Of a DNA stretch of 62,498 bases, positions 1 to 62,498 are shown in pieces. The stretch is from an uncultured Gammaproteobacteria bacterium. GTDB lineage: Bacteria > Patescibacteriota > Patescibacteriia > UBA9934 > GWF2-40-263. The position numbers and the translations under genes are program-made. Below the pieces are notes generated by a model, which saw only the letters and a list, made by a program, of their open reading frames with translations, made no database searches and was not told the origin of the DNA. Numbering within the stretch: position 1 is the first letter of the stretch; every line of letters begins with the position of its first letter. Location of the stretch: positions 1-62,498 of the forward strand of contig CAYHRJ010000001.1 of NCBI GenBank assembly GCA_964359095.1, in the 5' to 3' direction.

Positions 1-803
1 CCGATCTCTTTGAGTCCTGTGACGACATAGCCAATCTGTCCGCACTCGAGTGTGTCCGCCGCGATGAGTCCGTTTGGCGTCACAGCACCCACTTCCAGTA
101 AATCTAATTCTGCGTGCGTGGCGATCATCCTGACTTTCTGTCTTTTTCTAAGAGCGCCGTCCACCACACGAACATACGCCATCACTCCGCGGTAGTCGTC
201 GTAGAAAGAATCAAAGATGAGTGCGCGTGTTGGAGCAGCAGGATCACCAGAGGGAGAAGGAATCCGTGTCACAATCGCGTCCAACAATGCCAGCACGCCT
301 TCACCCGTCTTCCCACTTACACTCAAAATCTCCTCGCGCTTACAACCAATGAGTTGCATCATCTCAGCCGCGCGCGCCTCAACATCTGCTGCAGGCAGAT
401 CTATCTTGTTCAGCACAGGAATAATCTCCAGTTCTTCCTCAAGCGCCAAGTAGAGGTTACCAATCGTCTGAGCTTGCACACCCTGTGTTGCGTCGACCAA
501 GAGAATCGCGCCTTCGACCGCGGCCAACGATCGAGAAACTTCGTAGGTGAAGTCCACGTGACCGGGGGTGTCGATTAAATTGAGCGTGTAGGGAGTAGCG
601 TGTAGGGAGTAGGACATCCTTGCAGGCGCCAGCTTAATCGTAATTCCTTTCTCCCTTTCCAAATCCATCGAATCCAAAATCTGCGCCTTCATATTTCGTT
701 TGTCCACCGTCCCAGTCAATTCCAAAAGCCGATCCGCCAAGGTCGACTTTCCGTGATCGATATGCGCGATGATGCAAAAATTTCTGATGCGAGACTGATC
801 CAT
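1..803 (-). CDS. lepA: Elongation factor 4 (LepA) GTPase, N-terminal part. The C-terminus lies left of the window.
   Basis: The minus-strand frame is open to the window edge, with ATG at 803-801. The translation [27 protein letters not shown]...[11 protein letters not shown]...LNKIDLP carries the G1/G3/G4 GTPase motifs in LepA order. Confidence 0.9.
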
Positions 804-868
804 AATCGAAGGTATCCTAACGGAAACAGCGCCGACCGTCGAGGAAAAATCCCGTTTGACAACAAAAA

Positions 869-890
869 TCCCGTTTGCATGCAAACGGGA
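869..890 (-). terminator. Intrinsic terminator downstream of the PLP-enzyme gene
   Basis: Perfect 22-nt palindrome tcccgtttgca|tgcaaacggga. On the minus strand it is followed by TTTTTGTTG. Confidence 0.7.
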
Positions 891-900
891 ATCGAGATGA

Positions 901-2151
901 CTACACGGTCTTGAGCGCCTGCTCAAGGTCGGCGATGATGTCGTCGGCATCCTCCAGCCCAACCGACAGGCGGATCATCCCTTCCGAGATACCGAAGCGA
1001 TCCAGGTCGGTGGGAGTGATGTCCGAATGGGTGTGTGTGCGCGGATGTTCGGCAAGCGACTCGGTGCTTCCCAGCGACACGGCGAGCTTCACGATCTTGA
1101 GCGCGTCGAGCACGCGGTACGCTTCCTCGCGCCCTCCGCGAACCGTGAAAGAGAGAAGCGATCCATGTCCCGAGCACTGGCTGCGAGCGCACACGCTTTG
1201 TTCACCACCAGACGTATCCGGGAAGAAGAGCTCTTCCACTACCGGGTGCTTGCGGAGGAACGCGACGATCTTCTCGGCCTTCTTCTCGGCCGCTTCCACG
1301 CGCACCTTGTACGTTTCCAGGCTACGCAGCAGCATCCACGCCGTATGCGGATCGGCCATGGTACCGAAGATGGTACGCGTCACCTTAACGCTCGCGATCA
1401 ATTCGGCGGAACCACACACGATGCCGGCGATGAGATCGCTGTGCCCGCCGATCGACTTGGTGGCCGAGTGAACCACGAGATCGGCACCCAGCGCGATCGG
1501 CCGGTAGAGCACCGGACCAAGCACCGTCGAATCAACGACGAGCATCGGCCGCGATGCGCCCAGAGCGCGCACGACCTGCGCAATTCCCTTCACGTCGACG
1601 AGCAAAAGCGTTGGGTTCGCCGGCGACTCGATGTAGACGACCTTCACCTTCTGGTCTTTGCACTCACACGCGGCGATCATCTCGGCCACTTCCTCACTGG
1701 AGGCCGTAGCCGGGAACGACTGCGTGTGGATGTTGAACGCGGGGAGCATATGCTCCATGAAGTAGTCCGTTCCGCCGTAGACCGGCGTGGAATAGAGCAC
1801 CATGTCCCCGGGTCGACACAAGGTGAAGAGCGTCGTGATGATGGCAGCCATGCCGCTGGCGCACAGCGCGGACTTCTCTGCGCCCTCGTACATCGACCAA
1901 CGCTCTTCGAAGATCTGAAGGTCGGGGTTGACGAGGCGCGAGTAGATGAGTCCATCTGGCGCGGTCGGATGTCCGTCGTCGAGACCGTACGCCTGCCGGA
2001 ACCAGTGGGCCAGCTGGCCTGCCGATTCCGCCACAAACGTGGAAGTGGCGAACAGGGGCGGCTTCACCGCTCCTTCACTGCGCGCCGGATCATATCCGCC
2101 GTGAAGCGCGAAGGTTTCGGGAGATACGGATGCGGGTAGGTCTTTTGACAC
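901..2151 (-). CDS. PLP-dependent Cys/Met metabolism enzyme (cystathionine gamma-synthase, methionine gamma-lyase or O-acetylhomoserine sulfhydrylase family)
   Basis: Contains the [18 protein letters not shown]-lysine motif and has the family-typical length. The ORF extends to a TTG at 2199. A GTG at 2151 is preferred as the start because it is preceded by AAGGAGGG five nt upstream. The gene is GC-rich relative to its neighbours. Confidence 0.85.
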
Positions 2152-2222
2152 GTACCCTCCTTTATTGCTGGGCGCCTCAACACTAGAACTTACCGACAAT
2201 TAAATCAATGCAGCGCTTGATC

Positions 2223-2680
2223 TTGTCATCCCGACCGAGGAGTCCAACGACGAGCGGAGGGATCTCTAGACCGATGTCTATTCTGTCATCCCGACCGAAG
2301 GCCTGTTCTACAGGCCGAAGCGGAGGGATCCCTAAAGCGCTTCCGACAGATCTTGCCACTCCGGATTCTCCTGGTTGATCAACCATTCTTTCTTTTCCCT
2401 CCTCCACTTCTTCAGTTGCTTCTCACGTTCGATCGCTTCCAAAATGTCACCACAGCTCTCCGCATAGACAAGGTTCGTACAGTTGTATTTGGTCGTGAAA
2501 CCAGGAACCAATTTCTGCTGATGTTCAAAAGAGCGACGTTGAATATTATTCGTCACTCCGATATATAAAACAGTGTGCGAAGGGTTGGTCATGATGTAGA
2601 CGAAATATTCACGATCGCTCATAAGACACTCGAGATCCCTCGGCTTCGCTCCCAGAGGTCGCTCCGCTCGGGATGACAAA
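2223..2680 (-). mobile_element. TIR-bounded 458-bp GIY-YIG cassette, copy 1
   Basis: Starts TTGTCATCCCGACCGAGG and ends GCTCCGCTCGGGATGACAAA, the approximate reverse complement. By eye it is identical to 2696-3153. Confidence 0.6.
2332..2622 (-). CDS. GIY-YIG nuclease family protein (UPF0213-like), 96 aa, copy 1
   Basis: MSDREYFVYIMTNPSHTVLYIGVTNNIQRRSFEHQQ... carries the GIY...YIG...R..EH motifs. The internal ATG at 2622 is taken as the start. The longer 182-aa ORF reads through the repeat. Confidence 0.85.
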   Translation of the reverse strand: MSDREYFVYIMTNPSHTVLYIGVTNNIQRRSFEHQQKLVPGFTTKYNCTNLVYAESCGDILEAIEREKQLKKWRREKKEWLINQENPEWQDLSEAL

Positions 2681-2695
2681 TGGAGGAACCTCAAT

Positions 2696-3153
2696 TTGTC
2701 ATCCCGACCGAGGAGTCCAACGACGAGCGGAGGGATCTCTAGACCGATGTCTATTCTGTCATCCCGACCGAAGGCCTGTTCTACAGGCCGAAGCGGAGGG
2801 ATCCCTAAAGCGCTTCCGACAGATCTTGCCACTCCGGATTCTCCTGGTTGATCAACCATTCTTTCTTTTCCCTCCTCCACTTCTTCAGTTGCTTCTCACG
2901 TTCGATCGCTTCCAAAATGTCACCACAGCTCTCCGCATAGACAAGGTTCGTACAGTTGTATTTGGTCGTGAAACCAGGAACCAATTTCTGCTGATGTTCA
3001 AAAGAGCGACGTTGAATATTATTCGTCACTCCGATATATAAAACAGTGTGCGAAGGGTTGGTCATGATGTAGACGAAATATTCACGATCGCTCATAAGAC
3101 ACTCGAGATCCCTCGGCTTCGCTCCCAGAGGTCGCTCCGCTCGGGATGACAAA
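2696..3153 (-). mobile_element. TIR-bounded 458-bp GIY-YIG cassette, copy 2
   Basis: Direct repeat of 2223-2680 after the 15-bp spacer tggaggaacctcaat. It ends 4 nt before the stop codon of the beta-CASP gene. Confidence 0.6.
2805..3095 (-). CDS. GIY-YIG nuclease family protein, 96 aa, copy 2
   Basis: The translation is identical to copy 1. Confidence 0.85.
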   Translation of the reverse strand: MSDREYFVYIMTNPSHTVLYIGVTNNIQRRSFEHQQKLVPGFTTKYNCTNLVYAESCGDILEAIEREKQLKKWRREKKEWLINQENPEWQDLSEAL

Positions 3154-3157
3154 ACAG

Positions 3158-4561
3158 TTAAACTTCATGACTACTCTGATACTCCGGGATCACCACCTCT
3201 GTCCCCAGCTTGTGTCTCAGGTGCGTAGCGAAGACCTCCTTGGCTTCTGGGTCGCCGTGGACGAGAAAAATCTTTTTTGGAATTACGCCGTCTTCAGGGC
3301 GCAGCCAGCGGGTGAGTTTGTTCATGTCGCCGTGGGCGGAAAACGCGCCGATAGCGCTGACTTGTGCATGAACAGGAATGTCGTCGCCAAAAATTTTGAC
3401 GCGTTTGGCGCCTTCATAAATTTTGCGCCCGAGCGTTCCTTGCGCTTGGTATCCAATGATGAGAACGCGATTTTTGTGATCAGGTAAATAACGCCGCAAG
3501 TGGTGCATGATGCGTCCCCCGGACATCATGCCGGAACCAGCGATGATAATCATCGGTGGAGTCGTGTTGTTGATCTCTTTGGATTCCTCACGGCTGAGCG
3601 TCTCACGCAGATTGGGGAAGCTGAAAAAATCTTTATCTGGTTGCGCAATGAGCGATGCATCAAACTTCAAATAATTTTGAAAGTGGCGATAGAGTTCTGT
3701 CGCACGGATCGCCATGGGGCTGTCGAGAAAAATGGGAATCTTCGTTTTGAGATCCTTCTGCAGCAACTGATCGATCTCGTAGAGCAATTCTTGTGTTCGC
3801 TCAATCGAGAACGCAGGGATCATGAGCACGCCACGGTCGTGGATGGTGTGCTGAATGGCATCGCGCAACATCGAGGAGCGCTGTTCGATAGGTTCATGTT
3901 CACGATGACCGTACGTAGATTCACAGATGACAACGTCTGCGTGAGACATCGGTTCCGTGTCTGGCAGAATCGGTACGTTATCGTTTCCGATGTCCCCTGA
4001 ATACACAAGACGTTTTCCTTCCTCGCCCACCATAGCTCCATTCGGAGCGACGGCGGGAGCGTCAAGAGAAATATAAGACGATCCAAGCACGTGTCCAGCT
4101 TCATGAAACATGACGACGATGCCAGGCGCAACCTCGAGATGCTCGTGATAACTGACGGCCTTCACTTGTTCAAACACGCGATTCACGTCTTCCATTTCAT
4201 ACAAAACTTCAGAGCCACACTTCTCTGCTTCCTCTTTCATGATGTGATGCGCGTCCTCGAGAACCAATTTGGCAAGACCAACGCACGGCTCGACCATGTA
4301 GATCGTTCCGGTAAATCCTTGACTCACAATCTTGGCAAGACGTCCAGTGTGATCTGCATGTGGGTGAGAGACAAAAATCGCCTCGATCGTCGAGGGATCA
4401 AACGCGAACGCATCTTTATTTTTTGATCCGCACATGTGCTCGCCTTGAAACATCCCGCAGTCAAAAAGATACTGTCGGATTTTGCCATTTGCATCCTTCA
4501 CCTCAACCTGGTGGCATGACCCTGTAACCTCTCGCGCCGCGCCGTGGAAGGTTAATTTCAT
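3158..4561 (-). CDS. MBL-fold beta-CASP ribonuclease/nuclease (CPSF/RNase J-like)
   Basis: Carries the HPHADHTG (HxHxDH) motif, and 467 aa is typical for the beta-CASP family. The C-terminal HGD motif is present. Confidence 0.8.
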   Translation of the reverse strand: MKLTFHGAAREVTGSCHQVEVKDANGKIRQYLFDCGMFQGEHMCGSKNKDAFAFDPSTIEAIFVSHPHADHTGRLAKIVSQGFTGTIYMVEPCVGLAKLVLEDAHHIMKEEAEKCGSEVLYEMEDVNRVFEQVKAVSYHEHLEVAPGIVVMFHEAGHVLGSSYISLDAPAVAPNGAMVGEEGKRLVYSGDIGNDNVPILPDTEPMSHADVVICESTYGHREHEPIEQRSSMLRDAIQHTIHDRGVLMIPAFSIERTQELLYEIDQLLQKDLKTKIPIFLDSPMAIRATELYRHFQNYLKFDASLIAQPDKDFFSFPNLRETLSREESKEINNTTPPMIIIAGSGMMSGGRIMHHLRRYLPDHKNRVLIIGYQAQGTLGRKIYEGAKRVKIFGDDIPVHAQVSAIGAFSAHGDMNKLTRWLRPEDGVIPKKIFLVHGDPEAKEVFATHLRHKLGTEVVIPEYQSSHEV

Positions 4562-4998
4562 ACAACCTTATGTTCATTAACGGTAAGCAAGACGGAAAAA
4601 ATCGCGATCGTGAGAATCGTTGCTTGTGAGACAAGGCATAGCAAACACCAGGTCTCAAGAATAAACGCTTCGATCCCTGAGAGATACAGGGCGAAGAGAA
4701 AGCCGCCAATCGATGCGAGCGTGAGAAACTTTGTGAGACTTTTATCCTGAGGATTCTTGAGCTTCATCGCGGCTGCTACGGCAAGAAACAGATAGCCGAT
4801 AACACCCACGAGCGACACAGGGATCCCGAACATGATCGAATACGGCCCTTTGTTCACAACGTCACAATTCAACTCCTCACCGATTGTGCAGAACTCACCT
4901 GAAGCAAACCCTTGATTGTGCAACAAAGAATAAATTGAAACACCAAGTCCCAATAATGAGAGAACGAACAACGTGGTGATAATCTGCTTCTTTGACAT
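4558..4998 (-). CDS. Vitamin K epoxide reductase (VKOR) family membrane protein
   Basis: Multi-pass membrane protein with a loop cysteine pair (FCTIGEELNCD) and a CLLC active-site motif in a transmembrane helix. Confidence 0.75.
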   Translation of the reverse strand: MSKKQIITTLFVLSLLGLGVSIYSLLHNQGFASGEFCTIGEELNCDVVNKGPYSIMFGIPVSLVGVIGYLFLAVAAAMKLKNPQDKSLTKFLTLASIGGFLFALYLSGIEAFILETWCLLCLVSQATILTIAIFSVLLTVNEHKVV

Positions 4999-5001
4999 AG
5001 A

Positions 5002-5388
5002 CTACTCAGATGCTGGTAACTCACAGCCTGTTTTCTCTGCGAGAGCCGTAAGACTCTGCTGGCCACTCAATCGGGATGCATCAGAAAATACCCACGTGGG
5101 ATAACCTTCAATGCCTGCGTCTGTGCATGTTTGATTCATGCTCTTGCTGGCTGTGGAACACTCAACATACGAAACACGATCAAACGCACTTCCAAAAAGT
5201 TTCTTCTGGCTCTGGCAATGCGGACACCACCACGCGCCATACATTTTCACACCGTCGTCCGTGAGACACTGCGCAAAGCTATCATAGGGAGATGGAGCTG
5301 CTTCTTGCGTAGTCGCAAACGCAATGAGTCCAACGACCACAAGAACAGCCGCGCCGTAGAGATAGTAAGCTGATTTGGAATTTTTCAT
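5002..5388 (-). CDS. Thioredoxin-like protein, N-terminal membrane anchor (VKOR partner)
   Basis: Has an N-terminal transmembrane segment and a WWCPHCQ CxxC motif. It lies immediately upstream of the VKOR gene in the same operon. Confidence 0.75.
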   Translation of the reverse strand: MKNSKSAYYLYGAAVLVVVGLIAFATTQEAAPSPYDSFAQCLTDDGVKMYGAWWCPHCQSQKKLFGSAFDRVSYVECSTASKSMNQTCTDAGIEGYPTWVFSDASRLSGQQSLTALAEKTGCELPASE

Positions 5389-5442
5389 AGTGACCTTATT
5401 ATACTTGAAAGAAAACGAAAAGACGACTATCCTCTGCTCGTT

Positions 5443-6498
5443 ATGAAGTTAGACTGGAAAAATCTCCCACGACCGATTATCGCTCTCTCACCAATGGCCG
5501 ACATGACTGATTCGGCATTTTGCCGTACGGTTCGGTCAATAAGTCCAATGAGTCCTATCGGTCCTATTGGACTTATTGTATTTCGAGAAATGGTCAGTGC
5601 TGAGGCGGTCGTGCGACGCAACAACAAGACGCTTGCCATGACCGATATCCACGAAGACGAACGACCAATCGTTCAGCAACTGTTTGGTTCTGATCCTGAC
5701 ACCATGGCTGAGGCTGCACGCATCATCGAGGAACAACATCACCCTGAGGGTTTTGATGTGAACATGGGCTGTCCTGTTTACAAGATCGTCCACAACTTCA
5801 ACGGCGCAGCGTTGATGCGAGAACCGGAACTCGCGACGCAGATCATCAAGAAAATGAAAAAGGCGATCACGGTTCCCATCTCGATTAAGATTCGCACAGG
5901 TTGGGATGATCCACGAGAATGCTTTGCGTTTGCAAAAGTCATCGAGGAAGCAGGAGCTGACATGATCACGATTCACGGACGAACAAAAACTCAAGGATAC
6001 TCCGGACAGTCTGATTGGAATTTGATCGGCGAACTCAAAAAGACTTTGTCGATTCCCGTTCTCGCCAATGGCGATATCCACACAGCGCCACTGAGTCTCA
6101 AAGCGCTCGATCAAACTCAAACAGACGGTATCTTGATCGCTCGCGGCGCACTGGGCAACCCGTGGATCTTCTCACAGATTACGGACGCGCTCGCAGAAAA
6201 GGCGCCAACACAAATCACACTCGAGGAACGCATCCGTGTCATTAAGCAACACCTCGCTTTTCATCTGGAACAATATGGTGTTCAAGGAGTTGTGACGTTT
6301 CGCAAACATCTCTCCTGGTATTTCCGCGGTGTGCCAGGAGCTCGCCCGTTCAAGGAACGACTCCACACAGCAGGAACACTTGAAGCTGTGCACGAGATTC
6401 TCAACGAGATTCTCTTGGATGGACTTCTGCACGAGGCCCTCAGCGACCGCGACGCAGTTAACCCCGTCGCTGCTGAACGTGTGTTCATGACAAAATAA
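5443..6498 (+). CDS. dus: tRNA-dihydrouridine synthase
   Basis: Dus-family TIM-barrel motifs: LSPMADMTD, VNMGCP, IHGRT. Confidence 0.85.
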   Translation: MKLDWKNLPRPIIALSPMADMTDSAFCRTVRSISPMSPIGPIGLIVFREMVSAEAVVRRNNKTLAMTDIHEDERPIVQQLFGSDPDTMAEAARIIEEQHHPEGFDVNMGCPVYKIVHNFNGAALMREPELATQIIKKMKKAITVPISIKIRTGWDDPRECFAFAKVIEEAGADMITIHGRTKTQGYSGQSDWNLIGELKKTLSIPVLANGDIHTAPLSLKALDQTQTDGILIARGALGNPWIFSQITDALAEKAPTQITLEERIRVIKQHLAFHLEQYGVQGVVTFRKHLSWYFRGVPGARPFKERLHTAGTLEAVHEILNEILLDGLLHEALSDRDAVNPVAAERVFMTK

Positions 6499-6507
6499 TT
6501 CGCTCCA

Positions 6508-6598
6508 CGAACGCAGGCTCCCACCGTCGCTTCCGCCGTCGCCAAGGCTATGGCGGACAAGAAAGCTACGGTGGGCAGGAAAGCCTGCGGCTACCTCA
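6508..6598. repeat. 91-bp imperfect palindromic element (PE-A), intergenic copy
   Basis: 88/91 identical to 8056-8146. The arms caggct/agcctg, cccaccgt/acggtggg and tccgcc/ggcgga can pair. Confidence 0.85.
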
Positions 6599-6628
6599 TC
6601 TACCTGATCCACCTCTTCCACCTTTTTT

Positions 6629-7543
6629 ATGACTTTCGGCCTCCTCATTTTCTCTGATCCATCCATGGAACAGTTCACCGGCGCTGAACGATTTGAACAA
6701 GCGGCTGCTTCTTCTGGTCATCAGCTTGTAAAAATCTACGAACCGTTTTTGTCTTTTTTCGGTAAGCGAATCCTGCATGAGAACCAACCACTCCCTCACC
6801 TCGACGTGATTATCTCTCGACCAAACTTTATCGAGGAACCGAGTCTCAGAACCTATGTCGTCCAGAGGCTTCTGACAGCTGGATACAAAATCATCAATGC
6901 ATCTCCAAGTGTTGCCTCAGCTAAAAACAAAATCACTCAGCATATTATCTTTGCTGAGCACGATCTTCCCTGTCCACGATGGGGCGTGTGTCGACGACCA
7001 GAAGACGCACTCAGGATCGCACAAGACATAGGTTTTCCAGTGATTCTGAAAGTCGCATTTGGGACGCATGGCAAAGGTGTCTTCTTCGCTCCTGATGCTC
7101 AGACGTTTCAACCGATCGCCGAGTACCTCGCCATCCGCGATGGCAATCCGATGATCATCGAAGAGTACATTGCCGAGGCGCAGAACAAGGACTTGAGAAT
7201 CTTTGTGCTTGGTGGACGCGTCCTTGCAGCAATGGAAAGGGAAGCGCCAGAGGGAGATGTACGCGCCAATACATCAAACGGTGGAACAGGGTCTCTCACA
7301 ACGCTCACGCAAAAGGAACTGGATCTCGCTGAACGGGTAGCAAAAATTTTTGCTCTCGAAATTGCTGGCGTGGATGTCATCCGTTCATCAAGAGGTCCAT
7401 TGTTGCTCGAAGTAAATTCGAATCCCGGATTCAAAGAGCTAGAGAGGGTAACGGGCGTGGACATTGCGGGAGCAATCATTCATTACGCTGCAGAGGTCTC
7501 TACAATACATATTCCTTGTCAATCGACCTCAACCTGGATATAA
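6629..7543 (+). CDS. RimK-family ATP-grasp ligase (alpha-L-glutamate ligase-like)
   Basis: ATP-grasp signature regions: GFPVILKVAFGTHGKGVF, IIEEYI, DLRIFVLGG, EVNSNPG. An alternative start is the ATG at 6665 (MEQF). Confidence 0.7.
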   Translation: MTFGLLIFSDPSMEQFTGAERFEQAAASSGHQLVKIYEPFLSFFGKRILHENQPLPHLDVIISRPNFIEEPSLRTYVVQRLLTAGYKIINASPSVASAKNKITQHIIFAEHDLPCPRWGVCRRPEDALRIAQDIGFPVILKVAFGTHGKGVFFAPDAQTFQPIAEYLAIRDGNPMIIEEYIAEAQNKDLRIFVLGGRVLAAMEREAPEGDVRANTSNGGTGSLTTLTQKELDLAERVAKIFALEIAGVDVIRSSRGPLLLEVNSNPGFKELERVTGVDIAGAIIHYAAEVSTIHIPCQSTSTWI

Positions 7544-7560
7544 TTTTGCCACCTTAATAT

Positions 7561-7634
7561 TCCAGAGTCGTCTAAAGGCAGGACAGCTGGCTCTGAACCA
7601 GTCAATCGGGGTTCGAATCCCTGCTCGGGAACCA
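7561..7634 (+). tRNA. tRNA-Gln (anticodon CTG), CCA encoded
   Basis: Manual cloverleaf: acceptor tccagag/ctcggga with one A-G mismatch at 4:69, D arm gtct/ggac, anticodon loop cTCTGaa and T arm cgggg-ttcgaat-ccctg. It is a close paralog of the tRNA at 32598. Confidence 0.7.
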
Positions 7635-7671
7635 AAAAACGACTCTGACATCACGTCGGAGTTGTTTTTTC
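7635..7671. terminator. Hairpin with T-run between convergent tRNA-Gln and dnaX
   Basis: aacgactc...ggagttgtt imperfect stem followed by TTTTTT. Confidence 0.5.
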
Positions 7672-9237
7672 TTACACCACGCTTCCTCCAAACTCTGCGA
7701 GTAGTTCTTGCACGGCTGCCTCCTCTGGTCTCTTGGACTGGATGGCTTTGATCTTCATCCTCCTTCCCAAAACTCTTTCAAACACATCCTCGATGGTCTT
7801 TCTGTTTTTATCCTGATTCACGGTTTGAACGTACAGGTCATATTCAAACCCAAGTTCTACTTTGTCGTCCACTACACCACGCACTTCACACGATTGCATA
7901 AACAAAGGTAGAGACGCGTTGCACGACTTGATCTGTTCATAGACCTGCGGCCATTTTTCTTTGACATCTTCGATGCTGATGACGGGAATTGTGTCGAAGA
8001 CTGTTTCGGATGTGTCATTTTGATGGAGCACGGGGACAGGAACCACCTCTTCAATCGAACCCAGGCTCCCACCTTCGCTTCCGCCGTCGCCAAGGCTATG
8101 GCGGACAAGAAAGCTACGGTGGGCAGGAAAGCCTGGGGCTACCTCAATAGTCTCAACTCGACTCGAATCAACCTCCTGTTTCTGAAAATCATTTTTTGTT
8201 TCTTGTCTTACTCCGCAAATTCTGATAATAGAGAGCTCCACAGGAAGCTGTGGGATATGTTCTGAACGAATCAATCGCTCGGCGGCAAGAAGTTCCTCAA
8301 TCGCTCGGCAGAGGAACACAGGGTCGAATGATGTTTCTTTTTGAGAGACCGACTCCAGTAACCGATCACGTAACCAAGAGGTCGTGTCTGCGAGAAACTG
8401 ATGAAGATCGACGCCTTGATCAAGATATGTGTTCAACAATGCAATGGAACCTGAGGCGTCGAGCCTCCCCAGTGCACCAACAAACTCCTCGACCAATACC
8501 AACTGTGTCGCGGGCAAAACAAGCGATGCTTCTTTCATGGTGATCTGTTTCTCCCCAAGCGCTAAAACTTGTCCAAGCAGGGACTCCGCGTCGCGCGCAC
8601 AGCCTCCACTGTGTCTGGCAATCGCTTGAAGAACGTCGACGTCCACCTTCACGCCTTCCTCTTTTACAATTCCCTCCATTCGACGCACCAGTTCCTCAGA
8701 TGAAATTTTTTTAAAATCAAAACGCGCACAGCGACTGATGATCGTCTCAGGAACTTTGTGAATCTCTGTTGTGGCAAGAATAAAAAGCGCGTGCTCAGGT
8801 GGTTCTTCCAAGGTTTTCAGAAGCGCGTTAAACGCGGAACCAGAAAGCATGTGAACTTCGTCAATGATGTAGATCTTTTTTTTGAGCGAGCTCGGAGCAA
8901 AACGAACCGACTGAATGATATTCTCTCGCACATGCTCCACGTCTGTGTGGGAAGCTGCATCGATCTCAAACACATCGAGTGCTGTTCCAGACATAACCTG
9001 CTTACAGGCGGTACAGGCATTGCACGGCTCATTTTTTTTTGGATTCAAACAATTCACGAGTTTCGCTAACAATCGCGCGAGTGTGGTTTTACCAACACCA
9101 CGCGGACCCGTAAACAAATAAGCGTGAGTCAAGGACTCAGAGCCAAATTGATTTTGAAGGGTTTTTACGACGTGGTTTTGCCCACTCACCTCTTCAAATG
9201 TTGTTGGTCGATAGATGCGATAAATCGCTTTGGACAT
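7672..9237 (-). CDS. dnaX: DNA polymerase III subunit gamma/tau
   Basis: GPRGVGKTT Walker A, a CNACTAC zinc module, DEVHMLS and the SRC motif. It carries an in-frame PE-A repeat. Confidence 0.9.
   Translation of the reverse strand: MSKAIYRIYRPTTFEEVSGQNHVVKTLQNQFGSESLTHAYLFTGPRGVGKTTLARLLAKLVNCLNPKKNEPCNACTACKQVMSGTALDVFEIDAASHTDVEHVRENIIQSVRFAPSSLKKKIYIIDEVHMLSGSAFNALLKTLEEPPEHALFILATTEIHKVPETIISRCARFDFKKISSEELVRRMEGIVKEEGVKVDVDVLQAIARHSGGCARDAESLLGQVLALGEKQITMKEASLVLPATQLVLVEEFVGALGRLDASGSIALLNTYLDQGVDLHQFLADTTSWLRDRLLESVSQKETSFDPVFLCRAIEELLAAERLIRSEHIPQLPVELSIIRICGVRQETKNDFQKQEVDSSRVETIEVAPGFPAHRSFLVRHSLGDGGSEGGSLGSIEEVVPVPVLHQNDTSETVFDTIPVISIEDVKEKWPQVYEQIKSCNASLPLFMQSCEVRGVVDDKVELGFEYDLYVQTVNQDKNRKTIEDVFERVLGRRMKIKAIQSKRPEEAAVQELLAEFGGSVV
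8056..8146. repeat. PE-A palindromic element, in-frame copy inside dnaX
   Basis: 88/91 identical to 6508-6598. It is translated as APGFPAHRSFLVRHSLGDGGSEGGSLGS. Confidence 0.85.
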
Positions 9238-9240
9238 ATT

Positions 9241-9320
9241 GGGGAGGTTGTAGGTAGTAGGTTTTAGGTGGTAGGAGGAATTCGAAATTGGATTCCTACA
9301 ACCTACTGCCTAAAACCTAA
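9241..9320. repeat. TAGG-rich intercistronic hairpin (PE-D) upstream of dnaX
   Basis: Contains the exact 18-mer TAGGTTTTAGGTGGTAGG (9258-9275), shared with 19039-19056 and 46385-46402. The right arm is attcctacaacctactgcctaaaacc. Confidence 0.8.
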
Positions 9321-9943
9321 TGGCTTATTCGTTCCACGGCAGCCCAGCCACACGCCCCTCCTGCTGGAACCAGAATGACGACCTCGTCTCCTGGGATTCC
9401 TTTGAAGTAGGACACGCTCGCCGCAAGCACGTTATACACGTCCTCCCCGCACATCACAACCGGCACCTGTGTGGAAGCATCGACGGCGAGCCTTCCCACC
9501 AAACGGGTGCGTGCGATCGGCGCAATTTGCTTGAAGACACTCGTGCCGTCTGAACGAATGACGAGTTTCAACATGTCTCCTTCGACGAGCTTAGATTTTG
9601 AAGCGTAATTTTCTGGCACGGCATAGCGTGCACCATCGGCACCGACCATGGCTTGCCCATCAAACACGCCCTCCAACACTCGAGATCCCGCCGTAATCTC
9701 GAGCTCGGCTTCTGTCCGTTTTTTGTTGGATACAAAGTCAACCATCTGTCGCGTTGCACGCGTGGTATCGCCTTCTTCGAGCAGTTGAATAACATGATTC
9801 ATGCTATCTCGCACAGCCTTCAACATCTGCAGCGCCAAACGACCACGGACTTCACCATGCTCCGCGCGATTGGCATGAAGCGAGACATCAGGCTCCACTT
9901 CAAATGTCTCTTCTTCAATTTCTTCATCCGAAAATGTGTACAT
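9317..9943 (-). CDS. Hypothetical protein (acidic N-terminus)
   Basis: 208-aa ORF, tightly packed between dnaX and the ATPase gene. No motif recognised. Confidence 0.6.
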   Translation of the reverse strand: MYTFSDEEIEEETFEVEPDVSLHANRAEHGEVRGRLALQMLKAVRDSMNHVIQLLEEGDTTRATRQMVDFVSNKKRTEAELEITAGSRVLEGVFDGQAMVGADGARYAVPENYASKSKLVEGDMLKLVIRSDGTSVFKQIAPIARTRLVGRLAVDASTQVPVVMCGEDVYNVLAASVSYFKGIPGDEVVILVPAGGACGWAAVERISH

Positions 9944-9945
9944 AA

Positions 9946-12495
9946 TTAGAATTCACCTGGCCTGGTGTTGACCGGCCCCAAATTCACCATCTGCATCCTC
10001 TCTGTGAGATCTGCCGTAACAATCGCGCGGTCACGTCCGTACTTGAGGCGCGAAAGCTCCTTGATCGCGGTTGCGAGTTCGACATCTCCTTTCGGCGGCG
10101 GTTTGAAGTTGAGCGTAAATGGTTTGATCTGCGCGTTGTCGACAATCATTTTCACGTACCATGTAAACTTATCCGAGTTGATCATATCATATCCAGAAAA
10201 GTCCGGCGCATAGAGTTTCTCGAGCGTTTCCACGTCTTCTGGTCCAATGCGCGCGACAAAGTTTGTTCCCACGTTTCCAAATACCGCGTCGCGAATTTTC
10301 GTGTCATTATTTTTGACTAGCTGTCCGATGTACTGGTGAGCAATAATGAGATTGAGACGATATTTGCGTGCCTCGGACAAAATCGTCGCGATCGAATCCG
10401 TGATGAAATTTTGAAACTCATCGATATACAAGTAAAAATCATGACGTTGCTCCTCAGGAATATCCGCGCGTGTCAGTGCTGCCATCTGGAGCTTGGACAC
10501 AATGATAAGTCCAAGCAACTCCGCGTTCACATCACCTGTTTTTCCCTTGGAAAGATTCACGAGCAAAATCTTTTTCTTATCCATGACTTCACGGAAGTCA
10601 AAGCTCGATCGTGTCTGACCAATGATGTTTCGCATCATTTCATTTTCAACGAATCGACCGACTTTTGAAATCAGATACCCAAGCATTTCTGATTTATGAA
10701 AATCGGAGGTCTTGTCTACCTCGTTAATCCAATAGGACTGAATGACTGGATCGGTAACTTTTGCTCGCCATTTCTGCTGGAAATCCACGTCGGAGAACAT
10801 GCGTGGAATTTCCGCAATCGTGCCTGGATTTTCCGTGTCCGCCATGAGGGTGAGCATCACGTTTCGCATGTGGTGCTCAAACATGGGGCCGATCATCTCT
10901 GGTGGAAACAACTTGTAGAAAATCGCGACCATTTCTTGAGCAGCAAAATCTTTCATGCTTTCGTCCTTGGCTTCCAGCATGTTGAGACCCATGGGACGGT
11001 CAACGTCTGATGGGTTGAACACAATCACATCATCGACACGCTCCTTGGGGATGTTGCCAAGGATCAGCTCGATGAGATCGCCGTGCGGCTCGACGACCGC
11101 GACGCCGTGACCAGCGCGAATGTCTTGCAGAGCCAGGCTCGCAATAAGCTGAGACTTACCCGATCCAGATTTACCGATGATATACGTGTGTCGCGTTCGA
11201 TCAAGCGACTTCATCCATACAGGTGTCTTGATCCCGCGGAACATGTTGTAACCAAGTTCGATGTCGCCATCTTCAGGACCAGGAACATTCGACGGAGCCG
11301 ATCCTTTTCGAGCGAGCAACCATTGAATATTGGGCGTCTCGGTCCACGGCGTTGGCAAATGCCAAACGCTCGCCATCTCCTCGGCATTCAACACAATCGT
11401 GTTGCGTTCATCGAACGTCCGATAAATAAAATTCTGAATGATGCGTTTCTTCCGATGCGGAACAACCTTCACGAATGAGTTGCCATACTCGTAGATGTTG
11501 AACTGAGCAAAGGCATTCAACATGTTTTGCATGAGCGTCTGTGCTGCATCTGCCGTTGAGGATGCACTCACCAAACGCACACACACGTCCATACCAGCCT
11601 TACTCGCTTTTTCCTGAAGACCCTTGACCATCTGATCTTCCAGTGGAGAAAGACGATAATCTTTTTCTGGTTCTTTTTGTTTCTCTCCACCCAATCCTGC
11701 CAGTTCCAAGTAATCGGTTTTCTTTGCCTTCTTCCCTTTGATCGCTTCGTCTAATTTCATTCCTTGCTGCATGTTTGAGGCTATCTTGATTCCCAGCTTC
11801 CGCCACGAACCACGTGAAGATCGCACCAGGAACTGAAACGCCGCACCGTCTCCTTCCGGAATCTTCGAGAGAACATTCGTGATCGCGCTCAACGGATCTT
11901 TTTCAAGGGTGGTGTACGTCTTGATCGGAAAAGCATTTTGTCGACGAAACACGAGATGGCTTCCGACAATCACACCTTTGGGCTGAAAGATGTTGTAGTC
12001 CTCAACTTCCTCAATATACACATCTGAATAGGCAGCCGAGATTTGTTGTTCAACAAGGTTGCGCATTGCAAACGGAACCGAGATGTAAAACTTGATCAAT
12101 TTTTTTTGCGAGACAATTTCAAAGGAGACTTCGTCAGAACGTCCAAACAACCATGCGTGAAATCCGTGCTGTGCCTTGAGTCCGCCTATGGCAGAGAAAA
12201 AAATCTCAGCCGCCGCGACAGCTTCTTTGACTTGTTCTTTTGTTCCCCCGCTCTTGCTTTCTTCTTCACGACGAAATTTTGGCAGAGTCACCAACAGCGT
12301 CACGCGATTAAACGTGGCTTGTTTGGCGCGTGCGTAGCGACGAAGAAAAAAACGAATCACAAACAAAAGGCCAATGACGATCAGCAGACCGCCCATGAAC
12401 CACAAAATCAATCCAGAAAGATAAAGATCCCCCTGTGTCACAACTCGCACAGGATCGGTGTTTGTCTGCAATCCAAATTGAAATAAACTCATCAC
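9946..12495 (-). CDS. VirD4/TraD-like (type IV coupling protein family) membrane-anchored P-loop ATPase
   Basis: Has an N-terminal transmembrane segment, a GKSGSGKS Walker A, YIDEFQNF Walker B and an AHQ motif. 849 aa. Confidence 0.7.
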   Translation of the reverse strand: MMSLFQFGLQTNTDPVRVVTQGDLYLSGLILWFMGGLLIVIGLLFVIRFFLRRYARAKQATFNRVTLLVTLPKFRREEESKSGGTKEQVKEAVAAAEIFFSAIGGLKAQHGFHAWLFGRSDEVSFEIVSQKKLIKFYISVPFAMRNLVEQQISAAYSDVYIEEVEDYNIFQPKGVIVGSHLVFRRQNAFPIKTYTTLEKDPLSAITNVLSKIPEGDGAAFQFLVRSSRGSWRKLGIKIASNMQQGMKLDEAIKGKKAKKTDYLELAGLGGEKQKEPEKDYRLSPLEDQMVKGLQEKASKAGMDVCVRLVSASSTADAAQTLMQNMLNAFAQFNIYEYGNSFVKVVPHRKKRIIQNFIYRTFDERNTIVLNAEEMASVWHLPTPWTETPNIQWLLARKGSAPSNVPGPEDGDIELGYNMFRGIKTPVWMKSLDRTRHTYIIGKSGSGKSQLIASLALQDIRAGHGVAVVEPHGDLIELILGNIPKERVDDVIVFNPSDVDRPMGLNMLEAKDESMKDFAAQEMVAIFYKLFPPEMIGPMFEHHMRNVMLTLMADTENPGTIAEIPRMFSDVDFQQKWRAKVTDPVIQSYWINEVDKTSDFHKSEMLGYLISKVGRFVENEMMRNIIGQTRSSFDFREVMDKKKILLVNLSKGKTGDVNAELLGLIIVSKLQMAALTRADIPEEQRHDFYLYIDEFQNFITDSIATILSEARKYRLNLIIAHQYIGQLVKNNDTKIRDAVFGNVGTNFVARIGPEDVETLEKLYAPDFSGYDMINSDKFTWYVKMIVDNAQIKPFTLNFKPPPKGDVELATAIKELSRLKYGRDRAIVTADLTERMQMVNLGPVNTRPGEF

Positions 12496-13016
12496 ACCTC
12501 CTTGTGTTGTTTTTGTTCCTCCTCACTTATGAGAAGAATTTTATCTGTTTTGATCTTTGCCTCCTGCTCCAAAAAAAATCGATTCACTCCTGGAATGATC
12601 TTCATCCAGTCACGAATGAGCTGAAAAATTTTCTTAGCGTTTACTTTGACAGCCCGAACAAGCTCACGAACTTTTGAAGCCGTTTCTTCGCCTTTTGTTT
12701 TAAATTCCTGCTGCTTGTCAGGCGGCATTGCAAGATAGATGTCTGTGAGATTCTCCGACAAAATGCTCTCGATTTCTTTTGCGAGTCGGTCGATCTTGGC
12801 TTTTGGTTGGACAGGAGTGACACGCAGTGAGGAAGGAGCGGAAATTTCAGCCTGTCCTCCCTCGGACTCAGCCGCAACTGTTGCTTCAGATCTGGCTGGC
12901 TCAGCTCGTTCGATCGGCTCAGGAGTGCGGATTTGCTCCTGAGGAATTTTAACCATGTCCGGCGATTCAGCCTGAGATCCAACCTTCGCTTCTTTTGTTT
13001 GCAGAGGCGTATTCAT
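12492..13016 (-). CDS. Hypothetical protein
   Basis: 174-aa ORF whose stop overlaps the start of the ATPase gene by 4 nt. The N-terminus is low-complexity. Confidence 0.55.
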   Translation of the reverse strand: MNTPLQTKEAKVGSQAESPDMVKIPQEQIRTPEPIERAEPARSEATVAAESEGGQAEISAPSSLRVTPVQPKAKIDRLAKEIESILSENLTDIYLAMPPDKQQEFKTKGEETASKVRELVRAVKVNAKKIFQLIRDWMKIIPGVNRFFLEQEAKIKTDKILLISEEEQKQHKEV

Positions 13017-13035
13017 CGCGTCTATTTTACCACAA

Positions 13036-13065
13036 AAAGAAAAAACCGCGGGTTATCCCCACGGT
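13036..13065 (-). terminator. Intrinsic terminator after cysS
   Basis: accgtgggg/cccgcggt stem, then TTTTTTCTTTTT on the minus strand. Confidence 0.6.
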
Positions 13066-13067
13066 CT

Positions 13068-14477
13068 TTAGGCTTTTTTCACTTTCGATCCATCGGCTGT
13101 ATCCTCAATCACATATCCGAGCTTCTCAATGTCCACTCTCAGCTCGTCTGAACGCTTCCAATCCTTTTGTTTCCGAGCTTCCTCGCGATCGTTCACCAGC
13201 TGTTGAACCTCCAATGGGATTTCAAGAGCATGTCCGACATAGTCCTTTAGCCGCAGACCCAGCACCTGATCCATACGCAAAATCGACTCCGCCTTAGCAT
13301 TCGTTGGAAGATCCGCATTCACCAATTCCCATACAACCGCCAAGGTTTGTGGGGTATTGAGATCGTCATTCATGGCTGCAAAAAATTTTTCTTCGATCTC
13401 TGCGCAACCCACATCAGGCTCATCCCAACCGCGAACGGTTTCTCGGAGTTTCGTAAGCGCATTTGCTGCAGCATCAAGCGCTTCAAAGGTAAAGTTAATC
13501 TGTGAACGGTAATGCGCTCCCAACACAAAATACCGAAACGCAAGCGGGTCATAACCTTTAGCAATCAAATCATCGATCGTGTAGAGGTTTCCAAGCGACT
13601 TAGACATCTTTCCATTGTCGACGGTGAGGAATTCGCTGTGCATCCACACGTTGGCTTCAAGCTCACCTTCCGCACCTTGCGTCTGCGCGATCTCGTTTTC
13701 ATGATGAACACCAATATGATCCACGCCGCCTGTGTGAATATCAAACGGAACATCGAGATACTTCATCGACATCGCCGAACACTCAATGTGCCAGCCAGGG
13801 AAACCAACTCCCCACGGAGAATCCCACTGCATTTCACGCACCGCCAAATGTCCTGAGCTTGCTTGCAGTGAGCTTGTCGAACCTGTCGAAGGGCTCGACT
13901 TCCACAACGCAAAGTCTGTCGCGTTTCGTTTCTCTCCCATGTCGACGCGAGCTCCCGCGAGTTTGTCCTCACTCTTTTGTCCAGAAAGCCTCCCGTAGGA
14001 CTCAAGCTTCGCCGTATCAAAATAAATCCCGTCAGACGTTTTATAGGTAAACCCATTTTTCTCGAGCGCCTGAATCATGTCGATCTGCTCGGCAATATGC
14101 TCTGTGGCTTTTGGATAGATGCTCGCGTGCTTCATGTTCAACCGATCCACATCTTTCAAAAACGCGTCTGTGTAAAACTGCGCGATCTCGTGTGCGGTCT
14201 TCCCTTCCCGCCGCATCGCCACTATCATTTTGTCCTCACCTTCGTCCACGTCACCCGTGAGATGTCCAACGTCGGTGATGTTCATAACCTGCTTTACCTC
14301 ATAGCCATTTGCTCTCAATGCACGCGAAAGAACATCCACGAACAAGAAATAGCGCATGTTCCCAATGTGAGCAAACCAATAAACCGTCGGACCGCACGCA
14401 TAAAGCGAAACCTTGCCTTCATGAATCGGATTAAATTCCTCCTCCTGCCGCGTGAGGGTGTTGTAGAGATGAAGCAT
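13068..14477 (-). CDS. cysS: Cysteine--tRNA ligase
   Basis: HIGN (AHIGNMR) and KMSKS class I motifs, with CysRS-typical length. Confidence 0.92.
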
Positions 14478-14515
14478 ATCAAGGTCAGTATATCGGTTGA
14501 TTCACAAAAACAAAA

Positions 14516-14547
14516 GCCGCCCTTGATGAGTTAGGGCGGACTTTTTG
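14516..14547. terminator. Bidirectional hairpin terminator
   Basis: gccgccc...gggcgg stem flanked by A-runs and T-runs on both sides. Confidence 0.6.
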
Positions 14548-14548
14548 C

Positions 14549-15325
14549 TTATTCTCGAATGTCTGAGTTACCTTCCTGATTCTCTTGTCGATGCTCCCTC
14601 TTCACCTCGCGAGGTGTTTGTTCCTCGAACAGATGAATGCGGTCTGCATCGATCTCAGTGAAATACTCATTGGAATCCTTGTTCACATCTCCTTCTGCAT
14701 GGATTCTGTCACCGACCTCGATGGCTGATTCGTCCACTTCCTCACCATCCTCGTTGATGACGGTGTCATCGTTGTAAGTGATGAAAATATATTGTTCCTC
14801 ATCATCTTCTTCACTATCCTTGGGTCGCATCGCCTTCACGAGAATCGTATTGGCGCTCGTGTCGATCTCGACGACTTCGCCGACATGGAACTTCGGTTGT
14901 GGCGGTCGGTTGGAGATAAATTCTGCGCTGATCGTGAGCTCTTCGAGATTCACGTCGCCTCGGACAAAGATTTCCTCGCCTGCGGCAAGATCATCCGCGC
15001 TTGCATCTTCACCTCCTAGCTGATACTTCGTTTCGTCAGTGACGCTGATCGTGACCGTGTCGCCATCGTCAATACCTTGTTCCTCACTCACTTCCGGTGG
15101 AACGCGCATCAACGTTGCTTGGATTGTTCCTGAATCGTCGTCAGAAACAGAGACACTCACAATCTCCACAGCAAGACCAGGACGATTGCCATTGCCTTCA
15201 TGATGACACTTTTCTTTCTCCTCATCTTCATTGGCGAAGACGAAATAACTTGGAAGCAGAATTAGAGCAGCAAGCGCAAGAAAAGCTGCTGGATATTTTA
15301 ACGATCGAAGTGTCGCTGTTTGCAT
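14549..15325 (-). CDS. Secreted acidic repeat protein, function unknown
   Basis: Signal-peptide-like N-terminus and repeated D/E-rich modules. It is the last gene of the sigma and anti-sigma-like operon. Confidence 0.6.
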   Translation of the reverse strand: MQTATLRSLKYPAAFLALAALILLPSYFVFANEDEEKEKCHHEGNGNRPGLAVEIVSVSVSDDDSGTIQATLMRVPPEVSEEQGIDDGDTVTISVTDETKYQLGGEDASADDLAAGEEIFVRGDVNLEELTISAEFISNRPPQPKFHVGEVVEIDTSANTILVKAMRPKDSEEDDEEQYIFITYNDDTVINEDGEEVDESAIEVGDRIHAEGDVNKDSNEYFTEIDADRIHLFEEQTPREVKREHRQENQEGNSDIRE

Positions 15326-15336
15326 AAGAAAAATGG

Positions 15337-16002
15337 TTATGGTCGAGTGTCGAGATCGCTAGCACGCGCCTTTCTCTCAAACAAACGAACCTGTTCATCT
15401 TCTGAAAGCCCATGTCCTTCGACGCGCGATCGAAGGTGTGCCGGCTCTCGACTCTTTGCCTCACCCTTTTGTACACGCGCAGACAGCTCGACGTAACGGG
15501 CGTTGTGAATGGAGAGTTCTTCAATCATCTGTGCACGCAGTGCTGGATCCTGAATCTCAGGAGCAAACTCTACTACGGTTTGCTCTAGTTGATCTGCTGC
15601 GGCATCAAGCGCCTCCTGCACCTGCTCAGGCTGACGTGAAAGGTGATGTTCCCCTTCTGAGATACGTCGCTCCATCATACGCGAATGAAACTCGGCTCGT
15701 GCTTCCGGTGTGCGAGCGAGTGATTTTTCGACGGACTCAATAGACTGTTTAACCTGATACAGAGGATGACCTTCAACGACCTCAGGACTTTCATAGGCAT
15801 ACACTCCGGTTCCCATCGTAAACACAACGACGAGTGCCGTGAGTCCCACAGCACTCCAACGAAAAGAGCTTGAATGAAAAGACGTCTCTGGATACAAACA
15901 GGCGTGCTCCTGGGACAGCTTCAACCACAGGGCATCACGAAATGCTTTGGAAGGTTGTCCTTTTCGTGCAAGACGGTTTAGTTGTCGTTTGAGGAAAAAC
16001 AT
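15337..16002 (-). CDS. Putative anti-sigma factor-like membrane protein
   Basis: Single transmembrane segment after a short N-terminal domain. It starts 1 nt after the ECF sigma gene stop. The assignment is by position only. Confidence 0.5.
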   Translation of the reverse strand: MFFLKRQLNRLARKGQPSKAFRDALWLKLSQEHACLYPETSFHSSSFRWSAVGLTALVVVFTMGTGVYAYESPEVVEGHPLYQVKQSIESVEKSLARTPEARAEFHSRMMERRISEGEHHLSRQPEQVQEALDAAADQLEQTVVEFAPEIQDPALRAQMIEELSIHNARYVELSARVQKGEAKSREPAHLRSRVEGHGLSEDEQVRLFERKARASDLDTRP

Positions 16003-16003
16003 A

Positions 16004-16507
16004 TTAGGCCTCCTTCAAAAGTGATCTCAGTTTGAGAACAGCTCGATGTGTGGCGACTTTGAGTGCATCTGACGATCGTCCTAGAATCTCCGCCATCTCT
16101 GCATATGCATACCCCTCGATGTACTTGAGTGTTACGAGGCAGCGTTCTTCGATCTGGAGCTTGCCAAGCGCAGTCTCAAGCTTCGTGTGCTCCTCCCATT
16201 CCTCCATCGATCGACGACCGTCTTCTCCTACAAGCGTAAACGAGACATCCTCGAGATCCACTTGCGGTTTCTTGTCGCGGAAATAATTCGCGAGGTGATT
16301 ATGTGCGATGCGATAAATCCAAGCTGAGCGAGAAATGGCTTCGTCGTATTTTTCAAAATGCTGGAGAGCCTTGATAAAAATTTCCGACACGATATCTTGC
16401 GTCACGGTTTCATTGCGACCCACGCGAAAAAAAACGTATCGATAGATACGGTCAAGGTTCGCTTGATAAAATGCTTCAAAGGACCGTTTATCCATGACAG
16501 GTGTCAC
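16004..16507 (-). CDS. ECF-type RNA polymerase sigma-70 family factor
   Basis: Region 2 (IYRYVFFRV...DIVSEIFIKA) and a region 4 helix-turn-helix (YAEMAEILGRSSDALKVATHRA). Confidence 0.85.
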   Translation of the reverse strand: MTPVMDKRSFEAFYQANLDRIYRYVFFRVGRNETVTQDIVSEIFIKALQHFEKYDEAISRSAWIYRIAHNHLANYFRDKKPQVDLEDVSFTLVGEDGRRSMEEWEEHTKLETALGKLQIEERCLVTLKYIEGYAYAEMAEILGRSSDALKVATHRAVLKLRSLLKEA

Positions 16508-16549
16508 AACAGACTATACACGGATAATCGAAATTGGTAAGTCTGTCAA

Positions 16550-16575
16550 GACACGTCGCTCGCGAGCGACGTGTC
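16550..16575. repeat. Perfect 26-nt TCGCGA-centred palindrome (PE-B)
   Basis: gacacgtcgctcgcgagcgacgtgtc, flanked by the direct repeat tcaaga. It abuts the stop codon at 16574-16576. Confidence 0.9.
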
Positions 16576-17146
16576 AAGAGTAGTGTCCGTATCCTCGATC
16601 TTCTTTTCCTCCACCAAAGAGAGCCATGGCGATCACCGGCAACAGAACCCAAGCGGCTCGAGCGATGTCGCTCAAAAATAATGCTCGCGTGAATTGAGAA
16701 AGGACATCCACAAGATCGGTAGGAAAAAAAGAAAGAGTCACACTAACAAGCAGTCCCACGTGAAGAAACGAAAAAATCATGACTTGCCAAAGTTTGCCCT
16801 GCGTCGCGCCATGACCAAGAGTGCGCATGAGAGCTGAATGTGAGAGAAAAAAGAATAAGAGGATGAAGATACCAAGAAACACAGTGACGCGCAACGCAAA
16901 CGCATCGTTCACAGAAATGTTCGCACTGAACTCCGACACAAACGGAATGTAATTCACGATCGCAAGCGACATATAGATCGAGACAAGAATCACGATGATG
17001 CGATCACGACCAAGCGAGATGCCGTAGATGAGAGACGCGACAATAAAAAAGATCAGGATAAAGAGATCCCAGGTTGGATTGAGCCAGTTGATGCTCTCAA
17101 GTGCCCTCTGCGCAGCAGCTTGATCGAAGATGGCGGTTTGTAGCAT
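16574..17146 (-). CDS. Integral membrane protein, unknown function
   Basis: 190 aa with 5-6 hydrophobic helices. Confidence 0.6.
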   Translation of the reverse strand: MLQTAIFDQAAAQRALESINWLNPTWDLFILIFFIVASLIYGISLGRDRIIVILVSIYMSLAIVNYIPFVSEFSANISVNDAFALRVTVFLGIFILLFFFLSHSALMRTLGHGATQGKLWQVMIFSFLHVGLLVSVTLSFFPTDLVDVLSQFTRALFLSDIARAAWVLLPVIAMALFGGGKEDRGYGHYS

Positions 17147-17178
17147 AGCCTCCTTTGTTGCTTGTCAGTATATCACGG

Positions 17179-17769
17179 TCAGACTCTCCCGTCTTTGATG
17201 TTCTTGGAGGATCCGCGAGCGAGAACACGGTCGAGGAGGTTGACATCGTCAACATTGAGCGTAGCCAACGCAATCTGCACACGACCACCAAAATCAATCT
17301 CTGTCCCATCCTGTGCAGACAATGCAACAGCTGTCGCTCGATGATGGCCTTCCAAACACACGATCGCGCCAGAGTCTTCGCGCTTCAATCCAATGAACGT
17401 CGTCGATGACGGAAACTGCTTCATCATGCCGGACACTTTTTCATGGTCGCTGAAAAATGTCCGCTGTTCTGGAATAGCGACAAGATCAGCAAACGAGTGA
17501 ACGTTGGGTTTGGGCAATCGCGACTGCCAGCCCGTAAATGGACCAACCAACATGGCAGGGATGTCATGCATGGGATCGGTGAATTCGTAGATCACCCAGT
17601 CACGATCTTCTGCCTGAATCTGCGAGGCACTGAACCGTCTCCACGACTCCCAAGAATCCCAACCTTTGATCGTGGTCGCGCAATGAATCCACCCAGGATC
17701 GTTTCCCTCACGTTGTTTCCAGTCTTGGAAGACAGACTCCCAAGTAGTTGGTTTGATAAATTTCGTCAT
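17179..17769 (-). CDS. Hypothetical Trp-rich protein (196 aa)
   Basis: Start placed at the internal ATG (MTKFIKPTTWE). The upstream 112 codons of the 308-aa ORF are Cys/Arg-rich, cross a palindrome and a terminator, and look noncoding. Confidence 0.6.
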   Translation of the reverse strand: MTKFIKPTTWESVFQDWKQREGNDPGWIHCATTIKGWDSWESWRRFSASQIQAEDRDWVIYEFTDPMHDIPAMLVGPFTGWQSRLPKPNVHSFADLVAIPEQRTFFSDHEKVSGMMKQFPSSTTFIGLKREDSGAIVCLEGHHRATAVALSAQDGTEIDFGGRVQIALATLNVDDVNLLDRVLARGSSKNIKDGRV

Positions 17770-17805
17770 AGCGATGAGTGAAGGATAACAGAACGAGCCA
17801 CTCTT

Positions 17806-18170
17806 CACCAAAACAAAACCCGCCGTTGAGTGGCGGATGTTGTTTGGACCCGGGCTCGCTGAATTTACAGCTGGTGGACCACGTCGTTCGCGAACGACGT
17901 GGTGGACCCGACGGGATTTGCACGGCGAGGACAGTGAGTAGAGAGACTGATTTTTCTCAGTTTCTCTCGAACGACGCAGCCGTCCTGTTCGAACGAAGTG
18001 AGAACAACACCCGTATTGGTCGGTGCTAACTCGACTAGGGTTACCAATTACCCTCACGGGCCCATGAGCCCGGGAAAAATAAAATCCCCCAACGTCAAAG
18101 ACCAAATGGCCTTTGTATTGAGGGAGTTTATTGTTAGCACCGACACTGTGAGGGCAATGCCCTAGTCGTA
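17806..18170 (-). ncRNA. Candidate structured noncoding RNA or long cis-regulatory leader, class unresolved
   Basis: No credible ORF. A TTGACA at 18204-18199 with TCTACT/TACTGT -10 candidates lies upstream. An intrinsic terminator (ccgcc-N7-ggcgg plus a T-run) lies at 17836-17806. The region has many local hairpins and crossing long-range complementarities. Confidence 0.35.
17878..17903. repeat. Perfect 26-nt TCGCGA-centred palindrome (PE-B) inside the ncRNA candidate
   Basis: accacgtcgttcgcgaacgacgtggt. The 20-nt core is flanked by an 8-bp direct repeat, ggtggacc on the plus strand. Confidence 0.9.
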
Positions 18171-18230
18171 GCTACAGTAGACCACGTCCTAGATCATTTG
18201 TCAAAGCTGATCTGTGGAAAATTCTTCTGT

Positions 18231-18274
18231 AAAAAATAATAGCCCCGTGCCAAGCCTTGAGGTTGGGTCGGGGC
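18231..18274 (-). terminator. Intrinsic terminator after the 81-aa ORF
   Basis: gccccg...cggggc stem followed on the minus strand by TATTATTTTTT. Confidence 0.65.
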
Positions 18275-18286
18275 GAGCGAGGATGG

Positions 18287-18532
18287 CTAGAGCAGGGCGG
18301 AGAGTGGCGAACCCTTAACAGTCTCATCGAGCAAAGCGTGCCATCGAAGGGCCAGCTTCAGTCGGCGGCCGCGCTCTGCAGCTTCTGGTCCAACTGTCTC
18401 TGTGGACTCACCCACAATCACATCCTTGGTCAGGTATGCACTGAGGGCATCGAGCTCCTCGTCCGAAATATCTCCACCTGATCGAAAGTGGTCAAGCAGT
18501 CGCTCTGCGTGATCGGCACCGGTGATTTCCAT
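18287..18532 (-). CDS. Hypothetical small acidic protein (81 aa)
   Basis: GC-rich ORF with an AGGAG six nt upstream of the ATG and its own terminator. Confidence 0.55.
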   Translation of the reverse strand: MEITGADHAERLLDHFRSGGDISDEELDALSAYLTKDVIVGESTETVGPEAAERGRRLKLALRWHALLDETVKGSPLSALL

Positions 18533-18638
18533 GATGATCTCCTAGCAGGATTCAAACATATTGGATCGTAGTTGTCAATCTCAGCTCTCTCAAAATCAAA
18601 CAAAAACAGCCTTTCAGCTGCTTTCTCTGATCTAGCTT

Positions 18639-19004
18639 TTACTCAGCCATGGCGACCGACGGTGTGGAGCTAGAGAGATACGTTGGCATCTCGGACTCGA
18701 CGAAGCCGAGCATCTTCACGGAGCGGGCGACGTGATCGAGTGACTGCACTTTGCGCGCTTCGAGTTGTAAGTTTTGTTGCAAAAGAGAGAGTTCGCTGAT
18801 TTGGGTTTCTAGCTCGCGCATTTGATAGCCTTTGGTGGTCGCGGCGTTCACTTGGATAATCTGAGTGATGAGGAGCAAGCCAACGATCACAAGAGACGCG
18901 ATATTCAAACCAACGACATGCTCGCCGAGAAAAATTCCTAGACTCTTTTTTTGTGAAAAAGATTCTCCAGAATAAAGAACAGATTGTGCGGGGATCGAGT
19001 ACAT
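18639..19004 (-). CDS. FtsL-like cell-division membrane protein (single TM plus coiled coil)
   Basis: Lies directly downstream of mraZ-rsmH. Has one transmembrane segment followed by a leucine-zipper-like helix. Confidence 0.6.
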   Translation of the reverse strand: MYSIPAQSVLYSGESFSQKKSLGIFLGEHVVGLNIASLVIVGLLLITQIIQVNAATTKGYQMRELETQISELSLLQQNLQLEARKVQSLDHVARSVKMLGFVESEMPTYLSSSTPSVAMAE

Positions 19005-19032
19005 ACAGACAGTGGGGATGTCTTAGTTATGA

Positions 19033-19112
19033 AGGTAGTAGGTTTTAGGTGGTAGGTGTTAGGTTTTGGAAAATTCCGAAAACCTACAACCTAATCACTA
19101 AACCCTACAACC
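19033..19112. repeat. TAGG-rich intercistronic hairpin (PE-D)
   Basis: Exact 18-mer TAGGTTTTAGGTGGTAGG at 19039-19056. The right arm aaacctacaacctaa...ccctacaacc overlaps the 3' end of rsmH. Confidence 0.8.
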
Positions 19113-19974
19113 TTGTTTTCTCGGCAACGCGCAGTTTGGCTGAGCGAGCGCGAGGGTTCTTTCTCACCTCCTCTTGGGAAGGAGTGATCACGTGCTTGTT
19201 CACGAGGCTCAGATCGGCACGAGACTTGAGGAACCGTTTCACCAGGCGATCTTCCAGAGAATGGAAGCTGATGATGGCGATTCTCCCGCCTGGCACAAGC
19301 AGGTCGACGAAGTCTGGAAGGGCTCGCTCGAGCTCTCCGAGTTCGTCGTTCACCGTGATCCTGAGTGCTTGGAACACTCGGGTTGCACCGTGCGTTCTCC
19401 CCTGTCTTCTAAGCGCCTTTGAAAGACACTCGACAAGGGAAGCCGTCGTTTCGATCCGTGCGACTTTTCGACACTCGACGATCGCCTCTGCTGCCTGCGC
19501 AGCTTTTGGTTCCTCACCATAGAGTCGGAACACACGTGCGAGTTCCTCTTGCGACCACTCGTTCACGATCACCTCGGCGGTGAGCATTTGTGATTGGTCG
19601 AAGCGCATATCAAGCGGACCGTCGTTCACAAACGAGAATCCTCGAGTCGGATCGTCCACATGAACGGACGAGAATCCGAGATCCAGGAGAATTCCGTTCA
19701 CACGATCGAAACCGTGATGAGCGGCGTGAGTCTTTGCGTGTGAGTAACTATCGCGCACCAACACGACAGCATCACCAAACCCCGAAAGCCGCTCACGCGC
19801 AGTCTCGAGATTTTTGGCATCACGATCAATGCCGAGCAGACGGCCGCCAGGGAAGACACGCGCAAGCAATGCTTGTGCATGTCCCCCCAGCCCCACTGTG
19901 CCGTCTATCAAAAAGTCGTTCGGCTCCGGCTTGAGGTTTTCAATCACCTCGGTAAGGAGGACAGGTTGGTGCAT
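19105..19974 (-). CDS. rsmH: 16S rRNA (cytosine1402-N4)-methyltransferase
   Basis: MHQPVLLTEV...DGTVGLGGH...DLGFSS...SFHSLEDR motifs. Start set at the internal ATG at 19974. Confidence 0.9.
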   Translation of the reverse strand: MHQPVLLTEVIENLKPEPNDFLIDGTVGLGGHAQALLARVFPGGRLLGIDRDAKNLETARERLSGFGDAVVLVRDSYSHAKTHAAHHGFDRVNGILLDLGFSSVHVDDPTRGFSFVNDGPLDMRFDQSQMLTAEVIVNEWSQEELARVFRLYGEEPKAAQAAEAIVECRKVARIETTASLVECLSKALRRQGRTHGATRVFQALRITVNDELGELERALPDFVDLLVPGGRIAIISFHSLEDRLVKRFLKSRADLSLVNKHVITPSQEEVRKNPRARSAKLRVAEKTRL

Positions 19975-20068
19975 AAAAATTCCGCCCCCTGTTAGGATGC
20001 CGGGATTGAAGTGCTTCTCGTGGAAAGGTTCATTAACCACGAGACACACTCCAAACCGCGCACCCAAA

Positions 20069-20500
20069 CTACACTCCGAGCTCACCCAGTTTTTCAGCGA
20101 CCGCATCTGCGTCGCTCTCAACTTTCTTCTTGTACGCATCCCATCGCTGTTCATCCCAAATCTCGACGCGATTATAGAGGCCGGCCACGACTGTGGTCTT
20201 CTCTAAACTGGCGTACACACGAAGATACTCCGGCAACACGACGCGTCCCTGTTTATCCATTTCCACATCCATGGCACCCGCAAGCATGAGACGGGCGAAG
20301 GCGCGGCTATTGGATTGCCCCAGGGGCAAACTTGCGAGTTTCTGCGCGAGCTTACCCCACTCCTCCTTGGGGAACAGGAACAGCGACGTGTCCAGACCTC
20401 GCGTGACAACGGCCCCCTTTGCAAGGTCTTTGCGAAACTTTACTGGAATCGCAAGACGTCCTTTTTCATCGATTGTATGTTTATACTCGCCTATGAACAT
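20069..20500 (-). CDS. mraZ: Transcriptional regulator MraZ
   Basis: MFIGEYKHTIDEKGRLAIPVKFR, then a second SpoVT/AbrB-like repeat (DKQGRVVLP). Start set at the ATG at 20500. Confidence 0.9.
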   Translation of the reverse strand: MFIGEYKHTIDEKGRLAIPVKFRKDLAKGAVVTRGLDTSLFLFPKEEWGKLAQKLASLPLGQSNSRAFARLMLAGAMDVEMDKQGRVVLPEYLRVYASLEKTTVVAGLYNRVEIWDEQRWDAYKKKVESDADAVAEKLGELGV

Positions 20501-20557
20501 ACTGGGCCGCTTGGGTGGGATTAAACAAAAGTGAGCACCAATCGAGACCATGCTCGA

Positions 20558-20615
20558 TCGATCCCCACTTATCTCCACCTATCACCATTCTAAACCACTC
20601 GATGACACGGGTCAA
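20558..20615 (-). promoter_or_regulatory. mraZ (dcw) promoter with three 10-bp-phased TGGNG direct repeats (candidate MraZ operator)
   Basis: On the minus strand: TTGACC-17 nt-TAGAAT, followed directly by TGGTGATAGG TGGAGATAAG TGGGGATCGA. Confidence 0.65.
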
Positions 20616-20640
20616 CCAAACTTACCCACAGCTCACAAAC

Positions 20641-20662
20641 AAAAAAGCCCAGGACCCTGGGC
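20641..20662 (-). terminator. Intrinsic terminator after the 215-aa ORF
   Basis: gcccagg-gtc-cctgggc, then TTTTTT on the minus strand. Confidence 0.7.
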
Positions 20663-20694
20663 AATGATAACGTCCTTAAAACAGAAAAAATCTT

Positions 20695-21342
20695 TCAGCT
20701 TAATCCGTCGAAAACTCGTTTGTAAATAGACTCAATTCCCTCTTGCATGCGTTCATCACTGAGTATCTTTTCAACATGACTCATGACCAAATCAATAACT
20801 TGAGCATTCGCGCTCAACGTCATCCAAAAATCCCGGTAATGATCAAGGGTTGGTCGTTGCTGATAAAGCGTTTTCTGAATCTGACTATACGCATGCATGA
20901 TTTCAGGATCTTCATCATGCGGTCGCTTAAGAAACTGAATGTTAAGTATCATCTCCACTTTCCCGTCCATCGCCTGGTAACTTTGAATATCCTCAACGAC
21001 CTTTGCAGCGGAAATGAACTGCCATACCTGATTGCCTTGCTCTGCTTTTTCTTCAGGCCACGGAGAAAGTCCGACATAGTGCGGGTAAGCGTGATGGTCA
21101 TAGAGCAGATGCGTGGCCCAACCTTTCTCAAAATCGGAAAGTCCCACAGCAAAAGGATCATGAGGGCTGGTACCTGCGTGAGTGAGATGCCGATCGATCT
21201 TCGTCATGTATCGCGAGTCTGGATAAATCGTCCCAGCGTAGTAAGCCGCCTCATCAACGACTCCAAGACGATCCTTCAAGTCACGAGCAAAACGAACATG
21301 TGTGAGCTCCATGGCCATATCTACTTTTTTACCGTTAGCCAC
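20695..21342 (-). CDS. Hypothetical His-rich protein (possible metal-dependent hydrolase fold)
   Basis: 215-aa ORF with several conserved-looking His/Asp clusters (YPDSRY, HLTHAG, HLLYDHH). No firm family call. Confidence 0.5.
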   Translation of the reverse strand: MANGKKVDMAMELTHVRFARDLKDRLGVVDEAAYYAGTIYPDSRYMTKIDRHLTHAGTSPHDPFAVGLSDFEKGWATHLLYDHHAYPHYVGLSPWPEEKAEQGNQVWQFISAAKVVEDIQSYQAMDGKVEMILNIQFLKRPHDEDPEIMHAYSQIQKTLYQQRPTLDHYRDFWMTLSANAQVIDLVMSHVEKILSDERMQEGIESIYKRVFDGLS

Positions 21343-21911
21343 TGACCTAACTGCAAAAATTGATTATGCGCGGAAAAATAGTTTAGCCACTCCTCCATTT
21401 GCTGATCCATCATCTCCGATAACGCCTTCTTGTTCTTCGCATCGAGCATCTTGGGGACGTAGAGTCGCCAGTAGTCGGACATCATCGTTCGTTTGATTGG
21501 CCGAGGTTTCTCGGCGATCACGCCCTTCTCGATAAATGTAAACAACTTTTGCTTGCCTGCACCATAGACGTACGCGACGGTCATGCGCCATTCGCATCTT
21601 CGAGACTTTGCTCCTCGGAGCGCTCGAAGGATCCCGTCAATGCCAAGCGTCTTGAGCGAAAACTTAATATGCGTCATGGGAAACCCACCGAGCTCCTCGA
21701 TAAAAAATCCTGAGTCCTCAACCATGCAGGGCTTCTTGAATTTCTTAAACGCCTGCTTGGCCTTCTCAAGGGCAATCTCGGCAGGATCTTCCGATCGACT
21801 TTCGATCAGATCGACCTTCAACTGTTCTACACGAATTCCAAACGGCTTGAGCGTTGCTTGAGCGTTCGCTACTTTTCCAGAATTTGAAGTGACGAAAAAA
21901 ATGGTTTTCAT
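21321..21911 (-). CDS. Non-canonical purine NTP pyrophosphatase (HAM1/ITPase family)
   Basis: FVTSNSGKVANAQ...ESRSEDP...VEDSGFFIEELGGFPM matches the ITPase motif order. Confidence 0.7.
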   Translation of the reverse strand: MKTIFFVTSNSGKVANAQATLKPFGIRVEQLKVDLIESRSEDPAEIALEKAKQAFKKFKKPCMVEDSGFFIEELGGFPMTHIKFSLKTLGIDGILRALRGAKSRRCEWRMTVAYVYGAGKQKLFTFIEKGVIAEKPRPIKRTMMSDYWRLYVPKMLDAKNKKALSEMMDQQMEEWLNYFSAHNQFLQLGQWLTVKK

Positions 21912-21926
21912 ACTGTCAGCATTCTA

Positions 21927-23294
21927 TCATGTTCCAATCGACTGTTTTCCTCTCAACGTCCTGTGATACTTCACTGCAAACCTGTGCGCTTCATCACGCG
22001 CGCGCTGGAACAGTTCTTTGCCTCGTGAGATGACGCGTTGTAGATCTTGATTGTCATGATCATACACGAGTCGATCTTGCTTGCGATCAAATCCTTTTGC
22101 GATACCAATAATCGGCACTTCCACGCCAAGTTCGTCCAAAACATCCTGCACGCGATTCACCTGCGGCTCTCCTCCGTCGATGATCATGAGCTCAGGAAGC
22201 TCCCAGGCTCCCACTGCACTCCCACCCCCCTTGATCCCCCCTCCGCCTTCGCCAAGGCTTCGGCGGACAGGTCGGGCAGGGGGGAAGGCTCTTTTCAAGC
22301 GTCTTCTCATCACTTCCTCCATGCACGCCACGTCGTTGGCTCCCTTGACCGTCTTGATCTTGAATTTGCGATAGAGGTTCTTCGCGGGTTTCCCTTCCAC
22401 AAACACCACCATCGATCCCACGGCAGATGTTCCCGAGATGTTACTGATGTCGTAGCCCTCGATGCGTCCCATGAGATTGACGGTGCCGTCTGTCTCCTTC
22501 TTGGTAAACGGCAGCTCGTAATCTTCTCGAGAGATGAGCGCGATGTCTTGGATGTGCGTCAGCGCGCTCAGCCGACGAACAAGCACAGCAGCTTTCTCAA
22601 ACTGAAGTTTCTTGGCGGCGAGCGTCATCTCTTTTTTGAGCTCGCGCTCGAGCTTCGCCTTCTTCCCATCAAAAAATAAAATCAGCTGTCGAATCACATG
22701 TCGATAATCCGTTTTGCTAATCGTCCCAGTACACACTCCTGGGCATTTCCCGATCTGCGCATTGAAGCATGGACGACGCTGTCCAGGCTCACACGTGGAC
22801 CAAGGAATACCGCGACGGATCATGTCCAAGGCCATTTTCAAAGAACGACTGCTGGTATACGGACCGAAGACGCGCAAAAAATTTTTTCCGGCGGAGCCTG
22901 ATCCAGCCTTTAGGCGGGACTTTCCCAACGTGAGTTCATGTCCACGAATCAACTGCGGACGCGGATAGGGCTCGTCCGTGATCACCAGATACAAAAACGT
23001 CTTATCATCGCGGCCAAGGATATTGTACTTGGGTCGCCGCGCTTGGATCTCGTTGGCCTCCAAGACCAATGCCTCGATCACAGTTGGCGTCTGGTGATAA
23101 TCGATTCTGGCAATCTGTGCGACCATCTCACCGATTCTGTCATCGTGAGCTTTTACAAAATACGAACCCACTCGTCGTTTCAGGGACGTGGCTTTGCCAA
23201 TATAAAGCAGATGACCTGCACGATCGTAATAAAAATACACACCCGGGCCATCAGGAAGTTTACCGTTTTTCAATTTGATTTCAGCTGGAATCAT
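21927..23294 (-). CDS. uvrC: Excinuclease ABC subunit C (short form, no C-terminal (HhH)2 domain)
   Basis: GIY-YIG domain (GVYFYYDRAGHLLYIGKATSLKRRV), a UVR-like helix (QFEKAAVLVRRL) and an endonuclease domain ending AHRFAVKYHR. Start set at the ATG at 23294. Contains an in-frame PE-A copy. Confidence 0.85.
   Translation of the reverse strand: MIPAEIKLKNGKLPDGPGVYFYYDRAGHLLYIGKATSLKRRVGSYFVKAHDDRIGEMVAQIARIDYHQTPTVIEALVLEANEIQARRPKYNILGRDDKTFLYLVITDEPYPRPQLIRGHELTLGKSRLKAGSGSAGKNFLRVFGPYTSSRSLKMALDMIRRGIPWSTCEPGQRRPCFNAQIGKCPGVCTGTISKTDYRHVIRQLILFFDGKKAKLERELKKEMTLAAKKLQFEKAAVLVRRLSALTHIQDIALISREDYELPFTKKETDGTVNLMGRIEGYDISNISGTSAVGSMVVFVEGKPAKNLYRKFKIKTVKGANDVACMEEVMRRRLKRAFPPARPVRRSLGEGGGGIKGGGSAVGAWELPELMIIDGGEPQVNRVQDVLDELGVEVPIIGIAKGFDRKQDRLVYDHDNQDLQRVISRGKELFQRARDEAHRFAVKYHRTLRGKQSIGT
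22202..22290. repeat. PE-A palindromic element, diverged in-frame copy inside uvrC
   Basis: Shares cccaggctcccac...tccgccttcgccaaggcttcggcggacagg...gggcagg with 6508-6598. It is translated as RPVRRSLGEGGGGIKGGGSAVGAWE. Confidence 0.75.
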
Positions 23295-23330
23295 ACTCAA
23301 AATCCTATCATGACTCTTGCCACGTCGCTC

Positions 23331-23373
23331 GCCACGATCGTTCGCGAACGACGTGGCTCGCGAACGACGTGGC
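23331..23373. repeat. PE-B palindrome (imperfect) with tandem half-site
   Basis: gccacgatcgttcgcgaacgacgtggc followed by a second tcgcgaacgacgtggc. It lies in the divergent uvrC/cupredoxin intergenic region. Confidence 0.8.
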
Positions 23374-23410
23374 TTGCGATTCAAGAACATGCCTGCTACC
23401 CTTCCTGCAT

Positions 23411-23950
23411 ATGAAATATTTCCTTTCTTTCTTGACAGTCCTTGCGCTTGTCGGCGCCGGATGCACTGCCAAAACTGATTCACAGACATCTGCTGAAGCA
23501 AACGCGGACACACAGCAGGTCGTTGAACAAGATATCAGCGAGCCGTCGGAAGTTGACTCTGGTGATACAGACACAACAGACGGAACCGTCGATGTGGAAC
23601 TGATCACACAAGATGTAGAGACCGGATCTACGACGAATGAAAACGGCGTGCCCGTCTTCGAGGTCGTGCTCGGTGCACAAGCAGACGTAGAAGTCGACAT
23701 GGAAGCAGGAAACTTTTTCTTTGACACAAAAGAAATCAAGGTCTCACCTGGTGACCGAGTCAGCATCACCTTCACCAAGAACTCGGGGTTCCATACCTTC
23801 GTCATCGATGAGATCGACTTAAACTTCACTGTCACGGAAGGCGAAGTTCTGAACTTCACCGCACCAACGGAACCAGGATCCTATCCCATTTACTGCGACA
23901 TCGGCTCCCACCGCGCGTTTGGGATGGAAGGAATGCTGATTGTGGAATAA
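23411..23950 (+). CDS. Cupredoxin (plastocyanin/azurin-like blue copper) lipoprotein
   Basis: Lipobox LVGAGC. Copper ligands are FHTF...YCDIGSHRAFGM (His, Cys, His, Met). Confidence 0.8.
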   Translation: MKYFLSFLTVLALVGAGCTAKTDSQTSAEANADTQQVVEQDISEPSEVDSGDTDTTDGTVDVELITQDVETGSTTNENGVPVFEVVLGAQADVEVDMEAGNFFFDTKEIKVSPGDRVSITFTKNSGFHTFVIDEIDLNFTVTEGEVLNFTAPTEPGSYPIYCDIGSHRAFGMEGMLIVE

Positions 23951-23973
23951 AGATTTTGATAAAGATCATCTGT

Positions 23974-24044
23974 AATTGCGAGGTTGCAACAACCGAAGCA
24001 ATCTCTTCCGGGATTGCTTCGTCGAAGACTCCTCGCAATGACAC
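23974..24044. repeat. Solo hairpin module related to the GIY-YIG cassette ends (PE-C)
   Basis: The minus-strand sequence gtcattgcgaggagtcttcgacgaagcaatc parallels gtcatcccgaccgaggagtccaacgacgagcggagggatc at 2225-2264. The loop core is the same and the arm changes are compensatory. Confidence 0.6.
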
Positions 24045-24063
24045 AACGGGCTTTCCCGTTTTT

Positions 24064-26571
24064 TCATTTCTTGAGAACCCGTTTCAAATACTGCCCCGTA
24101 TAACTCTTCGCATGCCGCGCAACATCCTCTGGCGTCCCTGCGATAACGACTTCCCCACCCAAATCTCCACCCTCAGGTCCAAGGTCAATAACCCAATCCG
24201 CGGTCTTGATCACGTCCAGATTGTGCTCAATTACAATGACTGAATTCCCTTTGCTCACGAGTTCATGGAGAACCTCGAGGAGTTTCTTCACATCCTCGAA
24301 GTGGAGTCCTGTCGTTGGTTCGTCCAAGAGGTACAACGTCTTTCCCGTCTGACGTTTGGCCAGCTCTGTGGAAAGTTTCACGCGCTGTGCTTCACCGCCT
24401 GAGAGTGTCGGTGCGGGCTGGCCGAGCTTCACATAGCCAAGCCCTACACGTTTAAGTGTTTCAAGTTTATCAGAGACAGCTGGGACGTCCTTGAAAAAAA
24501 CAGCGGCCTCTATCACCTCCATCTCGAGAACCTGAAAAATTGTTTTTTCCTTGTAGATGATCTCGAGCGTCTCACGATCAAACCTTCGACCTTTGCAAAT
24601 ATCGCACGTCACGTACACGGTCGGCAAGAAATGCATCTCGATGGCGATCAGTCCATGACCCTCGCAATTCTCGCACCGGCCACCAGGACGATTAAAACTG
24701 AACCGTCCTTTTTTGTACCCACGATAGCGAGCCTCTGCTGTCGAAGCAAACATGTCGCGAATCGGATCCCATGCGCCGGTGTACGTCGCGGGGTTGGATC
24801 GTGACGTGCGACCGATCGCTCCTTGATCGATCAAGATCGCCTTGTCGAGATACTCAACTCCGAGCAACGCCTCATGTGCGCCTGGAGTGTGCTTAGTTGC
24901 GTAGAGTCGCTTGCTGATTCCCTTGTACATCGTCTCATACGCGAGAGTGGATTTTCCCGAGCCTGAAACTCCTGTGATACAGACAAACCGTCGCAACGGA
25001 ATCTCGACGTTGATGTGCTTCAGATTATTTTGTGAGGCGCCCTTGATCTTGATCGCGTCCTTGCCAGGAGCACGGCGTTCTGTTGGAACATCAATTTTTT
25101 TGTCCCCACGCAAATACGCAGCGGTGAGCGATTTCTTGTCATCAATCACCTTCGACATCTCACCTTGAACAATGATGTGACCGCCATTCACTCCAGCCCC
25201 TGGACCAATCTCGACCATGTAGTCGCTCGCCAAAATTGTATCCTCATCATGTTCCACCACGATCACGGTGTTGCCGATGTCGCGTAGTTCCTCGAGTGTT
25301 TCAATCAAGCGATCATTGTCGCGCTGATGAAGTCCGATCGTTGGTTCGTCCAGCACGTACATGGCGCCAACGAGTTTCGAACCAACCTGGCTCGCGAGTC
25401 GGATACGCTGTGCCTCACCACCCGAGAGCGTCCCAGCCATGCGGTTGAGTGTCAGATAATGAAGACCGACGTCCAACATGAACTGCAGACGATTCTGAAT
25501 TTCTTTGAGGATGGATGTAGCGATCTGCGTTTGTTTCTCTGTGAGCGTGAGACTCTGAAAGTATTCAACGGCCTCCGCAATCGACATCCTCGTTATGTCG
25601 ACAATGGACTTGTGCGCCGGCAACCACACAAATAACGACTCTTTTCTCAACCTCGCTCCTGAGCACAACCCACACAGCTCTTCGGAGAACAGCTCCGCGG
25701 TTCCAAGTCCTGTACATTCAGGACAAGCCCCATACGGTGAGTTAAATGAGAACAAACGCGGCTCAATTTCAGGAAAAGAAAATCCGTCTTTTGGACAACT
25801 AAACTTGGCAGAGAGCATCTGTTCACTCTCATCTGGATAGATGATCGTCACTACATCGTTTCCACGATCCACGGCAATCTCGAGCGCGTCAGCAAGTCGC
25901 TGGCGCGCATCTTTGGGTGTGGTTGAAAAAGATGCGACCGTAATCGTATCAATCACAATCTCGATCGTGTGCTGCTTGTACCGTGCAAGTTTGATCTGCT
26001 CATCCAATCGAAACTCTTTCCCATCGATACGCACACGAGCGAATCCAGAATTGTAGAGATCGTACAACATCTGGTAGTACTCACCTTTTCTTCCTCGCAC
26101 CACCGGCGCAAGAATCTTGATAGATCCTGTCGTTCCATTTGCTTTCTCGAGAACTAAGTCCACCATCTCTTCATTGGTCAACTTCTGAATGGCTTCCCCA
26201 CAGGTGACACAATGTGGTGTTCCAACACGAGCAAACAACACGCGGAGGTAATCGTAAATCTCTGTGATCGTCGCGACCGTCGAACGTGGGTTACTGCCAT
26301 GTGCCTTCTGATCAATCGAAATCGCCGGCGACAACCCTTCGATCTCATCTACGTCTGGCTTCTCCATCTGTCCCAAAAACTGCCGCGCATACGCAGACAA
26401 CGATTCCACATACCGACGCTGTCCTTCGGCAAAAATCGTATCAAACGCCAAAGACGACTTCCCCGACCCTGAAACGCCGGTAAAGCAAATGAGTTTATTG
26501 CGCGGCAACTCTAAACTGATATTTTTCAGATTATGTTCCCGCGCACCCTTGATAATGATTTTGTCTTGCAT
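24064..26571 (-). CDS. uvrA: Excinuclease ABC subunit A (835 aa, apparently lacking the insertion domain)
   Basis: Two ABC modules ([18 protein letters not shown], 2x LSGGEAQR), zinc modules and a UvrB-binding region. Confidence 0.92.
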
Positions 26572-26573
26572 AC

Positions 26574-28598
26574 CTATTTCTGTTTCAACTCCTTTCTGAG
26601 CAGCACAATTTCATCACGTAGGATCGCCGCAGTTTCAAAATCAAGTTTCTTCGCAGCTTCCTTCATCTCATACTCTTTTTCATTGATGACTTCTTTGATC
26701 TCATGCGGCTCAGCTGTCAGCTCAAGTTTCAAGATCGCTTCCGTAGATTTCTCATCGCCACCGAGCATGGTACGAATGTCGTGAATCTGTTTTTCGATCG
26801 ACTTGGGTGTGATCCCATGCTTCTTGTTATACGCGAGCTGAATTTTCCGACGACGATTTGTTTCCTTGATGGCACGCGTGAGCGATCCTGTCATCTCATC
26901 GGCATACAGAATCACCTCGCCTTTCACATTACGCGCTGCACGACCGATCGTTTGAATGATAGACGTTTCGGAACGCAAGAATCCTTCTTTGTCCGCGTCC
27001 AGAATCGCAACGAGTGTCACCTCGGGAAGATCGAGTCCTTCACGCAACAAGTTGACTCCCACAATGACGTCATAGACTCCGCGGCGCAAGTCAGAGAGCG
27101 TGGTGATGCGATCAAGTGTCTTCACGTCTGAGTGCAGATACTGCACCTTGATGCCTTTCTCAATAAGAAACTCCGTGAGATCCTCAGCCATTTTTTTTGT
27201 GAGCGTTGTGACCAGGGTTCGCTCCTTGTTTGGAACGCGCTTCACGATCTCGGCAATGAGATCTTCTACTTGGCCAGGATAGTCGTCCTTCGATGTGACT
27301 CCTCGCACCGTAATCACAGGATCTACAAGTCCTGTCGGTCGAATAATCTGCTCCACAACTTTCCCTGAATGTTCTTTCTCGTACTTCCCTGGCGTGGCGC
27401 TCACAAATACCACTTGCCCCATCCGCTGCTCAAACTCAGTAAACTGCAGTGGGCGATTATCCTTCGCGCTCGGCAAACGAAAACCATGCTCGACCAGTGT
27501 GTTCTTGCGCGCGCGGTCACCGTTGTACATACCGCCGACTTGGGAGACAGTCACATGACTCTCGTCGATCATGAGCAAGTAATCTTTTGGAAAATAATCA
27601 ATGAGTGTGTACGGTGGCTCACCAGGTGCGCGACCATCAAAGTGACGAGAATAATTTTCAATGCCATTGCAATAACCGACGTTCTGAATCATCTCGAGAT
27701 CGAAACGTGTGCGACGAGAGAGACGCTCGGCTTCGAGAAGCTTTCCTTCCTTGTCGAATCGATCCAGTTGTTCTTGAAGTTCAAACCGAATACCACGCAC
27801 AGCTTGAGCCTGCCGTGGTTGAGAGACGACATAGTGCTTGGCTGGAAAAATCCAAACGTCCTTTAACTCTTCGCGGATTTTGCGCGTGATGGCGTCGAGC
27901 GCTTGCATCGACTTGATCATCTCGTCTTCGTACACCAACCGATACACGACCTCCTCCTGCATCGGCATCACCTCGACAATGTCACCGCGTGCTCTGAAAT
28001 GGCCGCGTGTTAGATCAGCGGTCGTACGCTCAAACTGCATGTCGGTGAGACGACGCAGTAAAAAATTTCTATTCAAAGGGCCTTCAGGCCCGTCCGAACG
28101 ATCGCCCCTGAAGGGGCTTTGAATATGAAGGACTGACCGCTCATATTCTTCCGGACTCCCCAGCGCATAAATGCACGACACACTCGCCACGATAATCACG
28201 TCCCGCCGAGACAGCACAGACTGCGTCGCTGCGTGACGAAGCCGATCAATCTCTTCGTTGATCATGGCTTCCTTCTCGATGTAGGTGTCTGTGCGCGGCA
28301 TGTACGCCTCGGGTTGGTAGTAATCGTAGTAACTCACAAAATACTCAACCGCGTTCTCAGGAAAAAATTCTCGAAACTCGTTGCACAGCTGCGCTGCAAG
28401 TGTTTTGTTGTGAGCGATCACAAGTGTGGGTCGTTGCACGTTCTGTATGACGTTGGCCATCGTGAACGTCTTTCCTGATCCTGTGACACCAAGCAATGTT
28501 TGCGCACGTTCTCCACCCAAAACACCAGCCGTCAACTGTTCGATGGCCTTGGGCTGATCGCCTGCAGGTTGGTAGGGAGAGAGGAGTTTGAAATTCAT
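26574..28598 (-). CDS. uvrB: Excinuclease ABC subunit B
   Basis: [13 protein letters not shown], helicase motifs and a C-terminal UVR domain ([12 protein letters not shown]). Confidence 0.93.
28075..28120. repeat. GC-rich twin-hairpin segment, in-frame inside uvrB
   Basis: gggcc-ttca-ggccc and cccc-tgaa-gggg hairpins, encoding [15 protein letters not shown]. Confidence 0.6.
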
Positions 28599-28644
28599 AG
28601 CGAATTTCCCCCTAGAACGGTTGTCCTAGGGGGTGGAATCTGTG

Positions 28645-28678
28645 CCTGCCCGCCGTAGCCCAGCAGGGCGAAGGTGGG
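28645..28678. repeat. Truncated PE-A copy (outer arms only, inverted orientation)
   Basis: The reverse complement, cccaccttcgcc...gctacggcgggcagg, matches the PE-A arms. Confidence 0.55.
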
Positions 28679-28826
28679 TCTTCACGACGACCAGAATACC
28701 ACTAACTCACTAAACTGCCCATTCCACGGAGGCTTAACCCCCGCGGCGCGGAGGCTAAGCCTCCGCAGCTATTGAGGAAAATAGAAAACGACCACCGTGG
28801 AGGTCGGTGATCGTGAGTAGCTTGTC

Positions 28827-29252
28827 TCAATTGGCGATGTCCTCCGGCGCCTCGTGCGTGAGGCCGCCGATCAGACGAAGCGCAGCAACTTGAGCAAGTT
28901 CGGGAGCGCGTGAGTGGAACTTCACCGGAAGCCTACATTGAATCCAGGCGATGAACAGACGCTGAGCCGGTGACAGCATGGTTCCGGGAAGCTCCCGAGC
29001 CACATCCACGACCCAGGCATTCCAAGCGTGAAGGGTGTTGAGGAAGAACGCTGCATACACACCGTTGCGCGTTCCGGAAAGCCGTCGCCAATTCTCGGCA
29101 TCGCGATGAAGTGGATACGTTTCCGCCATGTACGCGTAGATAACATCATCTCCCAGCTTGGCTTCGTAGATTGCAGTGATGACAGCTTGCACAGCCGCGT
29201 CTCGCTCACACACAAGCCGAGCTCGGCCATCACGGGAAAGAAGTGCATCCAT
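28827..29252 (-). CDS. Hypothetical protein (141 aa), GC-rich orphan
   Basis: Start set at ATG 29252 (MDALLSRDG), which is preceded by AGAGGAG six nt upstream. Confidence 0.55.
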   Translation of the reverse strand: MDALLSRDGRARLVCERDAAVQAVITAIYEAKLGDDVIYAYMAETYPLHRDAENWRRLSGTRNGVYAAFFLNTLHAWNAWVVDVARELPGTMLSPAQRLFIAWIQCRLPVKFHSRAPELAQVAALRLIGGLTHEAPEDIAN

Positions 29253-29335
29253 GATTACTCCTCTGTTGGAGGTTATCATGGGCACTCAGACAAATCAAAA
29301 ACAGCTCAGACGTAACGTCGGTGCTGTTTTATCGA

Positions 29336-29656
29336 CTAGTTCGCTATCTTGCCTAAATCTCCTTGTAATCTTTGCATTTGGAATTTGAGTGTGTTGACTG
29401 TTGTCTCCTTTGCATAGGCTTGGTCAGATAAGCCATCCCGACGCAGGCGTGCTGCCGCTCGATTAGCTTCATCAACACGAGATTGAATTTCGCGGATCTG
29501 TCCCATCAATTGTGTGCGATCTGCTTCCTTATTTACAGGAACATGCTCAAAAGGACGTGCGGGGTGCTGAGGCGGTCGATTCCCTGGTGCCTGCCAATTG
29601 GCGAACTGATTTTTTCCATCGCGATTATCTATTCCCATAGACCAATAGAATATCAA
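29336..29656 (-). CDS. Hypothetical protein (106 aa)
   Basis: ORF only, with a coiled-coil-like C-terminus. No motif recognised. Confidence 0.4.
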   Translation of the reverse strand: MIFYWSMGIDNRDGKNQFANWQAPGNRPPQHPARPFEHVPVNKEADRTQLMGQIREIQSRVDEANRAAARLRRDGLSDQAYAKETTVNTLKFQMQRLQGDLGKIAN

Positions 29657-29688
29657 ATTTCAGCCAAAAAGTCAAATTGTGGCGCATG

Positions 29689-29937
29689 TTAGTCTTGTGA
29701 TCCTGCCTCGCCCGTAGGACGGGCACGGCCGAGGGTCGCTACACTGTATCCCAGGTTCTTCACGACTGTATGAAGATCGTCCTCATGAACATGTTCCTCA
29801 TGATCCACTGCCGCACTTGCCAGCGCGTAATTTACATTCGCGGATTTCACTCCTGGTTGTTTGCCAAGCTCAGACTCGATGTTCACAGCACACGACGCAC
29901 AGTGCATGCCTGTAATTTTGAAAGTGGTGTGTCTCAT
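29689..29937 (-). CDS. Heavy-metal-associated (HMA) domain metallochaperone, CopZ-like
   Basis: GMHCASC (GMxCxxC) motif near the N-terminus. Confidence 0.8.
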   Translation of the reverse strand: MRHTTFKITGMHCASCAVNIESELGKQPGVKSANVNYALASAAVDHEEHVHEDDLHTVVKNLGYSVATLGRARPTGEAGSQD

Positions 29938-31079
29938 AAACTTTTCGTTACGACCATGGTTCCACGCACCATCCCCATCGCACAGCTAAACACGTACTCG
30001 CCAGGATCTTTTGGTGTAAACGTGACAAGGTTGTCACCAGGTTTCAACCGCGTGCTGATTCCGAGTCCTCGTGAGACAAGCGTTTCTGCGCAACCCATGA
30101 ACTCAGGCGCAAAAATTTCCCATTTGACTGGGATGTCCTCGACGACCTGCAACACATCTGGTGCGTAGAAGCCACTACTCAATTCCATTTGAATAATCTG
30201 TTTGCCATCTACGATCATCACGGCTTGCTCAGCCGCCTTGAGTTTCTCCCGTGTCACATCACCAGGCGACGAAACGCCGAGCAATGTCATTCCGTTCAAG
30301 AGCTGCGACAATCCGATGACGAGAACAAGAATGCCAGCGATCTGCGTAATACGTTTTAGTGTCCGACCATGAGCAATCGACGTCGCCGTCCCCAAACCAA
30401 GCAAGACCGGCAGCGTTCCAAGCGCGAACACAATCATAATCGACGCGGCGATATTAGGATTTCCTGTTGACAGAGCAAAGAGCTGAACAGACTGAGTAAA
30501 TCCACATGGCAAAAAGAATGTAAGTGTGCCCAGCACAAACGGGATAGCGGGATGATGTGAATCTTGCAACTTGAGAATCCGTCTGGCCATCCACAGTGGT
30601 GGATGCAATCGAAAAAATCCAGGGGAAAGAAGGTCGAGCAAGTTAGCGCCCAAGCCTAACATCAAAATAGAAACAAGTATCACAAACAGGGCGTTCAATT
30701 CTGTGGACAACGCTATGACAGAACCTATGGCACCGACCACGGCACCAAAGACTCCGAATCCGATCAGTCGCCCTAGATTAAACAGAATGTGCGGACGAAG
30801 GCGATCATGGATAGATTCTCTTGTATGTGTTTTTGCATGGTTGGCTGAGAGAGCAACAATAAGACCTGAAAGAATAGCGGTGCATGACGAGACAGAAGCC
30901 ACCAAGCCAATGAAAAAAATGGCAATCAAGCCCTGAGCATCGTTAATGCTGGGGGAGACAGAGAGAAAACCAAACTTGTTTAAGATGTACCAGAGAGCCA
31001 CGACGACCAAGAGAATCCCGACTGATCGTCGAACGTGGAATGCGTGTCCAGACATAAAATCAAAAAAACAGAAGAACAA
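29934..31079 (-). CDS. TauE/SafE-like permease fused to a C-terminal cupredoxin-like domain
   Basis: About 7 transmembrane helices, then a soluble domain ending EYVFSCAMGMVRGTMVV. It overlaps the HMA gene by 4 nt. Confidence 0.6.
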   Translation of the reverse strand: MFFCFFDFMSGHAFHVRRSVGILLVVVALWYILNKFGFLSVSPSINDAQGLIAIFFIGLVASVSSCTAILSGLIVALSANHAKTHTRESIHDRLRPHILFNLGRLIGFGVFGAVVGAIGSVIALSTELNALFVILVSILMLGLGANLLDLLSPGFFRLHPPLWMARRILKLQDSHHPAIPFVLGTLTFFLPCGFTQSVQLFALSTGNPNIAASIMIVFALGTLPVLLGLGTATSIAHGRTLKRITQIAGILVLVIGLSQLLNGMTLLGVSSPGDVTREKLKAAEQAVMIVDGKQIIQMELSSGFYAPDVLQVVEDIPVKWEIFAPEFMGCAETLVSRGLGISTRLKPGDNLVTFTPKDPGEYVFSCAMGMVRGTMVVTKSL

Positions 31080-31162
31080 TGAGTTAGAACCTCACGGACT
31101 TCTTGTGTTCATTCGAGCCAAATACGACGAGCAAAGCCCTCATGCGTGAAAAGCGTTTCATG

Positions 31163-31657
31163 TTACTTCAATCTATCCAATCCAATCTCTCGCATCGATC
31201 GCGCGACTTCATCAGGAACTTTGCTTGACCAGTCCCCACCTGTTTTTACCAAGGTACGCACGGCTGTTGAACTGAGTCCGGGAACTTCCTTAATGGCTTT
31301 GATCGGCAATTTCCCTTCAAAACATTTCTTCGTTTGTTCGTTTCCTGTCCATACCGCATTGATATGACCTGCGAGCTCCATCACCTGCTTCACCCACGTC
31401 GCGTCATCAGCATGATCAGGTAATTCGATAAAGTTGATATCAAACATCGGGATAAGATCTTCATCTTGAAGGGCGGCCTGGATCATCTCCTTGCGTTCTT
31501 GCGCTGAGTAAGGATTCTCAGCAGATCGAGATCGGTCAGAACTCCCAATCCCAATAATAATTTTACCGCAGAGTTTGGTCATGCCTTGCACCACAAGATG
31601 ATGACCGTTGTGATAGGGCTGAAAGCGACCGATGAAAAGACAGGTTGGTTTGACCAT
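31163..31657 (-). CDS. Nicotinamide-nucleotide adenylyltransferase (archaeal/NadM-type cytidylyltransferase fold)
   Basis: GRFQPYHNGH (HxGH) motif. 164 aa. Confidence 0.75.
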   Translation of the reverse strand: MVKPTCLFIGRFQPYHNGHHLVVQGMTKLCGKIIIGIGSSDRSRSAENPYSAQERKEMIQAALQDEDLIPMFDINFIELPDHADDATWVKQVMELAGHINAVWTGNEQTKKCFEGKLPIKAIKEVPGLSSTAVRTLVKTGGDWSSKVPDEVARSMREIGLDRLK

Positions 31658-31706
31658 ACCACTCTATTTTGCCATAACGCAGCGCCTATGCCAAGCTATG
31701 TGTTGT

Positions 31707-32510
31707 ATGCTTGGTATTTTCGATTCTGGCTTTGGCGGGCTCACCGTCTTGAAACCGATTCATGAGCGACTTCCTAGGATCTCGACGGTTTATCTCGGTG
31801 ATAATACACGAGCACCATACGGTGTTAGGTCGCAAGAGGAAATCTTTCAGTTCACGCTTGAAGGCGTGAGATTTTTGTTTGAGAAAGGCTGTCCGCTAGT
31901 GATTCTCGCGTGCAATACAGCCTCATCTCAGGCGCTGCGAAAAATTCAACAAGAAGTCTTGCCTCGAGAATTTCCTGATCATCGCGTCCTGGGCGTCATC
32001 CGTCCAGCTTCGGAGTATCTCGCCAAGCATGGTCGCCGCGTGGGGATATTCGCGACTCCTGCAACAGTCGAATCAAACGCTTACGTCCACGAGCTCTACA
32101 AACTAAATCCAAACATCAAGGTGACTCAACTAGCGTGTCCTGGACTCACGGACCTGATCGAATCCGGACAACAAGAAGACGGAAACTGCGATCGACTGGT
32201 AAAGCACTTTGTGGACGAACTTCTTGACAAAGATCCACAGATCGAAGAAATCCTTCTCGCATGCACGCACTATCAACTCATCGAAAACCTGTTCCGCAAA
32301 CATGTTCCTCCTAACATTCACGTGTTGACGCAAGGTAAGATCGTGGCTGAGAGTCTGGCCACATACCTCACGCAGCATCCAGAGATCAATGATCGACTTG
32401 AACAAACTGGTTCAAGAACGTACTACACCACCAACGAAGATGAGATCTCACATCTAGCCTCACTCTTTTACGGAAGAGACATTCAGTTTCAAAAGGCTCT
32501 CTTGAAATAA
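31707..32510 (+). CDS. murI: Glutamate racemase
   Basis: MLGIFDSGFGGLTV...LACNTAS...LACTHY motifs. Start set at the ATG at 31707. Confidence 0.9.
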   Translation: MLGIFDSGFGGLTVLKPIHERLPRISTVYLGDNTRAPYGVRSQEEIFQFTLEGVRFLFEKGCPLVILACNTASSQALRKIQQEVLPREFPDHRVLGVIRPASEYLAKHGRRVGIFATPATVESNAYVHELYKLNPNIKVTQLACPGLTDLIESGQQEDGNCDRLVKHFVDELLDKDPQIEEILLACTHYQLIENLFRKHVPPNIHVLTQGKIVAESLATYLTQHPEINDRLEQTGSRTYYTTNEDEISHLASLFYGRDIQFQKALLK

Positions 32511-32597
32511 AACACAAGAATGCTTATTATCCTTGGCGTACTCTAATATATTCGGGGAGATGGCCTTTACGGACTCGGCCATACCCCCATCGTTCGC

Positions 32598-32671
32598 TCG
32601 GGGATCGTCTAACGGCAGGACAGCAGCCTTTGAAGCTGTGAATCTTGGTTCGATTCCAAGTCCCCGAACCA
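32598..32671 (+). tRNA. tRNA-Gln (anticodon TTG), CCA encoded
   Basis: Perfect acceptor tcgggga/tccccga, anticodon loop cTTTGaa and T arm cttgg-ttcgatt-ccaag. Confidence 0.88.
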
Positions 32672-32797
32672 CAACACGTCCAGAATTGGCGCCTCGCTTG
32701 TGCTTCGAAAGAAAATCACCTCACCGTAGGATTACCTACGACTCGGCGATTTTCTTTCTCCAGCACGGCGCGATGCATCCAATTTTGGACGTGTTGT
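32671..32797. repeat. 127-nt long imperfect hairpin starting at the terminal A of tRNA-Gln
   Basis: Pairings include acaacacgtccagaattgg/ccaattttggacgtgttgt, gaaagaaaatcacc/ggcgattttctttc and cgtagg/cctacg. Confidence 0.8.
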
Positions 32798-32809
32798 ATT
32801 AGGTGAACC

Positions 32810-33724
32810 CTACACTTTCAAAAATCTCCTCATCGCCAAGATCGTTGAAAAAATTGAGACGAGGACTAATCCTAAATATTCTAGACCAAAGATCACCAGG
32901 CCATTGCTTGTAAAGTATTCCATAAGCCCAGCGGACTCGGTTCCAAAATAGACGCCAAATTGAGGTTCAAGAAAAGCCAAAATTGGAAACAATATTCCCA
33001 TGCTTGCTCCTACCGCGATGAGACTGAGCAGCATCATCTCCAAGTAAAAGGGTGCTTTGATAAACCAATTGCTGGCACCGACCAGTCGCATAATCCCGAT
33101 CTCTTCACGATGGATGAAAATCCCGATCCGAACCGTGTTAAACACAATGAGAATCGCTATCAACAAGAAAATAATCGAGAGCGCAATGCCGAAGGTACGA
33201 ATGCGATCAGTGGTAGACCGAATGCGCTCCACGATCTGCTCGTAGTCAGAAAAATCTTTATCACGGATGTCATCACGAAACTGTGGGTTTTCCAGCGCGT
33301 CTAAAATAAGATCAAAATCTCCTACTGAGTTGGCCTTGATGACAAGCGTGGGTCCAAACGGATTCTCACCGAGCTCCTCCAAAGACGCCATAATCTCTTC
33401 GTCGTTTGCATGGCGCAGAACAAATTGATCGTACGCTTCCTGTGCCGTGATCGTCTCAACATCTCTCACTTGAGCAAGTCCTCGCAAATACGAAACAGCG
33501 CTATCCACCGTTTCCTGCTCAGCATACTCCTCAAAATACACAGACACTTCAATGCGATCCTCGACTAGTCCAATCGCCCGCTGCGTTACCACGTTTAAGA
33601 CAAGTAGGATGTTGACGGTGAGAAGCGTCATGATGAGCATGCTAATGGTGATAATCGACAACCAAAAATTCCTCCAGAAATTTTGAAAAGCGAATTTGGT
33701 GACGCGGTAACTGGATACGAGCAT
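32810..33724 (-). CDS. ftsX: Cell division ABC transporter permease FtsX
   Basis: FtsX topology: one TM, a periplasmic domain, then three TM. It follows ftsE. Start set at the ATG at 33724. Confidence 0.85.
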   Translation of the reverse strand: MLVSSYRVTKFAFQNFWRNFWLSIITISMLIMTLLTVNILLVLNVVTQRAIGLVEDRIEVSVYFEEYAEQETVDSAVSYLRGLAQVRDVETITAQEAYDQFVLRHANDEEIMASLEELGENPFGPTLVIKANSVGDFDLILDALENPQFRDDIRDKDFSDYEQIVERIRSTTDRIRTFGIALSIIFLLIAILIVFNTVRIGIFIHREEIGIMRLVGASNWFIKAPFYLEMMLLSLIAVGASMGILFPILAFLEPQFGVYFGTESAGLMEYFTSNGLVIFGLEYLGLVLVSIFSTILAMRRFLKV

Positions 33725-33725
33725 A

Positions 33726-33806
33726 GGTGGAAAAGGTGGGGAGGTGGGGAGGTGGGGAGGTGGTTCCGGATTCCGAACACCGCTCCACCCTTCCACCTCT
33801 CCACCT
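33726..33806. repeat. G-rich hairpin with 3x GGTGGGGA octamer between ftsE and ftsX
   Basis: ggtggggaggtggggaggtggggaggtgg opposite ccacccttccacctctccacc. Confidence 0.75.
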
Positions 33807-34485
33807 ATAACTTATATCTTCCCTCTTCAACATCCGACGTAATCTTTCCATCCTCAAGAGTGATCACGCGTTTCTTGAGCGCATTCACGACTTCCCTATC
33901 ATGGGTGACAAGCGCAACCGTGGTGCCAAACTCGTTGATCTTTTTGAGCAGGTCAACAATTTCACGTGTGTTGATAGTGTCAAGGTTTCCTGTCGGCTCA
34001 TCGGCAATAAGAACTTTTGGCGAATGAACAAGCGCTCGACCAATCGCGACACGCTGTTGCTCGCCGCCAGAGAGCTGTCGTGGGTAGCGATCCATCATGC
34101 CTTCGAGATTAACAATTTTGAGAACGCTTGGAACAACCTCACGAATCCGATGCGGTCTCTCACCAGCTACTTGAAGCGCAAACGCGATGTTCTCGTAGAC
34201 GGTTTTCAACGGGAGCAATTTGAAATCCTGAAACACGACACCAATTTGTCTGCGCAACAAAGGGATGTCGCGATCGTGAATATTCGTGATTTCCCAGCCG
34301 CCAATTTCTATCGTCCCGCGTGTCGGTCGCTCCTCAGCAAAAAATAATTTGGCAAGCGTAGATTTCCCTGTGCCACTTTTTCCAACAATCGAAACAAATT
34401 CTCCAGGACGAATATGGAGGCTAACACCTTCAACGCCAACGACGTTTGGTGGATAAATTTTTGAGACATTTTTAAGACGAATCAT
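33805..34485 (-). CDS. ftsE: Cell division ATP-binding protein FtsE
   Basis: GKSGTGKST, LSGGEQQR and LIADEPTGNLD motifs. Confidence 0.9.
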   Translation of the reverse strand: MIRLKNVSKIYPPNVVGVEGVSLHIRPGEFVSIVGKSGTGKSTLAKLFFAEERPTRGTIEIGGWEITNIHDRDIPLLRRQIGVVFQDFKLLPLKTVYENIAFALQVAGERPHRIREVVPSVLKIVNLEGMMDRYPRQLSGGEQQRVAIGRALVHSPKVLIADEPTGNLDTINTREIVDLLKKINEFGTTVALVTHDREVVNALKKRVITLEDGKITSDVEEGRYKL

Positions 34486-35318
34486 TGCAGATAGGTTACG
34501 CGCACATCGATAAGTCCCGCACCGAGAGAAACAAGTTTCGCAAACGCGACTTTATCCAAATCAATTATCCGATCCGGATGGACGCTGCGATCTGGCCCAT
34601 AATCGTTAACCTTCACCGTAACTGATTTTGTTGGATCATCGATCCGCGTCACGACGAGATAACTTCCTTTTGGATAATCCGGCGACGCTGCGCAGTCACA
34701 ACCTTTGTAACCGTACCAACTCGCCTCACCGACTTCTGGAATTTCGTCATCCTCAAAGATTGCAAGACGCGCATATGGCAAGTGGATGAGTGCTCGCACA
34801 GACTGCGTCTCTGGATTGTCCGATGACGGCAATTCCTCCCACTGACTCTTCACGCCGTTGTAATAATATATCCGACGACGACCGTGGAGCGTCTCGAGAT
34901 TCTGCTCGGCTTCTGGATACTTGATCTCAAGAAAAAAGAAATCACTAATGTCGTAGGATTCTTTATTCAGGATATCAAAAAGATAGATGTTACCCAAGAG
35001 GGAAGGTTTTAGGTCGTCCTTCGACGGTGAGCTCGGGACGGTCGAACCGTAGGTAGTAGGAGGTAGGAAGGATTCAAGCGTATCCTCCATGATGGAAGAA
35101 TCGAGAGTCTTGATATCCACACGTGTAGAGACGTTCAGTATGTCAGGACGAATGCCGAGGCGCATCAGACCATCACTTGACTCTAGCGTGTACCCTTTGA
35201 CAATTGTTTCGACATCGAATGTCGTTGAGACGATGATTTCCAATTCCTGTGCGAACGTAATGGAAGAAAAAAAGCCAGAGAAAAAAAGGATCGAGGATAA
35301 TAAAAATAATCTTGTCAT
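34482..35318 (-). CDS. RlpA-like double-psi beta-barrel (septal ring lytic transglycosylase family) protein
   Basis: The C-terminal EASWYGYKG...VKVNDYGPD...IIDLDKVAF matches the RlpA DPBB pattern. It has a signal peptide. Confidence 0.7.
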   Translation of the reverse strand: MTRLFLLSSILFFSGFFSSITFAQELEIIVSTTFDVETIVKGYTLESSDGLMRLGIRPDILNVSTRVDIKTLDSSIMEDTLESFLPPTTYGSTVPSSPSKDDLKPSLLGNIYLFDILNKESYDISDFFFLEIKYPEAEQNLETLHGRRRIYYYNGVKSQWEELPSSDNPETQSVRALIHLPYARLAIFEDDEIPEVGEASWYGYKGCDCAASPDYPKGSYLVVTRIDDPTKSVTVKVNDYGPDRSVHPDRIIDLDKVAFAKLVSLGAGLIDVRVTYLQ

Positions 35319-35350
35319 AGTTACTTCTGTCCTCTATGATACCGTCCAAC

Positions 35351-35424
35351 GCGGGATTAGTATAGTGGCAGTATGTCAGCTTCCCAAGCTGAAGGCGCGG
35401 GTTCGATTCCCGTATCCCGCTCCA
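35351..35424 (+). tRNA. tRNA-Gly (anticodon CCC), CCA encoded
   Basis: Acceptor gcgggat/atcccgc, anticodon loop tTCCCaa and T arm gcggg-ttcgatt-cccgt. Confidence 0.85.
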
Positions 35425-35453
35425 ACCTTCGCTAAAGCTACGGCTGGCAAGCC
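35422..35453. repeat. Mini PE-A copy (arms only) overlapping the CCA of tRNA-Gly
   Basis: ccaaccttcgct|aaagctacggctggcaagcc, compared with the PE-A arms cccaccttcgct...aaagctacggtgggcaggaaagcc. Confidence 0.55.
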
Positions 35454-35459
35454 AAAAAA

Positions 35460-35487
35460 GGAGTCTCACGTGTGGGAGACTCTTTTT
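35460..35487 (+). terminator. Intrinsic terminator after tRNA-Gly
   Basis: gagtctc-N8-gagactc followed by TTTTT. Confidence 0.7.
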
Positions 35488-35520
35488 GCGTAATATCTCA
35501 GCTAGTCAAAGACAGGTCTG

Positions 35521-35549
35521 TTGACAATTCTCGTTTTTTCCAGTAACCT
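35521..35549 (+). promoter_or_regulatory. Sigma-70-like promoter of the orphan ORF
   Basis: TTGACA-17 nt-TAACCT. An AGAGGAG SD follows at 35569-35575. Confidence 0.5.
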
Positions 35550-35581
35550 GACATGCGGATTTCAACTTAGAGGAGTTTCTC

Positions 35582-35959
35582 ATGCACGGTAGTTCACATA
35601 AGGATTCGCCATTCTCTCACCCCAATGCCGAGAGGATCGGTATGAAAAGGGGTTACCTCACACAGCAGGCGGTGGATCTGCGCAACGGCATCGGTGCCCT
35701 GCGGATGGGACTCAAGAGTCGCGACCTTGGCTACGCTCCCATCCCAGACGAGATCGACATGATTATGGAGGATCTCACGCGCATTCACGGCAATCGAGTC
35801 ATCGAGGGAACGTCGGTCAACCCGAGCTCAGGCGATGTTCGCTTCCTTCTCACACGCCGCGAGCACGGTCGATTCTACTGGACCATGGTCGAGATCGTGC
35901 GCGACACGATCACTGCCATCCTCTACCGCAACCCTGTGGATGAAATACTCACGACCTAG
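35582..35959 (+). CDS. Hypothetical protein (125 aa), GC-rich orphan cassette
   Basis: Has its own promoter-like sequence, a strong SD (AGAGGAG 6 nt upstream) and its own terminator. Confidence 0.55.
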   Translation: MHGSSHKDSPFSHPNAERIGMKRGYLTQQAVDLRNGIGALRMGLKSRDLGYAPIPDEIDMIMEDLTRIHGNRVIEGTSVNPSSGDVRFLLTRREHGRFYWTMVEIVRDTITAILYRNPVDEILTT

Positions 35960-35966
35960 CCCACGC

Positions 35967-35996
35967 AAGACCCACTCCTGGGTCTTTTCCTTTTTT
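35967..35996 (+). terminator. Intrinsic terminator of the orphan ORF
   Basis: aagaccca-ctcc-tgggtctt followed by TTCCTTTTTT. Confidence 0.75.
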
Positions 35997-36062
35997 AGCG
36001 CGTTTGTTATCATTCTGCCGCCGAACGACGATGTAGCTCAGCCCCGACGGTCGGGACTTGAA

Positions 36063-36137
36063 GCCGATGTAGCTCAGTGGTAGAGCAGTACTTTCGTAAA
36101 GTAAAGGTCGTGGGTTCAATCCCCACCATCGGCTCCA
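36063..36137 (+). tRNA. tRNA-Thr (anticodon CGT), CCA encoded
   Basis: Acceptor gccgatg/catcggc, D arm gctc-agtggta-gagc, anticodon loop tTCGTaa and T arm gtggg-ttcaatc-cccac. Confidence 0.85.
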
Positions 36138-36169
36138 AAATATCTCCATGCATGTGGAGATATTTTGTT

Positions 36170-37099
36170 TTAACTTTCTCCCACGTATCTTTTGACCTTG
36201 GCTGTTTCCAAATACTCCTTCACGATTTCTTCCAGAGTAACCTTTGGAACCGTGATGCTGAGCAGATGAATCTGCGTGTCCTCTGCTGCTACGATCCGAT
36301 CTTTTGCTTTAAAAACAGCGTACCCTTCTGGCAAATCAAGAACGTCCGTTGTATTTCCAATCTCAAGTACCTCCACAGCCGCAGACCAACTCTCTGGAAT
36401 AATGGAGAGCTTGATGTATCCAAGATCGACTTCTAGTCCTGCATCAAACCCGGCGTTTATTTCCTTCGCCACTGTCGCAAAATCCTCGCCTCCAGCTACC
36501 CGCGCATAGGCAGCGTCGATGGTGTCTTGTCGTGATTGTTGCAGAGCTTTATCTGCGAGAATCGCCTCAGACATTTGGAGCGCGAGCACAATGGACTCAA
36601 TCACACGACTCTTGAACTCCTCCACTGTCCAGCCAAACGTATCAGTTAAATCCTGAACAAATGCCTCCTCAGATTCCTGTGATGCCAGCACGTCTTGATA
36701 ATACTTCTCAACACGCTGCGTATCGATTTCAAGACCGCGTGCTGTAGCGAACTGACGGATCACCATTTTGTTCACAAGTGTGTCCGCAATCGCGATCTCA
36801 AGCTGATCCGCCGGTGGAGTGCTGCCTTCTTGACCCTCAAAGTATTTTTTGAGTGCATCATACTCAGCCAAGAATTCTTTCATGCTCACGGTGTCACCAT
36901 TCACAGAAAGAGCTGGGAACGGAAACACCTGAGCTATGGTGCGCACAAACCCATCATCAACAGGTCGGCTGTACACTTGCTGGCTTGCCCCACCAAGCGC
37001 GACCACGAGAATCACCACAACGGCTATCGATCTTCCTCGTCTCGTGGAAAGAAATTTTTTTATACGCGATTCAGGTTTCTGTGGTTGTTCATCATTCAT
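36170..37099 (-). CDS. Parvulin/PpiC-type peptidyl-prolyl isomerase with SurA-like N-domain, membrane anchored
   Basis: Has an N-terminal transmembrane segment. The C-terminal GGEDFATVAKE...DLGYI...PEGYAVFK matches the rotamase pattern. Confidence 0.6.
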   Translation of the reverse strand: MNDEQPQKPESRIKKFLSTRRGRSIAVVVILVVALGGASQQVYSRPVDDGFVRTIAQVFPFPALSVNGDTVSMKEFLAEYDALKKYFEGQEGSTPPADQLEIAIADTLVNKMVIRQFATARGLEIDTQRVEKYYQDVLASQESEEAFVQDLTDTFGWTVEEFKSRVIESIVLALQMSEAILADKALQQSRQDTIDAAYARVAGGEDFATVAKEINAGFDAGLEVDLGYIKLSIIPESWSAAVEVLEIGNTTDVLDLPEGYAVFKAKDRIVAAEDTQIHLLSITVPKVTLEEIVKEYLETAKVKRYVGES

Positions 37100-37565
37100 A
37101 CGTCACAAGGTCATTAAAAATATTTCGATCGAAGAAGTAATACCACCACTTCAGCGGATTCGCAAGGTTGTCTGCTCCAAACGATGTATCATCTGTCTGC
37201 TCGTCGATCACGTAGCCCAGAGGATCTGTCGGATTGGTTGTATCTTCGTCCAGGGAATCATTCTGCCCATCTTTGATCACCACCACTGTCTCACCTAGTT
37301 TTTTCAAGCCGAGCTTCAAACGTGCCTCACGTTCGATGAACGATTCCGTCTGCATCGCGGTTTGAAGATTCAACATCTCCTGATTGGTGGTCACCAAATC
37401 ATCGGTCTGTGCTTGAAGCGCAGCAATTTCTGCATCGATCGTACGACTGCGCACCCATTCGCGACCAAGAGACATCCCCAAAAAAATGATCACCGAAAGA
37501 TTCACGACGATAAGAAATCGTGAACGAATCAATCGTTGCATGAAGGGAGATTTATTTGATGTCAT
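37092..37565 (-). CDS. FtsB/DivIC-like septum formation initiator family protein
   Basis: Single transmembrane segment followed by a coiled coil (IDAEIAALQAQTDDLVTTNQEML). Confidence 0.6.
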   Translation of the reverse strand: MTSNKSPFMQRLIRSRFLIVVNLSVIIFLGMSLGREWVRSRTIDAEIAALQAQTDDLVTTNQEMLNLQTAMQTESFIEREARLKLGLKKLGETVVVIKDGQNDSLDEDTTNPTDPLGYVIDEQTDDTSFGADNLANPLKWWYYFFDRNIFNDLVTYE

Positions 37566-38061
37566 GGGATGATGTGGAGGAGGAACGTAAGTCGTTTATG
37601 AGATCAGCAAGATGTGCAGGACGCACGACGTGGGGGACGACGATATCCGCTGATGCGCCATGAAGTTCGAGACGCACCAGCCCAAAGCGAAAAAGCGTTT
37701 GAACAAGGCCTTTCAACTGATAACTTACCTCATCAATCTGATCATACCGTGCCTCGGTCACGACACGATAAAACAGTCCCTTCTGTTCGTGGTCAACCAC
37801 ACGACTGTCCGTGATCACAAAAACCGTTCGATCCCACATGATGTACTGCCGAAACAATAGGATCACTCCCGAGATTAACCAAAGAAAAAAGACGACGAAG
37901 CCGAACGCCCCCTGCTTCCACAGGGGGAACAGAAAAAAGAATGGGAGCACAAGCCAGATCACGCAAAAGAAAAATCTTAGAAACCTAGGCATGAGAGCTC
38001 CGTGGACAACCTCGAGTACTTCTTCCCGAGCTTTAAGTTCTAAAAATTTAGGTGCTTGCAT
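37552..38061 (-). CDS. Bacterial PH-domain (YdbT/DUF304-like) membrane protein
   Basis: Two transmembrane helices followed by a PH-like beta-rich domain. Start set at the ATG at 38061. Confidence 0.5.
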   Translation of the reverse strand: MQAPKFLELKAREEVLEVVHGALMPRFLRFFFCVIWLVLPFFFLFPLWKQGAFGFVVFFLWLISGVILLFRQYIMWDRTVFVITDSRVVDHEQKGLFYRVVTEARYDQIDEVSYQLKGLVQTLFRFGLVRLELHGASADIVVPHVVRPAHLADLINDLRSSSTSSHDIK

Positions 38062-39388
38062 ATCTATGATGAAGAGCTTTACGCACAGCAACACGATCAT
38101 CCCACGGAATCTTTTTTCCGCCCGCGACCGCCATGACTGGTTCACTTCCCTTCCCTGTGATGAGCACAAGATCGTCTGGCTCAGCCAGATCGATCGCGAA
38201 CTGAATGGCTTCTCTACGATCCAGAATCCTAAATAGATTCACGCCTTCGTGCTTCCCAGCCGCGCGAGCGGCGTCAGCAATGTCATTGATAATCTCCATG
38301 GGATCATCATCGTAAGGATCTTCGTTGGTCACAATCACAAAGTCCGCATGCTCAGCCGCCATCCTCCCCAAGATCATTCGTCGAGCTACGTCGCGCCCAC
38401 CACCAGCAGAACCAAGAAGATGAATGAGTCGTTTGTGGTGAATGAGCTTCAGTGTCTCACAGACAGCCGTGAGCGCGGCTGGCTCATAGGCATAATCTAC
38501 GATCACAGAAAACGGCTGACCTTCGTCCATGCGCTCAAGACGTCCGGGAACAGACTCAAGAGACTCAACAGCATGTTGAAGCTCCACCTGAGAAACACCT
38601 AAGAGCTTCACCGTCGCCATCGCGGCGAGCGCGTTCTCGAGATAAAACCGTCCGATGGGTTTGAGATGGATGATGACGTCGCCAACGGAGAACGTTGTAC
38701 AGGATCCAGTAAAACTCACGTGCTCAGCAACCACAGGAGTCGTGTTGAGTTGAGTGGCAAGAGAACCAGCCTCCTCAAGAGCAAAGCCGCCGAAGCGATC
38801 AGCATCGAACCCAAGAAAATAATCCGCGTGTGGATCCATGAGATTCACGATAACGGACTTTTCGATCTGATTCCCATCGATCACCTTCCGCCTCAATTTC
38901 CCGAGACCCTCAAAGAGTTTCCCCTTCGCTGCCTTGTACTTCTCAAATCCTCCATGCGCCTCGATATGCTCTGGCGTGAGATTCGTGAACACCGCAACGT
39001 CATAGTTGATCCCGATGTGACGCGATTGTGCGATCCCCTGCGAAGACGTCTCGATCACAGCATAGCGACATCCAGCGTTCACCATCTCACGCAGCAACTT
39101 CTGCGTCTGGAACCGTCCAAGCATTGTCATTTTTTTGTCGTTCACCCACTCACGATCCGCCACTTTGAAACTCGCCGTAGTTGTCCACCCAACGCGATAC
39201 CCTGCGTGCTTAAGAATGCGACCAATGAACTGCACGGTCGTAGATTTTCCATTGGTGCCTGTGACACCAATCACGATGAGCTTCTCAGATGGATGGCCAT
39301 ACAAAAAAGCCGCTACGCGAGCTAGCAGGTAGTGGTACGCCGAAATGACGGATTCTGGAATAAACCTTCGTATGACAGACTTCAACAT
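38048..39388 (-). CDS. murE: UDP-N-acetylmuramoyl-L-alanyl-D-glutamate--(meso-DAP or L-Lys) ligase
   Basis: Mur ligase motifs GVTGTNGKST and the central and C-terminal domains. It lies next to murD. Confidence 0.88.
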   Translation of the reverse strand: MLKSVIRRFIPESVISAYHYLLARVAAFLYGHPSEKLIVIGVTGTNGKSTTVQFIGRILKHAGYRVGWTTTASFKVADREWVNDKKMTMLGRFQTQKLLREMVNAGCRYAVIETSSQGIAQSRHIGINYDVAVFTNLTPEHIEAHGGFEKYKAAKGKLFEGLGKLRRKVIDGNQIEKSVIVNLMDPHADYFLGFDADRFGGFALEEAGSLATQLNTTPVVAEHVSFTGSCTTFSVGDVIIHLKPIGRFYLENALAAMATVKLLGVSQVELQHAVESLESVPGRLERMDEGQPFSVIVDYAYEPAALTAVCETLKLIHHKRLIHLLGSAGGGRDVARRMILGRMAAEHADFVIVTNEDPYDDDPMEIINDIADAARAAGKHEGVNLFRILDRREAIQFAIDLAEPDDLVLITGKGSEPVMAVAGGKKIPWDDRVAVRKALHHRYAST

Positions 39389-39400
39389 AGACTGCCGTCG

Positions 39401-40879
39401 TTAAGATTTCGTCGAGGCTTTTTGTAATTTGTGAAACTCTGCGTCAAACTGATCACCGCGATCAAATTCGTTTTTGAAAATGCCAAAGCTGGAGGTTCCT
39501 GGTGAAAGCAAAACAACGTCACCGAGTTTGGCATTCTCCACGGCTGCCTTCACAGCCTTGGCCATGGAGTCCACGCGGACAGTCGGAGCACCGTCACCGA
39601 TGGCGCGCTCAAAATCGTCAGCGGCTGTCCCATCAAACACAACCACAAACTTGCACTGTTCTCCAATCATTTTTCCAAGCTCTGTAAAACTCAAACCTTT
39701 TGAACTTCCACCACCGATCAGAATAATATTTCCTCCCTTGCCAAAACGCGTGAGCGCGGCCATCACACCTTCTGGCGACGTGCCTGTTGTGTCGTTCACA
39801 AACAACACACCATCAACTTCGCCCAAAATTTCCTGGCGACCAGGGAGGCCAGCAAACGTCTTGAGCGTTGCGTGAATATCATCGTCCAAGACTCCTGCCT
39901 CGTGAGCAGCGAGGGAGGCGCACATCGCGTTCATGATGTTGTGCTCACCTTCAAGTTTCAAATCATGAACATGTGCAAACAGCTTTGTTTCTCCACCGAT
40001 GCGACGAATAAGATTGTCACCGTCTCGGTACACGCCGTTCATACCTTCTGGAAGCATGCGCGCAGAAATCCAGAGCACACGCTTGGAAGGAATACGCCCA
40101 GCGATGTCATGCATGATTTCTTGGTCCGCATTAAAAATAGCCACTTGATCAGACGTCTGCTCCTGAAAAATCAATTCTTTGGCACGAACATAACTCTCAA
40201 AAGAATCGTAACGATCCAAATGATCTTTATACGCATTGGTGAGAAGCGCGATGTCAGGTCCACGTCCAAGGCCTTCAATACTCTCAAGAAGCCACGAGGA
40301 AAGCTCAAGGACAATGGGCACAGGTGTTTTTTCTTCTAACAACCAATCCAGATCCTCCAATGGAGAGCGTGCGATGTTTCCAGCGATCACCGTTTTAGGA
40401 TGGATGTGCTTTAGCATCTCGCCCAAGAGTGCTGTGGTCGTGGACTTGCCACGCGTTCCTGTCACAGAATAAATCGGAAACGGGCAGTAGCGAAAAAACA
40501 AAGAGATGTCGCTCTCAACGGAAATGCCATGTTCTTTTGCGAGCAACACAAATTCTGATTCACGAGCCACGCCGGGATTTTGCATGACCAAATCGACATC
40601 AGTAAAATTGTCTGCGTCGTGCTTTCCCAGCACAAACACTGGTTGATAAATATCTCGGTCTTTGTATGCAGTGCGATACTCAGTGTAGGCCGACATGATT
40701 TCCTCCACGGAGTCTCGAAGCTCTTCTTCGTCCTTGAGATCAGTAATGACCAACTGCGCGCCGTGACGCATTAGCCACTTGGCCGCACCAATGCCGCTTC
40801 CCTTTTTGTGCCGACCCAAACCCATGACCGTTACTGCAGCGTCTTGAAAATTTTTGATGGATGAGAGATCGAGGGGCAT
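39401..40879 (-). CDS. murD: UDP-N-acetylmuramoylalanine--D-glutamate ligase
   Basis: N-terminal Rossmann-like domain and the SVTGTRGKSTT motif. Confidence 0.88.
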   Translation of the reverse strand: MPLDLSSIKNFQDAAVTVMGLGRHKKGSGIGAAKWLMRHGAQLVITDLKDEEELRDSVEEIMSAYTEYRTAYKDRDIYQPVFVLGKHDADNFTDVDLVMQNPGVARESEFVLLAKEHGISVESDISLFFRYCPFPIYSVTGTRGKSTTTALLGEMLKHIHPKTVIAGNIARSPLEDLDWLLEEKTPVPIVLELSSWLLESIEGLGRGPDIALLTNAYKDHLDRYDSFESYVRAKELIFQEQTSDQVAIFNADQEIMHDIAGRIPSKRVLWISARMLPEGMNGVYRDGDNLIRRIGGETKLFAHVHDLKLEGEHNIMNAMCASLAAHEAGVLDDDIHATLKTFAGLPGRQEILGEVDGVLFVNDTTGTSPEGVMAALTRFGKGGNIILIGGGSSKGLSFTELGKMIGEQCKFVVVFDGTAADDFERAIGDGAPTVRVDSMAKAVKAAVENAKLGDVVLLSPGTSSFGIFKNEFDRGDQFDAEFHKLQKASTKS

Positions 40880-40920
40880 AGGTGGGGAGGTGAAAGAGGT
40901 GGTAAAGGTAGATGAGGTGA

Positions 40921-41577
40921 TTAGAAACGACCGAATAATTTAGCGATCCTAACTAGCACCATCGCCTTCACAATCTGATAAGACATGCGCACATATTGTA
41001 GCACAGCGCGAAGCAAACTGACTTTTTGGTACTTTCGACGAATCGTAAGACCATTTAGCTTCACGACTCCCGAGCTTAAATTCCTTGAACGACAATAATA
41101 ATTGAGCGTCACTTCGACCATGAAGCCTTTCAAAAATCGTTGCGGGACTCTTTCAAAAACAAAACGCTCCATAGCACGTTCTCCGGAAATCAACGGGAGA
41201 TGCTTGGTGAGCGCTGTCACTAGGTGCCCACGATCTCGCAGGCCGATATTCATAACATACGTTCCATTGACCACAGGAGACACAAGATTTTCCACATGCT
41301 GAGAGGTGAGTCCAATGAGATCCGCATCAAAAAAGACAACGATGTCCGCTTCGGTTTGCGAGACTCCATAGCTCATCGCTTCGCCTTTTCCACGGTTGGG
41401 AAAAATTTCGTGCACAGAAGCACCAGCCGCTCGTGCGACATCCGCGGTCTTGTCCGTTGATCCATCTGAAATCACAAGCACATCATGAATAAACGGTGAG
41501 GACTTAAGAATTTTCACAACCTGTCCGATTGTAGGCTCCTCATTGTACGCAGGAATAATGGCTGCAACTTTTTTCAT
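40921..41577 (-). CDS. Family 2 glycosyltransferase
   Basis: AAIIPAYNEE...VISDGSTDKT...FDADL (DxD) motifs. Confidence 0.8.
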   Translation of the reverse strand: MKKVAAIIPAYNEEPTIGQVVKILKSSPFIHDVLVISDGSTDKTADVARAAGASVHEIFPNRGKGEAMSYGVSQTEADIVVFFDADLIGLTSQHVENLVSPVVNGTYVMNIGLRDRGHLVTALTKHLPLISGERAMERFVFERVPQRFLKGFMVEVTLNYYCRSRNLSSGVVKLNGLTIRRKYQKVSLLRAVLQYVRMSYQIVKAMVLVRIAKLFGRF

Positions 41578-42245
41578 AACAGAGTATTTCGTCGACGCAA
41601 CGCGCTCAGCTGTGAGAGGATAGATTGCTTGAGTCCTTCGCCTTGTGCCTGAAGAAGCTTCACGACTTCTCCCTCCTCAACAGAATACAGTACGTGCGAT
41701 AACGACTGCCTCATTCGCTCAAGATACATTAGCGCGAGAAGATACTCTTCCTGTGCCACCGTCTGACCCAGACGATCATTGTGCATCTCTTCACACAGCG
41801 CGGCAAAGATTTTGATGGGAACGAGATTCACGTTCGCGTACACACGAAAAAAATTTCGACGATGCACACCACCACGATCGTATCCATTTTTCGCAACCGT
41901 ACGCAGATGACCGGTCCACACACGAGTACGCTGATACAAGGGATGCTGACGAATGCTTAATACAAATCTCTCTTCACTCTCATCGTCTTGTTCCGATCCC
42001 TCTTGATGGCAGTGCGCTGTATGGCAAGGCTCGTGGAGCATGTTCATCCCGAGTTTGAGTGTCAGCTCCGCATCGGATTGTTCTTCTGTATCTAACTGTT
42101 CCTGCAAAATTTCTGCTTCCACGCTCATGGGTTCCCCCTTAGAACTGCTTCCATACTTCGCATACAACTCTTCAAGTTCATCCTCAAACAAGTCGACCTC
42201 GTCGCGATGGAACAGCCATGGATAATCTTGATTATTAAAAGACAT
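41574..42245 (-). CDS. Hypothetical protein (acidic N-terminus, His/Cys cluster)
   Basis: 223-aa ORF overlapping the GT2 gene start by 4 nt. Confidence 0.5.
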   Translation of the reverse strand: MSFNNQDYPWLFHRDEVDLFEDELEELYAKYGSSSKGEPMSVEAEILQEQLDTEEQSDAELTLKLGMNMLHEPCHTAHCHQEGSEQDDESEERFVLSIRQHPLYQRTRVWTGHLRTVAKNGYDRGGVHRRNFFRVYANVNLVPIKIFAALCEEMHNDRLGQTVAQEEYLLALMYLERMRQSLSHVLYSVEEGEVVKLLQAQGEGLKQSILSQLSALRRRNTLL

Positions 42246-42259
42246 ACGTCTGTGGGGAG

Positions 42260-44902
42260 CTAAGCTTCCACGGGAAGTTTAGCTCCAGTCTTGAAAAGAA
42301 AAAATTCCTTCGTAAGTTCAATGGCCACGAGCTTCATCATCCCGATAAACAGGAGCAATCCCCACGCAGAGAGCGTTAACGGAACGATCTCAAACACAGA
42401 CTGAAAAAATGGATGAATAAGTGCCAAAGCCATCAATCCAAATCCTATTCCAACTCCCGCAAGCAGCCAAGGGTTAGAAAACGGATTGATGCGGAAGATC
42501 GTGCGACGAAAACTTTTGACAGCGAAAATGTACAAAAGTGAATCAATACCCACAGCCGCAAACATGATGGAACGAATCGTTTCAATGTTCTCACCGGTCT
42601 TCAGAAGCCACAGGTACAAGATGAATAAGACGACGTCCGTGATGATCCCAATCACGAAAATAATCGTCAGCATTTCTTGATTGAGCACAGGTTCACGGCG
42701 AGGACGTGGCGGCAACGACATGACATCCTTCTCGCCTGGTTCAAGTGTGAGTCCCACGTTTGGCAGACTATCCGCCACGAGATTGATCCAAAGAATTTGC
42801 GCAGGCAGGAGTGGGATCGGAAGCCCCATAAAAATCGATCCGCTGATGAGCACGATCTCCGTAAATGAATCAGCGAGCAGGTACACCGTGGTCTTTCTGA
42901 TGTTGTCGAAGATCACACGGCCTTCCTCGATCGCAGCCGTGATTGTACCAAGATTATTATCGAGAATCACCATGTCAGACGACTGCTTGGCCACTTCCGT
43001 CCCAGAGCCCACAGCGATGCCAATATCCGCCGCCTTAAGAGCAGGCGCATCGTTCACCCCATCGCCCGTCATCGCCACCACCTCACCACGTGCCTGCCAT
43101 GCGTTCACAATTCTGATCTTGTGACGCGGTTCAACACGGGCGTAGATCGTAATCAGATTCACTCGACTTGCAAACTCCTCATCACTCCACGCATCCAACT
43201 CTGCACCAGTCACGACAGAATCTGGTCCCGCCATGAGTCCAGCTTGAGCTCCGATCGCGCGTGCTGTTTCTGGATGATCACCGGTGATCATGATCGTACG
43301 AACTCCTGCTTTGGTCGCTGCCTCGATCTGCTCACCCACCGACGCGCGCAACGGATCATGCAAGCCAACGAATCCCAAAAACACAAAATCGACTTGATCA
43401 GAAGCCGTGACGGTTCCCTGCGGTGAAGACTGATCCTTTTGTGCAAGCGCAATCAGACGAATACCTTGGCGCGTAAGGGTGAGCTCCTGTGCTTCAAGTC
43501 CGGCAAGTCGATCCTGCGTAAGTTTCACCGTCTCGCCCCCAAGCTCCATCTGGCTGCAACGCGGAAGGACGGAACTCGAGGCGCCCTTGAGCAACGACCG
43601 AGATCCTTCCTCCCATCGGTGGACAGTCATCATGAATTTCTTTGCCGAATCAAACGGAACTTCTGCGACTCTTGGATGCAACGTGAGCAGTGACTCACGA
43701 TCCTTGCGCAGACCCACGTAGGCATCGAGCAAGGCACGCTCAGTTGGCGTCCCTCGCGCTTCCCCATCAGACGAGAGGATGGCGTCATTGCACAAAGCCA
43801 TCACCATGAGCATCGACTCAATTGTCGATGAGGACTCTGGGAGTGCCTCGATCGCGTGGCTCTCGTTCGCTGTCACAAAATGCGTCACGCGCATCTGACC
43901 TTCGGTGATCGTCCCTGTTTTGTCTGTACAGATGACAGACACCGAACCGAGCGTCTCGGCAGCCACGAGTTTACGCACGAGAGATTTGCGCTTGAGAATC
44001 CGCTGCATGCCGATCGCCAAAATAATCGTGACTGAGACCGCTAATCCTTCTGGAATCGCCGCAACCGCGAGTGCGACGGACACAGAGAACATCTCCAGAG
44101 CTGAGCGACCAGTGAGCACGCCCACAACAAATAACACGACAACCAAAAAAAGCATGAGTCCCGCAATCCACCGAGCCATCTGTTTCAATTGCTGCTGAAG
44201 CGGCGTCACAGCCTCTGGTGTTTTTTCGACAAGCGTTGCGATTCTCCCAAGCTCTGTCTCCTTTCCCGTTCCGACAACCACGGCTCGACCGCGTCCTGCC
44301 ACCACAGACGTTCCCGCATAGACCATGTTTGTACGATCACCCAAAGCGGTCTCTTGGTCGAGAGGATCAACCTGCTTTTGCTCAGGCACAGATTCACCCG
44401 TAAGTGTGGCCTCGTTCACCTGAAGTTCAACGACCTCGACCAACCGTGCGTCAGCGGTCACTCGGTCACCGGTGTGTAGAATGAGGATGTCCCCTGGCAC
44501 TACGTCGCGCGCATCGATGTCAACTTCCGTTCCCTCTCGTAGCACCAATGCGCGAGGTTGGATGAGAGACCGCAAACGCTCAAGCGATTTATTCGCCTTG
44601 TACTCCTGCACAAACCCAACGATCGTATTCAGAACAACCGCCGCCATAATCACCCCCGCATCGACCCATTCAGCCAAATAGGCACTGGCTCCAGCCGCAC
44701 AGATCAAAATCAAAATAAGCGGACTCAAGAGCTGTCGCGCAAGAATCGCTGTCCATCCATCTCCTTTTTTCTCCGGAAGCGCATTTCGACCGTATTGTGT
44801 TTTTCGAGCAGCAACTTCTGCCGCATCAAGTCCACGCGATGTCGTGGCCAAATTTTCAAGGACGAGCTCAGCCGAGTATTGAAACCAAAGAGATTCAGAC
44901 AT
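42260..44902 (-). CDS. P-type cation-transporting ATPase (type II, Ca2+/Mg2+-like)
   Basis: CTDKTGTIT phosphorylation site, TGES, MITGDH and [11 protein letters not shown] motifs, with about 10 TM helices. Confidence 0.9.
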
Positions 44903-45000
44903 AGTGGTTCTATTCTACCCGCTCTTCAGACAAAACCAAACCATCGTCTGACCAGTTGCCTGTCAAATCAAAACCTGTTATATTTTCCGGCGTCAAACAT

Positions 45001-45075
45001 GCGCTGGTAGCTCAGGGGTAGAGCAAGAGCCTTTTAAGCTCGTGGTCGTGGGTTCAAATCCCACCCAGCGCACCA
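45001..45075 (+). tRNA. tRNA-Lys (anticodon TTT), CCA encoded
   Basis: Acceptor gcgctgg/ccagcgc, anticodon loop cTTTTaa and T arm gtggg-ttcaaat-cccac. Confidence 0.88.
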
Positions 45076-45263
45076 ACAAAAAGATATCAGCCCTGCTGGT
45101 GTCTTTTTGTTCATGGAGCCCTGGGTGGAATTTGAACGGGAGGGGTGCTCGAGGGGAACGGGAGTTCCCCTCGATAGGTCGATGTTGAGGGGGGGGTAAC
45201 AGCGAGCGGAGCGAGCGCCATAGGGGGAACGCCGTTCCCCCTTGGAAGGCCGGAGGCCGTGTG

Positions 45264-45320
45264 AAATTCCCACCCAGCGCACCAAAAAAGATTTCAGCCA
45301 TGCTGGAATCTTTTTTGTTT
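45264..45320. repeat. Duplicate of the tRNA-Lys 3' end plus its terminator
   Basis: aaattcccacccagcgcaccaaaaaagatttcagccatgctggaatctttttt compared with 45056-45111. The duplicate also serves as the terminator region for murG. Confidence 0.85.
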
Positions 45321-46371
45321 ACAGAGCCATCCCTTGCACCATCGTAGCGAGTTCATCTGCGACATCGGTTCTGAGTTTGTGATGCATCTTTTGTCCGAGA
45401 GACTGTCGCTGAACTGAATCCTGCAAGAGACTCTCGATTTTTTGAAGAAGTATCTCGCTTGTCGTTGATCGTTGATCCAAGACCACACAGGCATCGGCAA
45501 CGGCAGCTGCGTTTTTTACCTGCGCGGAGTGTGGCAACGGGATCATCACAGCGGCTTTCCCAAGCGCGGCGAGTTCGGTGATGGTTCCCATGCCGGCGCG
45601 GCAAACGATCACATCAGCCACGGCATAAGCATCTGACATTTCATCTTTTAGAAACTCTTTCACGAGATAATTCGGTAAAGATAGCAAAGACAATTTCTTC
45701 CCTCGACCTGTGAGATGGATGACGTTTGTCTTTACAAGGAGCCGCTCCACAATCTTGCTCGTCATTTCGTTCAACCAACTCGCTCCTGTTCCTCCACCGA
45801 AAATAACAATGGTTGGTTTGTTTTCATCCAATGAAAATCTCTCTTTCGCACGTGCCGCGGAACCAGAGAGCACACTCTTCCTCACAGGATTCCCAACGAG
45901 ACGCGCTTTCCGTCCAAGCGCGCGTCGATTCACCTCCCATGCAACTGTCACGCGAGCAGCAAGCGGAGCGGTAAGGCGACTCGTGAGTGTCATCCCTACG
46001 TCTTGATGATGAACCCAAACGGAAACGCCAAACAATTTCGCAGCAATCACAACTGGCACGGCTGTGTATCCTCCAGCGGAGGCGACCACGTCTGGTTTTT
46101 CAAAGCGAATAATCTGCGCCGCCTTCATGAGCGCTGCGAGAAATCTAAACGGAAGGAACAACCACTCCAAGCTCAGCACTCGAGGACATCGCGTAACAGG
46201 CAACGCAAAAAACTGAAACCCAGCTCCCTCAACAACAGAACGCTCTGGTCCATGTGGCGTCCCAATCCAAACACTCTCGATGTGTGAATCGATTTTTTTT
46301 AACGCCTCATGAACGGCCAACAGCGGCGTCACAGGACCCATGGTTCCTCCACCGGTGAATAGAATTTTCAT
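45319..46371 (-). CDS. murG: Undecaprenyldiphospho-muramoylpentapeptide beta-N-acetylglucosaminyltransferase
   Basis: MKILFTGGGTMGP G-loop and the GT28 C-terminal domain. It is in dcw context after ftsW. Confidence 0.9.
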   Translation of the reverse strand: MKILFTGGGTMGPVTPLLAVHEALKKIDSHIESVWIGTPHGPERSVVEGAGFQFFALPVTRCPRVLSLEWLFLPFRFLAALMKAAQIIRFEKPDVVASAGGYTAVPVVIAAKLFGVSVWVHHQDVGMTLTSRLTAPLAARVTVAWEVNRRALGRKARLVGNPVRKSVLSGSAARAKERFSLDENKPTIVIFGGGTGASWLNEMTSKIVERLLVKTNVIHLTGRGKKLSLLSLPNYLVKEFLKDEMSDAYAVADVIVCRAGMGTITELAALGKAAVMIPLPHSAQVKNAAAVADACVVLDQRSTTSEILLQKIESLLQDSVQRQSLGQKMHHKLRTDVADELATMVQGMAL

Positions 46372-46455
46372 AGGGAGTAGGTGATAGGTTTTAGGTGGTA
46401 GGGATCGGAAGCCGGATTTCGAACTCCGGACTTCGACTATAACCTACAACCTACA
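46372..46455. repeat. TAGG-rich intercistronic hairpin (PE-D) between ftsW and murG
   Basis: Exact 18-mer TAGGTTTTAGGTGGTAGG at 46385-46402. The right arm is tataacctacaacctaca. Confidence 0.8.
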
Positions 46456-47583
46456 TGCTTTCGACACATTCAGCATCACTCCAACTGCAGCCATGGAAAT
46501 GGCGAGTGATGTTCCTCCGTAGCTGATGAATGGCAGTGGAATGCCGGTCATTGGCATGAGAGCCACCATGGAGGCGATGTTCACAAGTGCCTGAATCACA
46601 ATCCATGCAGCAATACCCACAACCACGTATTTGGAAAAGTTGTCTGGAGCGCGAGATGCAATCGAAAGCGCTCGCCAAAGAAAAAACAAAAACAGGAAGA
46701 GCACGAGAACACAAACAACAAACCCCATCTCCTCTCCGATCACGGCAAAAATTGAATCGCTCCCGACCTCTGGAAGGTATTGAAATTTTTGTCGCGAGTG
46801 ACCGTAACCGACTCCGAGAAATCCACCTGAGCCGATCGCGAGCAACGCCTGGTTGATGTGATAACCGATGCCGAGTGGATCGAGCTCTGGGTGGAGAAAT
46901 GTCGTGAGACGTGCGGTGCGATAGGGAGCCGTGGTGATGAGCAAAGCCAATCCTGCGATGCCGGCGGTGATGAGACCCAGGACGTGGGTCATAGGAGCGC
47001 CTGCGACAAAGTAGACGACCAGCGACATCGCCACAATCACGGACATCGTTCCCACGTCCGGCTGCAAACCCATGAGCAACATAATCGCTCCCAGCACAAG
47101 GACGAATGGAAGAAATCCTGCATGCACATCACGAACAGCGTGCTTATCTCGCCCACCAAGCCAGGCGGCTAAATAAAACAAAAACGTCAGCTTCACGATC
47201 TCGGAAGGTTGAATCGAGAACACACCGCCAATCGAGATCCAGCTGTGAGCCGTACCGATCCCGGCGGATAGTCCAGGAATGAACACGAGAATCAGCAGAG
47301 CGATCGAGAGAATCAGCAAATGCCATGCATGCGATTTCCAAAACGTATACGGGATGCGAGAAAAAGCCAGCAGCCCAGCGATTCCTGGAATGAATCCGAA
47401 AATGATCTGGTGCTTGAGAAAATAATATGAATCAGAAAACTCCGTGTACCCGCTTGGTGCAGAAGCGGAGAGCAGCATCGTGAGTCCAAACAAGATGATC
47501 GTTCCAACGATCCCCAGTAAGAGGTAATCCATTGAACCAGTGGATCGATTCATGTTATTTCGCGAGAGCATCAAGGAGAACAA
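46444..47583 (-). CDS. ftsW: SEDS-family peptidoglycan glycosyltransferase FtsW/RodA
   Basis: 10-TM SEDS protein between mraY and murG. Alternative ATG starts are at 47571 and 47553. Confidence 0.88.
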   Translation of the reverse strand: MFSLMLSRNNMNRSTGSMDYLLLGIVGTIILFGLTMLLSASAPSGYTEFSDSYYFLKHQIIFGFIPGIAGLLAFSRIPYTFWKSHAWHLLILSIALLILVFIPGLSAGIGTAHSWISIGGVFSIQPSEIVKLTFLFYLAAWLGGRDKHAVRDVHAGFLPFVLVLGAIMLLMGLQPDVGTMSVIVAMSLVVYFVAGAPMTHVLGLITAGIAGLALLITTAPYRTARLTTFLHPELDPLGIGYHINQALLAIGSGGFLGVGYGHSRQKFQYLPEVGSDSIFAVIGEEMGFVVCVLVLFLFLFFLWRALSIASRAPDNFSKYVVVGIAAWIVIQALVNIASMVALMPMTGIPLPFISYGGTSLAISMAAVGVMLNVSKACRL

Positions 47584-48613
47584 AAGAAACGCCCACGGCC
47601 GCGGCGATCATGGAGATCACCCAGAGTCTCATCACGATTTGAGGTTCAGGCCAACCGATCGCCTCAAGGTGATGATGGAACGGGGAGGATTTGAACAAGC
47701 GCCGTTTGAAAACATGCCGGAAAAAAAGTTGAACGAGAACCGAGAGTGATTCGATCACAAAGACAAAACCAATAATCGGCAAAAACAGCGCCGAGTTCGT
47801 AAGCATGGCGACGACTCCCAACGTGACTCCCAAGGACATGGCTCCCGTATCTCCCATAAAAAACTTGGCTGGATGAATGTTAAACCAAAGAAATGCAAGC
47901 AACGCACCCAAGACCACGCCACAAAAAACCGCCAGATCGTAGTGACCCTGAGCAAACGCGATCAAGGCATACGCTCCGAAGGATGTGAGAAGCGCTCCAC
48001 CAGCAAGACCATCAAGTCCATCTGCTTCGTTGACCGAGAAGGCGGTTGAGACAATCACGAGAATGAAAAACGGCACATACCAAAATCCGATATTAAAATC
48101 GCCTACAAACGGAATATGCAGCAGATCCCAATCGAGCTTCACCCGAAACCACCAAGCACCCACCACCGCAATCGCGGTGTAGATGAGCAATCGATGACGC
48201 ATGCGCAGTCCTCCTCCCTTGGGACCGATTCCTCGCACATTAAAATAGTCATCGATAAACCCAACGAGTGCGGAGGCAACGAGCGCGCCCAGTGGTAACA
48301 GTGTTTCAGAACGCGTGAGAAAATTCATGCGCGAAAGCAGTGAGTCTTCTGCTAGGAATGGAGCCAGATAGTAAAGGACAACTGCGAGCACGAGAACTGT
48401 CCACCAGATGAGAATGCCACCCATCGTTGGTGTCCCGCGTTTTTTTTCGTGAAGCTTGGCAAACACTGGTGCGTCACTCATAGCGCGAATCGACTTACCA
48501 ATGTTCCATGTTTGCAACGCTCGTACGAGCAGCGGCGCCCAGGCAAATGCAACCACAAACGCAACGGCTGAGAGAAGAAGCACACGAACGATTTCAAACG
48601 ATTCAAGATTCAT
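47555..48613 (-). CDS. mraY: Phospho-N-acetylmuramoyl-pentapeptide-transferase
   Basis: MraY motifs GTPTMGG, NVRGIGPKGGG, NEADGLDGLA and FMGDTGS. Start set at the ATG at 48613. Confidence 0.92.
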   Translation of the reverse strand: MNLESFEIVRVLLLSAVAFVVAFAWAPLLVRALQTWNIGKSIRAMSDAPVFAKLHEKKRGTPTMGGILIWWTVLVLAVVLYYLAPFLAEDSLLSRMNFLTRSETLLPLGALVASALVGFIDDYFNVRGIGPKGGGLRMRHRLLIYTAIAVVGAWWFRVKLDWDLLHIPFVGDFNIGFWYVPFFILVIVSTAFSVNEADGLDGLAGGALLTSFGAYALIAFAQGHYDLAVFCGVVLGALLAFLWFNIHPAKFFMGDTGAMSLGVTLGVVAMLTNSALFLPIIGFVFVIESLSVLVQLFFRHVFKRRLFKSSPFHHHLEAIGWPEPQIVMRLWVISMIAAAVGVSFVLLDALAK

Positions 48614-49008
48614 ACGTTTATGAGGATGATGAGCGTCATGGCGATCAGGAGGATGAGCTGTAACAGTGGCGTGGAGATCGCGAAAAACCACGAGAGTGTT
48701 TTCTGTCGTCGAAACGACAAAATTTCAATGAAGCAATTCAGGAGCAAAAAAAAGAACCCAAGAATGGGAATGAAAAAAATCTGATACAACGAACCGAACC
48801 GATCAACGCCAAGATAAATGTTGTAGTGAAGCGCGATGAATGGCACCTCAGAGGCAAGAGGTACCAGCCGCAAGATGGGCAACACAAACGTCACAACCAA
48901 AAATAAGATCGACACTATGAAGGCCACTCGTGTGTTTCCGCTTGACCGCCAGAGTTCCACCGCATCCTTCCCAAACTGCTCGAACGATTTTTTGTAATGG
49001 TGTTTCAC
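48610..49008 (-). CDS. Small integral membrane protein, unknown function
   Basis: 132 aa with 4 hydrophobic helices. Its stop overlaps the mraY start (ATGA). Confidence 0.55.
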   Translation of the reverse strand: MKHHYKKSFEQFGKDAVELWRSSGNTRVAFIVSILFLVVTFVLPILRLVPLASEVPFIALHYNIYLGVDRFGSLYQIFFIPILGFFFLLLNCFIEILSFRRQKTLSWFFAISTPLLQLILLIAMTLIILINV

Positions 49009-49011
49009 ATT

Positions 49012-49257
49012 TCAGACAGCGACGACCTCTTTAATTTCAGGCATGGCATCTTTCAAAGCTGCTTCTACGCCCATCTTGAGAGTGATCTGGGACATCGGAC
49101 AACCAACACAGACTCCCTGCATCTTCATGTGCACAGTACACGTTTCAGGATCATATTTCACGAGTTCAATCCCACCGCCATCTAACCGAAGCGCTGGACG
49201 GACGTGCTCGAGAACCTTTTCAATTTGTTGTTCTATCGATTCAGCCATAGTGATCAT
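49012..49257 (-). CDS. NifU-like (Nfu C-terminal domain) Fe-S cluster protein
   Basis: DGGGIELV...GVCVGCPMS CxxC motif. Confidence 0.8.
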   Translation of the reverse strand: MITMAESIEQQIEKVLEHVRPALRLDGGGIELVKYDPETCTVHMKMQGVCVGCPMSQITLKMGVEAALKDAMPEIKEVVAV

Positions 49258-49283
49258 GATAGCTTTTTTAATTCATTTCGTAA

Positions 49284-49312
49284 AACCAAAAACATCGCGC
49301 GAACGATGTTTT
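49284..49312 (-). terminator. Intrinsic terminator after rpmA
   Basis: aaaacatcg-cgcgaa-cgatgtttt with a flanking T-run on the minus strand. Confidence 0.65.
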
Positions 49313-49318
49313 CTTGGA

Positions 49319-49600
49319 TTACTTCTGAACGCTCACATTTGCAAACTTACGATGCTTCATGACTCCGTGAAAATTTGCCACTTTTTTCTGAGTAAACTTG
49401 ACGATGCCTTTCACCGCCGCGTAGAGCGTATCGTCCTTGCCGCGCAGAACGCTTTTCCCTGGATGGATTTTGGTGCCGCGCTGGCGAACAATGATTTGTC
49501 CAGAGAGTGCATACTGACCATCGGCGATCTTCACGCCCAGTCGCTGTCCTGCGGAATCACGACCGAGCTGTGTAGAACCGCCTGCTTTTTTATGTGCCAT
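49319..49600 (-). CDS. rpmA: 50S ribosomal protein L27
   Basis: [24 protein letters not shown]...[10 protein letters not shown]. Start set at the ATG at 49600. Confidence 0.93.
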
Positions 49601-49651
49601 ATTGTTGGGAATTTGGAATGAGGAATGAGGAAGTAGGAATACTCGAAAGAG

Positions 49652-49814
49652 TAGACCTGTTACCAAATAAGCTTATAGCCGAAAAATGTCAGATTCGAGC
49701 GAAAGTCGTTTGAGGAAACCGAAGAATAGCCTTAGCTATTTTGAGGTTTTCGAAAATGGCTTGCAGCCGAATATGACGTTTTGCAGGCATAAGATTATTT
49801 GGCAACAGGTCTAG
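49652..49814. repeat. 163-nt long imperfect hairpin (MITE-like or structured RNA)
   Basis: Terminal arms tagacctgttaccaaataagcttat and ataagattatttggcaacaggtcta, with further internal pairing. Confidence 0.75.
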
Positions 49815-49837
49815 TGTAGCGGAGAGGAAAAAGACTG

Positions 49838-50155
49838 TCAATCTAAGCTAGCTGTACAGCTCGCTGTGTGTCCCAATAGTGATAAAAAAACAGTCTCTTC
49901 GTGAAGATGACGATACACGACTCGAAAATCACCTGTTACGTTGATACTCCGATAGGCGCGATATTCTCCGGAAAGTTTGTGATTATTCAGGAGTGGATGA
50001 AACGGATCAAGCGTAAACAACGTTAAACGTTCCTTCACCTGCCCCTGAAGCTTTTTTGATAAAAAAAAATTGAGTCGTCCAAAAAATTGTTCGCGAATCG
50101 ATTCTGGAAATTTTTTGAGTTGCGTTTCAAACTTTTTATGAAACCTCACTTGCAT
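49838..50155 (-). CDS. RelE/YafQ-family type II toxin, C-terminus frameshifted in an A7/T7 run
   Basis: DPFHPLLNNHKLSGEYRAYRSINVTGDFRVVY is a RelE/YafQ-like core. The canonical ending ITIGTHSELYS-stop is readable in another frame downstream of the homopolymer at 49884-49890. Confidence 0.7.
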   Translation of the reverse strand: MQVRFHKKFETQLKKFPESIREQFFGRLNFFLSKKLQGQVKERLTLFTLDPFHPLLNNHKLSGEYRAYRSINVTGDFRVVYRHLHEETVFLSLLGHTASCTASLD

Positions 50156-50439
50156 ACCGATTTTAAATGCGCAATGGCATTATCAGCGGTACGAAATGTG
50201 CGACTCAAATTCTTTTTTGATGAGAGATCAGCCAATTGAGTTTTCAACAGTTTCGCCGTTCTACCATTTGGAACAACTGCTGGCACATCATCCGCGAACG
50301 TAATGCAGCGATCGCGTACAAACAATTGTAAAGAACGCGACAACACCGCGTTAAGAGAGATTCCGCACATCTCGGCCAACTGTTGAGCGTCTGCTTTCAA
50401 ACGTGGGTCTGTTTTTAATAAAATAGTTGCTGATTTCAT
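50146..50439 (-). CDS. RelB/DinJ-family antitoxin (ribbon-helix-helix)
   Basis: The N-terminal ILLKTDPRLKADAQQLAEMCGISLNAVLSRSLQLFV resembles DinJ. It overlaps the toxin gene by 10 nt. Confidence 0.7.
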   Translation of the reverse strand: MKSATILLKTDPRLKADAQQLAEMCGISLNAVLSRSLQLFVRDRCITFADDVPAVVPNGRTAKLLKTQLADLSSKKNLSRTFRTADNAIAHLKSVCK

Positions 50440-50443
50440 AAGT

Positions 50444-50491
50444 ATATCTATTTGATATTCTCATCCTATCGAATTCTGACTTCCTTGTCAA
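50444..50491 (-). promoter_or_regulatory. TA operon promoter with inverted-repeat operator candidate
   Basis: On the minus strand: TTGACA-17 nt-TAGGAT. An inverted repeat atatc-N5-gatat lies at 50444-50458, between the -10 and the ATG. Confidence 0.55.
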
Positions 50492-50570
50492 AAAAACACA
50501 TGCCTATTTGGCAAACGGATACCGGAGAAAGCTGCTGACAGGTCTATCACGATTAGACTGCCGGCGGAGC

Positions 50571-52193
50571 TCACTTTTTCAATGCTGCGGCGATAAACGC
50601 TTTGAACAATGGATGTGGACTTAACGGTCGCGACTTAAATTCTGGGTGAAACTGGACGCCGATGAAAAATGGATGGTTCTTCAACTCCACGATCTCAACC
50701 AAGCCGGAGCCTGGATTCACGCCGGTGATCATCAAGCCTTTTTTCTCGATCGCTTGTGCGTAGTCGTTGTTGAACTCGTAACGATGACGGTGGCGCTCGG
50801 AGATGACGGATATGCGGTATGCCTTGGCTGTCAGCGTTCCAGACTTCACTTTGCAGTCAAACGCCCCCAAACGCATGGTTCCGCCGTAGCGATTTTCTCG
50901 GATGTTCTTCAACTGAATAGGACTCACATGAATAATCGGATCGATCGTGGCTTCATCAACCTCCACAGTGTGAGCGGTGGTCTTGCCAAGCACATGGCGC
51001 GCAAATTCCACGCAGGCAAGTTGCATTCCATAACACAATCCGAAATACGGAACTTTTTTCTCGCGACAGTATCTGATCGCGGCGATGATCCCTTCGATGC
51101 CGCGCGTGCCAAATCCACCAGGAACAAGAATGCCATCGTAGTCTCTCAAACGAGAGATGGATTTCGGATGCGTTTCAAAATCTTCCGAGTTGATCCAGTC
51201 CAACTGAATCTTTGCTTTATTGCTCCACGCTGCAGCCTTCAATGCTTCAATCACGGAAATATAAGAATCAGACAACGTATAATCGCCCGTTGCAAAATAC
51301 TTTCCAACCACTCCGATCTTGACGGTTCGTTTTGCTGTCACTTGAACAGACGCCATCCGTTTCCATTTAATCAAATCGGTTTCATGTGGCTTCATCCTAA
51401 ACTTTTTCAAAATCGTCGCAGAAAGATCCTGAGACTCAAATAAAGCAGGAATCTCGTAGATAGAAGAAACGTCAGGTGCGGTAATAACAGCCTCAGGTTT
51501 CACGTTACAAAAACCACTCAGCTTTTCCCTCCGAGGTTTGTCCATGAACTGCTCCCCACGGCAAACAATAAAATCTGGATGAATTCCTGCGCTGTTCAGA
51601 GTCCGCGTCGCATACTGCGTCGGCTTGGTTTTCATTTCTCCCAAATGCTTAGGCACAGGCAGATAACTCACCAGCACAAACAGCACATTCTCGGAATCTT
51701 CCAAATGCATCATGCGTGCGGCTTCCAAAAATAAAATGTTTTGATACTCTCCAACCGTACCACCAACCTCAACCATGGTGATGTCCGCCTTGGCTTTCTG
51801 CGCAGCCGTTTTTATACGACGAATCACTTCCAGCGGAATATGCGGGACCACTTCCACACATTTCCCTTTGTACTCAAGATTGCGTTCTTTTTCGATCACA
51901 GTCTGATACACACGCCCCGTGGTCATGTAATTCGTGCTCGTCAAATCCGCTTCAAGAAACCGTTCATAATTCCCCATGTCCTGGTCAGTCTCATCTCCAT
52001 CATCCGTCACAAACACTTCTCCGTGTTCAACGGGATTCATGGTTCCAGCATCGACGTTCACATACGGATCGATCTTGATGGCTGTCACGTTCACTCCACG
52101 CGACTGAAGAATCTTGCCGATGGAAGCTGTGGTTACGCCTTTACCAACACCCGACATCACGCCACCAACCACGAAAATATAACGATGTTTCAT
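50571..52193 (-). CDS. pyrG: CTP synthase
   Basis: N-terminal synthetase domain (GGVMSGVGKG) and a GATase domain (GLCYGMQ, HRHRYE). Confidence 0.95.
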   Translation of the reverse strand: MKHRYIFVVGGVMSGVGKGVTTASIGKILQSRGVNVTAIKIDPYVNVDAGTMNPVEHGEVFVTDDGDETDQDMGNYERFLEADLTSTNYMTTGRVYQTVIEKERNLEYKGKCVEVVPHIPLEVIRRIKTAAQKAKADITMVEVGGTVGEYQNILFLEAARMMHLEDSENVLFVLVSYLPVPKHLGEMKTKPTQYATRTLNSAGIHPDFIVCRGEQFMDKPRREKLSGFCNVKPEAVITAPDVSSIYEIPALFESQDLSATILKKFRMKPHETDLIKWKRMASVQVTAKRTVKIGVVGKYFATGDYTLSDSYISVIEALKAAAWSNKAKIQLDWINSEDFETHPKSISRLRDYDGILVPGGFGTRGIEGIIAAIRYCREKKVPYFGLCYGMQLACVEFARHVLGKTTAHTVEVDEATIDPIIHVSPIQLKNIRENRYGGTMRLGAFDCKVKSGTLTAKAYRISVISERHRHRYEFNNDYAQAIEKKGLMITGVNPGSGLVEIVELKNHPFFIGVQFHPEFKSRPLSPHPLFKAFIAAALKK

Positions 52194-52234
52194 AAATGAA
52201 CTAGGGAGTAGGGTGAATAAAACCTATTCCCTAT

Positions 52235-52678
52235 TTACTTTTCTTCGACAATGATTTTTATATCTGCCTCAAAACCGTGAGGGAGCGAAATGTGAGCTGT
52301 GTACTCTCCTGGTTCCTTAATTGGATTCACAAGTTCGATCCAGTCCATATCAACGTCGAAGCCATCTTTCTTCAAAGCTGAGGCGATCATCTTGCTTGTC
52401 ACAGACGCAAACAACACTCCGCCCGCACTCACCTTCTCGGTCAAGAATACTTCATGACCTTCAAGTTTTCCGGCCAAGTCACCTGCAAGCGACAAGGCAC
52501 GACTGGCTTTACTGGTTGCAACTTTTTCACGCTCCTCACGCTTTTGGAGAGCCTCGGCCGTGGCTGGCACAGCGAGGCTCTGTGGAAACAAAAAATTGCG
52601 TGCGTGTCCATCGGACACCTCGACCACATCCCCCTCTTTTCCAAGCGGCTTGACGCTCGCAAGCAGGATGACCTTCAT
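52235..52678 (-). CDS. rplI: 50S ribosomal protein L9
   Basis: [32 protein letters not shown] is the L9 N-domain signature. Confidence 0.92.
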
Positions 52679-52686
52679 ACTGTGGG

Positions 52687-52695
52687 ATTATACCA
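52687..52695 (-). promoter_or_regulatory. Extended -10 element (TGgTATAAT) 8 nt upstream of the rplI ATG
   Basis: The minus strand reads catgGTATAATcccacagtATG. No SD lies between the element and the ATG. Confidence 0.45.
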
Positions 52696-52756
52696 TGTGT
52701 TTTTATCCACTTGCGTTTGCCGTCAAGAGTGCGACCAGGTTATACTCAGTATGTAA

Positions 52757-53731
52757 TTGTTACATCAAAAATCTATGAGCCCACATGGAGAACAGCAAGT
52801 TGAACAAGAACAACTCACAAAGCCTGTAAAGTTTCAGATGGAAACACCCGACGATGTCGTAGATACAGCCGGAAAAATTTGGATGATTCCAAACCAAGAG
52901 AATCAACGGCGGCGCATGGAGCGACAACAAGGCAACGCCAAAGAACTCATTGAAACGAGAATCAAAATGGGCGCGGACATGGACGAGTATCGAAGCCACC
53001 TTCTTGGCCAAATGGGTGAATTACTTGAGTTGCGGGAGGATCTCGATGCAGAGAAACAAGTAACACTCAAAAGAGAGAACATCATGCAAACAAGGGATCT
53101 TGAAAATCAACTCAAGGCCATGGCGACGTTCGACGCACGAGAAAAAATCCTAGCTCAGCTTGCAAGCGGTGCGAATGTGTCTTACTTGCTCAAACGAGGA
53201 AAAGAAATTCAATCTGATCTGGAGACAAAAATGGAGGAAGTCGATGACAAGGACGTAGAGCTTTTTGCTGCGAAAGAAGTCCTGCCACACCAGATGTACA
53301 TGCATGCCTTGAAGGAGTTAGAACAAAAACCTGATTCACTCAGCGAAATGCGCGAGGCTCAGCGTGCGCTTTTGGACGCTCGACTGAAAATAACTGGTGG
53401 AATCGGTGGAACGCATGAAACCGAGTTTACACAAAAAAAACCAACGCAATCAACACAAGAGAAACCGAAAGAAAATCCAGAAGAAAGAGCCCAGATGCTT
53501 TTAGAAAAAAAGTGGACGGTGCTCGCACAGGAACTGAAAGATACAGAGAAAGAACTTGCCTCACTGGGATTCTTACAACGACTGTTTGGAGAGAAAGGCA
53601 AGTTTTTCAAAATGCGACTTGCACGCATCAAGGCTGATCAAGAGAGAGTCTACAGACAAATTTTGCCAGCACGGCAGAAAAAACTTGGAGAAGAGTTTGA
53701 ACAGATGGCACGCGCCATGCGAAAAGAATGA
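52757..53731 (+). CDS. Hypothetical coiled-coil protein (324 aa)
   Basis: Long charged, heptad-rich ORF followed by a strong terminator. Confidence 0.6.
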   Translation: MLHQKSMSPHGEQQVEQEQLTKPVKFQMETPDDVVDTAGKIWMIPNQENQRRRMERQQGNAKELIETRIKMGADMDEYRSHLLGQMGELLELREDLDAEKQVTLKRENIMQTRDLENQLKAMATFDAREKILAQLASGANVSYLLKRGKEIQSDLETKMEEVDDKDVELFAAKEVLPHQMYMHALKELEQKPDSLSEMREAQRALLDARLKITGGIGGTHETEFTQKKPTQSTQEKPKENPEERAQMLLEKKWTVLAQELKDTEKELASLGFLQRLFGEKGKFFKMRLARIKADQERVYRQILPARQKKLGEEFEQMARAMRKE

Positions 53732-53748
53732 CAAAACTATCTGATTTT

Positions 53749-53786
53749 ATCACAAAAGCCAAGAAGTTTTTCTTGGCTTTTGTGAT
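53749..53786. terminator. Bidirectional terminator (17-bp perfect stem)
   Basis: atcacaaaagccaagaa-gttt-ttcttggcttttgtgat between convergent genes. Confidence 0.8.
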
Positions 53787-53834
53787 CCTTCGGCATTTGA
53801 TCTGGCCTCAGGATAACGCTACCAGGCTGTTGCG

Positions 53835-54065
53835 TTACTTACACTTCGTGCACTTTTTCTCAAGCAGAACGAGCAGAGCGGAAATACCTACAAGGATGTA
53901 GATAAGCTTCACAAGCCATGGCCAGCCGCCGAGCAGTGTGTCAAGAAGGTTCCAGTCGAGAAGACCGACCAGTCCCCAGTTGATGCCTCCTACCCAAAGG
54001 AGCCACCAGGCGACACAATGGATGCCGCACTTTGATGCATTCATCATAGATGACACAGTTTTCAA
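53835..54065 (-). CDS. DUF378-family small membrane protein
   Basis: The GINWGLVGLL motif and two TM helices are typical of DUF378. Confidence 0.7.
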   Translation of the reverse strand: MKTVSSMMNASKCGIHCVAWWLLWVGGINWGLVGLLDWNLLDTLLGGWPWLVKLIYILVGISALLVLLEKKCTKCK

Positions 54066-54169
54066 TTGAAAACTGCAAAGAAAAATAAATTATGCATTTA
54101 TCGTAGCATTTTGCTCACCTGAACGGGAAAATGGTTATCCACACGTCCCTCTGATATCATGAACATACT

Positions 54170-55450
54170 ATGAAATTTTCCTACGAACCTGGCGCCCTCA
54201 TTCCTGCGTCAGTGCTCCACGATCGAGCTGCGTCTTTGACAGCATACACAGCACGACTGAAAGATGCTGCTCAAAAAATCGATTATACACAACCTGAGAG
54301 TTCTCTTCGTCTCCCTTTTGACGAGCAGATCCTCAAGGAGGTTCAGCGCGTTACGACCTCGATCAAAACCAACACACTCCAGTACGTGGTGGTGATTGGC
54401 ATTGGAGGATCGAACTTGGGCACTCAGGCCGTGTATGATGCCGTCGCCGGATCGATGAATCTGCTTGTCGATCGACTCCCAAAACTGCTGTTCTTGGACA
54501 CGGTCAGCGATGAAAAAATGACGGCCGTGACTCGCACGCTTGAACGGCTCCCAAAAAAAGATGACTTCGCCGTGATCCTGATCAGCAAGTCTGGAACGAC
54601 CACCGAGACGATTGTGAATACGGAAGTCCTGTGGGTGTTTTTGCAGGAACACTTCGGCGACCCACGCTCTCGGTTTGTCGCCATCACGGATGAAGGTTCG
54701 AAACTCTGGAACCAGGCTGGCGAGAAAAAAATAACGCGCCTGTCGATTCCGTCAATCATTGGTGGCAGATACAGTGTATTCAATGCTGTCGGCTTGCTTC
54801 CTCTTTTTCTCTCTGGCATCAATGTAGACGACCTCATTGATGGAGCACGGGAAGCTGTGCAAGATAATACAAACGACGATCTCACGATCAACACAGCACT
54901 CGTGAGCGCTCTCATTACTGATCATCACCGACGTGCCGGTCGGACGATTTACAACAATTTTCTTTTCTCGCCAAAACTTGAATCGCTTGGAAAGTGGTAC
55001 AGACAACTAATAGCCGAAAGTCTTGGCAAGGACGGAAAAGGTATCACGCCAATTGTTTCGATCGGCAGCACTGATTTACATTCGCAGGCACAGCTCTATT
55101 TCGCTGGCCCAGACGATAAATACACGAGTCTCCTCTACTCCATGAGTGGTGACGTTAACCAAGTTCCACAGCATCCAGCCCTGCCTGGCTTGGTTCCAGA
55201 TATTCAAAATAAATCACTTGAGCAAGTCATGAAGGCGATTGTTGGTGGTGTGAAAGCCACGTACGAAAAACTTGAGCGACCGTATGTCGAAATCGATCTT
55301 GAAGGCGTGAATCCGTATGAGCTTGGCTATTACCTTCAATGGCGCATGATCGAGGTGATGTATCTCGCACAGCTCATGAACGTCAACGCGTTTGATCAAC
55401 CAGAAGTTGAATTGTATAAAACGGAGACGAGAAAACTGCTCAAAGGGTAA
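54170..55450 (+). CDS. pgi: Glucose-6-phosphate isomerase (short bacterial/archaeal type)
   Basis: SIS-domain motifs VVVIGIGGSNLG and ISKSGTTTET. 426 aa. Confidence 0.85.
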   Translation: MKFSYEPGALIPASVLHDRAASLTAYTARLKDAAQKIDYTQPESSLRLPFDEQILKEVQRVTTSIKTNTLQYVVVIGIGGSNLGTQAVYDAVAGSMNLLVDRLPKLLFLDTVSDEKMTAVTRTLERLPKKDDFAVILISKSGTTTETIVNTEVLWVFLQEHFGDPRSRFVAITDEGSKLWNQAGEKKITRLSIPSIIGGRYSVFNAVGLLPLFLSGINVDDLIDGAREAVQDNTNDDLTINTALVSALITDHHRRAGRTIYNNFLFSPKLESLGKWYRQLIAESLGKDGKGITPIVSIGSTDLHSQAQLYFAGPDDKYTSLLYSMSGDVNQVPQHPALPGLVPDIQNKSLEQVMKAIVGGVKATYEKLERPYVEIDLEGVNPYELGYYLQWRMIEVMYLAQLMNVNAFDQPEVELYKTETRKLLKG

Positions 55451-55976
55451 GCGAAAACGAAGAGAGAATCGTGTCAAAAATGGCGTCCTCCTGTTCAAAC
55501 GTAATCACGAGAAGCTGTGACTTGTTTTCGATAACCATAAGACGTGCAGGTGAATCACTTGTCCCGTCGCCATACAGCGACAATGTTTGCTGACCACCGC
55601 GCCCATCAATCTGCTGCGCAGCTTCACCGTTTGGATAAAAAAATCCAACATGGCTCGTCAGCCACGTATGCGCAGACTCCTCGCTCTGCACCCCACGAAT
55701 GGATAAGACGTTTGTCCCCTCTCCAGCGACAAAGACAATCTCGTCCTCGGGTCCGGCAAGATACGCGGTCTGATCCTCAAAATTCAAAGCGTAGACGGAT
55801 ACTCCGTCAGGAACAGTAAACTCGTAACCGAAACGCGTGTTTTGATACAAAGAACCTTCCACAAAACTCGGTTCGGCAGGGATGGTCATCTCCTCACTGA
55901 TCGCAACAGGTTGTCCACATCCTCCCAAGAGGACCGACGCGACCAATAGGATCAAGATGCTGGATCGCCTTAACAT
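55440..55976 (-). CDS. Putative lipoprotein, unknown function
   Basis: Start set at ATG 55976 (MLRRSSILILLVASVLLGGCGQ lipobox). The upstream part of the ORF crosses palindromic repeats. Confidence 0.55.
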   Translation of the reverse strand: MLRRSSILILLVASVLLGGCGQPVAISEEMTIPAEPSFVEGSLYQNTRFGYEFTVPDGVSVYALNFEDQTAYLAGPEDEIVFVAGEGTNVLSIRGVQSEESAHTWLTSHVGFFYPNGEAAQQIDGRGGQQTLSLYGDGTSDSPARLMVIENKSQLLVITFEQEDAIFDTILSSFSLTL

Positions 55977-56008
55977 AGATGTACCCAGTATACTCGAGAC
56001 CAGACCCA

Positions 56009-56069
56009 TTGACCCCTCCCTTCGCGAAGGGAGGGGTTGACCCCGCTTTTCGCGAAAGGCGGGGTTGAC
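56009..56069. repeat. Two tandem TCGCGA-centred palindromes (PE-B) separated by TTGAC
   Basis: ttgac-ccctcccttcgcgaagggaggg-g-ttgac-cccgcttttcgcgaaaggcggg-g-ttgac. Confidence 0.85.
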
Positions 56070-56180
56070 ATCGCTCAACTTTCATGAGATACTTTTCTTG
56101 CTTCCTCTTGTTCCCTTTGTGGTCAGAGAAGCTTCTAACTCTTTGATGGAACTTCGGTTCCCCTTGTCACTTCTCTTGCT

Positions 56181-56435
56181 ATGAAGAACAAGTTATTTGT
56201 CGGCTCCCTCCCATGGGCAACTGACGACGCCGCACTCATGGAGATCTTCTCCAAGTTCGGTGAAGTCACCTCTGCTCGCGTCGTCACAGACCGGGAAAGT
56301 GGCCGCAGCCGCGGATTCGGCTTCGTCGAGTATGCTGACGACGCCGCCGCTCAAGCCGCCATCGAAGGCGCCGACGGTATGATGATCGAAGGCCGCGCCA
56401 TCAGCGTGTCCCTCGCTCGTCCAAAAGCTGAATAA
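56181..56435 (+). CDS. RRM (RNP-1/RNP-2) RNA-binding protein
   Basis: KLFVGSLPW (RNP-2) and RGFGFVEY (RNP-1). Confidence 0.9.
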   Translation: MKNKLFVGSLPWATDDAALMEIFSKFGEVTSARVVTDRESGRSRGFGFVEYADDAAAQAAIEGADGMMIEGRAISVSLARPKAE

Positions 56436-56443
56436 GCTTTCAG

Positions 56444-56482
56444 AAACCACCCCAAGTTTGTCGAAGGGTGGTTTTTGTTTTT
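56444..56482 (+). terminator. Intrinsic terminator after the RRM gene
   Basis: aaaccaccc-N13-gggtggttt followed by TTGTTTTT. Confidence 0.75.
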
Positions 56483-56524
56483 GGTGATCTTCATGTTTTG
56501 TTATCACTTCAATCCTCGTGTAGG

Positions 56525-57253
56525 ATGGCGCTATCTGTGAACAAGACCTTGTACATTTTTATCGACGAATCTGGAAATTTTGACTTCAGCCTTAAGGGGA
56601 CGAGGTATTTTGTTCTCACTGCAGTATCGACGACCGAACCCTCACTGAGTAGAGAACGATTTTTGCAACTCAAATACGAGATGCTCAAGGATGGCTTATG
56701 CGAAGAAAGCTTTCACGCCACGGAAGATTCTCAGCTGGTTCGAGATGCTATCTTCGAACAAATAAGACGAACAGATAATTTTTCAATTGATGCAATCATT
56801 GCACAAAAAAACAAAGCGAACCCGTCGTTGTATATCAAACGTGAGATCGTCCTCCAGCACGACCCAAAGAAACAAGATATCAAGACCGTAAGAACTGAGG
56901 AAAGTTTTTATCGACTTATTTCGCAGACACTCTTAAAGTACATTTTTAACCGTTATGACAAACGTGAGGATATCGACCAAATCGTTGTGGTGCTCGGATC
57001 GCTTTTTAATGCGACGAAACAGGGCTATGTTCTAAAAAGTCTGAAGCAGTTCTTAAAAAAGACATTCGATAAGCCGTTCCGAATTTACTTTCATCCTGCG
57101 TGTTCCGACATCAACTGCCAAATCGCAGATTACTGCGGCTGGGCGATCTATGTAAGCGTGACGCGAAACGAACAAAGACCGCTTTCAGTTATTCGACCCC
57201 ATATTGCAAGCATGTTCGATATCTTCAGAACAGGAATAAATGAATTTTACTAA
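56525..57253 (+). CDS. DUF3800-family protein
   Basis: The N-terminal LYIFIDESGNFDF is typical of DUF3800. Start set at the ATG at 56525. Confidence 0.65.
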   Translation: MALSVNKTLYIFIDESGNFDFSLKGTRYFVLTAVSTTEPSLSRERFLQLKYEMLKDGLCEESFHATEDSQLVRDAIFEQIRRTDNFSIDAIIAQKNKANPSLYIKREIVLQHDPKKQDIKTVRTEESFYRLISQTLLKYIFNRYDKREDIDQIVVVLGSLFNATKQGYVLKSLKQFLKKTFDKPFRIYFHPACSDINCQIADYCGWAIYVSVTRNEQRPLSVIRPHIASMFDIFRTGINEFY

Positions 57254-57368
57254 AAAAATGACCACTCCACCTATCCCTTTCGGAAAGAGCCCGGGGGCTC
57301 GTGTCGGCGGAGTGGAACCTTTGACTGCATTATAACTCACATCTGTATCCTAGACAACCACATACAAT

Positions 57369-58193
57369 ATGACCTTAGAAAAAACAAAAATTTCCGAACA
57401 GATACAGATTTGTGAATCATTTCTGTCTGTCTCGAGTCCCAACCACGAAAAGCAACGTCAGATGCTTGTCGTTCGCGACTACCTCATGTGTCTTCTCGAA
57501 CCAAAAAAATTTTCGGTGGATCATTGTGAGAATCTGAGAAGACTTTCCTTAGAATACGGTGTGGATGGACACACGGACCTGAAAGAATGGATTCTCAGAA
57601 GCCGCGGAGACGTCGTACTACTCCATGGGAGGTTCCCGGAAAAAATACAGGAAGTGCGTATCGCCGACATCCCGCTTTGTGATCCAAACAACGAAGGTAA
57701 CTGGATGGGGTGGACAAAAGGGAAGCTAGAAGAAAAAGGCTACACAGTAACATGTCCCGTCATCATTGATGTCTGGAAAGCACCATATCAACAATGGAAA
57801 GAGGAACTCGACAGGCTGACCATCAATGAAAACGCAACGCTGGTTGGTTTAAGTGCGGGAGGGTATGCCCTCCTTCGCTATCTTGGTGAGACGGGTAAAA
57901 AAGTAAAAAAGGTCATCTTGGTTGCACCGGGAGCACCTGGAATGGACCGGAACAACGGACCGAAACTTCCAAACGAGGATGAATTTTACACGTATCAAAT
58001 CACTCCTAGGCTGAAATCTCAAATTCAAAAGCAAATTGTTATTTTTGTCTCGAATGATGAGAGCTTCATTCTGCGAGCCGTCGAGATGTACGGGGAGGTA
58101 TTGGATGCACATGTGATCAAACTTAAAAACATGGGGCATTTTTCATTCCTCATCAAGGAACTGCCAGAACTCTTAAACGAGATCGTTTCTTAA
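57369..58193 (+). CDS. Alpha/beta hydrolase (YdeN/RBBP9-like serine hydrolase) with about a 90-aa N-terminal extension
   Basis: GLSAGG nucleophile elbow with downstream Asp (NDESF) and His (MGHF) candidates. Confidence 0.6.
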   Translation: MTLEKTKISEQIQICESFLSVSSPNHEKQRQMLVVRDYLMCLLEPKKFSVDHCENLRRLSLEYGVDGHTDLKEWILRSRGDVVLLHGRFPEKIQEVRIADIPLCDPNNEGNWMGWTKGKLEEKGYTVTCPVIIDVWKAPYQQWKEELDRLTINENATLVGLSAGGYALLRYLGETGKKVKKVILVAPGAPGMDRNNGPKLPNEDEFYTYQITPRLKSQIQKQIVIFVSNDESFILRAVEMYGEVLDAHVIKLKNMGHFSFLIKELPELLNEIVS

Positions 58194-58232
58194 AGTCGAC
58201 CTCCGTCGGGAGCTAAGCTTCCGCGCTATATA

Positions 58233-58259
58233 CAAAAACCCCACCGGTGAGAGGTGGGG
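58233..58259 (-). terminator. Intrinsic terminator after the ABC exporter gene
   Basis: ccccacc-ggtgaga-ggtgggg with a T-run on the minus strand. Confidence 0.7.
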
Positions 58260-58268
58260 CGCGAGAGA

Positions 58269-60146
58269 CTAGGCGACCGCGAGGCGGACACCCTCGAGGT
58301 CTGCCAGCCGGCGGAAGGTCGGCGATGTGGCGAAGAGTTCTTCTTTGGAATGCGCGATGCACTCGATCTGGCTGTTGCCGTTTTGAAGCGTGTCCACTGG
58401 TTTGAGGACGACGAACTTGTTACAGCCCATCACGGTTGAGAGACGATGGGCGATGATGAGTGCGCTTGCGTCCATGCTTGAGAGGAGCGACTCTAGGCCA
58501 GTTTGAACCGCGGCTTGGTTCTCTGCGTCGAGCGAACTCGTTGCCTCGTCAATGATCATGAATCGCGGACGCTTAAGGGCGACCGAGGCGATCATCACCC
58601 GCTGTGCTTCTCCGCCGGAGAGCTTTACGCCGTTGCGGCCAACGCGTGTTGCAAGTCCGTGCGTCAGTCGTGGCCCGAAATCCACGCGCAAAAGTCGCAT
58701 GACTTCCCAGATCTGTTCGTCTGTCAGTTGAGCACGTTGCTCTGACGTCATGGCGTAGATGAGGTTGTCCTTGAGCGTTCCGTCGAAAAGCTTCGGCGCT
58801 TGAGGAATGTTCCCCACGAGCCGTCGCCACGACGCAAGACTCACTCCTCGAAGATCGTGACCGTTGAGAGAGATGGTTCCGTGTTCGGGATCCATGTACC
58901 TCTGAAGCAGGCGCGTCACCGTACTCTTGCCAGCACCGTTTGGCCCGATGAGTGCGACCTTCTCCCGTGGCTCAATGGTGAAACTGAGACCCTGAAGGAC
59001 GCGCGTTTGCCCGCCGTCCGTTTTGGACCGAGCGTGTTCGTAGCGATGTCCGACATCGGAAATCTCGATCGTGATCGGTTCGTCCTTGAGCACGTGCGCC
59101 TCGGGAGACTCAATCACACGGACAGGAAGAGTAAGTGCCTCGCGAAGAGACTTAAGGCTTGGCGCACACCAGTTTACTTCCCTCTCGACACGAGCAAGGA
59201 ATCGAATCTGTTGCGTCGCCATCCCAACCCAGGTGAGAATCGGAATCATGTCTGCGGCGTTCATCTCGCCTGACCAGACGCGCCACCCGGCCCACAGGCC
59301 CGTGGCCGTCGCCGCAAAGCCAGAGAGAATCGAGCGTGGCATCGTGCCACGGATGTACGGCAGCCAGATCTTGCGATCTTCGACACACACGGCACGCTCT
59401 TCTTGATCCATCTCCTCGACCTCAGCCTGATGGCGACCTGATGTCACCACGCGCTCAACGCCGAGCCAGCGTTCACCGCGTCGACGATGGAGAGCACGGA
59501 ATCGTGACTCCACCGGACCCATGGCAACCGTGACGAAACGATTTAGGTGAAGGGAGAGCAGGATGTTGGCGATCAAGATGAGCAGGACGATGATCCCACA
59601 CACAGGACTCAGAACGCACAGCATCACAAAGGAGATTGCAAAGGAAAGACCCGAATCGATCCCAACGAACAGCAGGGACTTCTGGACTTCATTGAACCGA
59701 TTCCAGCCCTTCTCCATGTTATCCGAGGTGAGCTTACTTCCTTCCTCCAGATGGAGGCCGAGATCTTTCTCGAAGAAGAGCTCATTGATACGCCTGGCCA
59801 TGGTCGCCAAGTTTTCTCCAAGCGTGAGCTCGATGAAATGTCCGGCGCGCCATTCAAAGACTGATCCGAACATGTAGGAGAACCAGATCCCCAGAACCGC
59901 CGTAAGCGCATGTGTCGCATTGTGCGTGATGAGTCCCTCGATCCCAAGCCCCATGAACCAGGGATAAGTGAGGCTCGTGATGCGGGAAAACGTGCTCCAG
60001 ACAAACACGGCGCGAATGTAGTGCCATGCCGTCTGATTCACGAACTGAGACGCGCACCACTTCAAGACGTCCACCGTCTCACCCATGGATTTTACGTAGT
60101 CCTTGAGCGTTGTATCCGTTTTGTACAAACGAATGTCGTCGTCCAC
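58269..60146 (-). CDS. ABC exporter, fused permease/ATPase (MsbA-like half transporter)
   Basis: N-terminal 6-TM domain, then [17 protein letters not shown] and IIDEATSSLD. Confidence 0.88.
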   Translation of the reverse strand: MDDDIRLYKTDTTLKDYVKSMGETVDVLKWCASQFVNQTAWHYIRAVFVWSTFSRITSLTYPWFMGLGIEGLITHNATHALTAVLGIWFSYMFGSVFEWRAGHFIELTLGENLATMARRINELFFEKDLGLHLEEGSKLTSDNMEKGWNRFNEVQKSLLFVGIDSGLSFAISFVMLCVLSPVCGIIVLLILIANILLSLHLNRFVTVAMGPVESRFRALHRRRGERWLGVERVVTSGRHQAEVEEMDQEERAVCVEDRKIWLPYIRGTMPRSILSGFAATATGLWAGWRVWSGEMNAADMIPILTWVGMATQQIRFLARVEREVNWCAPSLKSLREALTLPVRVIESPEAHVLKDEPITIEISDVGHRYEHARSKTDGGQTRVLQGLSFTIEPREKVALIGPNGAGKSTVTRLLQRYMDPEHGTISLNGHDLRGVSLASWRRLVGNIPQAPKLFDGTLKDNLIYAMTSEQRAQLTDEQIWEVMRLLRVDFGPRLTHGLATRVGRNGVKLSGGEAQRVMIASVALKRPRFMIIDEATSSLDAENQAAVQTGLESLLSSMDASALIIAHRLSTVMGCNKFVVLKPVDTLQNGNSQIECIAHSKEELFATSPTFRRLADLEGVRLAVA

Positions 60147-60169
60147 GATTCCCTCCTGGTGTGTAGATG

Positions 60170-60195
60170 ATCCCCCCTTTCGCGAAAGGGGGGAT
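60170..60195. repeat. Perfect 26-nt TCGCGA-centred palindrome (PE-B)
   Basis: atcccccctttcgcgaaaggggggat, 24 nt upstream of the ABC exporter start. Confidence 0.9.
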
Positions 60196-60403
60196 GAAAT
60201 GAACGAAAAACGGCCCCACCTCAGCGGGGCGTTTCAAGTTTTTTGCTTAAACCTTGAGACTCCACGCCGAAACAAAATAGATGTCCGAGACTGGAAAACC
60301 AGTATCAGCGGCCATGCGCATGTAGATTTGCGTTGTGATTGTCATAGCGCGTTTCGGCGTTAAAATATTAGTGAGGATTTTATATCAGAGAAACTGAATC
60401 GCG

Positions 60404-60997
60404 TCAAATTATCTGAGCAGATGCAAACTCCCAGTTCACATCCTCCCAAAAACCTTTGATGAAGCTGGCGCGGTCGTTTTTGTGGTCGAGATAGTAGGCG
60501 TGTTCCCAAACGTCCAGAGTCAAGACAGGACGAAACTCTGTGCCGACGGGAGTTTCAGCATCGTGATAGTCTTTCACAATGAGTTTGCCAGCCGCATCTT
60601 GGACAAGCCATGCCCAGCCGGAACCGAAGTGCGCGGTGGCCGCCGCAGTGAACTGTTCACGAAAGGCATCGAGAGATTGGAAATCGCGGGCGATGAGCTC
60701 GAAGAGTTTTGGAGCGTTGGGGGTTGGAGCGTTGGGGGTCAAGCAATTCCAAAAAAAGCTGTGATTAAAGTGCTGTGCCGCGAGGTTGAACACTTTTTGG
60801 TTTCGAACGCGCGAGCTGCTAATCACCTCCTCAAGACTCTGGTTCACAAACTCCGTTCCGAGAACGGCGTCATTTAACTTACTCACATAGCCAGCATGAT
60901 GCTTGCCATAATGAAACTCAAGCGTCTGCACGCTGATCCAGGGAGCCAGACTATCTTTTGCAAATGGAAGGTCTGGAAGAGTAAACATAGGGTTCAC
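60404..60997 (-). CDS. sod: Fe/Mn superoxide dismutase
   Basis: HHGKHH-type N-terminal motif (FHYGKHHAGY) and the DVWEHAYYL signature. Confidence 0.93.
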   Translation of the reverse strand: MNPMFTLPDLPFAKDSLAPWISVQTLEFHYGKHHAGYVSKLNDAVLGTEFVNQSLEEVISSSRVRNQKVFNLAAQHFNHSFFWNCLTPNAPTPNAPKLFELIARDFQSLDAFREQFTAAATAHFGSGWAWLVQDAAGKLIVKDYHDAETPVGTEFRPVLTLDVWEHAYYLDHKNDRASFIKGFWEDVNWEFASAQII

Positions 60998-61032
60998 GAT
61001 TTTATTGATATCAGCTACAGTGTATCAAACCT

Positions 61033-61446
61033 ATGACGTTTACCAGAGCCTTCTATGCGATCCTTGTGGTCGTGCTGTTCCACATCGTGTTTCTTTTTAC
61101 AGACGCCTATTTTTTGATTCAAGGAATCGACGATCCGATGCATTTCGCTGGTGGGTTTGTCATGGCCATGCTGGGACTCGCTGTCCACCGATTTGAAATC
61201 ACACGCTCACACACGAAGCACGTTTCCGTTTGGTATCGGTATTTATTTGTCATTGGGTTCACGATCCTCATCGCAGTGCTCTGGGAATTTCACGAGTACG
61301 TCCTCGACAACACACTCGCCATCTGGCTGGACTGGCCGCGCTCACAAGTCTCATTACAAGACACGATGTCGGATCTGCTCTTAGGACTGCTGGGCGGAAC
61401 GATGGCATTTATATTATTCAGAAAACAATCGTTACATCAGGGTTGA
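61033..61446 (+). CDS. Small integral membrane protein, unknown function
   Basis: 137 aa with 4 hydrophobic helices. Confidence 0.55.
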   Translation: MTFTRAFYAILVVVLFHIVFLFTDAYFLIQGIDDPMHFAGGFVMAMLGLAVHRFEITRSHTKHVSVWYRYLFVIGFTILIAVLWEFHEYVLDNTLAIWLDWPRSQVSLQDTMSDLLLGLLGGTMAFILFRKQSLHQG

Positions 61447-61568
61447 CCCCATGGCCTAGAGCGGAAAACGTGAAAATTATCAGGGTTGCCTTTCCGTCCG
61501 GTATCATGACGCTCATCTTGCTCGAATGCTTGATGCTTTGTATCATGCGATCGGCAATGACCTCCTAT

Positions 61569-61642
61569 AGGGGAGTAGTGAAGCGGTATCACGACTCTCT
61601 CCAAAAGAGTTATCCCGGGTTCGATCCCCGGCTCCCCTGCCA
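61569..61642 (+). tRNA. tRNA-Trp (anticodon CCA), CCA end encoded
   Basis: Acceptor aggggag/ctcccct, discriminator G, anticodon loop cTCCAaa and T arm ccggg-ttcgatc-cccgg. Confidence 0.88.
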
Positions 61643-61668
61643 CGTCGGTCGCGACCGACGTGGCCTGC
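61637..61668. repeat. PE-B palindrome overlapping the 3' end of tRNA-Trp; left copy of a 32-bp direct repeat
   Basis: ctgccacgtcggtcgcgaccgacgtggcctgc is identical to 62467-62498. The 26-nt perfect palindrome gccacg...cgtggc is at 61639-61664. Confidence 0.9.
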
Positions 61669-61937
61669 CACTCAGTTCGAGTAGTGGGCCTAAAGGTCGT
61701 GCCAGCGTGACAATAGAAAAGCGTCCTCTGTAGGACGTTTTTCTATTTCTGGTGTAGCGACGTGGCCTGCCACTCATGTTAAACTGAGTGATAAATCACG
61801 TCGTTTGTGGGCGACGTTTGTTTATGTGGTATTTTTACATTCTCCAAAGTCAAAAGAACCGTGATAGAGTGAACTCAAGATTCAAGATCTGACCATGGCA
61901 TGCAATTAGGAGCAAACTTCTTAATCCAATTTCTGTT

Positions 61938-62231
61938 CGAAAAAAGAAACAACCCGTAGAACCGAGAGCAGGTTTGCTTCTTCGTTCTACGGGCTCGCAG
62001 CGACTGTGTCGCTAGATAAAGGGAAGGTGTGGTTTGCCAGAGTCCGGGCTCTTTTACCCGAGACTCTGGCAAACCTCGAATGAAGGTTGGCGGACCTTCA
62101 CCCTATTCCACACCCGTCTGGACGGGTCACCAATGCGGAAAATCTGTTTGCTGTGACCGGCTGGTGCTTTACGCATTCTGGCGCCGCCTGCCCACCCGGC
62201 CGATTTTCTTCCACAAACACACAGATTCCAG
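61938..62231 (-). ncRNA. Candidate noncoding transcript (about 294 nt, hairpin-dense), class unresolved
   Basis: On the minus strand: TTGACA (62266-62261), 17 nt, TATCTT (62243-62238). A strong terminator cccgtagaac-N21-gttctacggg plus a T-run lies at 61993-61940. There is no credible ORF. Confidence 0.3.
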
Positions 62232-62341
62232 AAAAGCAAGATAATACTCTTGTAGGTTTTTGTCAAGTCTTTGCATAGCAATGTCCTTGCATATCAAACG
62301 AAAAGGTTTGAAAATCGATGTTTTGGTGAATGAAAAGAGTT

Positions 62342-62498
62342 CTAACCTTCAAAGGCTTCAACGACCTCAAGACGAAGTTCGCGGAGCTGGCCAAGACCTG
62401 GAATGGTTTCGTCCGCCCTCTTTAGAGATTCATCGCGACCAAAGTTCGCACGTCGCTTGCGAAGGCCTGCCACGTCGGTCGCGACCGACGTGGCCTGC
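62342..62498 (-). CDS. 3' end of an unidentified ORF entering from the right window edge
   Basis: The frame is open from the window edge to a TAG at 62344-62342 (...GLRKRRANFGRDESLKRADETIPGLGQLRELRLEVVEAFEG). It would read through a PE-B palindrome. The family was not recognised. Confidence 0.3.
   Translation of the reverse strand, partial: QATSVATDVAGLRKRRANFGRDESLKRADETIPGLGQLRELRLEVVEAFEG
62467..62498. repeat. PE-B palindrome; right copy of the 32-bp direct repeat (truncated by the window end)
   Basis: Identical to 61637-61668. Confidence 0.9.

Follow-up and report, generated by a model that had tools for sequence, protein, structure and literature searches.

A predicted non-coding RNA gene with a tRNA-like core and an antisense leader in two Uhrbacteria lineages

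A non-coding RNA unit on the minus strand of the window, by which we mean the whole stretch of 62,498 nucleotides analyzed here, from an uncultured groundwater bacterium (Candidatus Uhrbacteria), was found to carry a tRNA-like gene preceded by a leader that holds a permuted antisense copy of part of the tRNA body. Comparison with related contigs established the anatomy of the unit, its tRNA-like fold and its absence from relatives. The unit is not a decoding tRNA, because its anticodon differs between copies and it combines G32 and a pyrimidine at position 37 with alanine identity elements. The explanation that we favor, and to which we give about an even chance, is a stand-alone tRNA-like non-coding RNA gene derived from tRNA-Ala, whose leader would serve as a cis-antisense lock. 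Of the initial annotation, the tRNA-like part with its crossing long-range complementarities was retained, while its suggestions of a tmRNA, a riboswitch or a leader of the downstream gene were not.

Results

A conserved non-coding unit from promoter to terminator

The unit extends from about 18204 to 17806, is non-coding and is bounded by a predicted promoter with a conserved TTGACA and a terminator (Table 1). The TTGACA with -10 candidates noted in the initial annotation is present, and its -35 hexamer lies within a block (TTTCCACAG..CTTTGACAAA) conserved between the window and L004, the one independent relative in which the unit was found; homology to L004 begins about 25 nt upstream of this hexamer. 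The -10 candidate reads TAGTGT in L004 and TACCGT in L053 and was not among the sites listed by the consensus scan. Its long spacer of 19 nt counts against the promoter model, and an alternative -10, TCTACT at 18181-18176, would have a spacer of 17 nt. On the basis of consensus, transcription is predicted to start at about 18169-18166. The terminator, previously placed near 17836-17806, was confirmed by the terminator scan. It is conserved in both L004 and L008, where the only difference outside the loop is one U·G to C-G change.

Between the window and L004 the RNA unit shares about 77% identity, with invariant blocks of 17-23 nt, whereas at four-fold codon sites in the adjacent gene these lineages share only 42%. 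Together with the conserved predicted -35 and terminator and the non-coding character of the region, this identity supports a discrete promoter-to-terminator unit on the minus strand as a prediction from sequence. The doubt expressed earlier about a 308-aa ORF extension across the region was justified, as homologs of the 196-aa protein begin at MTKFIKP or MLKFIKP. A coding pseudogene was also considered and rejected.

Table 1. Predicted features of the RNA unit and its surroundings in window coordinates
Feature	Position	Strand	Basis or remark
-35 hexamer TTGACA	18199..18204	-	Read from sequence; identical in L004; predicted promoter
-10 candidate TACTGT	18174..18179	-	Consensus match
Leader segment a1 CGACUAGGG	18160..18168	-	Complement of tRNA-like positions 22-30
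Leader segment a2 (AUU)GCCCUCAC	18148..18158	-	Complement of tRNA-like positions 7-14/17 (D-stem 5' strand)
Leader segment a3 GUCGGUGCUAAC	18133..18144	-	Perfect 12-nt complement of positions 32-43
Long leader hairpin, ~23 bp, AUUU loop, then U-rich run	18078..18132	-	Fold and L004 comparison
Leader-trailer stem, 5' strand CCCGGGCUC	18066..18074	-	Closes tRNA-like domain; 9 bp
tRNA-like gene, positions 1-54	18009..18063	-	Intact ortholog in L004; RNAalifold recovers cloverleaf
Acceptor 5' strand GGGCCCG	18063-18057	-	Pairs with CGGGUCC, 17910-17904
D arm AGGG-UAAUUGGUAA-CCCU	18054-18037	-	Read from sequence
Anticodon arm, loop GUUAGCA	18035-18019	-	
T-stem 5' strand ACGGG	18014-18010	-	
87-nt T-loop insertion	17922..18008	-	Not in L004; single copy within the window
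tRNA-like gene, 3' part	17900..17921	-	Remainder of T loop (G)CAAAU, then 3' strands of T stem and acceptor, CCA
T-stem 3' strand CCCGU	17915-17911	-	CAAAU-CCCGU spans 17920-17911
A73 and CCA (ACCA)	17903-17900	-	After acceptor 3' strand CGGGUCC, 17910-17904
PE-B mini-palindrome CGTCGTTCGCGAACGACGTG and second copy of 8-bp target duplication GTCCACCA	17872..17899	-	Repeat comparison
Leader-trailer stem, 3' strand GAGCCCGGG	17849..17857	-	Complementarity and RNAalifold
Intrinsic terminator AUCCGCC-N7-GGCGGGU, then UUUGUUUUGG	17806..17838	-	Terminator scan
Extended -10 TG-T-TATCCT of the 196-aa gene	17782..17790	-	Putative promoter element; not part of the RNA

A cloverleaf split by an insertion

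The core of the unit is best seen in L004, which has an intact 77-nt cloverleaf with a 7-bp acceptor stem that contains G3·U70 and leads into A73 and an encoded CCA. Its D arm contains GG, its variable loop has 4 nt and its T arm reads ACGGG-UUCAAAU-CCCGU. The unconstrained minimum-free-energy fold of L004 is this cloverleaf seated on the leader-trailer stem, and ARAGORN calls it tRNA-Pro(tgg). In the window, the acceptor-like helix followed by ACCA and the D-arm-like hairpin described in the initial annotation are both present. Its statement that there is no T arm did not hold, as a T arm exists whose two strands are separated by the 87-nt insertion. This splitting explains why the T arm was missed and why neither ARAGORN nor Rfam matched the region. 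With the insertion taken out, the tRNA-like part is a complete cloverleaf, which the initial annotation had overlooked.

Removal of 18008-17922 in silico left a 77-nt cloverleaf that ARAGORN recognized as tRNA-Leu(tag). Unaltered, this sequence required a relaxed threshold; with the residual loop G replaced by U, the base found in L004, the default threshold sufficed. A complete cloverleaf was therefore found in L004 as such and in the window only with the 87 nt removed. The insertion itself folds as an irregular extension of the T arm, and a search for other copies of it by the repeat test gave none. Because it destroys the T-loop/D-loop elbow, the window copy is probably impaired or remodeled, and with its normal T loop lost it may be dead.

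G3·U70 and A73 are alanine identity elements. They are conserved in both lineages together with the CCA end, so that the predicted elements of an AlaRS substrate are all present; G3·U70 is kept while pair 5:68 changes from C-G to U-A. Save for one N, the 3' 21-mer matches a phage tRNA-Ala(UGC) exactly. The anticodon loop, GUUAGCA in the window and GUUGGUA in L004, offers no alanine anticodon, with UAG in the former and UGG in the latter. Positions 32, 33 and 37 are G, U and C in the window and G, U and U in L004, and 31:39 is mismatched in both copies (A·C or C·C). Both copies thus depart from a canonical anticodon loop, which would have a pyrimidine at 32, U33 and a purine at 37, and the anticodon itself is not conserved.

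A second insertion, the PE-B element, sits directly after the CCA and is not in L004. The second GTCCACCA of the window, at 17879-17872, is the duplicated target site. The window contains four PE-B copies, each with a 7-8 bp duplication, the related ones lying at 16554, at 62473 and, immediately behind the CCA of tRNA-Trp, at 61643. Only the element at 17872-17899, and not the 87-nt insert, has the properties of a small palindromic insertion element (REP/MITE-like). It had been suggested that the CCA might derive from this repeat; it belongs to the RNA gene, as L004 has GUCCACCA without PE-B. The genuine nature of the CCA had thus gone unrecognized.

An order-permuted antisense copy in the leader

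All complementarities listed in the initial annotation are present and far above chance. Sequence 18019-18030 is perfectly complementary to 18133-18144 (12 nt), as are 18032-18040 to 18160-18168 (9 nt) and 17849-17857 to 18066-18074 (9 nt), and 18047-18057 matches 18148-18158 at 91% over 11 nt. Inverted 9-mer pairs numbered 12, compared with 0.3 in 1000 dinucleotide shuffles, none of which reached 12. The minimum free energy of the minus strand was -159.7 kcal/mol (z = -6.96), and the plus strand gave z = -5.74. The crossing, pseudoknot-type topology is also real, with left arms in the order 3,1,2 and right arms in the order 3',2',1'.

These pseudoknot-like complementarities have a layout that the initial annotation did not see. 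The 5' part of the approximately 105-nt leader is an antisense copy of tRNA positions 7-43 in permuted order (a1-a2, then a3). Segment a1 forms nine pairs with the tRNA body, three of them compensatory relative to L004 and none broken, and it is also the 5' strand of a local leader hairpin, AGGGC-AUU-GCCCU, whose 3' strand is a2. Segment a2 has two compensatory pairs, and a fifth pair specific to the hairpin changes from C-G to U-A. The target of a3 is the anticodon loop and the 3' strand of the anticodon stem; three of its pairs are compensatory, including those at positions 35 and 37 of the anticodon loop. No other part of the unit is as conserved as the long leader hairpin that follows, which shares about 95% identity with L004 (four-fold sites, 42%); it might serve as a site for a protein or for RNase III, or as an internal terminator. 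The leader-trailer stem shows four compensatory pairs relative to L004. Among the six genuine tRNAs of the window, perfect complementarity between leader and tRNA reaches at most 5-8 nt, against 12 nt in the unit, and no antisense leader was found at any of them.

Covariation and energetics of two forms

Because the leader holds an antisense copy of tRNA positions 7-43, two forms of the transcript are possible. In form A, as obtained with RNAalifold, 71 pairs include 11 that are compensated and none that is broken, one of the compensated pairs belonging to the leader hairpin alone. Form B, in which the leader pairs with the tRNA body, has 29 pairs with 100% of cells paired and eight further compensated pairs, including those at anticodon-loop positions 35 and 37, which are unpaired in form A. 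When the 3' partners were slid by 1-3 columns as a control, only 24-40% were paired and none was compensated. At the level of sequence, these data show purifying selection on the unit and covariation in support of both sets of helices, the covariation coming from a single comparison since the independent lineages with the unit number only two. DNA-level template switching or gene conversion between inverted copies is in principle another explanation for the four-way coordinated changes.

Calculated energies for L004 were -105.0 kcal/mol for form A, -100.0 with a1a2 paired to the D arm and -93.9 with a3 paired to the anticodon arm. The 5' end of the L004 leader and the tRNA gave -44.3 as a dimer versus -37.3 apart. 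Simultaneous full pairing of a1, a2 and a3 is sterically doubtful because the connecting loops have only 3 nt and 1 nt.

Distribution of the unit

In order to identify homologs through the neighboring gene, 10 look-ups of contigs encoding close homologs of the 196-aa protein were made. Among these contigs the unit was present only in L004, which is independent, and in L005, which is from the same population as the window. The independent lineages are therefore two, L004 and the window with the near-identical L053 and L005, L053 being from the same Hainich population. L008 and L009 keep only CCACCA, the trailer (from CCACCAGCUG onward) and the terminator, and the unit is lost in L001, L003, L007, L072, L075 and L076; in all relatives at 67-81% protein identity it is missing or decayed. 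A metagenome scan with a 17-mer of the leader hairpin gave 51 matches of which only L053 was real, and nine matches of a gapped hairpin pattern in GTDB genomes were all due to chance. Three viral scans returned only a phage tRNA-Ala and chance matches, and an nhmmer profile of the unit found no further copy among 77 sequences. The family is rare, and its known members are limited to two Uhrbacteria lineages that are closely related. Its loss or decay in relatives and its absence from the metagenome, GTDB-genome and viral scans indicate that it is dispensable.

Neighboring genes

The terminator ends 37 nt before the ATG (17769) of the 196-aa gene. The putative extended -10 of this gene lies about 13 nt before the ATG and is conserved as TGnTAT(C/G)CT in the window, L004 and L008. 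The encoded protein is 85% identical between the window and L004 and had no Pfam, NCBIfam or PDB sequence match. Its AlphaFold model is confident, with weak similarity to the sulfiredoxin/ParB fold, and no link to tRNA biology was found. The locus adjoins the mraZ-rsmH-ftsL cell-division genes. The flanking ORFs showed no TROVE or other Pfam match, and neither a Fem-type or MprF-type transferase nor a recombinase gene was seen nearby.

Searches against known RNA families

A comparison with 4227 Rfam families, at the gathering score for the whole window and at E <= 10 for 17650-18350, gave only chance matches to GlsR6 and RT-7, which lends no support to a known riboswitch or other Rfam family, and ARAGORN called nothing in the region. 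In L004, the acceptor and T arm matched the tRNA-like domain of RF00023 with a score of 28.1 bits (E = 1.2e-9), below the gathering score of 47; the tRNA-like halves are separated by 38 nt in this alignment and by 326 in the model. A tmRNA, one of the identities proposed initially, is not supported by a match limited to this domain and to L004; ARAGORN made no tmRNA call in the window or L004, and neither a tag frame nor pseudoknots between the halves were found. The gathering threshold of RF00005 (29 bits) was not reached. The native window sequence had no match even at E <= 10, and the L004 score must be below 28.1 bits because the clan match kept was tmRNA at that score; for genuine tRNAs in the window the scores are 53-72 bits. 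The tmRNA, YrlA, T-box, decoding tRNA and inverton possibilities were each considered and rejected. Our literature search on tRNA-like RNAs in CPR bacteria and on T-loop insertions returned nothing relevant.

Discussion

A possible lock on a tRNA-like RNA

The mechanism that we infer covers transcript ends, processing, charging with alanine, switching between forms and cellular role. A sigma-70-type promoter (18204-18174) would drive a transcript of about 360 nt (about 260 nt if the two insertions are discounted) ending at the terminator at 17838-17806. Its 77-nt core would fold as a cloverleaf whose top half keeps G3·U70, A73, an encoded CCA and a canonical T loop and whose anticodon loop is unsuited to decoding. 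The cloverleaf would stand on the 9-bp leader-trailer stem, downstream of a leader of about 105 nt with the antisense copy followed by the conserved 23-bp hairpin. In form A the leader would fold on itself and allow the cloverleaf to form, making RNase P processing and AlaRS charging possible, whereas in form B it would pair with the D and anticodon arms (29 bp) and leave the lower half of the tRNA unfolded. The leader lock may thereby control the maturation or availability of a non-decoding, alanine-accepting tRNA-like RNA. In the window lineage two small insertions, 87 nt in the T loop and PE-B after the CCA, have entered the gene.

Non-decoding tRNA mimics are few, namely tmRNA, YrlA and viral tRNA-like structures, and each has revealed new biology. 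The unit combines alanine identity elements, a non-decoding anticodon loop and a built-in antisense partner in which eight substitutions of the tRNA body are matched, a combination that suggests a conformational switch on a tRNA fold. We know of no described bacterial example of such a switch. We raise, tentatively and at well below an even chance, the possibility that the unit is a self-locking tRNA-like RNA, and with it a new class of bacterial riboregulator, in which the leader antisense toggles the transcript between a locked duplex and a chargeable, never-decoding cloverleaf of alanine identity. If so, the released RNA could have a role away from the ribosome, for example donating alanyl groups or acting on tRNA-binding enzymes as their decoy or sensor. 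Another possibility is that a two-piece RNA joined by the leader would persist after RNase P cleavage. The significance is limited by the occurrence in two closely related Uhrbacteria lineages and by the probable damage to the window copy. A practical lesson is that one small T-loop insertion hides a tRNA-like gene from ARAGORN and Rfam alike.

Alternative explanations

Foremost among the alternatives, and itself unlikely, is a relic with no present RNA function, in which an old tRNA-Ala-type copy with a fold-back, permuted partial duplication is decaying and its similarity is kept by DNA-level template switching or gene conversion. The two insertions in the window copy, the reduction of L008 and L009 to CCACCA, trailer and terminator, the six losses in L001, L003, L007, L072, L075 and L076 and the rarity of the unit in public data all fit such decay, and nhmmer picks up the self-antisense similarity as a DNA feature. 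However, a decaying relic would not be expected to retain about 77% identity where neutral sites have 42%, to show no broken pair among 71 + 29, or to conserve promoter, hairpin and terminator together. Moreover, the leader lacks a copy of the D-loop part though both flanks of that part track perfectly, which argues against simple conversion tracts.

Ranked after the relic, and likewise improbable, is a leader that is its own sRNA of about 95 nt, with transcription often stopping at the hairpin and U-run at 18132-18076. Its 5' end (a1-a3) would then act in trans on the read-through tRNA-like RNA, placing sRNA and target in tandem. The usual sRNA layout is present, with a1 at the predicted 5' end and the hairpin followed by UUUUAUUUUU, and the trans duplex is favored by about 7 kcal/mol. 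The covariation is the same as for a cis lock, and on sequence the two are alike. Nevertheless, the U-run is largely paired with an upstream AAUAAA in the fold, this hairpin was not listed by the terminator scan, and the tRNA-like part has no evident promoter of its own.

A long cis-regulatory leader or attenuator of the 196-aa gene, sensing a tRNA-binding factor through the tRNA-like domain, is considerably less probable. The unit lies on the same strand directly upstream, with its terminator 37 nt before the ATG, and in L008 trailer and terminator remain with the gene. However, the riboswitch-like leader first proposed for this gene is made unlikely by a strong and conserved terminator, by the conserved extended -10 between this terminator and the ATG, and by relatives that have the gene without the unit, the gene family being widespread in CPR bacteria with intergenic gaps of 62-216 nt. 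Nothing competes with the terminator stem, and there was no T-box or riboswitch match.

It is very improbable that the unit encodes a genuine decoding tRNA, Leu-UAG in the window and Pro-UGG in L004, with the T-loop intervening sequence of the window removed after transcription. It would agree with what ARAGORN calls, namely tRNA-Pro(tgg) for L004 and tRNA-Leu(tag) for the window sequence after repair, and with the encoded CCA, shared with the six real window tRNAs. Against it, the anticodon differs although the neighboring protein is 85% identical, G32, C37 or U37 and the A·C or C·C at 31:39 are atypical of a decoding loop, and an anticodon for Leu or Pro would be at odds with G3·U70 and A73. 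The score with the Rfam tRNA model, under 28.1 bits, is also below the gathering value of 29 and the 53-72 of real tRNAs, and we know of no bacterial mechanism for removing a T-loop insert.

Still less credible is a reduced or two-piece relative of tmRNA in which RNase P cleavage leaves the leader paired to the lower half of the tRNA-like piece. It would account for G3·U70, A73 and ACCA, for the tmRNA tRNA-like domain being the best Rfam clan match of L004, and for the ability of leader and tRNA body to remain paired through 21-29 bp; yet by inspection there is no conserved reading frame with a stop, frames differing between the window and L004, full D and anticodon arms replace helix P2, tmRNA pseudoknots are absent, and there is no ARAGORN tmRNA and a score under the gathering threshold. 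Least probable of all is a DNA-level invertible switch with the inverted repeats as recombinase sites flanking a 102-bp segment. The 12-bp arms (18019-18030 and 18133-18144) are perfect and change together in L004, which would fit it, but the arm order 3,1,2 versus 3',2',1' is unlike a simple inverted repeat, no recombinase gene is nearby and inversion would break a cloverleaf itself under selection.

Comparison with known systems

Among the closest known structures is the tRNA-like domain of tmRNA, which shares an alanine-type acceptor/T-arm minihelix ending in ACCA that does not serve normal decoding and which is the best clan match in L004. Unlike tmRNA, the unit has no mRNA-like domain, tag frame or pseudoknots and scores below the gathering threshold, whereas it has complete D and anticodon arms and a 105-nt leader upstream of G1. 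Bacterial and phage tRNA-Ala resemble it in the 7-bp acceptor with G3·U70, A73 and an encoded CCA and, for L004, in the 5-bp T stem with loop UUCAAAU, the GG of the D arm, the 4-nt variable loop and the length of 77 nt. The unit differs from them in its non-alanine, unconserved anticodon loop with G32, a pyrimidine at 37 and a 31/39 mismatch, in its score below the Rfam tRNA threshold, in its long antisense leader and, in the window, in the T-loop insertion.

YrlA is a tRNA mimic with D and T arms on a closing helix, and some YrlA RNAs can be cleaved by RNase P and receive CCA (PMC4201824). YrlA genes adjoin rsr, and the RNA has a GNCGAAN0-1G Ro-binding motif and a permuted tRNA-like domain with a closed 'acceptor' stem-loop (PMC4201824). 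The unit resembles YrlA and other bacterial Y RNAs as a bacterial non-coding RNA with a D/T-arm tRNA mimic on a closing helix. Assignment to this family was rejected, as the flanking ORFs have no TROVE match, the motif was not found on inspection of the unit, the cloverleaf is unpermuted and there is no Rfam match. A T-box or other riboswitch was likewise rejected, with no Rfam match, nothing competing with the terminator stem and a downstream gene that has its own conserved -10.

The tRNA-like 3' domains of plant RNA viruses have pseudoknotted acceptor stems and alternate with competing long-range pairing, an alternation thought to control the access of tRNA-binding factors. The unit shares this opposition of a tRNA-like domain and a competing long-range pairing, but it is encoded on a bacterial chromosome, its acceptor stem is normal and its competitor lies upstream. 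Finally, AlaRS requires the acceptor stem alone, and Staphylococcus aureus tRNA-Gly isoacceptors, which have normal anticodons and no antisense leader, serve cell-wall synthesis. The unit is alike in idea to such dedicated non-proteinogenic tRNAs, as a possible aminoacyl carrier off the ribosome, and its locus adjoins mraZ-rsmH-ftsL.

A conserved noncoding unit with a tRNA-Ala-type cloverleaf

The minus-strand noncoding stretch between promoter and terminator forms a conserved unit that holds a cloverleaf of tRNA-Ala type whose anticodon loop is unsuited to decoding, and we consider this structural description very likely to be correct. Contigs with close homologues of the neighboring protein were retrieved in ten look-ups, and these yielded one independent copy of the unit, on contig L004, whose version of the protein is 85% identical to that of the window. 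Two further copies (L005 and L053) share 99% identity with the window and derive from its own population, Hainich H41. Homology between the window and L004 begins ~25 nt upstream of the TTGACA and extends across the unit into the gene for a 196-aa protein, and the DNA further upstream is unrelated. In L004, more than 1 kb of this upstream DNA has no called gene, and direct repeats (for example TGTCGCAAGACGAT and TGCACGACTTTGCTG) occur within it. The contig opens with a 27-nt repeat that also forms the terminal inverted repeats (AGACCTGTTACCAAATAAGCTTATAGC ...) of a ~160-nt element in the window, pointing to a MITE-like element family common to both genomes.

The L004 gene reads GGGCUCG-UG-GAGG-UAAUUGGUAA-CCUC-A-GUUGC-GUUGGUA-CCAAC-AAAU-ACGGG-UUCAAAU-CCCGU-CGAGUCC-ACCA, a 77-nt cloverleaf that ARAGORN calls a tRNA, and the L004 transcript, folded without constraints, has a minimum-free-energy structure in which this cloverleaf sits on the leader-trailer stem. 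A phage tRNA-Ala(UGC) with acceptor stem GGGCGCG contains a match to the 3' 21-mer (CAAAUCCCGUCGNGUCCACCA), which assigns the acceptor and T-arm half to the tRNA-Ala type; the lower half, tied to the leader, is idiosyncratic. On an IMG/VR phage contig (L062), a CUA-anticodon tRNA labeled 'Pyl' by ARAGORN adjoins tRNA-Ala(UGC) and looks like an amber suppressor.

Between the window and L004, the unit is ~77% identical with invariant blocks of 17-23 nt, and a 55-nt leader hairpin is ~95% identical, whereas the 196-aa gene is 42% identical at four-fold degenerate sites (30/72) and 52% at third codon positions. The excess over four-fold sites indicates purifying selection on the unit, a pattern that a neutral pseudogene would not show. 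RNAalifold, given two sequences (L004 and the window copy with its insert taken out), predicted in order a leader hairpin, a long hairpin, a 9-bp leader-trailer stem, four cloverleaf helices and the terminator, with 71 pairs, 11 of them compensated and none broken. In the 23-bp leader hairpin, conservation extends to the sequence beyond its pairing. The hairpin is followed by UUUUAUUUUU and could serve as an internal or partial terminator, or as a site for RNase III or a binding protein. The unit region folds at -159.7 kcal/mol on the minus strand (z = -6.96; plus strand, z = -5.74), and a terminator scan detected the intrinsic terminator proposed in the initial annotation.

Coordinates and covariation of the unit and associated features (window positions unless a contig is named; compensated pairs, window versus L004)
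Feature	Position	Description	Compensated pairs
Leader segment a3 with body	18019-18030 with 18133-18144	Inverted, 12 nt, perfect	
Leader segment a1 with body	18032-18040 with 18160-18168	Inverted, 9 nt, perfect	
Leader segment a2 with body	18047-18057 with 18148-18158	Inverted, 11 nt, 91%	
Leader-trailer stem	17849-17857 with 18066-18074	Inverted, 9 nt, perfect	4
Leader local hairpin			3, including one hairpin-specific
23-bp leader hairpin	18078-18132 (-)		
tRNA-like gene	18063-17900		
Acceptor stem		G3·U70 retained	1 (C5-G68 to U5-A68)
D stem			2
Anticodon stem			1
T stem	18014-18010 with 17915-17911	ACGGG with CCCGU	
T-loop insert	18008-17922	87 nt	
Terminator	17838-17806		
Extended -10	17790-17782 (-)	TGnTAT(C/G)CT	
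196-aa ORF	17179-17769 (-)		
Variable spot	17770-18640	ftsL-like gene to 196-aa gene	
Mini-palindromes	16554-16571, 17872-17899, 61643-61660, 62473-62490	CGTCGNTCGCGANCGACG, 7-8 bp direct duplication around each	
Inverted-repeat element	49652-49813	Terminal repeats of 27 nt	
L004 tRNA-like gene	L004 1247-1323		
L004 upstream DNA	L004 1-1083		
L004 27-nt repeat	L004 1-28		
Phage tRNA pair	L062 11748-11938		

Two insertions in the window copy

Rfam (gathering score and E <= 10) and ARAGORN, among the searches suggested in the initial annotation, returned no match in the unit region of the window, and no T arm had been recognized there. Alignment to L004 revealed that the T stem is present and split by 87 additional nt in the T loop, which explains both the overlooked arm and the silence of the two programs. 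With these 87 nt deleted in silico, a 77-nt cloverleaf is obtained that ARAGORN calls 'tRNA-Leu(tag)'; this repaired copy and the L004 cloverleaf bear out the tRNA-like end originally noticed. No other copy of the insert was found across the window and the compared loci. Its fold irregularly lengthens the T arm and engages the T-loop CAA in base pairs, so the T-loop/D-loop elbow should be lost, and the window copy is probably impaired, its normal T loop missing.

The second insertion lies after the CCA and consists of a palindrome of the PE-B family (CGTCGTTCGCGAACGACGTG) with an 8-bp duplication of GTCCACCA. The CCA had been suspected to come from this repeat; however, it belongs to the gene, because the palindrome-free L004 counterpart reads GUCCACCA. 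Two of the four mini-palindromes are located exactly after a 3' CCA (the copy at 61643 after tRNA-Trp, the other after the tRNA-like gene), which suggests that insertion is targeted to tRNA 3' ends.

Pairing of the leader with the tRNA-like body

The leader is able to pair with the lower half of the cloverleaf, and compensatory change backs both folds. With both strands read, the complementarities in the initial annotation were all found where it had placed them, and the arm order (3, 1, 2 on the left and 3', 2', 1' on the right) confirms that the pseudoknot-like crossing is real. The unit contains 12 inverted 9-mers versus 0.3 in dinucleotide shuffles, 0 of 1000 of which attain 12. The leader constitutes a permuted antisense copy of positions 7-43 (a1-a2, then a3) from which the D-loop part is missing. 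Counted on the RNAalifold alignment, a1 competes for positions 22-30, a2 for 7-14 and a3 for 32-43, and the 29 pairs of this set are paired in 100% of cells, 8 of them with compensation, compared to 24-40% paired and none compensated in a control with the 3' partners slid by 1-3 columns. Two compensated pairs touch anticodon-loop positions 35 and 37, which are unpaired in the cloverleaf, and therefore each fold has support that the other does not explain. Among the leaders of six genuine window tRNAs, no comparable complementarity was found (5-8 nt versus 12 nt in the unit).

Simultaneous pairing of all three segments looks sterically unlikely, since the connecting loops measure 3 nt and 1 nt; a1 and a3 could feasibly pair together on the continuous strand 22-43. 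In nested models computed for L004, the cloverleaf form reached -105.0 kcal/mol, the a1a2:D-arm form -100.0 kcal/mol and the a3:anticodon-arm form -93.9 kcal/mol, and the first 34 nt of the leader with the tRNA gave -44.3 kcal/mol as a dimer versus -37.3 apart.

We infer that the transcript may be bistable. In an open form, RNase P, together with 3' processing, would free a CCA-ended RNA chargeable by AlaRS; in a locked form, the leader would hold the D and anticodon arms, and the near-invariant 23-bp hairpin may choose between the two. This lock mechanism is a tentative proposal whose chances are at best about even. In the cell, the RNA may act as an alanyl carrier excluded from the ribosome, or tRNA-binding enzymes may be the target of a decoy or sensor function.

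Distribution and genomic neighborhood

Rare and dispensable, the unit is missing from L001, L003, L007, L072, L075 and L076 (67-79% protein identity), and L008 and L009 (67%) retain only CCACCA, trailer and terminator, which looks like the leftover of a deletion. A metagenome scan recovered the same population only, nothing related turned up in a scan of GTDB genomes or in three viral scans, and nhmmer detected no second copy in the window. The gene order is mraZ, rsmH, ftsL-like, 81-aa ORF, unit, 196-aa ORF, 190-aa membrane protein, sigma factor, DUF5667 and cysS. Compared to L001, L003, L007 and L076, the gap between the ftsL-like and 196-aa genes is a variable spot, holding an 81-aa or 92-aa ORF (window, L001), nothing (L003, L076), a 155-aa ORF at the place of the unit (L007), or the tRNA-like unit (window, L004).

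The 196-aa ORF has homologues among the hypothetical proteins of Candidatus Uhrbacteria and other Patescibacteria, and the family is widespread in CPR bacteria. The homologues start with MTKFIKP or MLKFIKP, so the 308-aa extension, already judged not credibly coding, is not a gene. The family shows an invariant G-H-R inside a nearly invariant EGHHR motif. The protein matched nothing in Pfam, NCBIfam or PDB sequences; its confident AlphaFold model (pLDDT 95) has weak fold similarity to sulfiredoxin/ParB/Noc (E = 0.008-0.6), and neither sequence matches nor fold comparison revealed a link to tRNA biology.

Alternative identities of the unit

A decoding tRNA was rejected, as the anticodon is UAG in the window versus UGG in L004, G occupies position 32 and C or U position 37, and there is a mismatch at 31:39. 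The Rfam tRNA model also scores below its own threshold, and the unit carries G3·U70 and A73, which are alanine identity elements. The best Rfam clan match in L004 is the tmRNA tRNA-like domain, at 28.1 bits versus a gathering score of 47 and spanning the acceptor and T arm only. The tmRNA option of the initial annotation was rejected because the tag frame and pseudoknots are absent, a full D arm and anticodon arm are present, and ARAGORN calls no tmRNA.

A riboswitch-like leader of the 196-aa gene, likewise suggested earlier, was rejected in view of the conserved terminator and an extended -10 between terminator and ATG, conserved in the window, L004 and L008; in relatives, moreover, the intergenic gaps of 62-216 nt lack the unit. 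Lying ~13 nt ahead of the ATG, this predicted promoter implies that the 196-aa gene has its own start and an almost leaderless mRNA. A simple DNA inverton was rejected as well, as the arm order of the unit is wrong for one and no recombinase gene is located nearby.

Finally, the tRNA-Ala-type unit was compared with YrlA, which is defined by a neighboring rsr, a GNCGAA motif and a permuted tRNA-like module (PMC4201824). YrlA was rejected: the unit, in contrast, has neither rsr beside it nor a GNCGAA motif, and its cloverleaf is unpermuted.
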